The notes under the pieces are model-generated. The model was not told the DNA's origin. It did no database searches and was given only the letters and a program-made list of their open reading frames with translations. DNA of 64,000 nt from contig JAAILG010000168.1 of the NCBI GenBank assembly GCA_012026655.1, positions 62,001-126,000 of the forward strand, in the 5' to 3' direction. The translations under genes and the position numbers were made by a program. Source of the stretch: Hydrolagus affinis (Eukaryota). Below are positions 1 through 64,000 of this stretch, in pieces (the first letter of the stretch is position 1; the number at the start of each line of letters is the position of its first letter).

Positions 1-280
1 ATGGGTGTGGGGGTGGAGAGGGGAGAGAACTGCATCGCTGTAAATGTTATTTATTGTGTTATATGATTGTCTTTACTGCACTTTAATTAGACCTTCTAAA
101 ATCCTTGCATTGCATTCTGCTGACACTTCTAACCTTAGGCTGCTTGTTCTACATCTGCACATTAAGCAACACTCACATGTGGGAAGTTGACATAATTCAG
201 GCCTGATTTTGTAAGTGTGCTTTCAATTACAGGTAATAATTCTCTGATTTTTTTTCCTCTACTCCCTTGTTCCATTTTAG

Positions 281-424
281 AAATTTAAGCAATAACAAGA
301 TCACAGACATCGAGGAGGGGGTTTTTGAGGGAGCTACAGGTGTCAATGAAGTACTGTTGACCGGCAACCGTCTGGAAACTGTGCATCTCAAAATGTTCAA
401 AGGATTGGATAGTCTTAAAACTCT
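281..424 (+). CDS. slit2: slit2 coding exon (~exon 18), LRR domain 3
   Basis: ttttag|...|gtgagt; 144 nt; [48 protein letters not shown], closely resembles vertebrate SLIT2. Confidence 0.96.
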
Positions 425-699
425 GTGAGTCAAAACAGTAAACTGTGTCTCTAATTTTCCATTTAGTAAAGGACTGTTGGCCAGAACAAATGTTCTTTTT
501 GAGCTAATTATGGAATTTTCCATTACCTGTGGAGCTCTCTCCAGAGATTTATTTTTAGACTATTGACTTGCCTGATGCCATGAGAAGGTTTTCGGTCTGG
601 ATTATTGCCATTAACCCCCATGTACGATCTTTTTCTACGATTGTTTATATTATTTGCGTTAAGTTTGAATATTTCAAGAGGATTTCTTAAAGTCCTTCA

Positions 700-1200
700 C
701 ACAGCTGTCTGGGAGCTGAGCTGAGAGGAGAGGGGAGGTGGCAGAAAGCATGGAGGAAAAGATAGGTCCTAAAGCGGGTTTTGAATGTGGGGAGAGAGCG
801 AGCCACCAATGTTTGAGATGTGAAGCAGCCTTGTGTTCGCTAAGCAAAGGGAGCAGACGGGGAAGAAGATTTACAAGAAGTCACAGAGCTAGGGTGGGGC
901 GAGGCCACAGAGGGATTTGAACTGAGGGGATCAGGATCTTGAATTAGTTGCATTGGGGAATTGGTAGCTATTCAAGCTGAGCAAGGATGGGAATGTTGGG
1001 CTTATGGAGCGTGGTGTGGAAGAGGCTAGAGGTCTGAATGGTCTACAGCTTGTGTAGGGAAAAGTTGCAGAGCCAGCGAGCAGTGAGAGGAATTTAGCAA
1101 GTAATTTATGTTGATGATGATGGTGCATCTTTGAAATGAAAGACCTTAATACTGTAAACTCATGGTGGAGTTCCAAATGGAGCATGCAGTTTGTGGCTGG
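700..1200 (-). mobile_element. highly degraded L2-clade LINE fragment
   Basis: Purine-rich segment resembling the better-preserved L2 copies in this window (e.g. gatcaggatcttgaatt). Confidence 0.45.
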
Positions 1201-3305
1201 CTGATTGAGAGTTCGGTGGGTGTTGGCTTAGACCAATCTGTACCAACAGTGATTCTGTGCATTACCTGTGGGCAGCCATAGAATTCAAAGAAGCAGTGTT
1301 GAGATCTTTGAGATGGCCTCCTAACATAGACATTATTTGAATGTAAATTGTATTATATGCCATTGCAAATCTTCATCCTGAATCCATTTACACTCAATAA
1401 CATCTTCACACACATAATATTCACTCCTAAACTATTTGCTGCAAGTTCTCATGGGGATGCAATGAGCAAAATAATCCAGTGGCAGTGGTTTCAGAAGCAG
1501 GGCCATGGAGGTAAGGAAGCTGAATTACTGGCTGTTCAGTAATCAACTCTTCGAAAATAGTAAGCATTGCTAATGTCTCCCTCCATTCACATTGTTATTA
1601 AAATCCATCTCCCGTACATTTGGTGGATGGAATGGAATTCTGTTACATACAACACATGCATAGGATAAATTGTATATAGCACTGTAGAAATTGGACATTG
1701 CATAGAAATTGCCTACAATTTGTCTTGAGTGGTCAGACATCATCAAAATCCCATTCAGATCACATTAAACAGCTTTTCATGTGTTGGCCTACACACTTCA
1801 CAGTTTGATCTAAGCCAATGTTGCCTAGAAAAGACATATTCCTGTAAATACACTGACCTGCAGCAGGTTCCTTAATAAACCTGATTTGTTTTCTAACAGT
1901 CTCGAAACGCCACTTTGTTTGAAACACAAGAAAAAGAGGGGAATCAGAATTGGTCTTAATGATTAGGTTAGGAAAGGAAACATCTGCTATGCACTGCTTA
2001 CCAACCCCTCCTCTCCCACTAGAGAGTCCATATGCATAGGCGAAGATAGGTTAAAGCTCTTCTGGGTTCTCCCCCCCTCACAGTTATTCTGCCTCCAAAC
2101 AGTCACAAACTTGGATCACCAGTGGAAAACTTGGGCAGGTTCATGCAGTGATTGGCAGCTGTGGAATAATTACTTTCCTCTCCCATCACCGAGAGAGGAA
2201 AGGAAGGGAGGAAAATGCCGCACAACAATAGGAAACACAAAAATACAAATTAAACAATCATGCCTTCCCACAGCAATGCTGAAATTTTGTAACACTGAAG
2301 AAAGATTTGTTCCATTTGAAGCCACTGACTGGTTGCTAGGAGTCTTTAAATTTTGCTGAGCCGAGCATGTTTCTTCAAATACAAAATCTGCAAAATTGTT
2401 ATCATTGGCTTTACAAATGTCACCATCATTAATCTATCAATATTCCTGCATCCAGTGCAATTTCGAGATATAAAACTAAAGGTCAGAGTATTCAGCGAAA
2501 CCTTTCAGTTGTGTGTGCTGATAAAGTGGTGGATTTGCAATGTGTCTGGCTGGATATTTGGGCTATTATAACAGCTGGACTACAGGAAGGAGTTGGCATT
2601 AAGGAATTTGGTTCCCCTGGTGTGAAATGTAAATATTTCCATATACCAGCATCATCTGTTTTATCTTTTATATAACTAGAGGCTGGCTGCTTCAGAAGCA
2701 CAAGCAGGTTGTGGTTGTAAGTGCTTTAGGATTGGAGCTGAACCCCAGAGCAAACGGTGCTTCTTATTGTATAGATAGCATCATAAAGATTGTGTTTGCA
2801 TAGCCTAACACAGGAGTCTCCTGCTGCCAAGGCAGCTCTTTGGCTATGTCTGGTGTCCATTGCTCCTATTCATTTCAGTGACAAGTGTAAAGCTTCTGTT
2901 TCTTTCAGTAAAGTAGCTTAATTTATTTTTTTTGGAATTCCAGAGCATAAATCAGTCTTAATTTTGATAACGATTTTGTGTATGATTGAAAAAAAAGCTT
3001 CCAACAATTGGCCAAATTCTCTTCAGGCGAGATAATAGAGTAAATCTTGACTCTGATGGAATTTCACCCCATATATTTCTAAATGTGATTCTATGTTTTA
3101 TAAGCAGTTTGATAATTTCAAGTCTGGAATGAGTACACTTATAATTTTAGCATTTTACATACATGCTTTATGACAAACCACACTTTTTTGACTGAAGTAG
3201 ATATATTTCCATCTCTTTAACAGAGTTATTTTCCGCAGGACTGAAATAAGCCTGTGTAGTTGCCTCCGGCTGCATTGTAACACTTGTTCTTTCTCTATCC
3301 TGCAG

Positions 3306-3449
3306 GATGTTGAGGAGCAATAAGATTAGCTGTGTGAGCAATGACACATTCACAGGGCTCAGTTCTGTCCGCCTGCTCTCGCTCTATGACAATCAGATCA
3401 CAACCATCTCTCCAGGAGCCTTTGACACACTTCATTCACTGTCCACACT
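3306..3449 (+). CDS. slit2: slit2 coding exon (~exon 19), LRR domain 3
   Basis: tgcag|...|gtaagt; 144 nt; [48 protein letters not shown]. Confidence 0.96.
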
Positions 3450-4634
3450 GTAAGTTGTGGTGAGAAACCTGAGATGGGGTGGGGATGGAGAGGGGGAAGA
3501 GTGGTGTTATTATAATGCAACTTCATTTTCGGAAAAATTATGACTTGGATGACTTCTTTAGACGTGGACCAAAAAACATTTTAACGTGTAATTTAATTTT
3601 GCATAATCGAACAAACATTCTCAATGGACCTTCACGTCAATGGATTTTCTGGCAGAGAGTTGATTATTTATTGAAGGCACCAGGATCTCCAGTTAGAAAT
3701 TCATTTTTTGCTACTGACAAGTAATCAGTATGGCTGTCAGCTCCGATGGAGAACCTATTCACTTGTGCAAATAAGGAATGGAAGTCTGGAAATGACATGT
3801 TAATGAAATAGCCCCTTGTCAACTCAAAATCCAATCTGAGAGTCATCTTCGGATTGAATTACCATTTTATTATTTCAGCTCAGTTTGACAATGGAGCTGG
3901 AGCTTGTCAACAATTTGAATTACATCCAAGTGAGCTGTAACCAATAACGCATTGTATTCTGGATTGGACTCTTTCAAATCGTAAAGACGTCAATGTACCA
4001 ACTTTTATGTTTTTTCATACAAATTTTTTTTGTGTGTGGAGGAATGTTAGCGCTCTGCAATAGAACACATTATAGTGACCCAGTTACAGCACCAAACACT
4101 CCAAGCTTAGGGATAGCACAGAGTGAAGTTCTCTTTATTGTGTCCAGAGAGTGGGGTTAATCTGCTCTTCGTATGTTAAATGAAGTAAATTAAGTGATGT
4201 GTGCTGAGTTCAATCCTACTTTTGTTGCTAGGCTTTGTGAAAAAATCCCTGTGCCTTTATATGAATAGCTTTACTGCAATATATTATAAATAATTTACTA
4301 CATAGTACTTCGAGGAGGATTTGTTGCACCTATATACAGTAGTTTGCAGCATAAATTAGATTTTAAACATTGGCATGAGATCCTTCAGAATATGCATTCT
4401 GCGATAATGATTTGTATTGATCAGAAAAGAATAATAATCTTTTTCTTTATGTCCTTTTCAGTAGGATTTCCAACCCTAAAAATTTACTGGAAAAGTGCTG
4501 CTAGTAACAATTTGCATACGTTAAATCCCCAAACTCTCTTTGTGTTGGGTGTTGCTCTCTGATGAGCTACGATCAATTTTAACTCACTTGTTAAGATCAC
4601 TGATCCCATTCTTGTCCCTTTTGGTTCTCTTCAG

Positions 4635-4801
4635 GAATCTGCTATCTAATCCCTTTAACTGCAATTGTCACCTGGCCTGGCTGGGCGAGTGGCTCAGAAA
4701 GAAACGCATTGTGACCGGGAATCCTCGCTGCCAGAAACCCTATTTTCTGAAAGAGATTCCTATACAGGACGTAGCAATCCAGGACTTTACCTGCGACGAT
4801 G
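4635..4801 (+). CDS. slit2: slit2 coding exon (~exon 20), LRR-CT 3
   Basis: ttcag|...|gtaagc; 167 nt; [55 protein letters not shown]. Confidence 0.97.
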
Positions 4802-6734
4802 GTAAGCACTTATTTAACATGATGTTTGCTAATCATAAAAAAAATTTGACCTCGGTGTCTGAAAAATGTACTCTCCACAAAATTTTCAAGGAATTTCCTG
4901 TACAGTGCACAGAAGTGCAAGGCTTTGTCTCCATTGAGATCTGACTACTCTGTGAGGGGTATATTGCAACCCCTGAAGAAACCCTGTTTGCATCATGGGG
5001 ACATCCGTTGGTAATTTTGCAGCAATTAAATGCAAGTTTGTAATATCATCGTGGGTGATGTTGCTAATGAAGTGAGGATAAGGAGTTAATTCCTGGATCA
5101 TCTCTGCATGAAAAAGAGACAATGGTCGTAATTTTTTTTCCAATTTCCCCAGACTGAGCAATTTAACCTTCAGAATCCAAACCCTTGCTTAGGTTGTTAA
5201 TTTTGCTGAACATATTGCTGGTGATAAATAATGTTTGAGTGGTGAAGTCTCACCTGCTTTCTGGAATATGACATCTGGAAGTTTTGCAACGCATGGCAAA
5301 TCAGCTTGTAAGAAGCATTCATTGATGTTGAGTTGTTACAAAGAAATTAAAACTGTTGCAATTAAACAATTAATGGGCCTTCTATGCATATTGTTGTTCT
5401 GTTTAAGTGGAGCATATATTTCTTCCCAGTGAGCAGAGAGTTCAGTGCTGGAGCAGAGAGCTTGTTTACTGAGGATTATGTGTGCATCCTGTGGACGTGA
5501 GGTTTGCGATTGAGCAAACGGCTCTGACTATTTATTCATGTCTGTGCTTCCTGTCACACACGTCTCAGTGTGTACAGTTTTAGTGCTGTGATTTCCTGGG
5601 AACATTATCCTGGGCATTGACCTGCATTCATTCAGTGACATGAATAAAACATTGGATACAGTTTGTGGTTGTGCTGTAACCCACACTACTACGGTTTTCC
5701 CTCATAGCTTTAATATAATGATGTTTGCTCCAAGAGCAGTGTTGTCAATTTGTGTCAACTACACAGATCCAAATGCATCTAGAGTGTAAGTCACATTCAA
5801 AAGACAGATTTTCATTATTAGATATCTGTTTTAGGGAATTAGCACTGTGAGAGGGGCAGATTCATATGGCTTAATACTGAGTTGCTACTCAGGTAACTTC
5901 CCACACACCTTTGGCTCTCATCACTTTTTTAATGATATACTGTATATATTTTTAATGGTTGGATGTTTTCTCCACAGTAAGGACAAGTGTCAATAATGCA
6001 ACCCTCCCCACCGTTCTCAAGACACCACTCTATAAAACCTGCCCTTGCCATTGATTTCAACCATTTACTCTTATCACCTAGTGGAGAGTTCAAAGTAGAA
6101 TCCCCTGAACCTCAAATTCAAGTCAAATACAATCTCCAGAATATCTATTATTGAAGCTTGTTCCCCATTTCTTTTTAAAAAATAATATGCCCACCCTGTC
6201 CTACCCCTGTTCCCATACCTCTGGTCCCTGCAGCATATATATCAGTGTACCACATGGATTATATGACAGTCTGCAGAATCTTCTGATACCGTTCTCAAGG
6301 AGATGCGTTGTACAATCGGTTACAAGTGACATATAGATGAAAAAAACCCTCTTGTCACTTGTAGATTATCTGTAGCTGTAGATTATCTTTAAAAAAAATA
6401 AACACCTTGGTTTCTGTTCTAAGGCTGCTGTTCAGATCCCTGAATCTGGGCTCTCTAGTCCTACTGCCTAGGGCTGATCAAACAAAATCAGTCCTTTTTT
6501 AATTGATGCAGCATAATTTTATTGTTTTTCTACCTATTAGTTTCATGTTTTTTTTTCTCTCTCTGACAATCTCTAGTTGTAGTTGAGGTTTGTAGCCTCC
6601 TTGATTATATGCAATAAATACATACAATTTTAAATGGGAATAAACATTAAACCCAGAATAAAACGTTACAAACAAAAAATAAAATTTTCATGTCGGGAGG
6701 ACGTCCCAAGGCACTGAGGACCAAGACAGCAGAG

Positions 6735-6945
6735 CAAAAGGACACAGGTATAGAGTTGTAAGGGCAATTTCAGGAGAGTTCCAGGAAGTATTTCTTTACC
6801 CAAAGGGGAATTGGTTGGCAGGAAGATAGGTTGAAGGCAGGAAAGAGTACCCATTTTAACGAAAAATAGCTTGATGCTGTGATATTTGGTCAGGAGAGTA
6901 AATATTCTGGAAGGATGACCAAAAGGTCGTCTTCACATCCAAACC
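6735..6945 (+). mobile_element. CR1-type LINE 3' fragment
   Basis: Degenerate GH.Y...KG.F.....KYFFTQR ORF2 C-terminal motif; preceded by an L2-type tail remnant at ~6667-6715. Confidence 0.55.
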
Positions 6946-7011
6946 AACCTTGTTATGTGTGTCATCACCTCACCATAAAGGGAAACTGGGTAAAGCAGAG
7001 AGTTTTTAATG

Positions 7012-7210
7012 TTTTCTGCCTAAACCATCCAGACTCCTCAATTAGATTACAGCATGTACTCACTCCCAGGTATCCATAATTCTCTATATAAACCATTCAA
7101 ACCCCTTGATAATAATCCAGTTTGTGAATTACTCCCAGATATCCAGTACTTTCTGTCTAAACCATCCAAGCCCTTTAATTAAATTTTTAAGCTTTAATAG
7201 CTCCCAAGAA
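7012..7210. repeat. degenerate ~69-bp tandem repeat, 3 copies
   Basis: TAAACCAT at 7021, 7089, 7158 and CTCCCA at 7063, 7132, 7201. Confidence 0.7.
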
Positions 7211-7426
7211 ACTATTCTACTGCTCTGTTTTCAATTTTTTAATCTTGTTACATTTTTGATAGAGAAATGCTATAATGCTGTTCAGTGGGTTCACATCGAC
7301 AGCTTGGATCCATTACCTTGAACAATGGGTTCTATGTGTTTAAGTGTCCTTTAGAACCATTCTCGGGGGTCTGAGTATCGATATTTATTTCTTCTTTCTA
7401 ATAATATATTTTTGTCCATAACCCAG

Positions 7427-7559
7427 GAAATGATGACAATAGCTGCTCACCACTTGCCCGGTGCCCTGCTGAGTGCACTTGCTTAGATACTGTGGTACGT
7501 TGCAGTAACAAGGGACTTAAAGTCTTACCCAAGGGCATCCCCAAAGAAGTGACAGAACT
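7427..7559 (+). CDS. slit2: slit2 coding exon (~exon 21), LRR-NT 4
   Basis: cccag|...|gtaagt; 133 nt; [45 protein letters not shown]. Confidence 0.96.
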
Positions 7560-8806
7560 GTAAGTATAATTACTTGTTTCTTCTTTCAAGCCTTTAATTT
7601 CAAAACAAGTAGCCAACAGTTCAGAGTTTAAGCAAAACACAGTCAGGGCAATCAAACATAGTGATTGGGGACTCACAAGATTTCATTAGATGTCACTCCT
7701 GTTCACTTTATGTGCAGGAAATTGATATTTTATGAGGCAGAGGAAGGTGTGATTGTACTAACTAAAAGGTCAATTGCAGTGGAGTTAGAAGGACCATTCC
7801 CTAGAGCAACATCCAGCTGACACTGGGTAGAGTTCAGGTCCATTTTTACTTATCGGAAATCTCACCGCTAGAGTGAGTCCCAGGAGCAGAGATTTCCACA
7901 TTTCAGTGTGTGTTTTGCGTAATTTGAAGTTCTGTCCCCTGGTACTTCAACCCTTATGAAAGGGATTAGAGCAGGGTATGCAATGTAGAGAGAGATTCAG
8001 AGGCAATTCTGCTGCTGGGGAGCTCAGTATTTTGTCTGACTTCTTATTCATCATGTAGACACAGTAAGCTCAAACAGCACAAGTTTTTATAACCTCGGGA
8101 AACAAAGGCATAGTTCAAAAGGCTGCAGATTCCTCAATTATGTTAATTGCTGTGTGCGTGTGTGTGTGTCTGAAAACACTGACATTAGAAACATTTTTAG
8201 AAAATATATAAGCCTATGATTAACCACTTCAGATTTCCCGATGATTTAGTCAGCAACAATTGGAACTTATAGCAGTTTGGCAAAAATGATTGTTTGATTT
8301 GAAGGTACCCACTTTAGTTATTATTTGGTCAGCCAGCTGTCTGACACACTCCAAAACTCACCACCACTCTTGATTTCATCCTTACCTGTGGTTCCTCTCG
8401 TACTGAGCAAGATTATTATTATAACGACACATCATCATAAAACTAACCTGTGTCGAAACCAGACTGAGTGTTCCACATATATATGCCACCTACACATGGA
8501 AATCTCTCTTTGTCTAGAATGGAATACACACTCTCTTCTTGGAACCACACACTGTTTATCTAATCCTGGAGAGTTTTCATCACAGGTTAGGAAAGAACAA
8601 GACTTGGAAACCCCAATGTGCACTGAGTGTGCACAAGTTTCATTAGCGAAAACTGCATAGCTAGTCATTGCAAATACATTCTGACACTGCTTATCCAGCT
8701 AGGACCATCTGACCCACTAGAGCTTTGGTTTACAGGGTCAATACAAGTTGAGTTGGAAGAATTTTTGCCTCAGTGACTGATCTGCCCTATCAGCCGTTCA
8801 ACCAGA

Positions 8807-9263
8807 AACTCCCTCTTTGTCAGCCTCTCCAATTCTTCCCTCCACAAGCTGCAGATCATCTAAAACTTTGCAGCTTGTGTCCTCTCCCACATATGGCTCC
8901 ATGATCCCATGATCCCCAGAGGATATAATTCACATTCCTCGTCCTTATTTTCAAGACCCTCCATGGCCTTGGCCCCTCCTGCCTCTCTGACCTGCTTACC
9001 CCCTATCAACCTGTCCGTTCCCACCTTTCAGCAGGCTCCAGCCTGCTTCCTGTCTCCTGCTTAAAGCGCAATACCATTGGTGGTTGGGCTTTCGGCATCT
9101 CTGCCTCCTCTTTTCAACCATGCCTTCAGCCACCTCCCACCTTCCCACCTCCCTCATCCCAACGCTGCTATCGCCACATGCTAGGGTCCTGACCCGTGAC
9201 TGTTCAGTGCCTTATGATGCCCTCTAGACACGAAAGATGCTCTACAAATATAATTTTGCTGTT
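8807..9263 (+). mobile_element. L2-clade LINE 3' fragment
   Basis: Encodes degenerate SSLHKLQII.N.AA; ends in gaaagatgctctacaaatataattttg tail; homologous to 57062-58364. Confidence 0.8.
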
Positions 9264-10807
9264 TAAAAGGAGTATGGATGCACCTGCCTCACTTGCTGCT
9301 CTGGCTGTAATTTTAAACTTTGCTGATATCTGACTCCCTTTCCCTCACTTCATCATTTCAGAAGGTCTCTGGATTGGGTTGGGAGTTTGCACAATCACAC
9401 GGCCAATGTTATCTTTAATTGCATTGAAAAGTAACTGCTTCTGCAGTTTTCAGCATACACAGAGCTGGATGATATGTGTTGGGCTCAGAAATTGGGTTGT
9501 AATTTATTTAACAGGCCCAATGCAATAGAGAACAGAAAGGATAAATCAGACTGCCTGGTGCATGTTGCAGTATCACTGGGAGGGATATCACTTCACTCCC
9601 AGCAGAATATGCAAAGCGTTGAAGCAATCTCAGTGGAGTGTGTGGCTTCATGATAGATATCCCAGCTGTTAGAACAGAGACACTAACAATAACTAAGCAA
9701 TTAAGAATCAAGAATGTTCACATTTTTTTGCTGATGGTTCCTTTGTGTCTTATCACATCTAGCTATGAAGAAGAATATGTTTATAAGGTGTGTGTTAGTT
9801 ACGAGACTTTTTCCAAAGTCATTCAGAGATTATCGGAACTAGCAGTAATTAATATTTGAAGTAGGCAATGGCAGCGCTCAGTCTTGCTGAAAATGTGGTT
9901 CTATTTAAAATCTCTAGGATCAATGGCCCACAAATCACAGTAATTAATATTTAAAAGAACAAGTTCCAGTTTCACACAGGAGCTGTATTAATATTTAACT
10001 CCAAGACGGCCATTAACAACCTTGCATAATCAACCATAATAAATATTTTAGAGCCACAGTAACAATTAACAGTCTCCCAGGAGCCCTGATAATTAGAACT
10101 TAAAACAACTGTAAATGAAAGCCTTCCTCAGTGGATAAAAAAACTACAGGATTAAAAAGGATTTTCCAACCCTCCTGTTAGGTCCTATAGGACATAATAA
10201 ATAATGTGTAGAATTTTTTTTATTTGTTTTATACGACTTATTTTTGACAAGAAACCTGCAGGGATTTTACTAAATAGTTTGGTGCATGATACTCTCTGAC
10301 GCACAAGATTGACAGATGTCTTTTTTGTGTGAGAGGCTGTATTTGACTCGTTGTTGGAAGATAGAAAGTTGTTTGCATTTGCTTGTTTTCAAGAAAACTT
10401 TAAAGATCCAAGCCAGACTGAGAGATCCCCATATGTATTCCATCTATGCATGGAATGGTATGTGCCCCCTTTCCATGCAGGGACGCACCCTGCTTATCTA
10501 ATTCTAGGGAGTGTTAGGTCCAGTTTGGGTTAGAGCCAAGACTTGAGGAGTGTGATTTGGTGGTATAGCTGGAATATAATCTGCTGAAACTGTATAGTTT
10601 GTCAATTAGAGCAATGCCTGGCAAGCTTATTGCTGCTTGTCCAGTTAGCTTAATGCCTTGATGTGAATATAGTAAGGTGGGTCTTCCAGAAGGATGAAAT
10701 CAAAATTGGCTGAAGGACCTTCCTCATCGGACCACACCTTGTGAGGATCATTCTACCAGTTAGGACTTTTCTTTTCCTTCCCCTGATATGATTCTTCTCT
10801 GTTTCAG

Positions 10808-10876
10808 ATATCTGGATGGAAATCAATTTAGCATGGTAGCCAAGGAGCTGTCCAACTACAAACACTTATTACTAAT
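10808..10876 (+). CDS. slit2: slit2 coding exon (~exon 22), LRR domain 4
   Basis: ttcag|...|gtaggt; 69 nt; [23 protein letters not shown]. Confidence 0.94.
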
Positions 10877-11829
10877 GTAGGTACTTTCAGGGTTATAATT
10901 AAGATAGTTTGAAAAAAATCAGATTCCTTTGTTTAAGATTGATAAATAAGCGAGGGCAGGAAATGGGGAGTCCTTGATAATCAATGTTTAGTTCAGAATC
11001 AAAGTGCTTTTAACTGAGTTGCTTTTACTATGTTGCAATTACTGTAAATAGTTGTTATTGAAAATAGATTTAAAGATTGAATTTGTACAGTGCTGAGATA
11101 CACAATTGATAAAGCGATTTACAGAAATGTGTCTGTGTCCGCGCAGTACTGAGATAGACACAGTCTAGGGTGATTTCACAATCACAGAGTATATAATCTG
11201 CATCTCTGTTATTTCCTACGATATTTCAAACATAACTAGAAATTATGTTGTTAATTTCAGTTGTTAGGTTGCTTAGTAAGAAGCAGGACCGGAGGTCTGG
11301 TGCAAGTTGCCTGCCTACTCACTCGTCCAAGGAAAGATTGATGTCATGAGAAGGAAATAGGCAGAATAGATAAATTGTCTGTTCCATAGGGTAATACTAT
11401 TGTCGTACAGCCTGAGCTGCAACATTTACAGTAACTCCAAATTGCACTTGTTTATAGTGCCTTTCACTTTGGGAGGATGTCCCAAGATGCTGAGACATAT
11501 TCATAAATACAACGTCTTGTAATCCCCTCCTCTGCTCACCCCGTCTCTTAGCTGTTACCATTGGTGGGCATGCGTTCTACCTCTACCACCCTCCCCACCA
11601 TTTCTGGAACTCCCTGCCTCAATCTGTACTTCTTGTATCTATCCTTAAATCTAGGGCATACCTCTTCGACCGTTCCTATAGTAGCTCCCGCTACTCCCTT
11701 GATTGGCATCCAACACATGACTTTCCTGCAGAAAGGTCACTATATAAATGCAAGTTGTTGTTGTCTTGTGAATCTGTGGAGAAATGTAACTATCTGTGCT
11801 TCTCTGCCATTTGTCTCCTGTTTTTCCAG

Positions 11830-11901
11830 TGATTTAAGCAACAACAGAATCAGTACATTGTCCAACCAGAGCTTCAGCAATATGACTGACCTCTTAACTC
11901 T
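11830..11901 (+). CDS. slit2: slit2 coding exon (~exon 23), LRR domain 4
   Basis: tccag|...|gtaagt; 72 nt; DLSNNRISTLSNQSFSNMTDLLTL. Confidence 0.95.
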
Positions 11902-12623
11902 GTAAGTATTGATCTTCTAGCTTCAGTTATTGGGTCCTATGTTTGCTGTAAACATGCTGAAGAAGCATATTGGGTCAGTGAGAGGGGAAGTTGGGAAACA
12001 AAGTTGAGTGGGATTGATCTGACTCCAAGGTAATATGACTGTCAAAGGCAGAGCTGAGTCAAGTTTCAGTGTTCGACTCAATGATTGGATTCCTGATCCA
12101 GGCACATTTTCAGTAGTCCAGGAAACTGCTGATGATTTATTCGTCCGCCTGTCTCAACAATGAGACTGGGAGACAAAGTCAAATCACTGGAGCTTAAGAA
12201 TTCCTCCTCTTAATAACCCTTCGTAATGGATACGCAGACAACATAGATAAGCAGCAGACTGCTACCTAGTACATCATTCTGATACTCTGCACAGATTTAG
12301 ATAGCCAACCCCAATGCATCTTAGGATTCTGAGTAGCTTAGCATCTGCCAACTTGTGCATATGTTCTTCACACATAGACAAACAGGATATGTTTTTCTCT
12401 GCCTTTGTGATTTCTTAGTTCCTGCTTTTGGACCTTCTTAAGCACTGCAAGGTGTTTGCACATGTCTCAGACACCCAGCTGACCTCTACTGAGTATTTTC
12501 TGGACACTTCCTGAAGAAACTGCTGTTTGAACTCTGTAGCAAAGATTCGCACTGGAGAAATGTTTCACATGTGGAAGTTTGCGCTATTCTGTTTACAGGG
12601 ATATATGTCTTTGGTTTTCACAG

Positions 12624-12695
12624 AATTCTGAGTTACAATCGTCTGAGGTGCATTCCAGCTCGGGCATTTGATGGCTTGAAGTCTTTGCGTCTGCT
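12624..12695 (+). CDS. slit2: slit2 coding exon (~exon 24), LRR domain 4
   Basis: cacag|...|gtgagt; 72 nt; [24 protein letters not shown]. Confidence 0.95.
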
Positions 12696-13642
12696 GTGAG
12701 TATTAGGAAAATGACACAGATTGGGTGATTGCTGTTGACTTTCAAGCTTAGTATTTCAGATAATTAGGCCGGTCTACACATCTGGCCACATTTAGACCAG
12801 GACTGTGTGTAGAATTTCATTTTTGAATGCTGTAGATTGATTGCAATATTGAGGACAATTTTTAAAAAAATGTCTGCTCTGGGTGGCAACTTCTGCAGCA
12901 GGAAGAAGAAATGCACCACTTACACACAATCCCATCCTTCTTCTTCACTGTAATGTGTGTGGCACCCCTTCGGTTTTAAAACATATTATGTTACCACAGC
13001 TTAAGCAGGTTGCCGCTCACATAACAGTGGAGATGATTCCCCTTTGCTACCAAGTTCCATCTACACACACACATACTTTATTTTTGACTGATAAGACAGA
13101 CTGATGGAGGAATCTGGCATAATGTGTGAGTATCTGACTTTGACTTCTATGTCAAAGCTGAATGTATTTTCTTAGCACTGTAAGTGGTAGAACAAAACTG
13201 GCTAGAAATTCTGATCACAGTAGGCAGAACTTGGTACTGTCATAGGTTTTTTTATCTCTAACTAATAGTTGGCAGGATTGAACTTATTGTAGTTAGAGAA
13301 AGCCTTGAGGGCGCTGACTAGCTCTCTGTATTCTATCTAACATGCAAACATGATTTAATTGTTGCTTGAGGCCAGGTTCCTGAAATTGTGCATTGAGTTA
13401 GCCTGATACTGTTTAAGTGAGGAATCTTGGAAAATTATCTTAATTTGAAAGATGTACTCACAGTATCCTGAACAAACTGAGGGAAATTAGTTTCTAAATT
13501 AAGATTGAATTTTAGAATGTGTTCCATAATTTCTCATAATCTTGCATTTTAAGACAATCAGAAATGTTGGGCTTCAGAAGAGTAGAGGCTGAAATGAATC
13601 TCTGGCAAGCTGTATTCATTGTTCATTACAATTTCTTTCCAG

Positions 13643-13714
13643 GTCTTTGCATGGGAATGATGTCTCCACTATTCCTTCAGGAGTTTTCAATGATCTCTCC
13701 TCATTGTCTCACTT
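13643..13714 (+). CDS. slit2: slit2 coding exon (~exon 25), LRR domain 4
   Basis: tccag|...|gtaagt; 72 nt; SLHGNDVSTIPSGVFNDLSSLSHL. Confidence 0.95.
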
Positions 13715-13814
13715 GTAAGTTCATATTCCAATATCTTTTCATTATTTCAGTGCTTCCACTTTCTTTCTCTTGGATTGCAGTGATAAAATTACCCCAACCC
13801 CTTGCTGATGTGGA

Positions 13815-13960
13815 TTAAGCTGCAGGTTATAGACCAGGAGTTTGCTGGTTCGAATCCTGGTTTGTGCTGAGCCTGTGGGTCTCACCTGCTATATGGGGAG
13901 GCTAACCTCCAAGAAGCCTGCTCCTGTTCTCTCTTCAACACCAGCATAGTGGCAGAGGTT
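13815..13960 (+). mobile_element. old SINE-like fragment with Pol III B-box
   Basis: GGTTCGAATCC near 13847; similar sequence at ~24350-24500. Confidence 0.35.
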
Positions 13961-14247
13961 GTGAGCGTTTGTTATAGCTGGGTAGGGAGAGGTCAGGTTT
14001 GGCTGGATCTCCCTCTACTGTACAGTGGCTTGCCAATACTCACTGCCAACTTTCAAGGGTGAATAAACAGCACTTAGGCATAGTATTGGAGAGCAATATC
14101 CTTGCCCATAGAACCTTACCAAGCAAGTTGAGGCCAGACCAGAAGCAGAGATATGGCATAGGGGGAAAAGATTTAAAGTATAAATGACATTAAAAAGAAT
14201 GGTTATCAATAAAAAGAATGCATCGACAGATGTAAAGATGACTGGTG

Positions 14248-14672
14248 CAATATTTTTTGTATAGCACTTTCTACATCGGGAGGACATCCCAAAGCTCTGG
14301 TCAGTGTTTCAGACATGAACTGGGTGTCAGGAGGATGGAGGGCATGGAGAAAAGGAGGGTGACCAAAAACACGGTTGAAGAGGAGGGTCTTGAGATGGGT
14401 CTTGAAGCAGGCAATGGAGAAGATGTAGCAGAGGGACAATGGGATGGTGTACCAGAGGATGGCAGCATAGTGGCAGTAGCCTCACCCACTAATGGTGGGG
14501 TAGGCAAGATGGAAGATATGAAGCGGGCCGGAACCCGCTGAGTGAAGGGAATGGGCAAGTTGGTAGTAGGTTGTAGAGGTAGTAGGGGGAGTGAGGCAAT
14601 GGGGGTTTGGGGGATGCGGACCAGGATCTTGAACTGTTTCCTCTGTGAGATGGGAAGCCAGTGGAGTATCAG
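14248..14672 (-). mobile_element. L2-clade LINE 3' fragment
   Basis: [16 protein letters not shown] on minus strand plus shared tail gggaggacatcccaaagc. Confidence 0.85.
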
Positions 14673-14777
14673 GCTTGGTTTCAGTCTGGTCAAAGGTGTA
14701 ATTATACTCTACAAATTAAATATCAGATATCAATTAACTGGCTCAAAATGGACTAAAGAACATTCTTGTCCCTACAG

Positions 14778-14941
14778 GGCCCTTGGAGCAAACCCTCTAC
14801 ACTGTGACTGCAATATGCAGTGGTTGTCTGACTGGGTGAAGTCTGGCTACAAGGAGCCAGGTATTGCTCGCTGTTCAGGACCTGGTGACATGACAGATAA
14901 GCTCCTCCTCACCACTCCTTCGAAGAAGTTTGAATGTCAAG
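14778..14941 (+). CDS. slit2: slit2 coding exon (~exon 26), LRR-CT 4
   Basis: tacag|...|gtattg; 164 nt; [54 protein letters not shown]. Confidence 0.96.
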
Positions 14942-15979
14942 GTATTGCCATAAATTCTTCACTTTCTCTCTGCTTCATAGACATCTTTGATATCAATGCG
15001 AGGAATTAAATTAGAAATGTCTAGTTTATCTATCCAATTGTAATTAGTTATTAGTGAATGGTGAACTTTGATTGTAAGAGTGGCAAAGGGAGCTTTCTGT
15101 AACCTTTAATCACCCTTTGACTTTCTTTTCTTGCCTTTTCTTGCTTGTAATCTAATACTCTTTAATCTTTCACTTGCGACCTCTGTCATCCCAATCCCTG
15201 CCTATAGAGATTCCAGGGCCTTGCGGGTTTTTGGTGCCAGGTAAGCCAGCCGAGCAGCCCTTGGCAATGATGGATGGTGTTAAACGGACCTTCTGCCTCT
15301 CCTTAAATGTGACCCAAAACAATTACCTAAATCCCTCCAGCAGATATGTTTTCCCTAGACTAGCAGTGTCAAGTTTGGAAAGAATGTACAGTTTTCACAC
15401 TTTCAGTCCTTGACCTCTGCCTTCAAACACAAGCTGTGTGTGGGCTTAAGCCTAGGTTGAGTGATGATTGTGGAGCGTTTTGTGTTTGTCTTGAAAGCTG
15501 TATTACTTCTGTGTACACTTTGAAGTTTAATTTCAATTAAAAACAAAATAATTTTTGTGGATTGCAGACTATTTTTTAACAATGGGGCCAGTGATGCCTA
15601 TTTAACACAAAAACAACATCTGTATGCATCACTTTGACTTTGTTTGACACAGCCATTTGCCAGCAATTGTCCACTTATAATCCTTATTGACAATTTCGGA
15701 AAGTAATCTGCAGAAAATTCACAAAAAGAAACAGTAAAAAATGGTTAATATTTACCTTGTCCTTGTAAAAATGCTCTGAGATCATAGCCTATATGAAGGA
15801 CGCAATACAGATTGCGTGGGTTATTTTTGCTGCTAATGTTTGATACTGGAAAAGGAGAAACCTGGTCTTTGATAAAAACAAGTCGATGTCAATGATAAAA
15901 CAGCCCATTGCATTCCTGGTTCTTATGCTTTGCACCACACCTGCAGTATATGAGCCAACACTTGCAAATGTTTATTTCA

Positions 15980-16125
15980 CTTTGTTTTGTTTGTGGGACA
16001 TTGCTGTGCACAAATTGGTTGTTGTGTTTGGCTGCAAAACGCAGTCATAGTAAACCCTTGAAACCTTTTAAGATATTCTTCTGGTGTGAAATGTGCTAAA
16101 CAAAATACCAGGATTATTATTATAA
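15980..16125 (+). mobile_element. SINE 3' half
   Basis: gtttgtgggacattgctgtgcacaaattgg core and ggattattatta tail. Confidence 0.65.
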
Positions 16126-16416
16126 TTTCTGTCCAAATGTTACTTGTCAAACATTAAATGGCTTCAGGTCCTTTGGGCTCATGTGCTGCACCGCTATTTC
16201 GATTTAGCAAGTTTTAGTTTTGCTTAACGCAAACTATGCTAATGTGCGATGAAAATCAAACAAACGATGGGGAAGCAGTGCACTAGCCCCAAATAGTCTT
16301 GTGATTTTGTTGGCAATTCAATGAGTTCCTTATTTCCTAACCATTTCCTAGTACAGTACTAACCCTTAATGTAGAACTCACTTGATTTAAACAATTTATT
16401 TGTTTAACTTCTGAAG

Positions 16417-16541
16417 GTCCGGTTGACATCGCTATTCTGGCCAAGTGTAACCCTTGCCTTTCAAATCCATGCAAAAATGATGGAACTTGCTCTAATGATC
16501 CTGTGAATTTCTACAGATGCACCTGTCCTTACGGATACAAG
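16417..16541 (+). CDS. slit2: slit2 coding exon (~exon 27), EGF1
   Basis: tgaag|...|gtatgt; 125 nt; [42 protein letters not shown]. Confidence 0.95.
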
Positions 16542-16784
16542 GTATGTTTGTCACTTGAAATGGAGCAATCTGAGTTGTACAATTAGTGCTCGCTGTACAC
16601 CCATATCTTATCATCTGGGAAATTGCTGTGTGCAGAATTCAGAATCTGCATTTATAATTTACATTAAAACACAATCACATTAAAATGCTCTTTCTACACC
16701 CAACGAAGGCAGAAAATTAGATACAGATGTATTGCTTGCACGCTCTACCTGGTCCGAGAACTCCTAGATTGCTCCTTTCTAATT

Positions 16785-16912
16785 GTGCAATGAGATCTTC
16801 AGAGTCCACCTGCATAGGCAGACAAGACCTTGTTTTAAGGTATTTTCCAAAACACAAGTCCTCCGCCAATGCAACACATCACCAGCACTTCATTGGAGCA
16901 TCAGCTTAGACC
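16785..16912 (-). mobile_element. DeuSINE-like fragment
   Basis: Aligns by eye to 52320-52450 and 62400-62530. Confidence 0.55.
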
Positions 16913-17979
16913 AACTAGCAGCTCACGGGCCACTTCCAGCCTCCCCTCCCTCCATTTCTTCTGGTCCACCCACTCCTTATGGAACCTGTAAATGTTATGC
17001 TTCATATTGCTTATGATTCCCATTGACTTTCCTCAAATAGGGCATCTGGCCCGCAGTAGTCAAAAGGTTAGACCATCCTAGAGACAAGGTTAGTGAAATC
17101 CCAACAATTTCAACCTAACTATTTTCTTGGGTCAAAGATATTGCCTTGGATTACAGTAGACCAATCAGTAACTGCCCTCCATACCCCCCTCCCTCTCCCC
17201 CCCCCTCCCACCCACACACGCACACACACAAAAATAATAAGTTTCCCTCACTCCCATTGTTTGCATGGGATCATTGTGAATCAAAAGAAAAGTACATACA
17301 TCAAAGTTAACAGGAAGCAAAAGCCACTAGTCTTTCAGGATGGTAGAGAAAATCTTGGAACGATACTAGACTAATAAACTGAGCCATTTCTGTTTGCTAG
17401 CTGCACTACATCTTACAAAATTTTAAATCTTGCGTACTTTCAATAGTTTTTGTTGAAAGCCATTGCGTTCTGAGCCATGAGCCAAACTGAAGTTTTGAGT
17501 CCAGGCTTGCACCTGCAACTTGCTGTTTGTTTCCTTCCACCCACTCACTCTGGCACGTGTAAGCTGAAAGCGCAGTGTGCTGTCTGTCACCGGTTACATA
17601 AGGCTCTGTAAACACAATCTTTAGTAGAACACTGTGCAGGACAGGCAGTGAACTGATGGCATTTCCAGACAATATTTTTTTTCTTATTGTTGCTCCAGAC
17701 ATTATTATTATTCTTGTTCCAGTCAAGAATGATTGTATGCAACTGCAACAATAACCCAAGAGGGCTGAAACCTTAAATAAATATTTTTGCATGCTGTATG
17801 CATTGAATGTTATAACAGGTTTGTTCTCCCCCAGTCTGTGAAATCGAAACAAAGACGCCCTCGTTTTTTTTTTGTTTGTTTGGAGAAACTAAATCATATA
17901 TGTGATCCCCAAGAATACCCTGTGTTGATTATTTTTCTCTTGCGTTTAATGGGTTGCTTGGAGTCCATTGCTGAAGGAA

Positions 17980-18120
17980 TTGCATACATGAAGGAGAAGG
18001 GAATAGAGGGATATGGGTAGATTTGGAGGTTCACTTGGAGTATAAACAGGGACTTGGACTCATTGAACTGAATGGCCTGTTTCTGTTCTTTAATGTACTG
18101 TGTAACTCTATGAATTGTAT
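17980..18120 (+). mobile_element. CR1-type LINE 3' end
   Basis: atgaaggagaagggaatagagggatatgg...gaatggcctgtttctg; similar to 47840-47940. Confidence 0.6.
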
Positions 18121-18641
18121 GTAGGTTTGTTCGACTGACTATCCTGATCTCTTTCCAATGCTTTCCTCTATAAATATATATAAAAATCTTTCCCGAGATT
18201 ATATCCAAGAAATTGGTCAGTGGTTTCCTTCATCCTCCTCTCTCCACAATGAGTTAAGCCTTCTGCTTCTATGAAACAAAGTGGCTAAGACATGGAGGAA
18301 ATTTCTGTTCTAACAGGACTTACATCCATGGCTAAGGACTTGGTGTAGTAACCTCATTCATTGCACATACACTGCACTGTCTGGCTCACCTTCAGGGTGC
18401 TGACTGGTTTCTGCACTGAAAGAAAACTGTTGAGGTCACCATGACTGTGATTTCAGTACATGTCTTTGGTTCCTGATCTCACCATACCCTGCCACCTGTA
18501 ATAACCTTCCATTCAAGTCCTCCACATGTGAAAGGCGCTATACAAATATAATTTTGTTGTTGTTGTTGTATTCCTGGCTCCAAAATAGCCTAATTCTATA
18601 ATTACTGCATAGTAACTGCCATATGCTTCATTTGTCCACAG

Positions 18642-18739
18642 GGTCAGGACTGTGATGTGCCCATTCACTCCTGCATTAACAGCCCGTGCAGAAACAGTGC
18701 TACTTGCAACCTCAAAGAGGGAGAAAAGGATGGATTCTG
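18642..18739 (+). CDS. slit2: slit2 coding exon (~exon 28), EGF2
   Basis: cacag|...|gttcgt; 98 nt; [33 protein letters not shown]; phase matches next exon. Confidence 0.93.
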
Positions 18740-21700
18740 GTTCGTATGGTTCAGTTTATGCCTGTGTCATTGAAAGTAGTTGCAAACTGCTCTTGATTCC
18801 GAAAATGCTTTCTGCGTGTGTTTGGGTTGTGGTGGCAACTGGCCAAAGAGTATTTTCTACATGGAGCCAGCTTAATAGGCACACAAGACCTCAGCTCTAA
18901 TACCAACCAGGGTTGGATCTCCTGATATTTGTGCTGTATAGTGGTTTCTTTGCACAAAATGAATGGGTATATAAGAGATGGTTTGGCCAGGGCCACAGAG
19001 CAGTGACAGGGTTAACAGCAATTTTAGACCACATTGCAGTATTTGTTTTTTACTTGCATGTAACCTTTATCGTATCCCAGCTTTTGGAAGCAATTCAAGT
19101 GGAGCACAGAAATGTAACTTTAAATGCCAGTAAATTTTCCAGAACTATAAAAACTACAGATTTGTTTTGCCAGATTGCTGGAGAGCTTTGATCTAATAAA
19201 ATGAAAAGTAGATGTTAGAGAAGCAGAAATCTGGAAGCAGGTGCAGTGCAGACAGAATTCAGACCCAGTTTAAGAGCCAAAAACGAATACCCTCTGTTCA
19301 TTAGAGTGCGACTTGAAGCCATAAAAGGGAGCTTCATTTTATTGGTCTGTGGAAGCCTCTGTGAACGAGTGCTGATGAGATGTTAGTTCACTGAGACAGA
19401 ACATTAAAGAGCTCTTTTCAGACCACTGCTCTACAGTAGATAATCATGTTCTGCACATTATTGTTTGAGAATGCTTCTAGGGATTTGGCCTAATTAAAAT
19501 AAAGTTCTAAATCTTTCACAAAAGCCTGGATGTGGGTGGCAGCATTGATGGGTGGAATTTATTGTAATAATGTACTTTACTGTATTGACTATTTTAGTGC
19601 ACTATTTCTGTTTGGCTTTGTTCTGTTACACTCACTTTGTTCACTATGGTCCCATTGCACATTCAGTCCCACTGTTCTGTCCTCACTCATTTAGAAAGGT
19701 ATGCAGAAATGGACCCGTTATTAATGAACACAAATTCTCAGTATTCTCTAAAAGCACAACTTACAAATTCAAATTGGTAATCTGAATGCCACAAAACACT
19801 TCTTTATTGCTGCCTAGATTCCATATGAGGTACCTTTAAACACCATCAAGTGAGATGCTCTGGGTGGTTCAACATAGTGGATAGTTGCGGAATAGGATAG
19901 CATTTCTTCCTCCTGCTACAATGGTCGAGGCGAGGGATGGATAGACAATTCCATCTGTGTTTTGGCTTAAGTAATATTTCAGAATGTTATCAAATTCTTT
20001 ATCAAAAATTTATTAAATTCTTAAATACATCTTTAATGTTGAAGGTGTTTCTCAGGTTTCTGTTAAGGACTTGCAGAAAACTGTTTTCAAAGTTGAAACT
20101 AAATTGAATTCAATAATTTGACAGTTCTGCACACTGTGAAATGCTACATTAATAGCAATAATCAACACATATGAGGGGTTTTACTTCTGAGGTGAGAGGA
20201 AGTTCTTTTTCTGAAGGTGAGAAATGAAGTTACTTCAATGAAGTGTCCTGTGAATTACCACTGAAACACTGGCTTCCCGGATTGAAAAATGAAATTGGGA
20301 TCTGATAGTTGGCAGCCAACAGAGCAGTTCAAGTTTTATGGAACACTTATTTGTGCTGAAGTAGGGCAAGTGGGGGATTCTCATTTCCATGCCCATTCTT
20401 CTGGTATGCATGGAAAAATGCCATGTTTTAAAACAGATTTGTTAGCATATTCAGCAGTTATTAAATCTATAATAGCATGTTATATACATTCGAAAAAGCT
20501 GCACTATGTTTTATACATACTCTTTGTCGGCTAGATTGCATTGCTCATACATTTCCATGGAATATTCCCCCACAAATATTGAGCTGCACTCCCACCTATT
20601 GTGGGACAATATCTCCGCCATCCCAATCCCACCCCACGCACATGGATAGATTAACACACTTTACAGTGCGAAGGGCCATTTAATTAATGCTGTGCATTGC
20701 CGTCTCAGTGTGCGTATTTCTCTGGGTAGTGACCCCGTTTCATGGTGCTGTCTGCACAAAAGTGAAAGTGGTTATGAGGTCTATCAACTTGTGTCTTCTC
20801 TCCGTGCAATGAGCTGGATGGCTTGAACGAAGCAATCATTCTCGGACAGGCTGGCGGAGAGTGTGAGAGTAGCAACCGCCGAGAACCAGGCATTTCCTAG
20901 CGATTCACCTGGTGATCGATGGCATGTCAGCGCAGCGAAACAAAGAAATGTAAAAGTCATTCACAGACAGCTGCACATAAGCTAATGAGCATAGTGCGCA
21001 AGCTTTTTAGATGTCAGGATATTAAATAAAAGGCTTAGATTAGTGCAGCTGCATGGTTCATGAATTATGAAGCAGCACGCTCGATTAGTGTACTTTAATA
21101 ATTTCACATGAGAATGGCAATTAATTCATCAAGATGCTTATGTGTACGTGTGGCTCCATACTTAGGCACTTGATTAAGGTAATAAAAGTCCTTTTTCTTA
21201 GAAAGCTTTAACCAGCTACAGGTTTGCATCAAAGTCTTTGTTTTAATAAAGCCACTGATTTTAAGCACTTGATAGTATTACAGTTCATAGATGTGAAGAA
21301 TCATTTAATGAGATGGAAAGAGTAATAATTTGCATTTGAAAAGTCTAATCCCTTTTCTGAAACTCAGAAACTCAGTGAAGGGCTGGGTTCACTATCATTT
21401 AAATACTACTCTATGTTGCTAAGTTAAAAAGAACAGGTAAAACCGTATAATGTAATAAGTGGCCACTGACAGCAAGCTTGGGGGTGAATATTATAGTCTG
21501 AGGGAGGGAAGCATACAAGAGATGCACGGTTGAGGTCACGAGAAAGATTGAGCAGGAGATTAAGCTCCACCAATTTTTTTTTTAAAAAAGCTTGATGCAT
21601 AGTAGGCTAGATGTTATGGAAAGATGAGACTGGATGGACCAAAGGGTCTCCTACAAACCAATTTATGTGTTTCTAACATGATGAAGAGTGGGCAGTTCAA

Positions 21701-22361
21701 CATATTTAAATATTGGGTGGAATAAGAGAGAAACTCAGAGAAGCAATGGCAATTAATGAGATTGAGATGAAGAGAGAGGATATGCATTGCCTGATATGTG
21801 ACATGATGGAGGGTCACGTACATAATGTGTAACCTGTCCAACTTTGCAAGAGAGATGTTGGAAGAGTATCCCCAACTAAAGGGCAATACCCACAGATGAA
21901 CTTGGAATTCATAGAGACTTGGGAGTAGTTAGTGGAAAAAGAGAAAACTTAGTTGCTGGGAGGTAGCTTTAATAATGTAGGAGACTTCAGAATTCCACTT
22001 GAGATCTGAGGAGATAGTGAGGTAAGGCAGTCATGCTTAGATCTATGAAAGACATCTTTGAGGAATTGAAAGAAACAAAAAGATTAATATTGTCACATTA
22101 GAGGAAACCAAGGTTTGTTGATTGTCAATAGACATGTGTCTTATATGCACTGAGACGAACTAAACTGCTAATTTCTTGGCATTAAAACCATTTTCTAAAA
22201 ATGTAAGATGAGGAATTTTGGACATTTTTGAAAAATGTTTTGAAAAGTAAGTTTAAAATAAATTCCAAATTTCTGTGCGATCTTAAATGTTTTTTTATTC
22301 TGGTTTCCGCTATAAGGTGCCTCAGTGAGAATATCTGATGTGACTTGTTCTCTTCCCTCAG

Positions 22362-22501
22362 GTGCTCATGTGCTGATGGCTTTGAGGGCGAGATCTGTGA
22401 GGTGAATATTGATGACTGTGAAGACAACGACTGTGAAAATAATTCAACGTGTGTTGATGGAATCAATAACTACACCTGCCTATGTCCACCTGAATACACA
22501 G
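22362..22501 (+). CDS. slit2: slit2 coding exon (~exon 29), EGF2-EGF3
   Basis: ctcag|...|gtaagg; 140 nt; [46 protein letters not shown]. Confidence 0.97.
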
Positions 22502-22811
22502 GTAAGGAGTTGATGCCAACTCCGTTTCTCCTAAGGCATGCACTTGTACACACACACATGCATACATTACACATTTTTATACACATACATGTACAAAGTC
22601 ACCATGGATTAGAGCACAATTTTTTCTGTTACAATATGGAACGAATAATGGGAACTAATTCACGTGGCAGTGTTTATTTCCCTGTGTATTTTGTGGTTGT
22701 AAATAAATATCTTTATGTAAATGCAGACATATTGACCTGTTTGAATAATGGCAATTTGTGGTGTGATAGGAAATTATGGTTTATTTTACATATTCTCAGT
22801 TTACTCTGTGT

Positions 22812-23109
22812 AGTCCTGAGTGCTCAGTGGTTAGAGCACTCGGCTTACAAGCAAGAGACATGGGTTCGATTGCAGGTAGGGCAAAGCCTTGGGCTAGTTT
22901 CTTTCCTCCACATGCTTGTTAATAATCACTGAAGAAACAATAATAAATTGGTTATTTCATTCCACGACTATTTGTGGGACACAGCTGTGCACAATTGACT
23001 GCCCAGTTTCGCCCACAATACATTGTCAATTCACTTTACTATATATTCTGTGAAGTGCTTTGAAATGTCTCGGAAAGCTCTACATCAAATGCAAGGATTA
23101 TTATTATTA
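22812..23109 (+). mobile_element. full-length tRNA-derived SINE (~300 bp)
   Basis: A-box-like gctcagtggttagagc, B-box gggttcgatt, core gtgggacacagctgtgc, L2-like tail, (TTA)n end. Confidence 0.85.
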
Positions 23110-24596
23110 CCCTTTTTGCTCATGTAGAGTTCCATGGTACCACTTTTGTGCATGGAATATCATATTTCATATATCATTGTTTTGATACATCCATTAAAAC
23201 CTGGGTTGTAAGGAGACTTCAGGCCCTTCAGCATTCGTGACATTGTGAATGTGAGGGTATCAGCGATAAGGCTACTTTTACAAGTGTGCAATGTTTCCAG
23301 AAGGTGTCAGTCAATAGAAATCAGAAATGGACATTGAACAAGGCATCTTCTCACATGTATTAGTTCAGCACCATATCCCACGATGCAGTTAATCACTTTG
23401 GGACAAAGGTGCTGCATTTTCACAAATGCTACTGGATATATAAAGCTCAAGAAAAGATAGCTTCTCTTGTACACAACAAAAAAAAATTAGTTTTGAAACA
23501 GATTTATGCAATGAGCTTTATATCGAATCATTTCAGATATTTGACAATCTGCATTAACAGAAATTGATGATTTATTTTTACGTATTCATATGTCCCGTTG
23601 ACCTGTTTATGGTAAAAACAGATTCAAAGTTATATTGTGATGCTCTTCTTTCTTGAAAATAGCCTGATTGGCAGTGAATTGTTGGTTGACTGGAGATGTG
23701 TTGTGACTGGCCCCCATCTGACATGTAGTAGCTGTTTGAGGAAAAAATACTGCAGCTACAGTGTAAACAATAGTCTATTGATTTTCTACTACCATGTAAG
23801 TATGACATAAAGGATCAAAGGAATGTGGAGATTTGAAAGCAGATCTCTTCATGGTTTGTACAGTGATGCACAATATCAAATGATCTGATAAGAGATGGCT
23901 AAAAGCGGCCACCAGTAAGCTACTTGGAGGTAATTGTGCCACATGCACTAACCACAAACAACCAGGAACAAAGGCTCCATTCAATGCTGGAGCTCACCAG
24001 TGTTGCAACTCTCTACTGTATATTTTCTTTGGAATAATTTTGTTTTACTCCCAGGTACAGAAAACCTACTCAGATAGTGATGAATGGCCTATGGGTTCAG
24101 GCAGAACTGCGATCAAGATCCTTTGATATAGAAAATTGCCAATGCACTCCATTATTTCACAATAAATTATTTACAGCCAGAACGGGAATTTTCAGATTTG
24201 TTTGGAAATGAGAATTTTTGCAGATTTGCACTTTATTCCATGGATTTTCGATAGACTCAAGAACTTCTGATATGTTGATGATCTCTCTAAACGTTAGTAT
24301 TTCATACATCAGTTGGGATATCAATATTACCTGTTGTAAAATTAACCCATAGAGATTTGGAAGGTCCCAGTGTTGAACCTTGATCGGTTGTTGGTCTCAG
24401 CCTGGGTATCAGTGCCCCTGTACTAGAGAAAAAAATGGAATAAAGTTTCCACTGCTTACACTCATGTGTGGACATCAGGGTGAGAGCAGGATTAGGATGA
24501 AATATGTTGCCGAGGAATTGTACCTCAGTATGCGTTTGTGCCTTCAGAAGAGGAAAACTACGTACATTGCACCTAACTGACTATATTTGGTAGTGT

Positions 24597-24765
24597 AATT
24601 GTAAGTAAGTAATCCTTAAGTTTATATAGCGCTTTCCGCGTCTTATCGACGTCCCAAAGCGCTTCACAGAGTTTGGAGAAGGAAAGTAGGAAAATTAACT
24701 GTATATTTGTGGGTGAAAACACGGCAGCCAAATTGCGCACAGCAGTGTCCCACAAACAGTCGTGA
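24597..24765 (-). mobile_element. 5'-truncated CpG-rich SINE copy
   Basis: Reverse complement of SINE 3' half; hairpin 24628-24663; (TTAC)n end. Confidence 0.8.
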
Positions 24766-26132
24766 AAATAGGGCCAGGGGAGAAAGGGAAGAAATTGGAA
24801 GCTAGAAATGAATAGTGTAACCTTTATATACGAGCACCTATAGTAATATGACCATTTATGTTTTTTTTCTCAAATGGCTCACTTAAAGAGCTCCTGAAGT
24901 TATTGTAGATTTATAGTGTAAATGCCATCTGACTGTAAAGAATGCAAATTTGTACATTAATGGATGCTTTAACCTAGGTTAGCTGATGGTTGCTAAAGTA
25001 ACCCTTTACTCCCACTAGCAACCCTCTATACCCTGACTGTGAGTTCAGGACTGAACAAGCAATGCTGTACAGATTCAGCATATGGACGCAGAAGCGACTG
25101 AGGGTATATAACAACTTCATATATAACTAATTTAGTCTTGTCTTTGGCATGTATCATATAGATAAACTAAAGGGTGGGAAGTTAAATCTGAAGCCTGAAG
25201 GATCTCTCTTTCTCGCTCAGCTTTCTGTTTCTGGATCCCACCAAAGGCTGAATCGAACATATACTTGTGACTGTGGCAAGGCTGCCAAATTTCTTCGCTG
25301 TTTAATGCATTCTACTGCTGAGGGCTAAACAGGCTTGTATATAGTAGCATTCAAACCAACTACTGTTGTATATCTGGAGGGTGCAATTCTGCACATTTGG
25401 CATCTGAATGAACAAAACATTGTATTGATGGAGTGAAGGAAATATAAGTGGAGCCTGCAGTCTGATGGTCCATGTCTTTAGCTTGAGCAGCAATAATTTG
25501 AATGACTTTGCTTAGTGTATTATTTGCAAATTTGAAAAGAAGGAAGGGAACTCGGGAATAAATGCACCAAAGCGGCATTGTCATCAATACAAAATGTTGG
25601 CTTAGCTTTATATTGATAGTGAAGGTAGAAGAGAGACACACCATGTTCCCAGGAAGATGCAATGCACATTTGTGCTGCAGTATGTTTTGATCCAACATAA
25701 AATACTGGAATTTGTGTTTGTGTATGAACAAAAGATTTGCCCAAACTGTTTTAACAAAGACTGTGCTCCTTCAAGATGGTCGCATTAATACATATCTATT
25801 GCGAAGGTTGATTACATTCTACCTTTAACTACTGTGGCTCGACTCTGATCCCTGTTGGGTTGACTCCCTGTTTGGGGTATTTGATTTTCTGTGCTATCCC
25901 CAGTAGAATATAACTAATTTGTGGCACAATTGCAGAGCATACAGAATTACTTCATATGCATCGTATTGATTACTAAAGGGCTATTAGTGATTGCTTGTGC
26001 ACATGAAGGTGACCAGTTTCATTTATTTGCTGAGAAACATTTTTCTTCATTTTAAGAACTACAGAAAACTGTCTCCCAAATCAAGAATTCAAAGCCAACA
26101 AATTATATTGGTGTAAAAGCAAACCAAAGGGA

Positions 26133-26652
26133 CTTTGGAATGGAGTTCAAAGGGTGGGGTAGAGAGGCTGAAGGCCGAACTGCTAGTGGTGGGTGGGCGG
26201 GCAGTGAAAGTGGAGCAGGCTGGAGCCTACTGACGGGAAGGAGCGGACAGATTGATATGGTGTTAGCAGGTCACAGAGGCACACAGGTGCAAATCCATGG
26301 AGGATTTTACAGGCAAAAATGAGGATTTTGAACTCTGTTCTCTGGGGGATAGGGATCCAGTGGAGCTGGGTGAAGTTGGGGATGCTAGAGTCATGGAGCC
26401 TGGTGCAGGAGAGGACAAGGAGGTGTAGATTTCTAAATGATCTGCAGGCTGTAGAGGGAAGAGTTGTGAAGGCCGACAAGCAGGGAGTTGAGAAGTTGAG
26501 CTAGATGTAATAAATGCATGGATGAGGGTTTTGAAGGCTGAGAGGAGAGGCAGAGCAGGGAGGGGCAAAGGCATAGGGGGTCTTGGCACGGATGTGGGGT
26601 AGAAAGGACAGTTGAAGATCAAACAAGATGCCAAGTTTCCAGACTGGCTGAG
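26133..26652 (-). mobile_element. L2-clade LINE fragment
   Basis: LHWIPIPQRTEFKILIF and KTLIHAFITS on minus strand. Confidence 0.85.
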
Positions 26653-27162
26653 TGAGGTGGGTGTGCCATAAGGATTTAGATGGTGACAGTTCAAAGTTGA
26701 ATTAAACAACTTGTCAAATTCCAGATTTCTGGAATGATAAATAAATACTGTGGATCTAGGACCCAATGGAATTTCTCCTCACTTTAAGCTGTCTGTTTGG
26801 TTCCATGCTCCAGCCTTTTCCGATATCCATTTGTATTTTTCCTTCCATATATTTAAATCAGTCCACTGCTCAATTGTGGCCCCACAGAGCAGGTTGTTGA
26901 ATACAGGAAACTAGTTGTTAACCTACATCATGGCAGTGGTTTAAATGTACACTGTGACCCATGGGGCTTTTGGCAAACCTAACGGAGGAGACAGTGTAGA
27001 TAGAGAAATACAACAAGAGAGTGGAATTGCATAGGGTGGATTTGCATGAAAACCAAGGACAATTATTGAGTTGATATTTTCTGCTGCATTGTATTGTTGC
27101 AATGTTTTCAAAAGAGTAAACTCAGAAAATCTCTTGTTTCTTCTGTCTCTTGTCACTCCAAG

Positions 27163-27189
27163 CTGCTAATCTGAATGAGGTGGAAAAAG
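27163..27189 (+). CDS. slit2: slit2 alternative 27-nt microexon (AANLNEVEK), exon 28a-like
   Basis: Long pyrimidine tract then ccaag|CTGCTAATCTGAATGAGGTGGAAAAAG|gtcagt; phase 1-1, in frame between ...PPEYT and GELCEEK...; peptide recalled from mammalian Slit2 isoforms (not verified here). Confidence 0.85.
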
Positions 27190-28103
27190 GTCAGTTGCAG
27201 TCTGTTTCTCCCCTTTTCTCTTTCCATCCTGCTGTTAGACAAGGACCATTTTTGTTTCTCTCTTGTTCCTGTCACCTGCTTGTTCCTTGGAAATGAGGTG
27301 CATGCTTTATTTTTCTCTTCCCCTCCCCCACCCCCACCACTCACACTTACTATAAATTTAATTTATTTTTATTTCAGCACCACACTGGTGATAGGGATAG
27401 GGACTTGCAGGTCAAAGTGCAATCCTCTAAAATAAAAGCCCCTTTCAGTGTTTCAGTATCAAAAATTAAATGCATGTTCAGATACAACTAATTTCTCAGT
27501 CCATCGGCCAGTGAAAAGCTGTATCCTTGTGATGCCAAAATTCAAAGTAAAGTTATTGCAAGCTCAAAAGTCAGAGAACCTTATTTGTGACTTTTTTTTT
27601 GTAACTGGTTTAGAGGATCTGTTAACGGTTTAATTCACAATCCGGAAATCACAGTGACTTCTGGTTTCCAACTATCACATTTTCAACCTCATTAGCTCAT
27701 TGATACAGAGAAATAATTGGCCTTTGTCACCATACCAGTCTGCATTTAACGATCCTATTTCTAACACAGAGAAAGAAATAATGTGATTTTTACAGAGCTG
27801 TATCGCATCAACAGGATATAAAATGCCTTATTGCCAAGCAAAATGACTGGTTTTGTAGGCAAACTAATAAGCATATTTCCCTTTTTCACTCAGTTGTATC
27901 AAAGGATATTTTTGAAATAATAAGATTGGTTGATAAATAGGAAAATAAGCATACCAGTGGGGGCAGATTTAAAGAGGGAGAATAGAAAGAGATCTTAAGT
28001 GATATACACCGAGTTCAGGGCTTGGACATTGTTGTATTTAACCTATTATTATCGACATGGGAGGTGGAGGGATGTGCTGTAGAGGCAAAAAACAAATGAC
28101 ATC

Positions 28104-28765
28104 AACAAGAACAAAATTACATTTGTAGAGCGCATATCATGTTGCGAGGATATTCCAAAGCACTGAACAGTCAGGGGTCAAGTCCTGAGCATTACAGGGG
28201 ATGAGAGCAGGGTTGGGATGAGGTAAGACAGAGAGGTAGGATGGTGACTAAGGTATGGTCGAAAAGGAGGGTCCTGTGACCGGCCTTGAAGGATGCAAGT
28301 AAGGAAGCGAGGTGAAGGGATTGTGGGATGGAGTTCCAGAGCGTGGAGGCAGAGAGGCTGAAAGCCGCCAATGGTTGGGCGAAAGAGATGGCGCAGGCCA
28401 GAGCCTGCCGAATAGAGGGAAAGGACAAGTTGACAGGCTCAACAGGTCAGAGAGGTTGGAGGGGGCAAGGCTATCAAGGGCCTTGAAGGTGAGGACAAGG
28501 ATCTTGAATTTGATTGTCTGAGGGATGGGGAGTCAGTGGAGCCAGGCGAGTGTGGGAGTGATGGAGTCAATGAGCCTGGTGCGGGAGAGGACATGAGCCG
28601 CAGAGTTTTGGATGATCTGCAGCTTGTGAAGGGAAGAGTACTTAAACCTTGAGGTGACAAACGTGTGGAAGGGTTTCAGCGGCCTGAGGGGTGAGGCAGT
28701 GGCGGAGACAGACAATGTTGCAGAGGTGGTGGAAGGCAGTGGTGGTGGTAGAAGGCGGTGCTGGG
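28104..28765 (-). mobile_element. L2-clade LINE 3' fragment with tail
   Basis: SLHKLQIIQNSAAHVLSRTR, TLWNSIP on minus strand; aacaaaattacatttgtagagcgc tail. Confidence 0.88.
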
Positions 28766-29695
28766 TGAAAACAAAATAGCCTTCAGACAGAAACTGAATG
28801 CTGTACTGATTAATGTTGGATCATGATAGAAACACCTTTGCTTGTCCTTCACTTTCCTAAGAATCATTGTACTTGCTGTGTAGCTCTGTTGAAATAATTT
28901 TGGTTGTCACTTAATGGAGCCTGTGGTGAATTCTGTGTGACTTTGATTCATTTAGTGAAGATTAGTACATTTCAACTCTAGCACCATAAATTGGCAAAAG
29001 TAAGATAAATAATGCAATTATCAGAAAACTGGAAAGCAGTAAGATGTATAATCGCTAGCGTTCTGCAGAAAGAAAATCTTTGAGGTAAGATTCATGGTGT
29101 AATTATAGTATACCCAATAGAACCAAAACATTACAGTAAAAACAACAGATTACACCTCTGGAAGGATGGTAGAGGATTGAACTATATGTTAAATTTTCTC
29201 TTCCATTAATGGCAACTGTATCCCAGCGTCTCGGGATGTTCTCCTGAAGTGAAAGGCGCTCTATAAATGTAATTTTGTTGTTGAAATCAGTTGATTAATG
29301 TGGCTGACAATCATAAGAGAACCCAGTTTTGCAAAAATGGAAATCTGCACATATGTAACCGAGTAGCGCTTTTAAAGACTTGATCTTTCACATGTACACC
29401 CATAGCTGCTGGTAACTAGGCCTTTCAGGGGAGGTAAACTAGCATATGAATATTCACACAGTGTGAAAGTTGGAATGGGACACGTAAAAGAGCTGTACAG
29501 AACATGCAGTTAGTTATACACTGAAACTGGCCACCAGTGACTTTGTGGGTCTTTTTGCACAATTGCCTGGTGACCAATATTGTATATATATATAGGTGTC
29601 CTATTGTCTCACATGCCACACATTGCACTATATAAGTGCAATGTATATATAATAACCACATTTACAGACTAGGGTGCAAATGTGCCAGAAGGAAG

Positions 29696-29840
29696 AATTA
29701 CAACAACTTGCATTTTTGTAGCTCCCCCCGAGTCGCCGGGCGGTGACTCAGAGCGCGGAACAACGGCGAATACTGAGGCCGCACCAGCGGGAGGGTGAAG
29801 GTGACTAAGCGCAGTCAAACAGAAAAATCTTTTGAAGCGT
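29696..29840 (-). mobile_element. CpG-rich L2-type 3' tail of a different subfamily
   Basis: caacaacttgcattt tail followed by hairpin gagtcgcc-gggc-ggtgactc. Confidence 0.6.
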
Positions 29841-30224
29841 TTCTTCATTTGGAATGGGTGAAAACGTAATGATCGATATCATCTTTTAGTTTAGTCTGAA
29901 ATTACGATGGCACACTGTACACTGTGGAAATATGACAGTGTTTGACAGATAGTCATCCCCTGCATGATTATTGCCACTGTCTGCTCACGCTGCGGCCAAT
30001 GATGTTCCTCATAGGTGGAGCTTTTATGATTTCTACCAACGTTCAGCATAATTTTCTCCTTTTGTCTTTATCTTTTAATTGACACTTTTTGAATAAATGA
30101 TTGTGTTTATCAGAGTACTATGCTGGTGAGGGGAATTTCAGGATAAAGGCGGAATTAACATACCCTAGTAGCAATATTTTCTATTCAAAATGAGAAGGTA
30201 GTTTTTTATGGTTGTCCAGCTCCC

Positions 30225-30412
30225 CCCAAAAAACAAATAAAACTGGTCATTTGTTTCATAGCTGTTGGTAGGGCATTGCGTGCACAATTGTGCGGCCACA
30301 TTTATCTACAAATACAGTCATGCTGTTTCACAGTAAATCCCCTGAAGTGCTTTGAAATGTTCTTTCAACATGACAGGACACTGTACCAAATTTGAGGATA
30401 ATTATTATTATT
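30225..30412 (+). mobile_element. SINE 3' half
   Basis: Homologous to 22930-23109. Confidence 0.7.
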
Positions 30413-30544
30413 AATTGTATTTTTCCATAAATCTTTGAAATGAGATTTTCCATTTTTGGAGACTGAATATAAAAGATCACTATGTTTAGCAATCAGTGTT
30501 AGTTGGAGGCCAATGTCAGCTTCAAGTATTACCAGTACTAAGTG

Positions 30545-30925
30545 TCAGTCTGGCTCAGATAGTAGAAGTCTTTCCTCTTGTTCAGTGGGTATGGGCTGAA
30601 GCCCCAGGTCAGGAATCTGAGCTCTAATACAGTGTGGTGGGATCATTGCATTTTTGAAGCTTTCATCCTTTGGATGAGATATTAAACTGACATTGTGTCT
30701 GCCTATTAAAGATTCCATGGTACTATCCAAGAGAAAAGTAAATTTCTCCTGCTGTTCTGGCCAATAACCTAATGGAGAAAAAAAATGCTAATTCAATTCA
30801 TGGCTATGCCTGGTTGTCTCAAAGAGCTTCACAAGTTATAGTGCGAAGTGCGGTGACTGTTGTTTTGGAGGCCAACAAAATAGGTATGTATCTCACTCAT
30901 AAATACTTTAGGCGACTCTGGACTT
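30545..30925 (+). mobile_element. DeuSINE-like element
   Basis: tRNA-like head gtctggctcagatagtag; Deu-domain-like ggatgagatattaaactg...aaagattccatggtactat...ttctcctgctgttctggccaa. Confidence 0.6.
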
Positions 30926-32007
30926 CGAGACAGACCATTCCATATTCCCACTCTCCATTGGATTTGTGAGTATCCCTGGTCTTTCATTGACAAGAATGCT
31001 AAATATAATGCAATAGGCAGGTAATCAGTAACAGATGTTGGCAGGTGAAAAATGTATTGCTGCTGTCTGCAGTTGTGCTGTCAAAGGAAGAATCCTGTTT
31101 TATAATCTGTGATTTGTGCTTGTCAAGATTGAAACGCGTCAGACCTCGTGAATGTTATGCTTTCTCCACGATTTGAATCTAGTTTGAGTGTCAGTATGAA
31201 GCAGGTCAGATACAACTTGACCAGATACAGAATATTGTTTTCCCTTCCTGTCCTGACAACCTACCTTGATTCCAATCACAAACGAGCATTCCTTACTGAA
31301 ACATGAATTTTCAGTTCATCCACCACCTGTGAGCAGCCATCTGGTTGCCACATAAAAGATGGATTCATTAACCCTTTGATCCCTTTCAACCACTAGATCA
31401 ATTAGCAATTGTCTTTCCATTCATCAGTGCTAGATTCTAATCGATGGTACCAAGAGGTGTCTCATAGACAAACTGTGGTAACCTTTTGCACCATACAGTT
31501 ATCAGAAATGTAACTATTTTTATATTAAAATTGCTAAGAAACATGTCACCCATGCTTTACAGAAGTTAGATAAAATCTGCAAATCCTCAGCCTATTGTAT
31601 CACCAGTAAACTAGATTGGCCTTAAACTGATTTTAAAGGGACATGTTTAAGGACATGGTAATGAAATAAGACCCTCCTAACTATTCCTTAACTGGGATCC
31701 TTAAAAGCCATGGCTATCTATTTGTTGTGTGGACATGACCAGAATGAATAATGCGTCAATTACTCTTGTATAATCCTGGAATTTACTGAGCATGTATCAC
31801 GTTATTGATGATGTGCTTGCTGATGTGCGAAGGGATTTCAATTCAGTATATTTACTGCTAGAGCCTTGCAGGTGATGATTATATGGAATTACACTGATTT
31901 GCAGAAAGTACTTGATGTTTCTAACTGAATTTATAACTTTTGAGGATAATTCTGCTCCACAAGCTCTAGGTCATGATGTTAGTTAGCTACTGTTAGCTAT
32001 TGTTATG

Positions 32008-32273
32008 GAGTCCTGCAGCTCACTGGCCTTGCGTGCGAGAGACCCGGGTTTAATTTCAGGCAGGGCGAAACCTTGGGCCACTTTCCTTACTCGGCATGCC
32101 TGATAATAATCCCTCGAAAAAAACGTAACTGCTCATTTCAATCCATGGCTGTTCATGGGACATTGCACAGATATACAGCCAATTCATCTTACAGTATATT
32201 CTGTGAAGCGCTTTGAGATATCTAGATTCTAGAAGACAAGAAAAGCACTTTTATCAAATGCAATTTATTATTA
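32008..32273 (+). mobile_element. tRNA-derived SINE
   Basis: Homologous to 22812-23109 with small internal deletions. Confidence 0.85.
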
Positions 32274-32996
32274 CTGTTGTCATTTGATTAGCAATATTTT
32301 TTCATATCTTTCCCAATACATTCATAAATAAATGTGTTGTAATTTTAAAGTGTAAATAACATTATGTTAAAGCTGCCATGAGCTAATAATATGACAGAGC
32401 AATGAGCCAAATGGACAAGTTATTTTCCTCTGTAAAATGGAACAGTACTTTTATGATTATTGCAGTGCTCAGCACACAATAAGTGAATTAGGAGCCTGGA
32501 GCGAATTTAGCAGAATGCAGCCCTTTCTGATTTTTTGGAGAGCAAATTAATGAAATGATGTACATTCTGAACAAGAACATATGAAACCTGTGACCTATTC
32601 TTAGAACAATCCAAGATTCTCTAGGAAAGCAAAGAATCCCATTCAGTAACCTGAGCCTGCTATGTGCCTCTACCGCATCAGATGTGAAGACAGGCACTGA
32701 CTAGTTCCGGATGATTAGATAATATAATGCTGGTGGGGAAATCACGTGGGAGTGGCTTTTGTGATTGAGGAATAAAAACATCCCCCAGTTTTTGCTGTGT
32801 GCAATGAAACCATTTGTCATGTGAGCTGCACTTTGAGAGAGATGGGTCCATCATTTCTCTCTCTTTCTCCAGTTGTTGAGATTTAAAGTTGATCATCACT
32901 GAACCTTGAACTGTGCCTGTCATTACTTTAAGGCTTACTTCAACTCTCCCTGCAGCATCAGAAATGACTTTGTAGACCTTTCTCCTTCTGTTCCAG

Positions 32997-33090
32997 GTGA
33001 GCTGTGTGAAGAGAAACTTGATTTCTGTGCCCCAGAGCTGAACTCCTGCCTGCATGACTCCAAATGTATCATGACTGCCCAGGGATTCAA
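32997..33090 (+). CDS. slit2: slit2 coding exon (~exon 30), EGF4
   Basis: tccag|...|gtacgt; 94 nt; [32 protein letters not shown]. Confidence 0.96.
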
Positions 33091-34639
33091 GTACGTGGCA
33101 GTGATCTTTTTCTAAATTCCTGACATTTTCCTCTTTTTTTTATATAAGTTACTCATTACATTGTATAAGAATGTATCACTGGCTAATGTTAGAAAAGGTT
33201 GAAGAAACTAGAAACAATTCAGAGAACTTGCACTGTGCCAAATCTAGGAGAAGCAATAATAACAACAAAATTACACTTGTATAGCTCCTTTCACTTTCGG
33301 GAGGACAACAACAACAACAACTTTGATTTTTATAGCGCCCTCCATGCCGGAGGACGTTCCAAAGCACACCCCAAATTATTTTCTGTTTTAAAACACTTGT
33401 GGGTTAATGCGAGGAAGGTTCCTCAATTTTGAAGGGAAGGGAGAGAAGAAGAAGGGAAAAAGAAAGTACAGGTACTTGCATTATTATCATATTAAAAGCC
33501 TCAAACATTCCACATGTAATTGCTATGGAGGGATAAGCAAATGGCAGCCATTAGGTCCAAAGATAGCGATGACTGGAGCAGGATTTGATTGTTATCAAAA
33601 CAACGTAACAGGTTTCACAATTTTCCAATGTCTTTTATGAATCCTGAGATGCAAGGAGTTTCTGTTCCAGTTCAGTCCCTATTGCTGTCAATCAAAATTG
33701 TAAGGAACATTCTGCCCAATTGTGCCATGCATTAAAGCATGCAATGCAAGAGAGCACATTGCATTCCAAACACAGGAATTTCCATGCGTAGGTGGGATGC
33801 TTGGAACTCTCAATCTAGTTTGGATATTCTTCAGCATGATGAGGGTTTCTGCATGCATCAGATACCTGATGACAGATACCCCAAAAAACAAATGCTAGGA
33901 AACAGAAAACATGACTCAACCTCAGTAAGCATATGCGGGTAATTCCAAAATAACAAAAAAGGTGACATTTGCAACGTGAACTCTGAGTAAAATGCCAGGG
34001 TTGTTTTGGTTGAGGCTTGGATAAGCAGCAAATGTCTGTCAAGGTAAACCCAACATCTTGGCCTGATTTTCTGTGTGGTTGAGCTGTGTGTTGCAAATCA
34101 CAATGTTTTCATGCCTTCTCCACCATGCCAACAATTGTATAAGACAGGAATGCATGTTGCAGATTGGAAGTTGTCCAGCCCTGAACAGGCGCTGGTGATG
34201 TACTTCCTTGTTTCTTGCGGGTACATAATAGCTACACCCACCCACATGGATATTGTTACGTTTCTGTGATACTCAAGGCCATGTGCATTCCAGCAGTCCC
34301 TGAAACATTGACAGGAGCAGGGCTGTATCTATAATACAATCTACCAACCTTTCAATAAAGGGAACCTTTAAATGAAGCAACAAATTAAGCACCTAACACT
34401 CATTGTGAATTTAGCCTCTTTTAGAACTTCTCCAGACATATCTTTTGCCTTCCTCAAGACTGTGCTTTTGGTTTCCCCCCCACCACCACCCAACCCCCTA
34501 AATCCCCTTGACTACCAACCCTCCTGAATCCAACCCAAGCTTGACTGTCCAGCATCTTGAGACATCCTTCTGAAAAGCGCTATATGAATGCAATTATGGT
34601 TGTTTCACCAATGTGAGATTAATTTTCTGGCTTTTATAG

Positions 34640-34777
34640 ATGTGAATGCACACCTGGCTATGTTGGTGAACACTGTGACATTGACTATGATGATTGCCAA
34701 GAGAACAAATGCAAAAACAACGCACAGTGCATCGATGCAGTGAACGGATATACTTGCGTATGCCCAGAGGGTTACAG
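34640..34777 (+). CDS. slit2: slit2 coding exon (~exon 31), EGF5
   Basis: tatag|...|gtaagc; 138 nt; [46 protein letters not shown]. Confidence 0.96.
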
Positions 34778-35104
34778 GTAAGCTGGGCGCAGAAGTTAGG
34801 TGAAAGAGGTAAAGTCATTCTTGGCAGGTAATACACTACATAGAGTAGACACAAATTTATGACTTGCTGTGAAAACGTTTTTTTTATATATGTGACAGCA
34901 TCTGTCAGTGTGCCAACATTGGGAATAGACAATGGCTGTAGCCTTCAAACTAGTACTGTTTATTGTGTGTTTATGAAGGTGTTTCCCTCCAAGTTAAATA
35001 ATAGACTTTGTAAGAATCCAGGTACTGTAATTTCTCTATAGTGTACTGATTATGTATTTGCAGATGAGCACTGCAGTCAATTTATATTAAAGTCTTTATT
35101 TTTA

Positions 35105-35355
35105 CAATTTGCACACAGCAATGTCCCACAAACAGTCATGAAATGACTGAACACTTTGATTTGGAAGCCAGGATACCAAGAGAAATATTTCTTTACAAAC
35201 ATTCTCATGGGATTTTGAACAGGTTAAATGATACCTCTAACAATGCAATGCTTTCCCAATATATCATTAGAATGTCAGCCAAAATCCCCAAATGGGGCTT
35301 GATCTCACAACTTCCAACTGAGGTGGGATAAAACTAAATCAAGATGACATCTCAG
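35105..35355 (-). mobile_element. DeuSINE-like fragment
   Basis: gcacacagcaatgtcccacaaacag...catgggattttgaac; similar to 52180-52520. Confidence 0.55.
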
Positions 35356-35457
35356 TTGCTTCAATCTCAGATTACTGAAACTATTGGTATGGTGGAGTAT
35401 TTGTATGAAGATTGTCTATACAGTACTAAATCGAGCTTCTTTTTTGATTCTTCACAG

Positions 35458-35698
35458 TGGTCTGTTCTGTGAGCTGACTCCCCCAATGGTTTTACCCCGC
35501 ACCAGCCCCTGTGATCACTTTGAATGCCAGAATGGAGCTCAGTGCATAGAGATTGGAAACGAACCTGTCTGCCAGTGCCTGTCTGCTTATGAGGGGGACA
35601 AGTGCGAGAAGCTGATCAGTGTTAACTTTGTGAACAGAGACTCCTACCTACAGATTGCTTCACCCAAAATCTGGCCGCAGCCTAATATTTCTCTCCAG
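35458..35698 (+). CDS. slit2: slit2 coding exon (~exon 32), N/C cleavage site, EGF6, start of laminin-G
   Basis: cacag|...|gtacga; 241 nt; [29 protein letters not shown]...NISLQ; the known Slit2 cleavage motif PR|TSP falls at 35500/35501. Confidence 0.97.
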
Positions 35699-36558
35699 GT
35701 ACGAAAAGAAAATGTTCTTTTTTTGCTAAAAAGAAAACATGAAAATGTGCCTTTTAAATTAACACTAAATTGAAGATTTTTTCTTAATTATAAACAGCCT
35801 TTAATTTTAAGACCAAATGGTCTCACAGAGCAAGACAAGGTTGAATTTCACACCTCAGGAATTACAGTTTCTAAAGAAACGTGATCAATTTGCACATTCA
35901 GATCTGTGATTAGTTTTATTGAATATTTCCTTAAGGGTGATCGATGTAATTTGACTTTACATTGTCACTTCAGTACGTAACTGATAAAAGTGGAGCGAGC
36001 AAGAGAGTGGGTTTAAATTAGATGGCTCATGTGGAGAAAATCATCAGTGCTGCAGCGATGGATCAAATAATAACAATGATCCTTCATAATCTTTACATTT
36101 GCTATAATGCCTTGCTTATCAGTAAGACATCATAATGCTTCATGTTTGGGATGGTCTGTTTCTGTGATGTAGTATTGTATGATTCTATGGACAATTCCAA
36201 ACTGCACAACGATGATATCCAATCAATGTTTGATGTTGTTTGAAAGTGTAGATTTTATGTTTCTGTGGTGAGCAAACATTTGACACCCAGACACTCAATG
36301 TTGTTACATCAAGGAAATGGAGATCTATGTATCTAGAGTCATCCTAATGTTCCTCTTGAGTAGCATAATTTTTGCAAAATAATGATGTGTTTCATTCCTA
36401 CCTATGTCTTTGCACTGTGCACTTGCCAAAATCCTCCAGTGGCGTTGACTATAAGTCCATTGTGGTCAGTTCACATGTCCTCCATCTACCCCAGTACTTT
36501 GCTTCCTCTTTCTGCAACATGCCATTTGTTCAACTATACTATTCCTCCTGCTCCCCAG

Positions 36559-36689
36559 GTTGCCACAGGTGAAGACAACGGGATTTTGTTGTACAAAGGA
36601 GATCGTGATCACGTTGCCGTGGAGTTGTTCCGTGGCCGCGTACGTGTCAGTTATGACACAGGAACATATCCAGCCTCAGCCATTTATAG
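36559..36689 (+). CDS. slit2: slit2 coding exon (~exon 33), laminin-G
   Basis: cccag|...|gtgagt; 131 nt; [44 protein letters not shown]. Confidence 0.96.
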
Positions 36690-39600
36690 GTGAGTGAGTG
36701 TCAGTCCTGGGGAGCTATTGGAAAGATGAGACCCCATGTAAATACAGTAGAATCCTGTTACAATTCACTTCAGTATGGACCCTGACATTTATTTAAACCA
36801 AATGACTGACTTCCAGGTCATCAATTCACTAAATTCATCTGAATGTGCAATTCTCTCATGTTCTTCAAATCCTACACAGGAAGTGACATTGGCAATGATC
36901 ATCCGGAAGTTGCACAGTTTTGCTTCCCATGCATCAGATGACATTTTAAAGTGGTGACAGAGCTCATTGCCTTTCTGCTCGTACACTCAGTGTACGAGCA
37001 GGCTCCAATACAAATTTATATTTATATAAATGAGTACACTCACTTCCTGTTATACCTCCAGTTGGGATTTTGTGGAGCCAGTTTTATAAAAAGGCTTATG
37101 AGCTAAGCATTTAAAGTATGCACTGTTTATAAATGTAAATTGTAATTGAGTACGAAAAAACTAAAGTCCAGTATTTGGTAATACACTACTATATTTTCTA
37201 AAGAGAGAGAGAGAAGTGACCAAATTATACCCAGCCATTAAAACGGTTCAAAACACAAAACCAAGGCACTACTCTTGAAGCAGCAAATCTTTTTTTGTCA
37301 ATCACAAACTTGTAAGAAAAGCAGCTTAGAACCAATCACTATAACACAACTTTCCATTTGCATATGAAGAAAGTTCTTTGACTTCAGAACTATAGACTTT
37401 AAAATATCAGCAGGATTTGTTGAAGAAATAAAACAATGTGCACTGGAATTGTCTAGACAAAGCCATTTAATAAATTGTGATTCTTTTAAAATTGAATAAG
37501 TAATGCAAAATATTCTGTGCATCTGAATACCACTGCACATCTACCGTGACTTCAATGTGTTGATGAACTGACAGATTGAAGGTTCACATCCTGCAGAACT
37601 GTTGGATAAAGCTACACCCTTATACACCTTGATTCCCACCCAGGTTCAGTGCCAAACCAGGATTATTAAATTCCTTGGGATGTTTTTCTAATGTGAAAGG
37701 CAATAGTTAAATGAAAATTTGTATTCTATTTGCGTAAAGCTATTTAAGAGCTATAAAAGTGTGGACTTCGTGTTATTTGGTGTATAACAGCTATACACAC
37801 ACACACACCATACAAACAGTAGATTTGCAAGACAGATATTAGTTCTAGATGCACAATGCTGTATAATTTAAAGAAACCAATCTTTATTCTGATTGAATTT
37901 TGGGGAAGTATTCTAACTTTTACCAGCATCAGATGCAGTTGGTGCATGGCTTGGTTAGAACAGATAAGTCACAGCGTGAAACCTAAATTTAAAAACTGTC
38001 ATGAAAATTGCAATTTTTAAATGTTTTAATGTCATTTATAACTGCACCCCTCCGAGTTAAAAAGAAAGTTAATTTTGTTCATTCAGTGTGAAATGAATCT
38101 GCAAAAGTATTCTTCACAAGAGAGCATACTGTGGACAGTATCCTTGGAACTATCTTATTCCAATTGATTCATCTGAACCCATCCAACCAAACAAGGCTGA
38201 TAATGTGGGAATTAATTGTAGAGTCAGGAAAGGGTTGGGGGGAAGAGAAATGTTGTGCCATAAGGCATTAATTAGACAATTCATCACTCATGCACTGAAT
38301 AATGACAGGTGCTTCGGGCCAGATGTAGCCTTGCACAACACAAAGATATCACTAATAATTAACTCAATTACAATGCCTTAATGAACTCGTGCCTTTCATT
38401 TTTAACATTCATCATTTGTTGCCGTGTCTGCTGTCCAGGAGGGCAATGCATTGACTTTTTATTGCAGACACGACAAGACTGCCTTGCAGTATAATTGTGC
38501 CCGAGCCCTGAAGTGTTTTATGTATGCACGGAGGCCCTGTTTTGTTTCACGGCAATGAAATCTGAATATTCTGATTGAGTCTCAGCTGTCCTGTGAAGAA
38601 CTCACTTTGCTTTTTGTCAGCCCTGGCAAATTGTGTTTTTAAAAAGTGATGACAGATTAAATGATCCAATAAGGCTTTAATCCCGCAAATGAAGCTGTCC
38701 TCGTACTAATAGAAACAGCACATCAGAAAGCTAGGTCTCTCACCAGAGCTAAGTTGATAATCAGAGCACTGGTTTGGCTGGCACATCTTGCCTATCAGTT
38801 GTAAGTGAATTGTCTCTGTGACAAACGATCTGCCGTTAAATCAGAGTGAGATCGAAAACATCTATCTGTCTCCCTGAAGTACCGCTGGATAATTAAAGAC
38901 ACCATTTTTTAATTCACTTCACGCTGCTTATGCAGATCGGCAGAGCCAGTTGAGGAATGTTTGCCTGACGTGAATTTTGACAGTATGACATCTTTATGCG
39001 CTCAATCCTCCCATATGCAGCCTTTGAACAGAGTCTGCCAGCGCAGCAGATAGGAAGCAAGGCATGCCTTTCACTGTGTAATTGCTCCTGCAATAACAAC
39101 TTTGTTCGCAAAAACAACTCCATTCATTCAGTACTTATGACTCTGGTGTGTGTCACTGAACCCACTCTGCACATCAATCCAAGAAAACTTAGTTAAGTTA
39201 ATATACAATAGTTTTAATTGAAGAAAATATCTCGTAGAGTTACTACGTAAGGCAGATTCTGAGAGTGCTTTTACAAAGATGGGATTGGACACCAAGCAAG
39301 GGAGAGGAACGAAGGGAGAGGTGACCATCAGTATATTTGAATTAGTAGGTTTAGAGATGAGACTTGAAGGCTGATGGGGAAGAGGACGAGAGGGAGTGAG
39401 GGCACATTTATTAAGTTATAAAGAAGGAGATTTGTCATCCTGTTGACAGTATTGTGAGTTCACAATCTGTTGTCTTTTACGCTAAATCAATAATAACAGG
39501 AGATGAATAACAGAATTTGTCCTGTATTTACTGCGATCCTAACACAATGCCGGGCTAAACATGTTTGTCCTGCATGAATATAAATGCAATTTGTCATTGT

Positions 39601-40784
39601 ACTGTGATATATGTCTTACTCATCTGAGCAAAGTTTCCGTCTCTTCCTAACAGCAGATACCTGTCTTGAAAATGTTTTCTTCTTCCCTTCTCTTTATCTT
39701 CCCTCTTTGAGAATAATAATAAAAATAATCCTTGTATTTGATATAGCGCCTTTCATATTGGGAAGGCATCTCAAAGCGCTGCACAAGATGCACTGTGAAG
39801 TGACTGTTTGTTTTCTCCCAATTCAAGTTAATTTGTTTTAAGATAGCCAATATTCCTTTATTACATAGTCTCTATTTTATCTCCAAACAAAGAGACAGTA
39901 GATCAGGTCAGACAAGCGTTAATTGAGAATGTGTGTAAAAGCTAATGAAATGAGTAAATCACAATAAAACGCACAAGTAAATGAGAAGAACTGACCTCTT
40001 AATCTGTAGTATTACAAAGGCAGTATACACAACTCTCTGGCTTTGATCCAAACAAAGGTGCTTTATTTGCAATAAACAGTGCCTTTCTTACATAGGTTGA
40101 ACTTTACCATTTAATTAAAAAATTGCAGCTTAACAAAGAAGCTCTGCTATGTTTCAATCCCGTTGCATACTTTTTTTTACTCATGAAGCAAAGCAATTGA
40201 CCACATCTGGTCACAAATTGTCATTAAATTCAATATCAGAGTTGGTAAGAAGAATCAACCTAGAAATTTCTCTGGAGAATTTGCAGAGCCTCTTGTATTA
40301 GATTAAACCAATCTAATACATTGGTCAATTGTTAGTAGTCAATTGTTAAAATAGTGACAATTTCTTATTCAATACCTTCACATCTGTTGGATCTAAGGTT
40401 GATTTTGCAGCAGTTGTAACTTTTATCAAATTTTATGAACCATTATTTCCCATTTTAAAACCAAAAAGGAGATTTCTCTCTTTAAATTAACAGGGAATGG
40501 CACTTCTTCCTATAAATTCATGTTGAATTGAATTCCTCATTATAAAATTAAAGCAAAAGATCTATTGATACAATATAAAATATTATATCAATCATATTAA
40601 AATATATTGTATATTTATGTGAATAGACACAATATTCTTTAAGTAAATAGACATTTAATGTGCGACTAACTGTAAACCTTCCATCACTTTATTATGGTAT
40701 TCGACACAGTGGATGTAAATTGAAATGGTTATTTTCTGCTGTATAGAATATCCGAGCAATATATTTCTCTTGTTCCTTCCGTAG

Positions 40785-40939
40785 TGTGGAGACAATCAAC
40801 GATGGTAACTTTCACAGTGTGGAGCTGGTGGCAGCCGATCAGATGCTGACCTTGGCTGTAGATGGAGGAAACCCAAAGAGCATCAAAAACTTAGCCAAAC
40901 AGTCCACACTTAGCCTAGACTCACCTCTTTATGTTGGAG
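40785..40939 (+). CDS. slit2: slit2 coding exon (~exon 34), laminin-G
   Basis: cgtag|...|gtatga; 155 nt; [51 protein letters not shown]. Confidence 0.96.
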
Positions 40940-41885
40940 GTATGAAAGCCTACTTATACTTACATTTACACCATGGAAAAATCCTGCATTAATACTGTTG
41001 CCAAATCAAATCTTTATGGCATTAAAAGACAAAGCTTACAGATTCTGAAAGCGTATCCCAATGCCATGCTCTTTGTCATGTGCAGTTGTCGTTTAAAATC
41101 AAGCAAATCCAAATTCTTAATGTGTTTGTCTCCACATATGTGCAGCATTCAAACTGCCGAAGACTTGTACAGTTTTGACATTACTAGTTTGTCTCTGGAG
41201 ATAAGCCTGTCTCCAGTGGTAAATACTGTAGGGTTGTTGAGTTTCCTGAACATTCTAGACCCAACCTACATTCAGAACAACTGGAGCGAGTGCTTAAGAA
41301 AAAGCCGTAACTCCAAAGGTGTTTTCTGGCTGCTATGATTTTTAATTCTTATTAATAATAATTAATGTTACATAAATAAAGGCAATCATTATTATAACAA
41401 TAATCCTTGCATTTGATGTAGCATCTCATCACGTCACCCAAATTTATTTTTGAAGTGGAGTAATTGTGTATTTGTAAGCATATGCAGCAGCTCTGGAGCA
41501 AGACTGGAAATCCATACTGTGTGTTTTCTCTCCTCTTCTGCTGCATTTCTGGACTCCGGACAACCAATATTTCCAGATCCCCTGAAAAAAAAGGGCAAAA
41601 AGCTAATGGGATCACTTGTATCTCAAAGTGGGCTATTTCCCCATTCTCATATTAGGACGTGGGTGTAATCTCATGCAGGGTACAACATACATGAAAAACA
41701 GAGACTCTTATAAACTAAAAAACATGATTTCAGTGATAATTGCTTATTTGAAGGAAATGAACCATGGAAATTAGCTACTTTGCTGCACCAGTTAGAAAAT
41801 GCTTGAATATTGCTTTGTGATTTCTGTGTTGACTGTGAAATTGCTGTGTCAGATGAGTCACCCAGGCTCTCGCTCCTCTGTTTAG

Positions 41886-42174
41886 GAATGCCCATCAATA
41901 CCAACCTGGCTGCTCTGCGCCAGGGACCAGGCCAGAATGGCACGAGTTTCCACGGTTGCATTCGTAACTTGTATATCAACAACGAGCTGCAGGACTTTCA
42001 GAAGGTTCAGATGCAGGAAGGCATTGTGCCAGGCTGTGAACCTTGCCAGAAGAAGATGTGCCAGCATGGGACATGTCACGTTCATGGGCAGTCCAGCTTC
42101 ACCTGTGAGTGTGAAGGGGGTTGGACAGGATTGCTTTGTGACCAGCAAACCAATGACCCATGTCAGGGCAATAA
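41886..42174 (+). CDS. slit2: slit2 coding exon (~exon 35), laminin-G end and EGF7
   Basis: tttag|...|gtaagt; 289 nt; [38 protein letters not shown]...DPCQGNK. Confidence 0.97.
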
Positions 42175-43504
42175 GTAAGTGGATCAGCAACTTTGCTTCA
42201 TATGTATAATCACTGATACTGGGACTGTCAACGACAAGATTTATTCAGATCAGCAAAAAACATAATTGCTCCAGCCAGGATGACATGCAACAACCACAAC
42301 AACAAAATTGCATTTATAGAGCGCCTTTCATGTGGGGTGGATGTCCCAAGCCATATCCACCTTACCAGATTCCACCCCCAAAATCAGTTACTCTATAAAT
42401 AAATGAATGAATAGTCCTAGCATTTGATGTGGTGTCTATAACCCTGAAATGTCACAAAATACTTAAAAGTATTTACTGCTATGTGTAGTGACTATAGTTG
42501 TACGAAGCATAGTGACTGCTTAGGATAGAGCATGTTTCTGACCTGGAGTCTAGCATTGTCTTGGAGTATTTCTGTATAATTCCTTGATTGTATATGAGGG
42601 GAATTTAGTGCAAACGGTGCTCTCCATTTCACGAGCCTGGCATCTGGCTTGGTGTTTGGTGGTAATGGAAAAGGAAAGAGTGGATCACCGTAACATGACT
42701 CCAGTCGACAGGAAAGCAAGGCTCTGAACCACTGCACTCATTCATCATTAGGGTTAATTGTTGCTGCTTTGAAATTTCCTAAGATGCTGAAACCTGACAT
42801 TTGATCCAGTGGAGAATATTACTGAGCCATTCCCCAATGCTGGGACACTGCTCTATGTGCTTATGAATAATTGGGAAATGAGCAATAAGAGTAACTCGGC
42901 ACGGACTGACATGTGGTGTCTGTTCATTATTACAGACAGGTAGAGCAAACAACAATTGTTCCCGTGAGCCATACTGAAAACACTGTTGAGGAGTCCCACC
43001 CAGCAAACAGATTATGTGATTAGATTTCTATATTGGGGTGAATAAAAAATCCCTGTCTTTGATATACAGTAGTATCTTTACGCAGGGAGGACATCTCAAA
43101 GCGCTTCATGGGATTTACTGGGAAGTGTTTGTGACTGTGTTTTGAGGGCAATAATATCAGATAGGATGTGCTGCACCAAGCCCAATTTTCCTCCACTTGC
43201 ACAAAACGGAGGCTTGGATTCCTGTAATACAATGGCAATAACAAATTACATATGTATAGTGCCTTTCGTGTCAGGTGAATGTCCCAATGTGTTGAAATAG
43301 TATTTGGTCTATTGTTTCAGAAATGCAATGTTTTAGTTCCCCTTTTCTCCCCTTCTTAAATCACCAATGTGCAATTTTATAAAAACTGTAATAAACATTA
43401 AGGTGTGGCAAACCCCCCCACACAGTGATTTTGTGGGAGCATACAACAGGCAATTTGTACACACCAATGTCCCACACACAGTAAATGACAATATTATTTG
43501 GGAA

Positions 43505-43800
43505 AGATGAGTGAAGGCATCGTCAAGGAGGAAGAATTTAAGACAAACATTGAAAGAGGAGCGGGAAGAGGCTAGGTGAAGAGATCAGGGATTGGAGTTC
43601 CAGAGAGTTGGGGTAGAAAGGCTGAAGGTCCGATTACTGATAGTCCTGCTTCACACCTCATAGCGGGAGGTGTGAAGCTGGACATGGAGAGAGTGGGTGG
43701 ATTGGTAGGTTTTTAGAAGGTTGTAGAGGTGGGATCAGGTAAGACTATGGAGGGCTTTAAAAGTGAGTGTGAGGACCTTAAACCTGATTCTCTGGGGACT
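43505..43800 (-). mobile_element. degraded L2-clade LINE 3' fragment
   Basis: ggagttccagagagttggggtagaaaggctgaagg and gtgaggaccttaaacc match other L2 copies. Confidence 0.65.
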
Positions 43801-44157
43801 GTTGAGGCTCCATGAATCGATGACTCAAAAGTTGTTCTTGATATTTTGCCTTTTAGTGACTGGATTCATGTCAGTAACTGAGTTATTATTGGTTAATCCC
43901 ATCATGGTGGCAATTGTATGTTGTTTTTTGGCCCTATTGCTCTTCATTCTAATAGTCTCTTCCAGCTACAAACACCCTTCCAAAAGTTATGAAATGCGCA
44001 CGTGTCGTGGAGTATCTACAGGGATATCCCTCACCAGTCTAGCTTTGAGTAGAAACTCCGTGGGTCCCACAAAAATAGTGCATGTTGAAAAGGAGGTTCT
44101 GATACAGTTGGTTGGATTGATGAACAACTAAGTGGTGCTTTACTATGTTGTTTCCAG

Positions 44158-44366
44158 GTGCATGCATGGTACCTGTGTGCCCATCAATGCCTTCTCATAC
44201 AGCTGCAAATGCCAGCCAGGGTTCAGAAGTGTGTTGTGTGATGAAGAGGAACTCTTTAACCCTTGTCAGAGCATCAGGTGCAAGCATGGGAAATGCCGGC
44301 TCTCAAGCCTGAGCAGACCCTACTGTGAATGTAATAGTGGATACACTGGAGAGAACTGTGACAAAG
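44158..44366 (+). CDS. slit2: slit2 coding exon (~exon 36), EGF8-EGF9
   Basis: tccag|...|gtatgg; 209 nt; [18 protein letters not shown]...[15 protein letters not shown]. Confidence 0.97.
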
Positions 44367-45122
44367 GTATGGACAGCTCCTTCTAACTAACTTTTGTGTG
44401 TGTGAGTTTGTGTGACCGTGTGTCTGTCATATAAAGCAGCCACAAATTTTAAAACTCTTGTGACTTTCATAGGAATATGGATATTAGCTTATGTCATGTT
44501 TGGCATATTCAAATCTCAGCAGGTTTTAATGAAATAATATAATCACAAGATTACTAAAGTCAGTCAGAAATGAATTATTTTCCACTCTATTGGTGTCTTC
44601 TGATAATAGTCTGATTCAACCCATTCAAGCGCAACATATCCAATATATTGAATGTATGATATCTTGAACAAGGCAATTTGAGGAATGCCCTGTGTTTTAC
44701 TTTAAGGTGAACTGGGTAGCCATGTGAAGTAACCGATCACTCATTGTGAACCTCGCCCTGCAAGTGAAACTCTGTAGCTCTTTCTGAAACCAGTGCTTCT
44801 GTGTTATATTGAAAGGCCAAACCAGATGTGTAGGAGCAATGTCTAGGGTTTCCCTATTTTGAACTTGCTTTTGGAATATTGTTGAATCAATCTGTGTGCA
44901 ATTGAGTGTACTGAGTGGCTCATACTAACATAATGGTGTGCTGGGCTGTGTGCTGGATTACTCTTTGCAAATACTAACCGTTGACTTGTTGCATGCTTTG
45001 GTCTAATGCGTTTTTAATTAAATGCATTTGAAAGCCCTTCATTTAAATAGGTTTCAGTTGTCAACTTTTAACGTCACTGCTGTTTATCTCACTTTAACAT
45101 TTCTATATCTTCTCGAACTAAG

Positions 45123-45223
45123 CAGCCAAAACCAATGATTCAGCACTTAACTCTATTACAAACTCTACCTCTGACCTCTCAGCTTCAACTGAGCAATCAC
45201 AGCACCTCTTGCAGGTGAGATGA
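45123..45223 (+). CDS. slit2: candidate alternative slit2 C-terminal exon (AAKTNDSALNSITNSTSDLSASTEQSQHLLQVR*)
   Basis: AG-free zone 45058-45120 with branch-like TTAAC (45094-45098) and pyrimidine tract, tandem acceptor taag/cag, open in the phase left by exon 36, internal donor CAG|GTGAGA at 45214/45215, TGA at 45221-45223. Confidence 0.55.
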
Positions 45224-45754
45224 CTGGGAAAGGGGTGAATAGTTTCTTTCTCTCTCTTCCTCATAGTCACCCTTCCCAAAATCCTTCCCCACCCCCACAC
45301 CACTTGTTTGAATCCGGTGACATCCATTTCCTAGAATGATTTTGAATAGATTCTTTTTCCTGCCCCTTTTCCCGCTCTGTTATAGTTTGCTGTTCTTGCT
45401 GTGTCAGTATAAGTGTTCAAGCATGCAGTTAGCGACAGGAATAGCTCTTCTCATCTGCTTGTGGGTTTGCATTTCCATAACGGAAGACTGGAGACGTTAC
45501 GGTGAAAACTGTAAGGTGTAATGTGATAGTTATCCGATCATGAAAAATTGTGGTTGAGACCAGTGGATAATAATCTGTTTGCCATGGGTGTGATATCTTC
45601 CCCTACTCCCAATGTTGCTTTAATTCGACCTGTCACACCAATTAGGAATTGCTAGTTAACATTTGAATGACAATTCAAATGGATAGTAATAATAATCCTT
45701 GTATATCATGCCACAACTTTCACCTAAAGAAGACATCTTAATGGGGATTAAGAT

Positions 45755-45905
45755 GGTATCATAGAAACAGGAGTGGGCTTTTCAGCCTCTCGAGCCTATT
45801 CTGCCCATTTTATAAAACCATGGTTGATCTGTACCTCAAGTCCAGATATCCTCCCTTACCCCATATGCCTATGACACCCTGACCTAACAAATATCCTATC
45901 AACCA
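45755..45905 (-). mobile_element. CR1-type LINE 3' end
   Basis: catagaaacaggagtggg...cagcctctcgagcct...accatggttgatctgtacctcaa; CR1-like tail in reverse. Confidence 0.55.
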
Positions 45906-46769
45906 GGCCTTTAATAACGGTGGCTTTCAACCATTGTGCTGATGTATTGTGAGGGAGGGGTCAGGTAGATTATAATAGACATAGCTTTGACCACCGCTTT
46001 GGACAATGTGATAACTTTCACATCACACCTCAGTGTTTCACTTTTTATTTCGTAAGAGACGAGTGGTTTCAGTGACCGGTTGCATAATCGTTTTTGTTAT
46101 GTTCATGACCAGCATAAACCACACTTGTGATGGAAGCCTGCATTTCTTGCCATTTCTTGACTGCGTATTCACAACAAAACAACATCATGTTTTCAGTCTC
46201 TGGCTAGCATAGTATTACCTACCACTTCATACGGAATCCAGCATTTATTAAGGATAGAAACTGAGAAATGTAAATCAGTAGCAATAGCAAATTACAATAT
46301 ATTCAGCGCCCTTCAGAGAGGGTAATGTTTTGGGGTGCTGCACAGGGATGGGGTTTGACACCTGGAGATTGGGGAAGGGGTTGATTTTTATGGAATAGGT
46401 TTGAAGAGGTAGGATTTGAGGCTGACTTAATGATGGAAAGAGAGGGAGTGAGACCGAGTGGTAAGAGGGAATGAGTGACAGACGTTAGGTGCAAATAGCA
46501 AACTGGGAATAATCACAACCTAGTTCATTCCACAAGTGAAGAAGAGCTCAGAAGTCACAAAAAGTGGGACATGTGTTCCTTATAAATTGAGTGAACTGCA
46601 ATAGGCATAGAGATTCAGAATTTTTAAATTATATACATCTAACACATGTGCAGAGAATGTATTAATACGCATTATATCAAATACATGCCTGGCCAAATTT
46701 CCTTTGTGGGTAGGAATTATTGAATTTTTGGGAGTTTTCCAATTCCCAAATACTTCCTCTTTCATGAAT

Positions 46770-47035
46770 CTGAAGATCACAAGATTGGTTTCGATGAAGA
46801 ACGCCCTTGGGCCATCCGATCTTATCCTTTCAGAACACCTCCCACCGCCCGCCCCCCACCCCCCCACCACCCCATCACAGCATCAAGCTGCTTTTTAAAC
46901 CAGTTGAGTATCCTAAACCACCTTTCCTGGCGGCCTGTTCCAGATGTTGATTACTCTCTGAGTAAAAAAAACTTCCTGACGTCTGTCCTGAAATTACCTT
47001 TGACTAATCTAAACCTATGTCCTCTAGGTCTCCTG
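46770..47035 (-). mobile_element. CR1-type LINE 3' fragment
   Basis: RPRGHRFRLVKGNFRTDVRKFF on minus strand. Confidence 0.75.
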
Positions 47036-47416
47036 TATTGTTGCATCTCATAAAGCTTGCACTCCCTGAGTCTCTGTACAGACAAAACAAATGATAGGTG
47101 TTCTATATTTGGCCATACATTCAGTGTTTTCCACAAATTGAGTGAAAACCTGCTCCCTGCTTTTCAGTCCCTGTACCTAAGTGTGTCAGTGCTGTCACAG
47201 GAGCTGCAAATGTGGCAGCCACACATGGATCAGTTGTGAGAGACTTTCATCTGGTCAGCAACTTTGTGATATATTTTGTGTTATAATGACATAGTAAACA
47301 AAGAACCTAGTAGGTACAAATATAATATATCTGAAGGTCATTTGGTCCATAATGCCTGTGCCGATACTTCTACAAACAATCCTTTCAGTCCCATTCATCT
47401 ACACCTTTTCCCCAAA

Positions 47417-47725
47417 GAGTCTTGTAGCTCATTGGTTAGAGCACTTGCCATACAAGCAGGAGACCTGGGTTTGATTCCCACCAGGGCTAAACCTTGGGCA
47501 AGTTTCCTTGCTCCACATGCCTCATAATAATCACTCAATAATTAAAAAAAATGATAAATTGGTCACCTTAATCATGATTGTTTGTGCGACACTGCTGTGC
47601 ACAAATGGCTTCCACATTTCACCCACAACTTTACAGTCAATTAACTTTACAGTATATTCTGTGAAGCGCTTTGAGAGGTCTAGAAGATGTGAAAAGCACT
47701 TTATCAAAAACAAGGATTATTATTA
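47417..47725 (+). mobile_element. full-length tRNA-derived SINE
   Basis: gtagctcattggttagagcac...gggtttgattccc head; (TTA)n tail. Confidence 0.85.
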
Positions 47726-47940
47726 TAGGGAGTTAGGGAACTTTTTCATGCGGAGAGTAATGAGGATGTGGAACTCACTGCCTAAAGCTGTAGTTGAAGG
47801 AAATAGCATCAATATATTTAAGAGAAACCTTGATAACTTCACTATGGAGAAGGAAATAGAGGGAATAGGAGGGAAAGAACACCAGGTGTAGCATAAACAG
47901 AGGCACGGACTATTTAGTGCTGAACAGCCTGTTCTGTGGC
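47726..47940 (+). mobile_element. CR1-type LINE 3' fragment
   Basis: NFFMRRVMRMWNSLPKAVVEGNSINIFKRNLD. Confidence 0.75.
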
Positions 47941-48474
47941 ATATCACTTAATGAAAGTCTGGGTAAACATCTTTATAAACAACAGGACTATACAATGCCT
48001 GGGTTAAAAAGGACTAGGTATTAGACAATAATTCAATAGTTTAAACTGGTGGAAGTTAAGCAATATCACTTCCCGCAGCAGAGTGATAAGGCATGAGAGA
48101 AAGTGCAGAATTAGCCAGGATCAGTATGGTAGAAAGAGCTGATGCAGGGCAGCTTGTCCTATTTGGTAATGAAATACTGATAACATCTACCACAGTGGCC
48201 TAGTGATAGTACTTTCTTATTCCCTCAAGATCAGATGTTCCTTCCTGCTTAAACCCTGTAAATATTTTATGTCCCAATATTTGTAGACAACAAAACCTGT
48301 ACTGTTTCTTCCAAACCACTATGAGGCGAGGTCCTTTTCGTAGGAGTGATCCAGGTTTAGGATTTATATTTGTTAGACGCACAAGTGGAGACCAGAGAAA
48401 GGGAATGAGTTCTTGACATTCTAACCCTAATCCAAGTGAGTCAGCAGTGATGGCACTTCACATTCTCTTTCCAG

Positions 48475-48716
48475 AAATCTCCTGTCGAGGGGAACGAATC
48501 CGAGATTACTATCAGAAGCAGCAAGGCTACGCTGCTTGCCAGACAACCAAAAAAGTCTCGCGGTTAGAATGCCGAGGTGGGTGTGACAACGGACAGTGCT
48601 GTGGACCTCTGAGAAGCAAACGACGGAAATACTCTTTTGAATGCACCGACGGCTCTTCGTTCGTGGAGGAGGTGGAGAAGGTTGTAAAGTGTGGCTGCTC
48701 GAGATGTTCTTTGTAA
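48475..48716 (+). CDS. slit2: slit2 last coding exon (~exon 37), C-terminal cystine knot
   Basis: tccag|; [37 protein letters not shown]...[12 protein letters not shown] at 48714-48716; near identical to the SLIT2 C-terminus. Confidence 0.97.
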
Positions 48717-50554
48717 AGCTTTGAACACACTCGCCCTTTTTCTAAACAACGTGGGGGAACTTATTTTGCTTCCATAGTGGAGATATTTGAATTATATTGT
48801 AATATACAGACATATTTTTATTATCAGAAAATGACTATTTTCTTCATTTACAAGACATTTCGAGTCCTCTTGAGTGGAAAATCGTCACAAAGCAAGCAAG
48901 ATGCCTGTCAGAAGCCAAACAGTTTTTTTTGGACTAGGACTCAACATCAATGAGCTGGTTGGAAGGAAAACCCTACTCAGGATGTCCTGCGGGCTAACTC
49001 CAATAGGGGTAGGGGCCTACCGCTGGAAGCGTGCAAAGAAGACGACAGACTGTCAGTCTCATCAGCTCGCCTTCGAATCTAGGGACATGAACTAAACTGC
49101 GCTGCGGGAAATAGAACCGAGAATGTGCATCGATGAAGAAGCCCTGGAACTTCCGCTGTCATTTTATATCTTGGTTACGTGAACAGTCATTTTATTTCTG
49201 GTATAATGTGTACATTAGCATACTCGAGCTTACAAAGTGTTTAGCAAGCCTTGTTTTCCAGTATTAATTCTTTGTAATATAATTATAAATGGGGAGGGGG
49301 GGAAACTATACAACAAAATAGAGAATTGATGTATGGATTACTTAGTTGGATATTGTGATTTTTCTCAAAAGAGTTCACACAGTATTCAAAATATCATTAA
49401 GAAGTATTTATTGTATCAAAAAAAAACTTGTACCTAACTTCGCTAGAACTTCTCTTTCACTCCATTTTGAATCTTTAATATATATTAATTTATATTTCGT
49501 CCTCATATTTTTGTATGTTAAAAAGTAAAAAAATATGATTGCAGTTTTTTTTGGAGGGGGGTGGGAGGGAAATAGAGTAACTAACAATCTAGCATGTCCT
49601 GTTGGAGTTAATTGTCTTGTTACCTTTTTGATTGGTTGTGTCTCCTGTACTTTTGACCACTGACATTGCTTTGGACTACCAAGCCTGGGTAATAATTCCA
49701 GCCAAACAGTGTCAGATATAACAAACCAGTGTATATTTTGTGAATTTCTGCTGAATTTGTACCTTACAAAAGAAATAATGACTGCCTTGACAAACTAGAC
49801 TTTTCGTGGTATAGCCGTGATTATTTCTCCTCTCTTCCTCCTCCCCCACCACTGACCCCCTCACTTTCCCCCTCCCCACCTTGTTGGAGCTAAATTAAAA
49901 TACTCTGTAGAACGTTGACCTGGAGGACGAACAAGTTTTTACATATCGGGATATTGGTTTGGAGTTCCTCAGCTTCCTGACTGACTGTAACGTTCAGAAT
50001 TGTGATCTACTTTTATTGAGTATTGATACTTGTCAGCCCCTTGTTCTTCCACAGTAACGTGTTGCTGCTAAACTTCAGATTTAGAGTTCTTAAATTTACG
50101 TAGTTGGGCTGTGCTCTTTATGAATTAAAGTCAGAGAGCACCTGATGTAAATACAGCTTTGTTTCCTTGGATTTCTTCTCTTTTTTTTACAAATGGTTAG
50201 ATGTACATGTTGAATGCAATACTTTCTGTCTTACATAGACTGATATAAGTAATGCTACTGTTCTCTGTAAATTAAATCAGATATTGACTTCAGTCTCAGT
50301 TACCCTTTGTGGTTATTGAATGGTTATGCAGTGCCTTAGAAGAGAAGAGCTAAACTTGCTTTCTTGCTTCTTATTCTGGAGTCATTTTAGCAGACTGGGG
50401 TTCCAGATCAGCAAGCTGGTGAGGTACCAGTTATACACTTACCAGTAGATTTAATAATGATCTGAGAATCGCTCCAGAAAACCCTTTGGCACTCGATGAG
50501 TTAAAAGTTGGATCCTCAAAGACATCTCCTAATTTTATTCTCAGTTCTAATAAA
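48717..50554 (+). other. slit2: putative slit2 3' UTR
   Basis: Repeat-free AU-rich stretch after the stop; candidate poly(A) signals ATTAAA 50271-50276 (followed by GU-rich sequence) and AATAAA 50549-50554; true end unknown. Confidence 0.6.
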
Positions 50555-52087
50555 AAAAATAATGTTGGTGTTCTATAAACTGTAAATAACCATGAAGAAA
50601 TTAATACGTGCAAGCCGAGTAATTGGGGAAATTAACTGATGAGACTCAAGCTGAGCAAATTGCAGTATGGTACAATTTACATTTATATAGTGCCCTTCAA
50701 GTCGAGAGGTCATCTCATGCGCTTCATAAAACCAGGTGGGCATGCAAGCCAGGTGCGTCCACTTGCCTTTTTAAAGTGCCCCTGTGAACATCCGGGGAAT
50801 GTGCTGTGTAGCACTTAATCTAACAATACCTCAGCTATGATGAGAACTCTGAAACTCTTCGTTTTTCAGAGAATTAAATGTGTCTTTAATCTTGAAGAGG
50901 AGGAAAGTATAGAAAAATTAATTAAGAAAGGACGGTTTTACTGAACAAAATCATTTAATTTCTGCTGAATTTATTTTCTTACCTCCTCTTTCCTCACATT
51001 TACCCCACTCACACATTAAACACAAAGAACCTATTTGGCCCACCAGGCTTCTTAATAATATTCCTCACATTCTATGGCTTTATAGAGTACTTTGACTTTG
51101 TATTTATAGGTTCACTCATAGTAATGTCCCACAAACAACAATGATACATCTTCCACCGCCCTATCACTTCCTGTGCTTTTGAGAGAAAGCTAGTTGAACC
51201 TCAAAGTTGCAAGACCAAAAAAGACTGGTTCATCGAGTTAGTTACAAAATCAAATAAAGCTTATACACTTCATTGATCATTCTTCGCTAAACATTGGTAC
51301 TAATTCCTTCTTGAATTTGCCAACAGGTATCAAAGCAATACTCCAGGTTATCTATTTATATTCACGTTTGCATTCTTCATACTGACCAGCACAATGTTGC
51401 TAAAGAGTATCTCAGTCTACGTCTATCCTAACAACAGGATAAGATTTAATTCCTTTTTCTGAGTATCTGTTCTGCATATCTATGAGAGCAGAGCGTATAT
51501 TTTATTTCTTTTGTTGCTTCAAGCGTGTTAATTTTCAGACTTGGTCTGCTCATACAGTCGTAGAGATTAATTAGAAATTAAATTAATGTAGGTAAGTATG
51601 TCAATTAATATGCAGCAGCAACAAACTACATTGACAAACTACAGGATGACTGCCCTTGGGCATCAATATAACTACATGAGAAAAACACTCGGCTTCCTTC
51701 AATGAACAGTCCATCCATAAAATATTGATCAATAACAAGCACGTTTGCCAAATGAAATCAGAAATTAAACATTTATGTAATCTATCCAAGTACAATAAAA
51801 ATAATAAAGATCTGCAAATTGGCACTATGAAATCAGTTTATCCCAGAGTTAATCGAAGATAGAAAATAGTAGCTTTCAAAGAAAACACATAAAAGTTTTG
51901 GTCATGATCAATTTTAGCATCTTATAACCACAAAAATGATTTATGTTTGTATAGTCTTTCACATCAGGAGAATATCTGAGAGCACTTTACACAACAAATT
52001 GGGAGCCTAAACTGGGGGTAGGAATAATTGAAGTGAGATGGGAAAGCTGGCTGAAGGCACAGTCAGAGATATAGGTATTACTAAAAA

Positions 52088-52520
52088 TAATAATCATTGC
52101 ATTTGATATAACATTTTATGACATCGCCAAGATATATCAAAGTGCAAGATTGCATATATATTGTAAATGTACATACCAATTTGCATACAGCAATGTCCCA
52201 CACAGCCTTGTAGTAAGTGGCCAATTTTATTTGGGGCGGTGGGGGAGTGTGGTGTGGTGTGGTGGGGGAGAGGTGTTGTTGGCCAGGACACCAGGAGAAA
52301 CTTCCTTCACTTTTCGAATCGTGTTCATGGGATTTTTAAAGTCCATGTGAACCAGCAGGCAGGACCTCAGTTTAATGCCTCATCTGAAGAATGGCACCTC
52401 CAAAAATGCAGCACACCCCCAGCATTGCATTGGAGTGTCAGCATAAACTATATGGTTTCTAAGCCCTGAATTGGGACTTGAATCCACAACCTTAATGACT
52501 CGGAGGCGAGAGTGCTACCA
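52088..52520 (-). mobile_element. near full-length DeuSINE-like element
   Basis: Reverse complement shows tRNA-like head (tggtagcactctcgcctccgagtca...gtggattcaagtccc), Deu-like core and the shared tail. Confidence 0.7.
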
Positions 52521-53524
52521 GGGTGATAAATTTTTAAGGCAGGTTTTTGAAAGCGGAGGAAAGGGGCGAAGTGGAGAGTTCAACAACAGGGATGTGTATA
52601 AAGCAGTGCATTTTGACAACAAAGGTGGAATGATTTCACTGAGGTGGAGGCCATTGTCTTATACAGACTAAGGAGATCTGTATCAGCCGGAGAGAGGAAG
52701 ATGGGAACAATACCCATCTGTGCAAACTTGGCAAGAAACCAAGTTTCAGTTACACCTACATGAATCAGCACAAGAAGGCAAAGGAATTGCACACAAATGC
52801 TCTCAATTGTCTTTCACACAAAGAACGACCTGTGGAAAATGTCTTAGACTAAATTGATCCTGTTGCGAAATGAGCATGATTTAATCCTCAGATAATACAT
52901 ATTAATTAGTAATAATAACATAACCCTTATAATCTCAAGACTCGTTTTTTTGTTTGTTTGAAGTTCCTAGTTTCCCATCCTTTCTCTAAGGATGGGAATT
53001 TGCACAAATTGATCTGCTGTTGCTGCTTGAAGTGTGTTCATTACCAAACAAAAGTAATCAATTTGTTACATGAGAGGCTAACTACTTAGCAAAACTATCC
53101 TTCATGGTTAAGCCATCATTTTAACAAATAAGCCATTCTTCGTCCAATTCACAGTGAATGCAATAAGGAGATGAGTGATGGAACAGATAAGGGAGCTTCG
53201 TTCTGGCCAAAATATAACTCTCAGCTCCCAACAAAGACCGAATTCATCTTATGCACGAGATGTTTCTGGCTGGCCTGATCCAGTTAATTGCTATCTTCAG
53301 ACAGTCAGAAACAATCAGCAGCATTCATCAATGCTTATTACTGTACTAACCAATTTAATAAAGGTATTAACAATCCCAAATCTTTAATTGCTCCTCATTT
53401 TTCAATAGAAGTAACAAAGATACATTGAAAATAAAATTGAACATGGTTTTAGAAAAAACCTTCAAGATTCCTGAAAATAGGAATTGAGAACAGCAAATGC
53501 TGAAAGTTTCCAGTATGTCAATAT

Positions 53525-53732
53525 AATAATGATGATCCTTGCATCTGGTACTACACCTTACCATGTCATTGAGACATCTCAAAGCATTTCACAGGACTTT
53601 ACTGTGAACTGCAGTGAATGTATGTATTTGTTGATGAATTTGGCAGTCAATTTGCATACAGGAGTAGCACACAAACAGCTGTTGAAATGAGTGATCAATT
53701 TTATTTGGGGGGACTGTTGGCTAGGACACCAG
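53525..53732 (-). mobile_element. SINE 3' half
   Basis: atccttgcatctggta...ctcaaagcatttcacag...cacaaacagc. Confidence 0.6.
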
Positions 53733-55586
53733 TCAAAGGGATTTGAATGAAAAAATTAAATTTTTTTACCAAATACAGCATATCTAAACAGATCTCAACC
53801 CCTGCATCCTCTGGAGTAGGTTTGCTTACATCGTGAGATTTTGTATAGTTTTTTAAAAAAAAGAATGAGGTTCTGATGAAGATTCTACTTTAAACATTAT
53901 TACATATTACCCTTTCTGTTTCTGATGTTGTGAATGCAAATGACTTTCATGGCAACAAAAACATGCCTCAAATTTATTGACCATACACATCCTTACAGGT
54001 ACCTAAACCTATATTAATTGCAATCAATTGGCTTATAAAAAAAAATCAAAAACAGCAATTAAGACAATAGGGTGAAAATACAACATATGATGTGATAATT
54101 ATCATCAGTGAGACATTATGCTCTGCCTTATCCAAATGTAGAATATCTTTAAATATGGTGTTCATTTTATTCACCTAAAAATAGGCAGAGGTGACCCACC
54201 AAGATTCAAACTGAATAATTTGGTCCCAATCAACTGAACGGCCTTCTGCCTGTTTCTTTATTCACATACAACTGCTAAAGGTCAGAGTGAGACAATATTT
54301 AATTCTTAGTAGGCAAGACATGCTGTGAATCTATTTGAACGGATCAGTTTCGAGCCATTAGCATTGAGAGGGAGAAGTTTGTAAATGTCACGGTGTGATT
54401 TGTAATTGAAAGATAATCTGGTATTAATGCTGACATCATCTCTACCGAACCGATTATATTTATTAGTGTAACTGAAAGTACCAGTGGAAGTAATGTTTCA
54501 TTTTTTAGTGCTGTAATCTTTTAAGCCATCTGACAGAATGCAAGCTAATTTCTGTAAGCAGTTATTCAATGGTGTAACTGTATTTAACATAGTTCATCAT
54601 GTGTTAAATTGGGGCCTCAATAACACGGTAACAAAAAGAGTTTTAAAAAAAAGTCACATTTTATTTTTGATCCATGAACATGTGTTATTATAGAAGCTTA
54701 AAATTGTACCAAGTCGATATACACACATTCTCCCAACAGTATTAAGAATAATGGGGTCTGTCAGATCTTGATATAGTAGTTTAAATGTAGCTATGGTTAC
54801 GACGGGGATGAGGGGTTTCAGTTATGCTGAGAAACATGAGACGGCAGAATCAAGGTGAGATCTGAGAATCTTTGGAGTGGACCATTTGTTCCTTTACATT
54901 CCATGAATGCTGACAGTGCTCGGACTCTGTGTCATATACATTGTACAGCATCTTTACACTTCACCAATTTATATTAAATTATGAGCACATTTGTAGCGTC
55001 AACTCGTGTATCAGAAACTGAATTAACTGTGAAGCTTATTTCACTCCAAAGCCTTAAACAGCAGTCATTAGAGAGAATTTTCAATCTACAAACAGCTGGA
55101 TTCTACCCCATGTTACAGAGGAGAAAGGAGATATTGATCATAGAGAATGTAGGAAGATGACAAACTGCCAGCAGTTAGAAAGGAATATGCTATTTTATAG
55201 CATATTGGTGGGCTAATTTAAATTGAAAATCAAACTAAAGCTTAGACCGTTTTTTTATTTTGAGGAGATTAAATAAGATGTGAGCTATCCAGAAAGCCTG
55301 TGGCAATGAGAATGTTGATTCAATGAAACTGGTCCAAAGACATATCGAATATGCAACAACAATAACAACAACTTGCATTTATATAGCCTCCAAACAAGGT
55401 AGAGTCCCAGAGCTCTTCGCAGTGGCGGAGTCTGACAGCGGAGTCTGAATATCAAATGTTACTGAGCTGGTTGAAAACTGCAATGATCCATTTCAAACTG
55501 TTTGATTCTGACTATGTTATCTGTTATTGGTATGAGAATGATCACAGACAGGAGCACTCAATAACTTGTACCCCAGACTTCTTAGA

Positions 55587-55970
55587 AACAACAACAAAAT
55601 TACACTTTTATAGTGCCTTTCGTATCAGCATGACGTATCATGACGCTGGACAGTCATTGTTTCAGACCTGAACTGGGGTTGGGGACAGGGAGGGTGGAGG
55701 GAAAAGGGGTATTTGGGGTGCCCAATGGGACTGTCGAAGAGGAGGGTCTTGAGGCGGGACTTGAAGAAGGCCAGGGAGGAGGCGAGGCGGAGGCACTGCG
55801 GGATGGAGTTCCAGAGGTTGGGGGCAAAGTGGCTGATGGCTTGCCTGCTAATGGTGAGGTCGGGGGACGTGGAGCTGGCCAGAACCTGTTGAGCAGAGTG
55901 GGTGGGCCTGTTGATAGCGGGATAGGAGGTCGCAGATGTAGGGTGGGTCGAGACTGTGGAGGGCCGTGGA
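55587..55970 (-). mobile_element. L2-clade LINE 3' fragment with tail
   Basis: aacaacaacaaaattacactttta tail; gtcgaagaggagggtcttg and ggatggagttccag shared with other copies. Confidence 0.85.
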
Positions 55971-56868
55971 GAAAGACTAGAAAGGAGATTTGTGAAGCAA
56001 TACTAGATATTCTCAGCCAGACAATGAATCCCCTGAGTTGGTTCTAACAGACTGGAAGCAAACAAATGGGGTTCCCATTTTCAAGAATGGTGACGGAACT
56101 ATCCCTATCACCTATAGATTTTGGCTTGACTTCAATAACTAGCTTAGTAATGGAATCAATCATCATATGCAAAATGGAAGAGTACTTGCAATTGTTTAAT
56201 AGACTGTAATTTTGGAGCACTACACGAGTTCCATTAAAGAATGATCAGATGAGATGTTAAACAGAGGTCCTGATTGCCTGTTCAGGTGGAAGGGAGTTTT
56301 TTCCAGTGACCCGGCCATCAATCTTCTAAAATAAAAATTACGCAATCATTCCATAGATGTTTGTGGGATATTATTGGCTGCCATATTCAACCAAACAACA
56401 ACTTGCTTTCATATAGTGCCCCCACCGCACCCCCGCCCCCCACCACCCAGCAAGGTAGCGTACCACACTCACTACTTTATATTATATCCTGTGAGAGGTG
56501 CTTGATCAAACATAACGATTTGTATTATTATTATAAATATAGAAGTTTGATGTTGTGCTGTTATGTTATTTTTGTATTATCAACATATCCACTCAGACCC
56601 ATAATAACATGTTGGTTTGGGACCAGTCATTATTCAGCACTTCCAGATTGATAGATGGTCACTGATGCCAGTTTCTGCGTAAGACCGGCTGCTAATATCC
56701 TGCAGTACATTTCCAGTGTCCAGCAGTTACTGGCCAGTTTTCTGTTATAATATGCACAAGCACAAAGCTATGGGCAGAATGCTGGCAAGTAAGTGCTGGC
56801 CGCTGGGAGTATACAACAATTCCAGTGCTCCACTGGTCTGTGCTGTAAACGTACCATGCTTTACCATA

Positions 56869-58486
56869 CAGTAAAACCTCAATGATCCGTGGCCCATGCA
56901 CCTCCCAGATTTTGGAGTTTGTCGATATTTAGAACCTACCCTAGAAATGATTGGGGAAGCTCTGCCCCATACACCATAGGTGTTGTAAACACAGCACTGA
57001 AGCCGAACAACACTCGAACTCCAACCACAGTGCCGGATAACAGAGAGGCATCACCAGGAACTACTACAACAACAACAACAACAATAAAATTGCACTTATA
57101 TAGCATCTTTCACGGCAAGAGGACGTCCCAAAGCGCTGAACAGTCAGGTCAGGACCCGAGCAGTGGGGAGGGGAAGGTTGGGGTATGGGGAAGGGGAAGG
57201 AGAGTGGGAGAGCAGGAAGAGTTAGTGGGGCAGCCGAAGGCGCAGTCGAAGAGGAGGGTCTTGAAGGAGGAAAGGGAGGAAGCAAGGCAGAAGGGCTGTG
57301 GGATGGAGTTCCACAGTGTGGGAGCAGAGAGGCTGAAAGCCTGGCCGCCAATGGTTGGGCAGTTAGGGCAGTGGACGAGGAGCAGGCCTGAGTCTACTGA
57401 ACGGAGGGTGCGGGCAGGCTGATGGGGAGATAGCAGGTCGGCGAGATAGGTGGAGACAAGGACATGAATGGCCTTGAAAGTGAGGACAAGGATCTTAAAT
57501 TCCATCCTCTGGGTAACGGGGAGCCAGTGGAGACGGGCGAGGGTGGGAGTGAGTGGTCGCGAAGCCTGGTGCGGGAGAGTACACGAGCTGCAGAATTCTG
57601 AATGATCTGCAGCCTGTGAAGGGAGGAGCTGGGGAGGCCTGCGAGGAGAGAGTTCCCGCAGTCGAGCCTGAAAGTGATAAAGGCGTGGATGAGAGTTTCG
57701 GCGCTGTGGGAGGTGAGGTCGTGGCAGAGTCTGGCAATATTGCAGAGGTGATGGAAGGCTGTCCTGGTCATGGAGCGGATGTGGGGAGGAAGGATAGTTT
57801 GGGGTCAAACAAGATGCCCAGGTTCCTGATTGGCTTTGAGAGGTGGAGAGTGCAGCCTTGAACGCTGCTGTTGTCAGCACCTGAGGTGCGGAGGCACTGA
57901 CATGTGCCAGTCAGGAGGGCCTCCGTCTTGTTGACGTTGAGCTATAGGAAATTTGCCCTAAACCAGGACTCAATGTCGGACAGACATGCAGTCAGAACGT
58001 CAGTAGTCCTGGAGTCGAGGGTGGACGCGGAGAGGTAGAGTTGGGTGTCATCTGCATACATGTGGAAATTTACCCCATGTCTGCAGATGATGTCGCCTAG
58101 CTGGAGAGTGTAGAGTGTGAAAAGCAGGGGCCAAGGACAAAGCCCTGGGGAACGCCGCATATGACTGTGTGGGGGCTGGAAGAGAAACCGTTGGAGGAGA
58201 CGAAGTGAAGGCGTTGGTAGAGATAGGACCGGAACCGTTTGAGGACAGATCCTTGCAGGTTGAGGAGGGAGGAGAGGCGGTGGAGGAGGATTGCGTGGTC
58301 CACGTTATCGAAGGCAGCATATAGGTTGAGGAGGACAAGGAGGCAGAAGGAGCCCTGGTCGCAGCTGTTCCGAACATCAGGAGATTTGCCGGACATCAGA
58401 AAAAAAAATACTGTATGTATTTTGAAATCTTGCAGGTTTTAGGGAGTTGACGACTTTCAGAATGTCGGATTATCGAGGTTTTACTG
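56869..58486. mobile_element. Tc1/mariner-superfamily (Tigger/pogo-like) non-autonomous element interrupted by an L2
   Basis: TA|CAGTAAAACCTCAATGATCCG (56869-56889) and CGGATTATCGAGGTTTTACTG|TA (58466-58486), 19/21 inverted match, TA on both sides. Confidence 0.8.
57062..58364 (-). mobile_element. 5'-truncated L2-clade LINE with frameshifted reverse transcriptase
   Basis: LLNLYAAFDNVDH, GVPQGFVLGP, FHMYADDTQLYLS, LHWLPVTQRMEFKIL across different frames; (TTG)n tail. Confidence 0.93.
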
Positions 58487-60465
58487 TACAATACAAAATA
58501 CAATAGAAAATCACATTTGTATAGCGCCTTTCATATAAGGCATGTCATTGAGGGGGTCTAACTATTAAGTTCAAATTCGCAGTATTTTGTAACTGCATTG
58601 GGTAATAAGGAAGCTGGTTAAAATTCCCACAGATGCTCATGGACTTTCCAAAAGTGTCATATAGCGGGAATTCCTGCATGTTGGTCTGACATGCTTCCAA
58701 CTACCAGAAGGAATCCCCATTTGCGCGACTCATATTCTTTCATGAGGAATCCCATTAGAAATATTGCATTAGGCCCAAATGTCAATTTGCTACGCTTAGT
58801 GGCAAATGGAATTGAGTATTTTGTATGCATGAACATCTCATTATGAAAGTGTGGTAATACTGAGCTCTGAAAAGCTGCATAATAAAGTGATGAATAATGC
58901 TATTCGTCATAGCGTTTCACTGCAGAATTAGAATTAATATCCAGTTTATGCTGCTCAAAGTGGCTTGTTACCATTTCTAACTGTAAAGCGATTAGGAGAG
59001 GGAAATCTGATTTATATTTCCTGCATCGGCAGGGGGCTGAGGAGAGCACTGCATGTGGATACTAACTGTAGGGATGGTATATGTAATGACAACAGGAGAT
59101 TAATGTCGGCTCACTGCCAAAGGTCAGTCACTTCACTAAGAGGAGCGTACCCACGTCCTGAACTATCACCACAACTGGAATGACAAGCGTGTAGAAATAC
59201 AGAAACCTTTTCATGTTATTGCAGTACATTTCAGCCATTTCAAGGTTTTATATTTAACCATTGAATAGTTTTTAGAAATCCTGAGTTATTCACTGGCTTT
59301 AATTTTAATACAGTGCCCACTAGGTAAGTATCCAAACATCAGGAAGGTTTATAGATACAGCTGCCAATTAGTTCCTGAATCCCACTCCTTTATTCCATTG
59401 TATTTTCTCTTTTGTGTGAGTCATTTTTGGCTGCTGTAAAATGCTGTGCAGGATTTCTAAAAAAAAGGATAATTCATTTACCTCGCAGATAGCTTAATAT
59501 ATTGATTAAAATAAAATCTGTGCACCACAGATGTTGAGCAGCCGGTCATTCACAGCCTGTCAAACATGATGGATGATCCAGGCAATGACCTTCTCCCTTC
59601 ACTCAATGGTGTATGTCTGGTTATAAACAAAATCTTTTGTTATTAACAAATATGATTCAGTCCACTGTAATTATACAACGGGAATATTAATGAAGTACTT
59701 ATTTAAAATCTATTTGAAGATTTTGATATCATTGCATTTTTAATCCAGTCATCAAGTGAATTTTCTTTCCCTTCCTGGATTGCAAAGCTATTTTAATGGT
59801 GCTGTTACTTCAGAAATAAATGTTAAAGCACCTTCCTTCAGCACTTCAGTATTTGAGACCTCACAAATCTTGTTTGTCAAGCGCAGAGCTTGTTATATTT
59901 ATTTCAATACCAGAAATGCCTGGTGGATAGGTTTTGTGCTATATCTGTGCACAGATGTTGTCCTGAATAATACTGCAGCACACAGCAATGTCATCACACA
60001 ATTGTAAATGTACATTAAAAGATAATTACCATGCGTACTGAAGTAAATAGAAGATAAATATTGACCCTGAATCTCTGTCACAGGTAATTTGAAATAGTAG
60101 GAGCATTCTGTGGCTAATAGAAACAATAAATGGTGTCTATTGAAATGCAATGCTTTGAGTGCCATCGTGTGGTTCAGATGTACAGTGTACACTACAAGGG
60201 TTATTGCTTTGAGAGAAAAACTGCCCAAATATTGAACAATTCTGTGGAAAATATCATTGTAATATTACCATGACAGAATAGGACAAATCTTTAGTGTAAA
60301 ATATTTGTAAAAATATTTTAATGGGATCTTCCTTGTATAATACAATTGACAAATTAAGGTTGAGAAACAGCATTGCACAGCCACAGTATTGTGCCTCCAT
60401 TAATTTTTACTGACTCTGCAGACTATACAAAATGTTTTTTGTTTTACTTACCATGTTACACATTG

Positions 60466-60769
60466 ATAATAATCCTTGCATTTGATATAGCGCTTTTCAC
60501 ATCTTCTCGACGTCCCAAAGAGCTTCGCAGAATATACTGTAAAATGAATTGACTGTATATTTGTGGGCGAAACGTGGCAGCCAATTGCACACAGCAGTGT
60601 CCCACAAACAGCTGTGGATTTAAATGACCAATTTACCATTGTTTTTTTTGAGGGATTATTATCAGGCATGCAGAGTAAAGAACCTTGCCCAAGGTTTTGC
60701 TCTGCCAGGAACTGAACCCAAGTCTCTCACTTGTAAGGTGAGTGCTCTAACCACTGAGCTACAGGATTC
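60466..60769 (-). mobile_element. full-length tRNA-derived SINE
   Basis: Reverse complement of the family at 22812 and 47417 (gtagctcagtggttagagcactcaccttacaag...). Confidence 0.88.
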
Positions 60770-62349
60770 CACATGTTTCCTGCAACTGGAGGTTCAATGC
60801 AGTGCATATGTTATAGAAAAAAAACTCCAAAACAATAGTATTTCTTACATTTGATATCATGCTTCAGAATGCCTTGAAATGTCTCATAATGCTTCACAGA
60901 ATTTTTTAATATGATCACAATGTTGGTTTGGGTGAAGGAGGCATTTGGTTTATTTGATCTCTTACTTCCAAAATACCAACCATAACATATTTCCATCACA
61001 AATGTCTATTTTTACATATGTCCAGTTTTCTGGCATGAACCAGCCTTCCTGTCAACCCACAATCCAATTTTTAATTATCGTCTGGGTAAACATAAACTTT
61101 GTGATGGCTGTCCTGAATTGCCTTTTCCAACTCTAAATAATATCCTCTTGTTCTACTGTTTTAGTGCATGTGAAATATTGTTCTGGTTTTTTTTTCAATC
61201 CCATTTATAATGTTTTATACCTCTATAGGGTCCTTTCTGATTCATCTCCTTTCAGGACGCCTTATAGTGTAGAGCAATTTATTCTTGCTCAACATCACAT
61301 TGCATTACGCAGGCCTAAAAATCCCCAGCTGATTATTGAATGTATCTCTTGCGCAGTTTCCTTGCGAGCACACTTTACCTGAATTGGGCTTCTATTTTCT
61401 AATGTTATTAAAGAGTTATTATGTGTTTTATAACATTAAAATATGGCCTGTGTAAAGTTCTTGGGACATTCAAGGCAGTGAACTCAATGCAATTCGCACC
61501 ACCAACTTTACACCAAGCATCTGCAAAGCACACATCTTGTAAAGATACCTCCTTGAATGGTGCTCCTGCATGCTTTGCACTGCTCAAAGTCCTCCATGCA
61601 CTGTTTTATCAGCAAGTTTCATCAAACTAACAGTATAAAATATTGTTTGGTTCAATATGCTGCAATTGCTGATGGGATTCCCAGTTAACAATTTTCCAGA
61701 TTAATTTCTCATTCATCTTGTGTTGTGTGTGACTTTGCAAAGTATTAAAAATACACACATATTTATATATATTGACCATTTCCCCCATTTGCAGCAGTTT
61801 AATACCAGTTTATATTTTCCCCAATGCCAAATGCAACCACCTCATTCTAAGGGAAAACCAATTATCATTTATTATTACCATTCCAAGAGGTGAGACTAAA
61901 CTTTGCTTTATTAGTTAATGAACTCGCCAGAGGAGTAAATTCAGAATTGACCTTCAGGCTTTATGCTGCTAGCTCTTTCCAGACTTCAAAATTGAACCAT
62001 TTCAAATTTATGCTTATGCTGCGTTCAATTAGTCAGAAAATCACAAGATTATGTTGGAAGTACAAGGTCTGGGACCCATTTGATCTCATCCCTCCAGAAT
62101 ATCCATGCTATCTTCCTTCCATCGCAGCATCAAAGCTGCTTTTTATATCTACCAAGTCTAGATATACTGTATCTAGATATATATCAGCATGTCACCATCA
62201 TCTTTCCGTTTGATATAATGCCATTCACATTGAGAAGATTTTTTATTGTGAAGTATAATTTGGAGGCAGATTCTACACTCAATTGTGTGTTTGTGTATTG
62301 CAATGTGGCACAAATAGCAATGGAATGAATAAGCAATTTTACCTTGGGT

Positions 62350-62593
62350 ATTATTGGCAAGACAAAGAGAGAAACTTGCTTATTTTTTCAAATAAATTCA
62401 TGGGATCTTTAATGTCCACCTAAGAAGTCAATTGGGATCCCAATTTAACATCTCATCCAAAGGACAGCACGTATAACAATGCAGCAAAATCTGTTGGCAC
62501 TGCAATTACTGGAGTGTCAACCTAGAACTATGAGTTCAGGGTCCTGACGTGGGCCTTCTGACTCAGAGTTCTAGCAACTGAGCCAATCTGACA
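62350..62593 (-). mobile_element. DeuSINE-like element
   Basis: catgggatctttaatgtccacct...tttaacatctcatccaaaggacagcac...ggagtgtcaacctaga...ctgagccaa. Confidence 0.65.
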
Positions 62594-62699
62594 GTTAATT
62601 AAGAGACAGCTAAACAGCATGAAATATGGAGCAGACTGTCTGTCCTACGGCTCTATGCAACAAACTCCGTTATTCTTTATACATTTTTTAAAATCTGGA

Positions 62700-62880
62700 T
62701 TTAACCATAGGAGGAAAGGTGCCAAAATTTGCTAACAATACTAAATTAGGGGGCAGCATGGTTAATGAATGTTGAGGAACACAGAATTGTGAGCTGGATA
62801 GACAGTGGCAGATAGATGGAAACGGATATGATGTAAATGTCCAGAATTTAATGTAAAGGGTAAAACAGTGCATTTTGAGG
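62700..62880 (+). mobile_element. CR1-type RT fragment
   Basis: aaatttgctaacaatactaaattaggggg resembles KFADDTKLGG; later W...FNV.K motif. Confidence 0.55.
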
Positions 62881-64000
62881 CATATTTAACAATGTACACG
62901 TAACTACTTCTCAAGATGTGAATGACTAATTTTATTTAGGGGATTATTGGCCAGGACACCTGGAAAACTTTAATGTCCCCTTGAACAGGTTTAACTTATC
63001 TTTCCAAAGGACATAAGTGTCAACCTATAATGTTATGCCTATAATGAACAATGCATTTCAAAATAAATGTAGTTGTTCAGTACTGTGCAGAAATAAACGT
63101 AATGTATACTTTTTGGTGCGGTGAAAAGCCCTTTTTTTCCCCATTTATAATGCTTTTAAATTGAAGCTTTAATGAGATTATCTGCCATTTTATACCATGT
63201 AGTAAATCACATTCCAGTCAACATTTGAGTGGTTATGGCAGTGTGTAAAAGCCAGTTCATCGCAGTAATCTCATGCATTTCTTTCTCATAACTATCATCT
63301 CCATATGGTGATCCATGAAAATTTGCTGAGAAGATGCTCTGAATTTGGCAATAACATGAAGGCTCTTGCAAACTATCTCCGCAACAAGTACATCAGGTGT
63401 GGACATTACTGTCCCCAACTGCAACCACACATCATCCCCTATTGAATATGGGAACGCAAACAAGAAAAAGCAAGTTCGACAAAGTGGCAGTTGAACTTCC
63501 AGAGAAGAGATCAGTGGGATGGCATTGATCAACCATTGCCAGACTGATCCTATTGATCTTACCTGATGCAGCAATAAGTAGTTTAAATGGCCTTAGCATC
63601 TTGGGCACATCTCATTACTATTCAGAAAACTTTGCTGCAAAATGTCTGAGTGTGGATGTTGAATAAGAACCAGATTGAGCTCTTTTTTGCTCCATGGTCA
63701 AAATATGTAGCAATACTCTAAGAAGTGCTTAATTGAGCAAATCCTACACAAATGACACAAGGACTGGGTTAGGTACTTCAGGATTGAATGTACATCTCGT
63801 GCAGGGAGCTCCATTTTTTTTTTTAATGGCATTTCATACCGTGCGTTTCATGTCATGAGGACATCTCTTTACTGTTGAAAAAATAAAGAGAATTATATAG
63901 ATCAAGCAGTAGAGGTTGGGTGATTCTAAGCTCCAGTCCAAATGTGTAACACTCTATTGAAAGTTATGGTACGAAAAAATTCATATATTTCAATTTTTGG

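Follow-up and report, generated by a model that had tools for sequence, protein, structure and literature searches.

A 27-nt Slit2 exon in the chimaera Hydrolagus affinis is the likely ortholog of a mouse neural microexon and would lengthen a loop of EGF3

Introduction

Slit2 steers axons at the midline. In the stretch of the Hydrolagus affinis genome analyzed here (the window; 64,000 nucleotides of contig JAAILG010000168.1, positions 62,001 to 126,000), a sequence-only reading had proposed that a 27-nt segment within a long intron of a Slit2 gene is a microexon, raising the question of whether this segment is a genuine exon and, if so, what its inclusion would do to the protein and how old it is. 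Gene mapping, splice-site counts, a survey of Slit proteins, structure models, phylogenetic trees and published data on mouse Slit2 exons were combined to address this question. The 27-nt exon is confirmed. It is likely the chimaera ortholog of a mouse neural microexon, and its inclusion would add a nine-residue, probably flexible loop to the third EGF domain (EGF3) of secreted Slit2-N, a reading to which a probability of roughly 0.85 is assigned.

Host gene and exon anatomy

The elephant shark (Callorhinchus milii) Slit2 protein was mapped to the window by tblastn, and its residues 540-1524 were recovered as ordered exons on the + strand. The exon order follows the sequence of LRR, six EGF, LamG, three EGF and cystine-knot exons, the best match is Slit2, and the elephant shark protein used for mapping clusters with Slit2 in the tree (support 100/99), all of which bears out the original assignment of the host gene. 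Over 46 residues, the EGF3 exon aligns with Callorhinchus milii Slit entries at 100% identity, which places the host close to elephant shark, and two residues separate the two species in the exon that follows the microexon; the matches listed included no Slit2 from a shark or ray. A comparison of the EGF3 exon with solved structures yielded 45 matching sequences, including Notch, DLL1, and coagulation-factor EGFs, with no Slit EGF chain among the matches listed. Several elephant shark and carp-family UniRef entries titled "Slit homolog 1" are of Slit2-type sequence (P0017, P0019-P0021, P0161, P0162).

The microexon occupies positions 27163-27189 (+), 27 nt inside a 10.5-kb intron, with AG on its 5′ side and GT on its 3′ side. 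The upstream constitutive exon (22362-22501, +), which encodes the end of EGF2 and EGF3 as far as the Tyr-Thr of its Cys5-Cys6 loop, has a phase-1 donor at 22502, and the downstream constitutive exon (32997-33090, +) encodes, by translation and elephant shark mapping, the Gly-Glu-Leu-Cys6 of EGF3 and most of EGF4. All three junctions (the exon end at 22501, the microexon itself, and the exon start at 32997) are in phase 1. The microexon is thus symmetric (phase 1-1), and at 27 nt with the frame kept it fits the size range of the SRRM3/4 class of neural microexons (3-27 nt). The frame is free of stops both with and without it, and inclusion inserts nine residues between ...PPEYT and GELC..., a position that a cysteine count in whale Slit2 places in the Cys5-Cys6 loop of EGF3. 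The CU-rich tract, the AG...GT borders, the symmetric phase, and the nine residues within the last disulfide loop of EGF3 had all been described correctly by the sequence-only reading; its title, which set the insert between EGF3 and EGF4, was wrong, since the insert lies within EGF3, as its own text had stated.

Splice sites and regulatory motifs

The acceptor region (27126-27162, +) comprises a polypyrimidine tract (0.87 pyrimidine) and AG, with the preceding AG beginning 39 nt upstream, and the donor (27190-27195, +) matches the consensus at 8 of 9 positions. Both are strong by these values, which are simple counts and not MaxEnt scores. All AG..GT candidates of 9-51 nt whose length is a multiple of 3 and which are stop-free were filtered for a pyrimidine fraction ≥0.75 and a donor matching ≥7/9 of the consensus. 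Among 384 short candidates in the 10.5-kb intron, 27163-27189 is the only one that passes both cut-offs. Applied without the stop test to both introns and exons between 500 and 48400, the same filter returned two matches; the only other short AG..GT candidate in the gene that passes is a 9-nt segment at 12443-12451 (+). The filter is crude, because a 33-nt exon at 15208 escaped it.

The UGC between branch point and AG that is typical of the SRRM3/4 class is absent: there is none within 64 nt upstream of the exon, the nearest lying at -65, and one UGC occurs inside the microexon itself. According to the figures given in 10.1101/2024.09.17.613571, the motif is present in 74-79% of SRRM3/4 microexons and absent in 21-26%. 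A motif scan returned candidate regulatory elements, of predicted function, across 27043-27476 (+). The intron has six RBFOX-type hexamers, three of which (27043, 27299, and 27471) fall within 300 nt of the exon, and a YCAY cluster (27328-27344) lies about 140-150 nt downstream, although with 14 such clusters in the intron its proximity is not unusual by itself. RBFOX- and NOVA-type motifs downstream of an exon favor inclusion.

Conservation of the peptide

A survey was made of 284 proteins with a Slit EGF3 signature, of which 198 were assigned to Slit2, 39 to Slit1, and 47 to Slit3; its counts are of annotations and not of independent transcripts, many rows being isoforms of one species. Inserts of the microexon type occur in 65 of the 198 Slit2-assigned proteins, a figure that includes 7 of 15 lamprey proteins, and in none of the Slit1-assigned (0/39, teleost rows only) or Slit3-assigned (0/47) proteins. 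Two Slit3 rows and one Slit2 row could not be parsed, and one Slit3 row has an unrelated 40-residue loop. Among the 86 proteins assigned to Slit1 or Slit3, P0025 and P0030 are probably misassigned, since their loops are of Slit2 type. Inserts in P0056 and P0084, which start with Gly-Arg and look like intron read-through, were left uncounted. Within EGF1-6 of 200 Slit2-type proteins, the EGF3 site is the sole place with a recurrent insert (66 proteins), other EGF sites having one to three each. Both included and skipped isoforms are annotated from lamprey to mammals.

With a second pattern, by which 180 proteins were parsed, the identical nine-residue peptide was found in 20: in the elephant shark (P0162), the mammal Rhynchocyon (P0191), six birds, lizards, a snake, four frogs, and an eel. 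The sequence-only reading had placed the same peptide in mammalian Slit2; it is indeed present in one mammal, Rhynchocyon, as well as in other tetrapods. The range of this constraint was both narrower and wider than first proposed for jawed vertebrates. Identity holds from elephant shark to tetrapods, but most teleost carriers other than the eel have 8- or 9-residue variants and two squamates have single changes; outside the jawed vertebrates, the insert of lampreys occupies the same site and is 10 residues long. Since the variants add 8, 9, or 10 residues, the frame is always kept. The last five residues, N-(E/D)-V-E-(K/R), are constant throughout and the N-terminal half varies. From these alignments, the C-terminal half appears to be the conserved part of the insert, with the N-terminal half behaving as a putative spacer of variable length.

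The expectation that annotation would easily miss the exon was not borne out, as one of seven elephant shark entries (P0162) and many RefSeq isoforms include it; it is therefore already annotated in a cartilaginous fish. Apart from the two residues of the next exon noted above, the Callorhinchus milii Slit2 isoform UniRef100_A0A4W3I0B2 (P0162) shares the same insert at the same site.

Relation to published mouse exons

In mouse, Slit2 contains a 27-nt exon, MmuEX0043693, reported as nSR100/SRRM4-dependent (PMC4387716). Its inclusion in the wild type is given as 57.5 and 56.8% in cortex and 25.4 and 21.4% in hippocampus, and in the SRRM4 mutant as 15.1, 19.6, 2.9, and 5.8% (PMC4387716 Table S2), and the same paper reports a drop of 29 points without SRRM4. 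The chimaera exon corresponds to it in gene, in length (27 nt, 9 aa), and in location within the EGF region of Slit2-N. The paper describes the nine residues as added to the "fifth EGF domain" (PMC4387716), whereas the cysteine count in whale Slit2 points to the third; the survey contained no mouse protein with the insert, and the match is one of gene, length, and region. As the EGF3 insert is the sole recurrent insert within EGF1-6, it was taken to be MmuEX0043693 under another EGF numbering. On this comparison, the chimaera exon is likely the ortholog of the mouse neural microexon.

The exon also probably corresponds to the mouse "exon 28b" regulated by NOVA2, a match drawn from gene and exon number only. 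Counted back from the last exon in the window, the EGF3 exon is presumably number 28 or 29, depending on the total exon count, which fits the name "28b". Mouse exon 28b, likewise an alternative Slit2 exon, is reported to be altered in mutants of Nova2 but unaffected in those of Nova1, and to undergo a switch between E12.5 and E18.5 (PMC4930328). The name "exon 28a", used by the sequence-only reading, was not found in print for slit2; "exon 28b" is in print. On the receptor side, microexon 6b of Robo1/Robo2 (PMC6687390, PMC12308364) is described as likewise a NOVA-controlled microexon that tunes the Slit-Robo pathway; it differs from the Slit2 exon, which acts on the ligand side, in that its function has been tested.

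Literature searches on slit2, srrm4, and zebrafish microexons returned no paper listed as a study of the Slit2 exon in fish. A 2014 study by Irimia reportedly found many neural microexons to be conserved to sharks. Two preprints on vertebrate exon comparisons include elephant shark, and their main text makes no mention of Slit2. With its annotation across vertebrates, elephant shark among them, and its very probable identity with the published mouse neural microexon, the exon was already known.

Proposed effect on Slit2-N and alternative explanations

By default, the microexon would be skipped, and differentiating neurons would include it through SRRM4, on which the mouse exon has been shown to depend; NOVA2, and perhaps RBFOX, may contribute to inclusion. 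Robo is reported to bind LRR2, and Slit to be cleaved between EGF5 and EGF6 (PMC10084454, PMC12308364). The insert thus lies in Slit2-N, apart from both sites, and the added loop would be expected to leave both intact. Instead, it would alter the junction between EGF3 and EGF4 as well as the surface presented by Slit2-N to co-receptors or matrix, which would tune the range or strength of the signal. The chances that the loop acts in this way, sparing LRR2 and the cleavage site while changing the junction and the co-receptor or matrix surface, are judged to be about even.

Structure predictions were obtained from AlphaFold2 for a catfish isoform with the insert and an eel-like isoform without it. 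In the former, the insert (residues 88-96) is modeled as coil, with pLDDT below 50 at 90-97 and around 60 in the rest of EGF3; in the latter, EGF3 has a pLDDT of 59-70 and no segment below 50. The models, which cover two different teleost proteins, were built from 37-row alignments, have modest pTM values (0.48 and 0.42), and give no geometry for the disulfides; they are weakly consistent with a flexible loop on an otherwise retained EGF3 domain.

The main rival to the flexible-loop reading is destabilization, in which the insert would be a partial loss-of-function switch that disturbs the Cys5-Cys6 disulfide or the folding of EGF3 and so lowers Slit2 secretion or stability. The loop, 8 residues long in almost every other Slit EGF3 domain, does grow to 16-18, and residues 91-100 have a mean pLDDT of only 46 in the model with the insert. 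However, the remaining EGF3 is predicted with about equal confidence with and without the insert, and the sequence, beyond its length, is kept from lamprey to mammals, a conservation that a mere disruptor would not need. Destabilization is accordingly considered improbable.

It is less probable still that the exon serves to remove a glycosylation site. It inserts exactly between Tyr-Thr and Gly in the Cys5-Cys6 loop and so parts the Thr from the Gly, and EOGT is described as adding O-GlcNAc between the fifth and sixth cysteines of EGF repeats (PMC13333300). The consensus given there, CXXG(Y/F)(T/S)GX2-3C, requires a Gly where Slit2 EGF3 has Glu, so the skipped form already fails it; in addition, Slit2 is not among the EOGT substrates listed with it, and no literature linking the EOGT O-GlcNAc consensus with slit2 was found.

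Comparably small, if marginally smaller, is the chance that the exon is conserved DNA that is silent or non-neural in the chimaera. The acceptor without a nearby UGC would fit such a state, which is opposed by the intact splice sites and frame, by a peptide that is the same as in tetrapods, and by the annotated elephant shark isoform with the insert. That the segment is a pseudo-exon arisen by chance, as the abundance of short AG..GT candidates in a long intron might suggest (24 of the 384 being exactly 27 nt long), is refuted by 20 proteins from distant vertebrates whose annotated insert has the identical peptide at the same place.

Age of the exon and its paralogs

In lamprey slit homolog 2-like isoforms (P0110 and six more), the insert occupies the same position and ends in the same five residues; it differs from the chimaera insert in being 10 residues long with a Lys-Lys-Gly N-terminal half, and the lamprey gene does not group with Slit2 alone. 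The exon is included in seven annotated lamprey isoforms and skipped in eight. By BLAST, lamprey proteins are nearest to Slit2 (70%, versus 65% and 63%). In a 21-protein unrooted tree, lamprey joins Slit1 (support 100/99), and a lamprey plus Slit2 clade is rejected (p-AU 0.006). Because this tree lacks a root and represents Slit1 by long-branched teleosts, the grouping with Slit1 may be an artefact. The name "slit homolog 2-like" may overstate the orthology of the lamprey entries (P0110, P0163-P0176).

A Slit3-like paralog in the same genome (L010, G000:C2546, 2371-9684) has the same phase-1 intron after the Tyr-Thr of EGF3, about 3.07 kb long, in which none of 98 candidates passes the splice-site filter or encodes the motif. 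Searches of the fragmented Hydrolagus affinis assembly found no EGF3 exon of Slit1, a result that is uninformative about Slit1. The lamprey copy, together with the absence of the insert from Slit1 and Slit3, indicates that the exon predates jawed vertebrates. As the tree stands, every rooting requires loss from Slit1, Slit3, or both, and loss from at least one paralog is likely.

A second small exon in the same gene

A separate 33-nt symmetric exon (15208-15240, +; phase 1-1) lies between the last LRR cap and EGF1, flanked on one side by an exon that ends at 14941 and on the other by the EGF1 exon, near 16417, and it would add 11 residues, including one cysteine. A frog protein (P0067) carries exactly this peptide, a bird and teleosts have close versions of it, and none of the seven elephant shark entries includes it. 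The exon is preceded by an extended pyrimidine tract and has a UGC at -9, the layout typical of SRRM4. Of 13 proteins matching its motif, 11 also carry the EGF3 insert, a co-occurrence that may only reflect gene models that include all exons.

A combined scenario is possible but doubtful: the microexon would predate jawed vertebrates and at least one of the duplications that separated Slit1, Slit2, and Slit3, would have been lost by Slit1 and/or Slit3, and would have been kept as a neuron-specific switch only by Slit2, where, together with the 15208-15240 exon and its unpaired cysteine, it would give neurons a form of Slit2-N that has a binding or disulfide partner of its own.

Conclusions

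The chimaera copy adds one further species to a known pattern and raises no new question; the new leads are limited to the lamprey copy and the neighboring 33-nt cysteine-adding exon. Loss of the Slit2 microexon has been suggested as a possible contributor to callosal crossing defects, the isoforms being uncompared as of 2015 (PMC4387716). The residues to mutate are the C-terminal five, the only ones conserved from lamprey to mammals. Present in lamprey and missing from Slit1 and Slit3, this exon would be a small example of a splice switch retained by one paralog after genome duplication.
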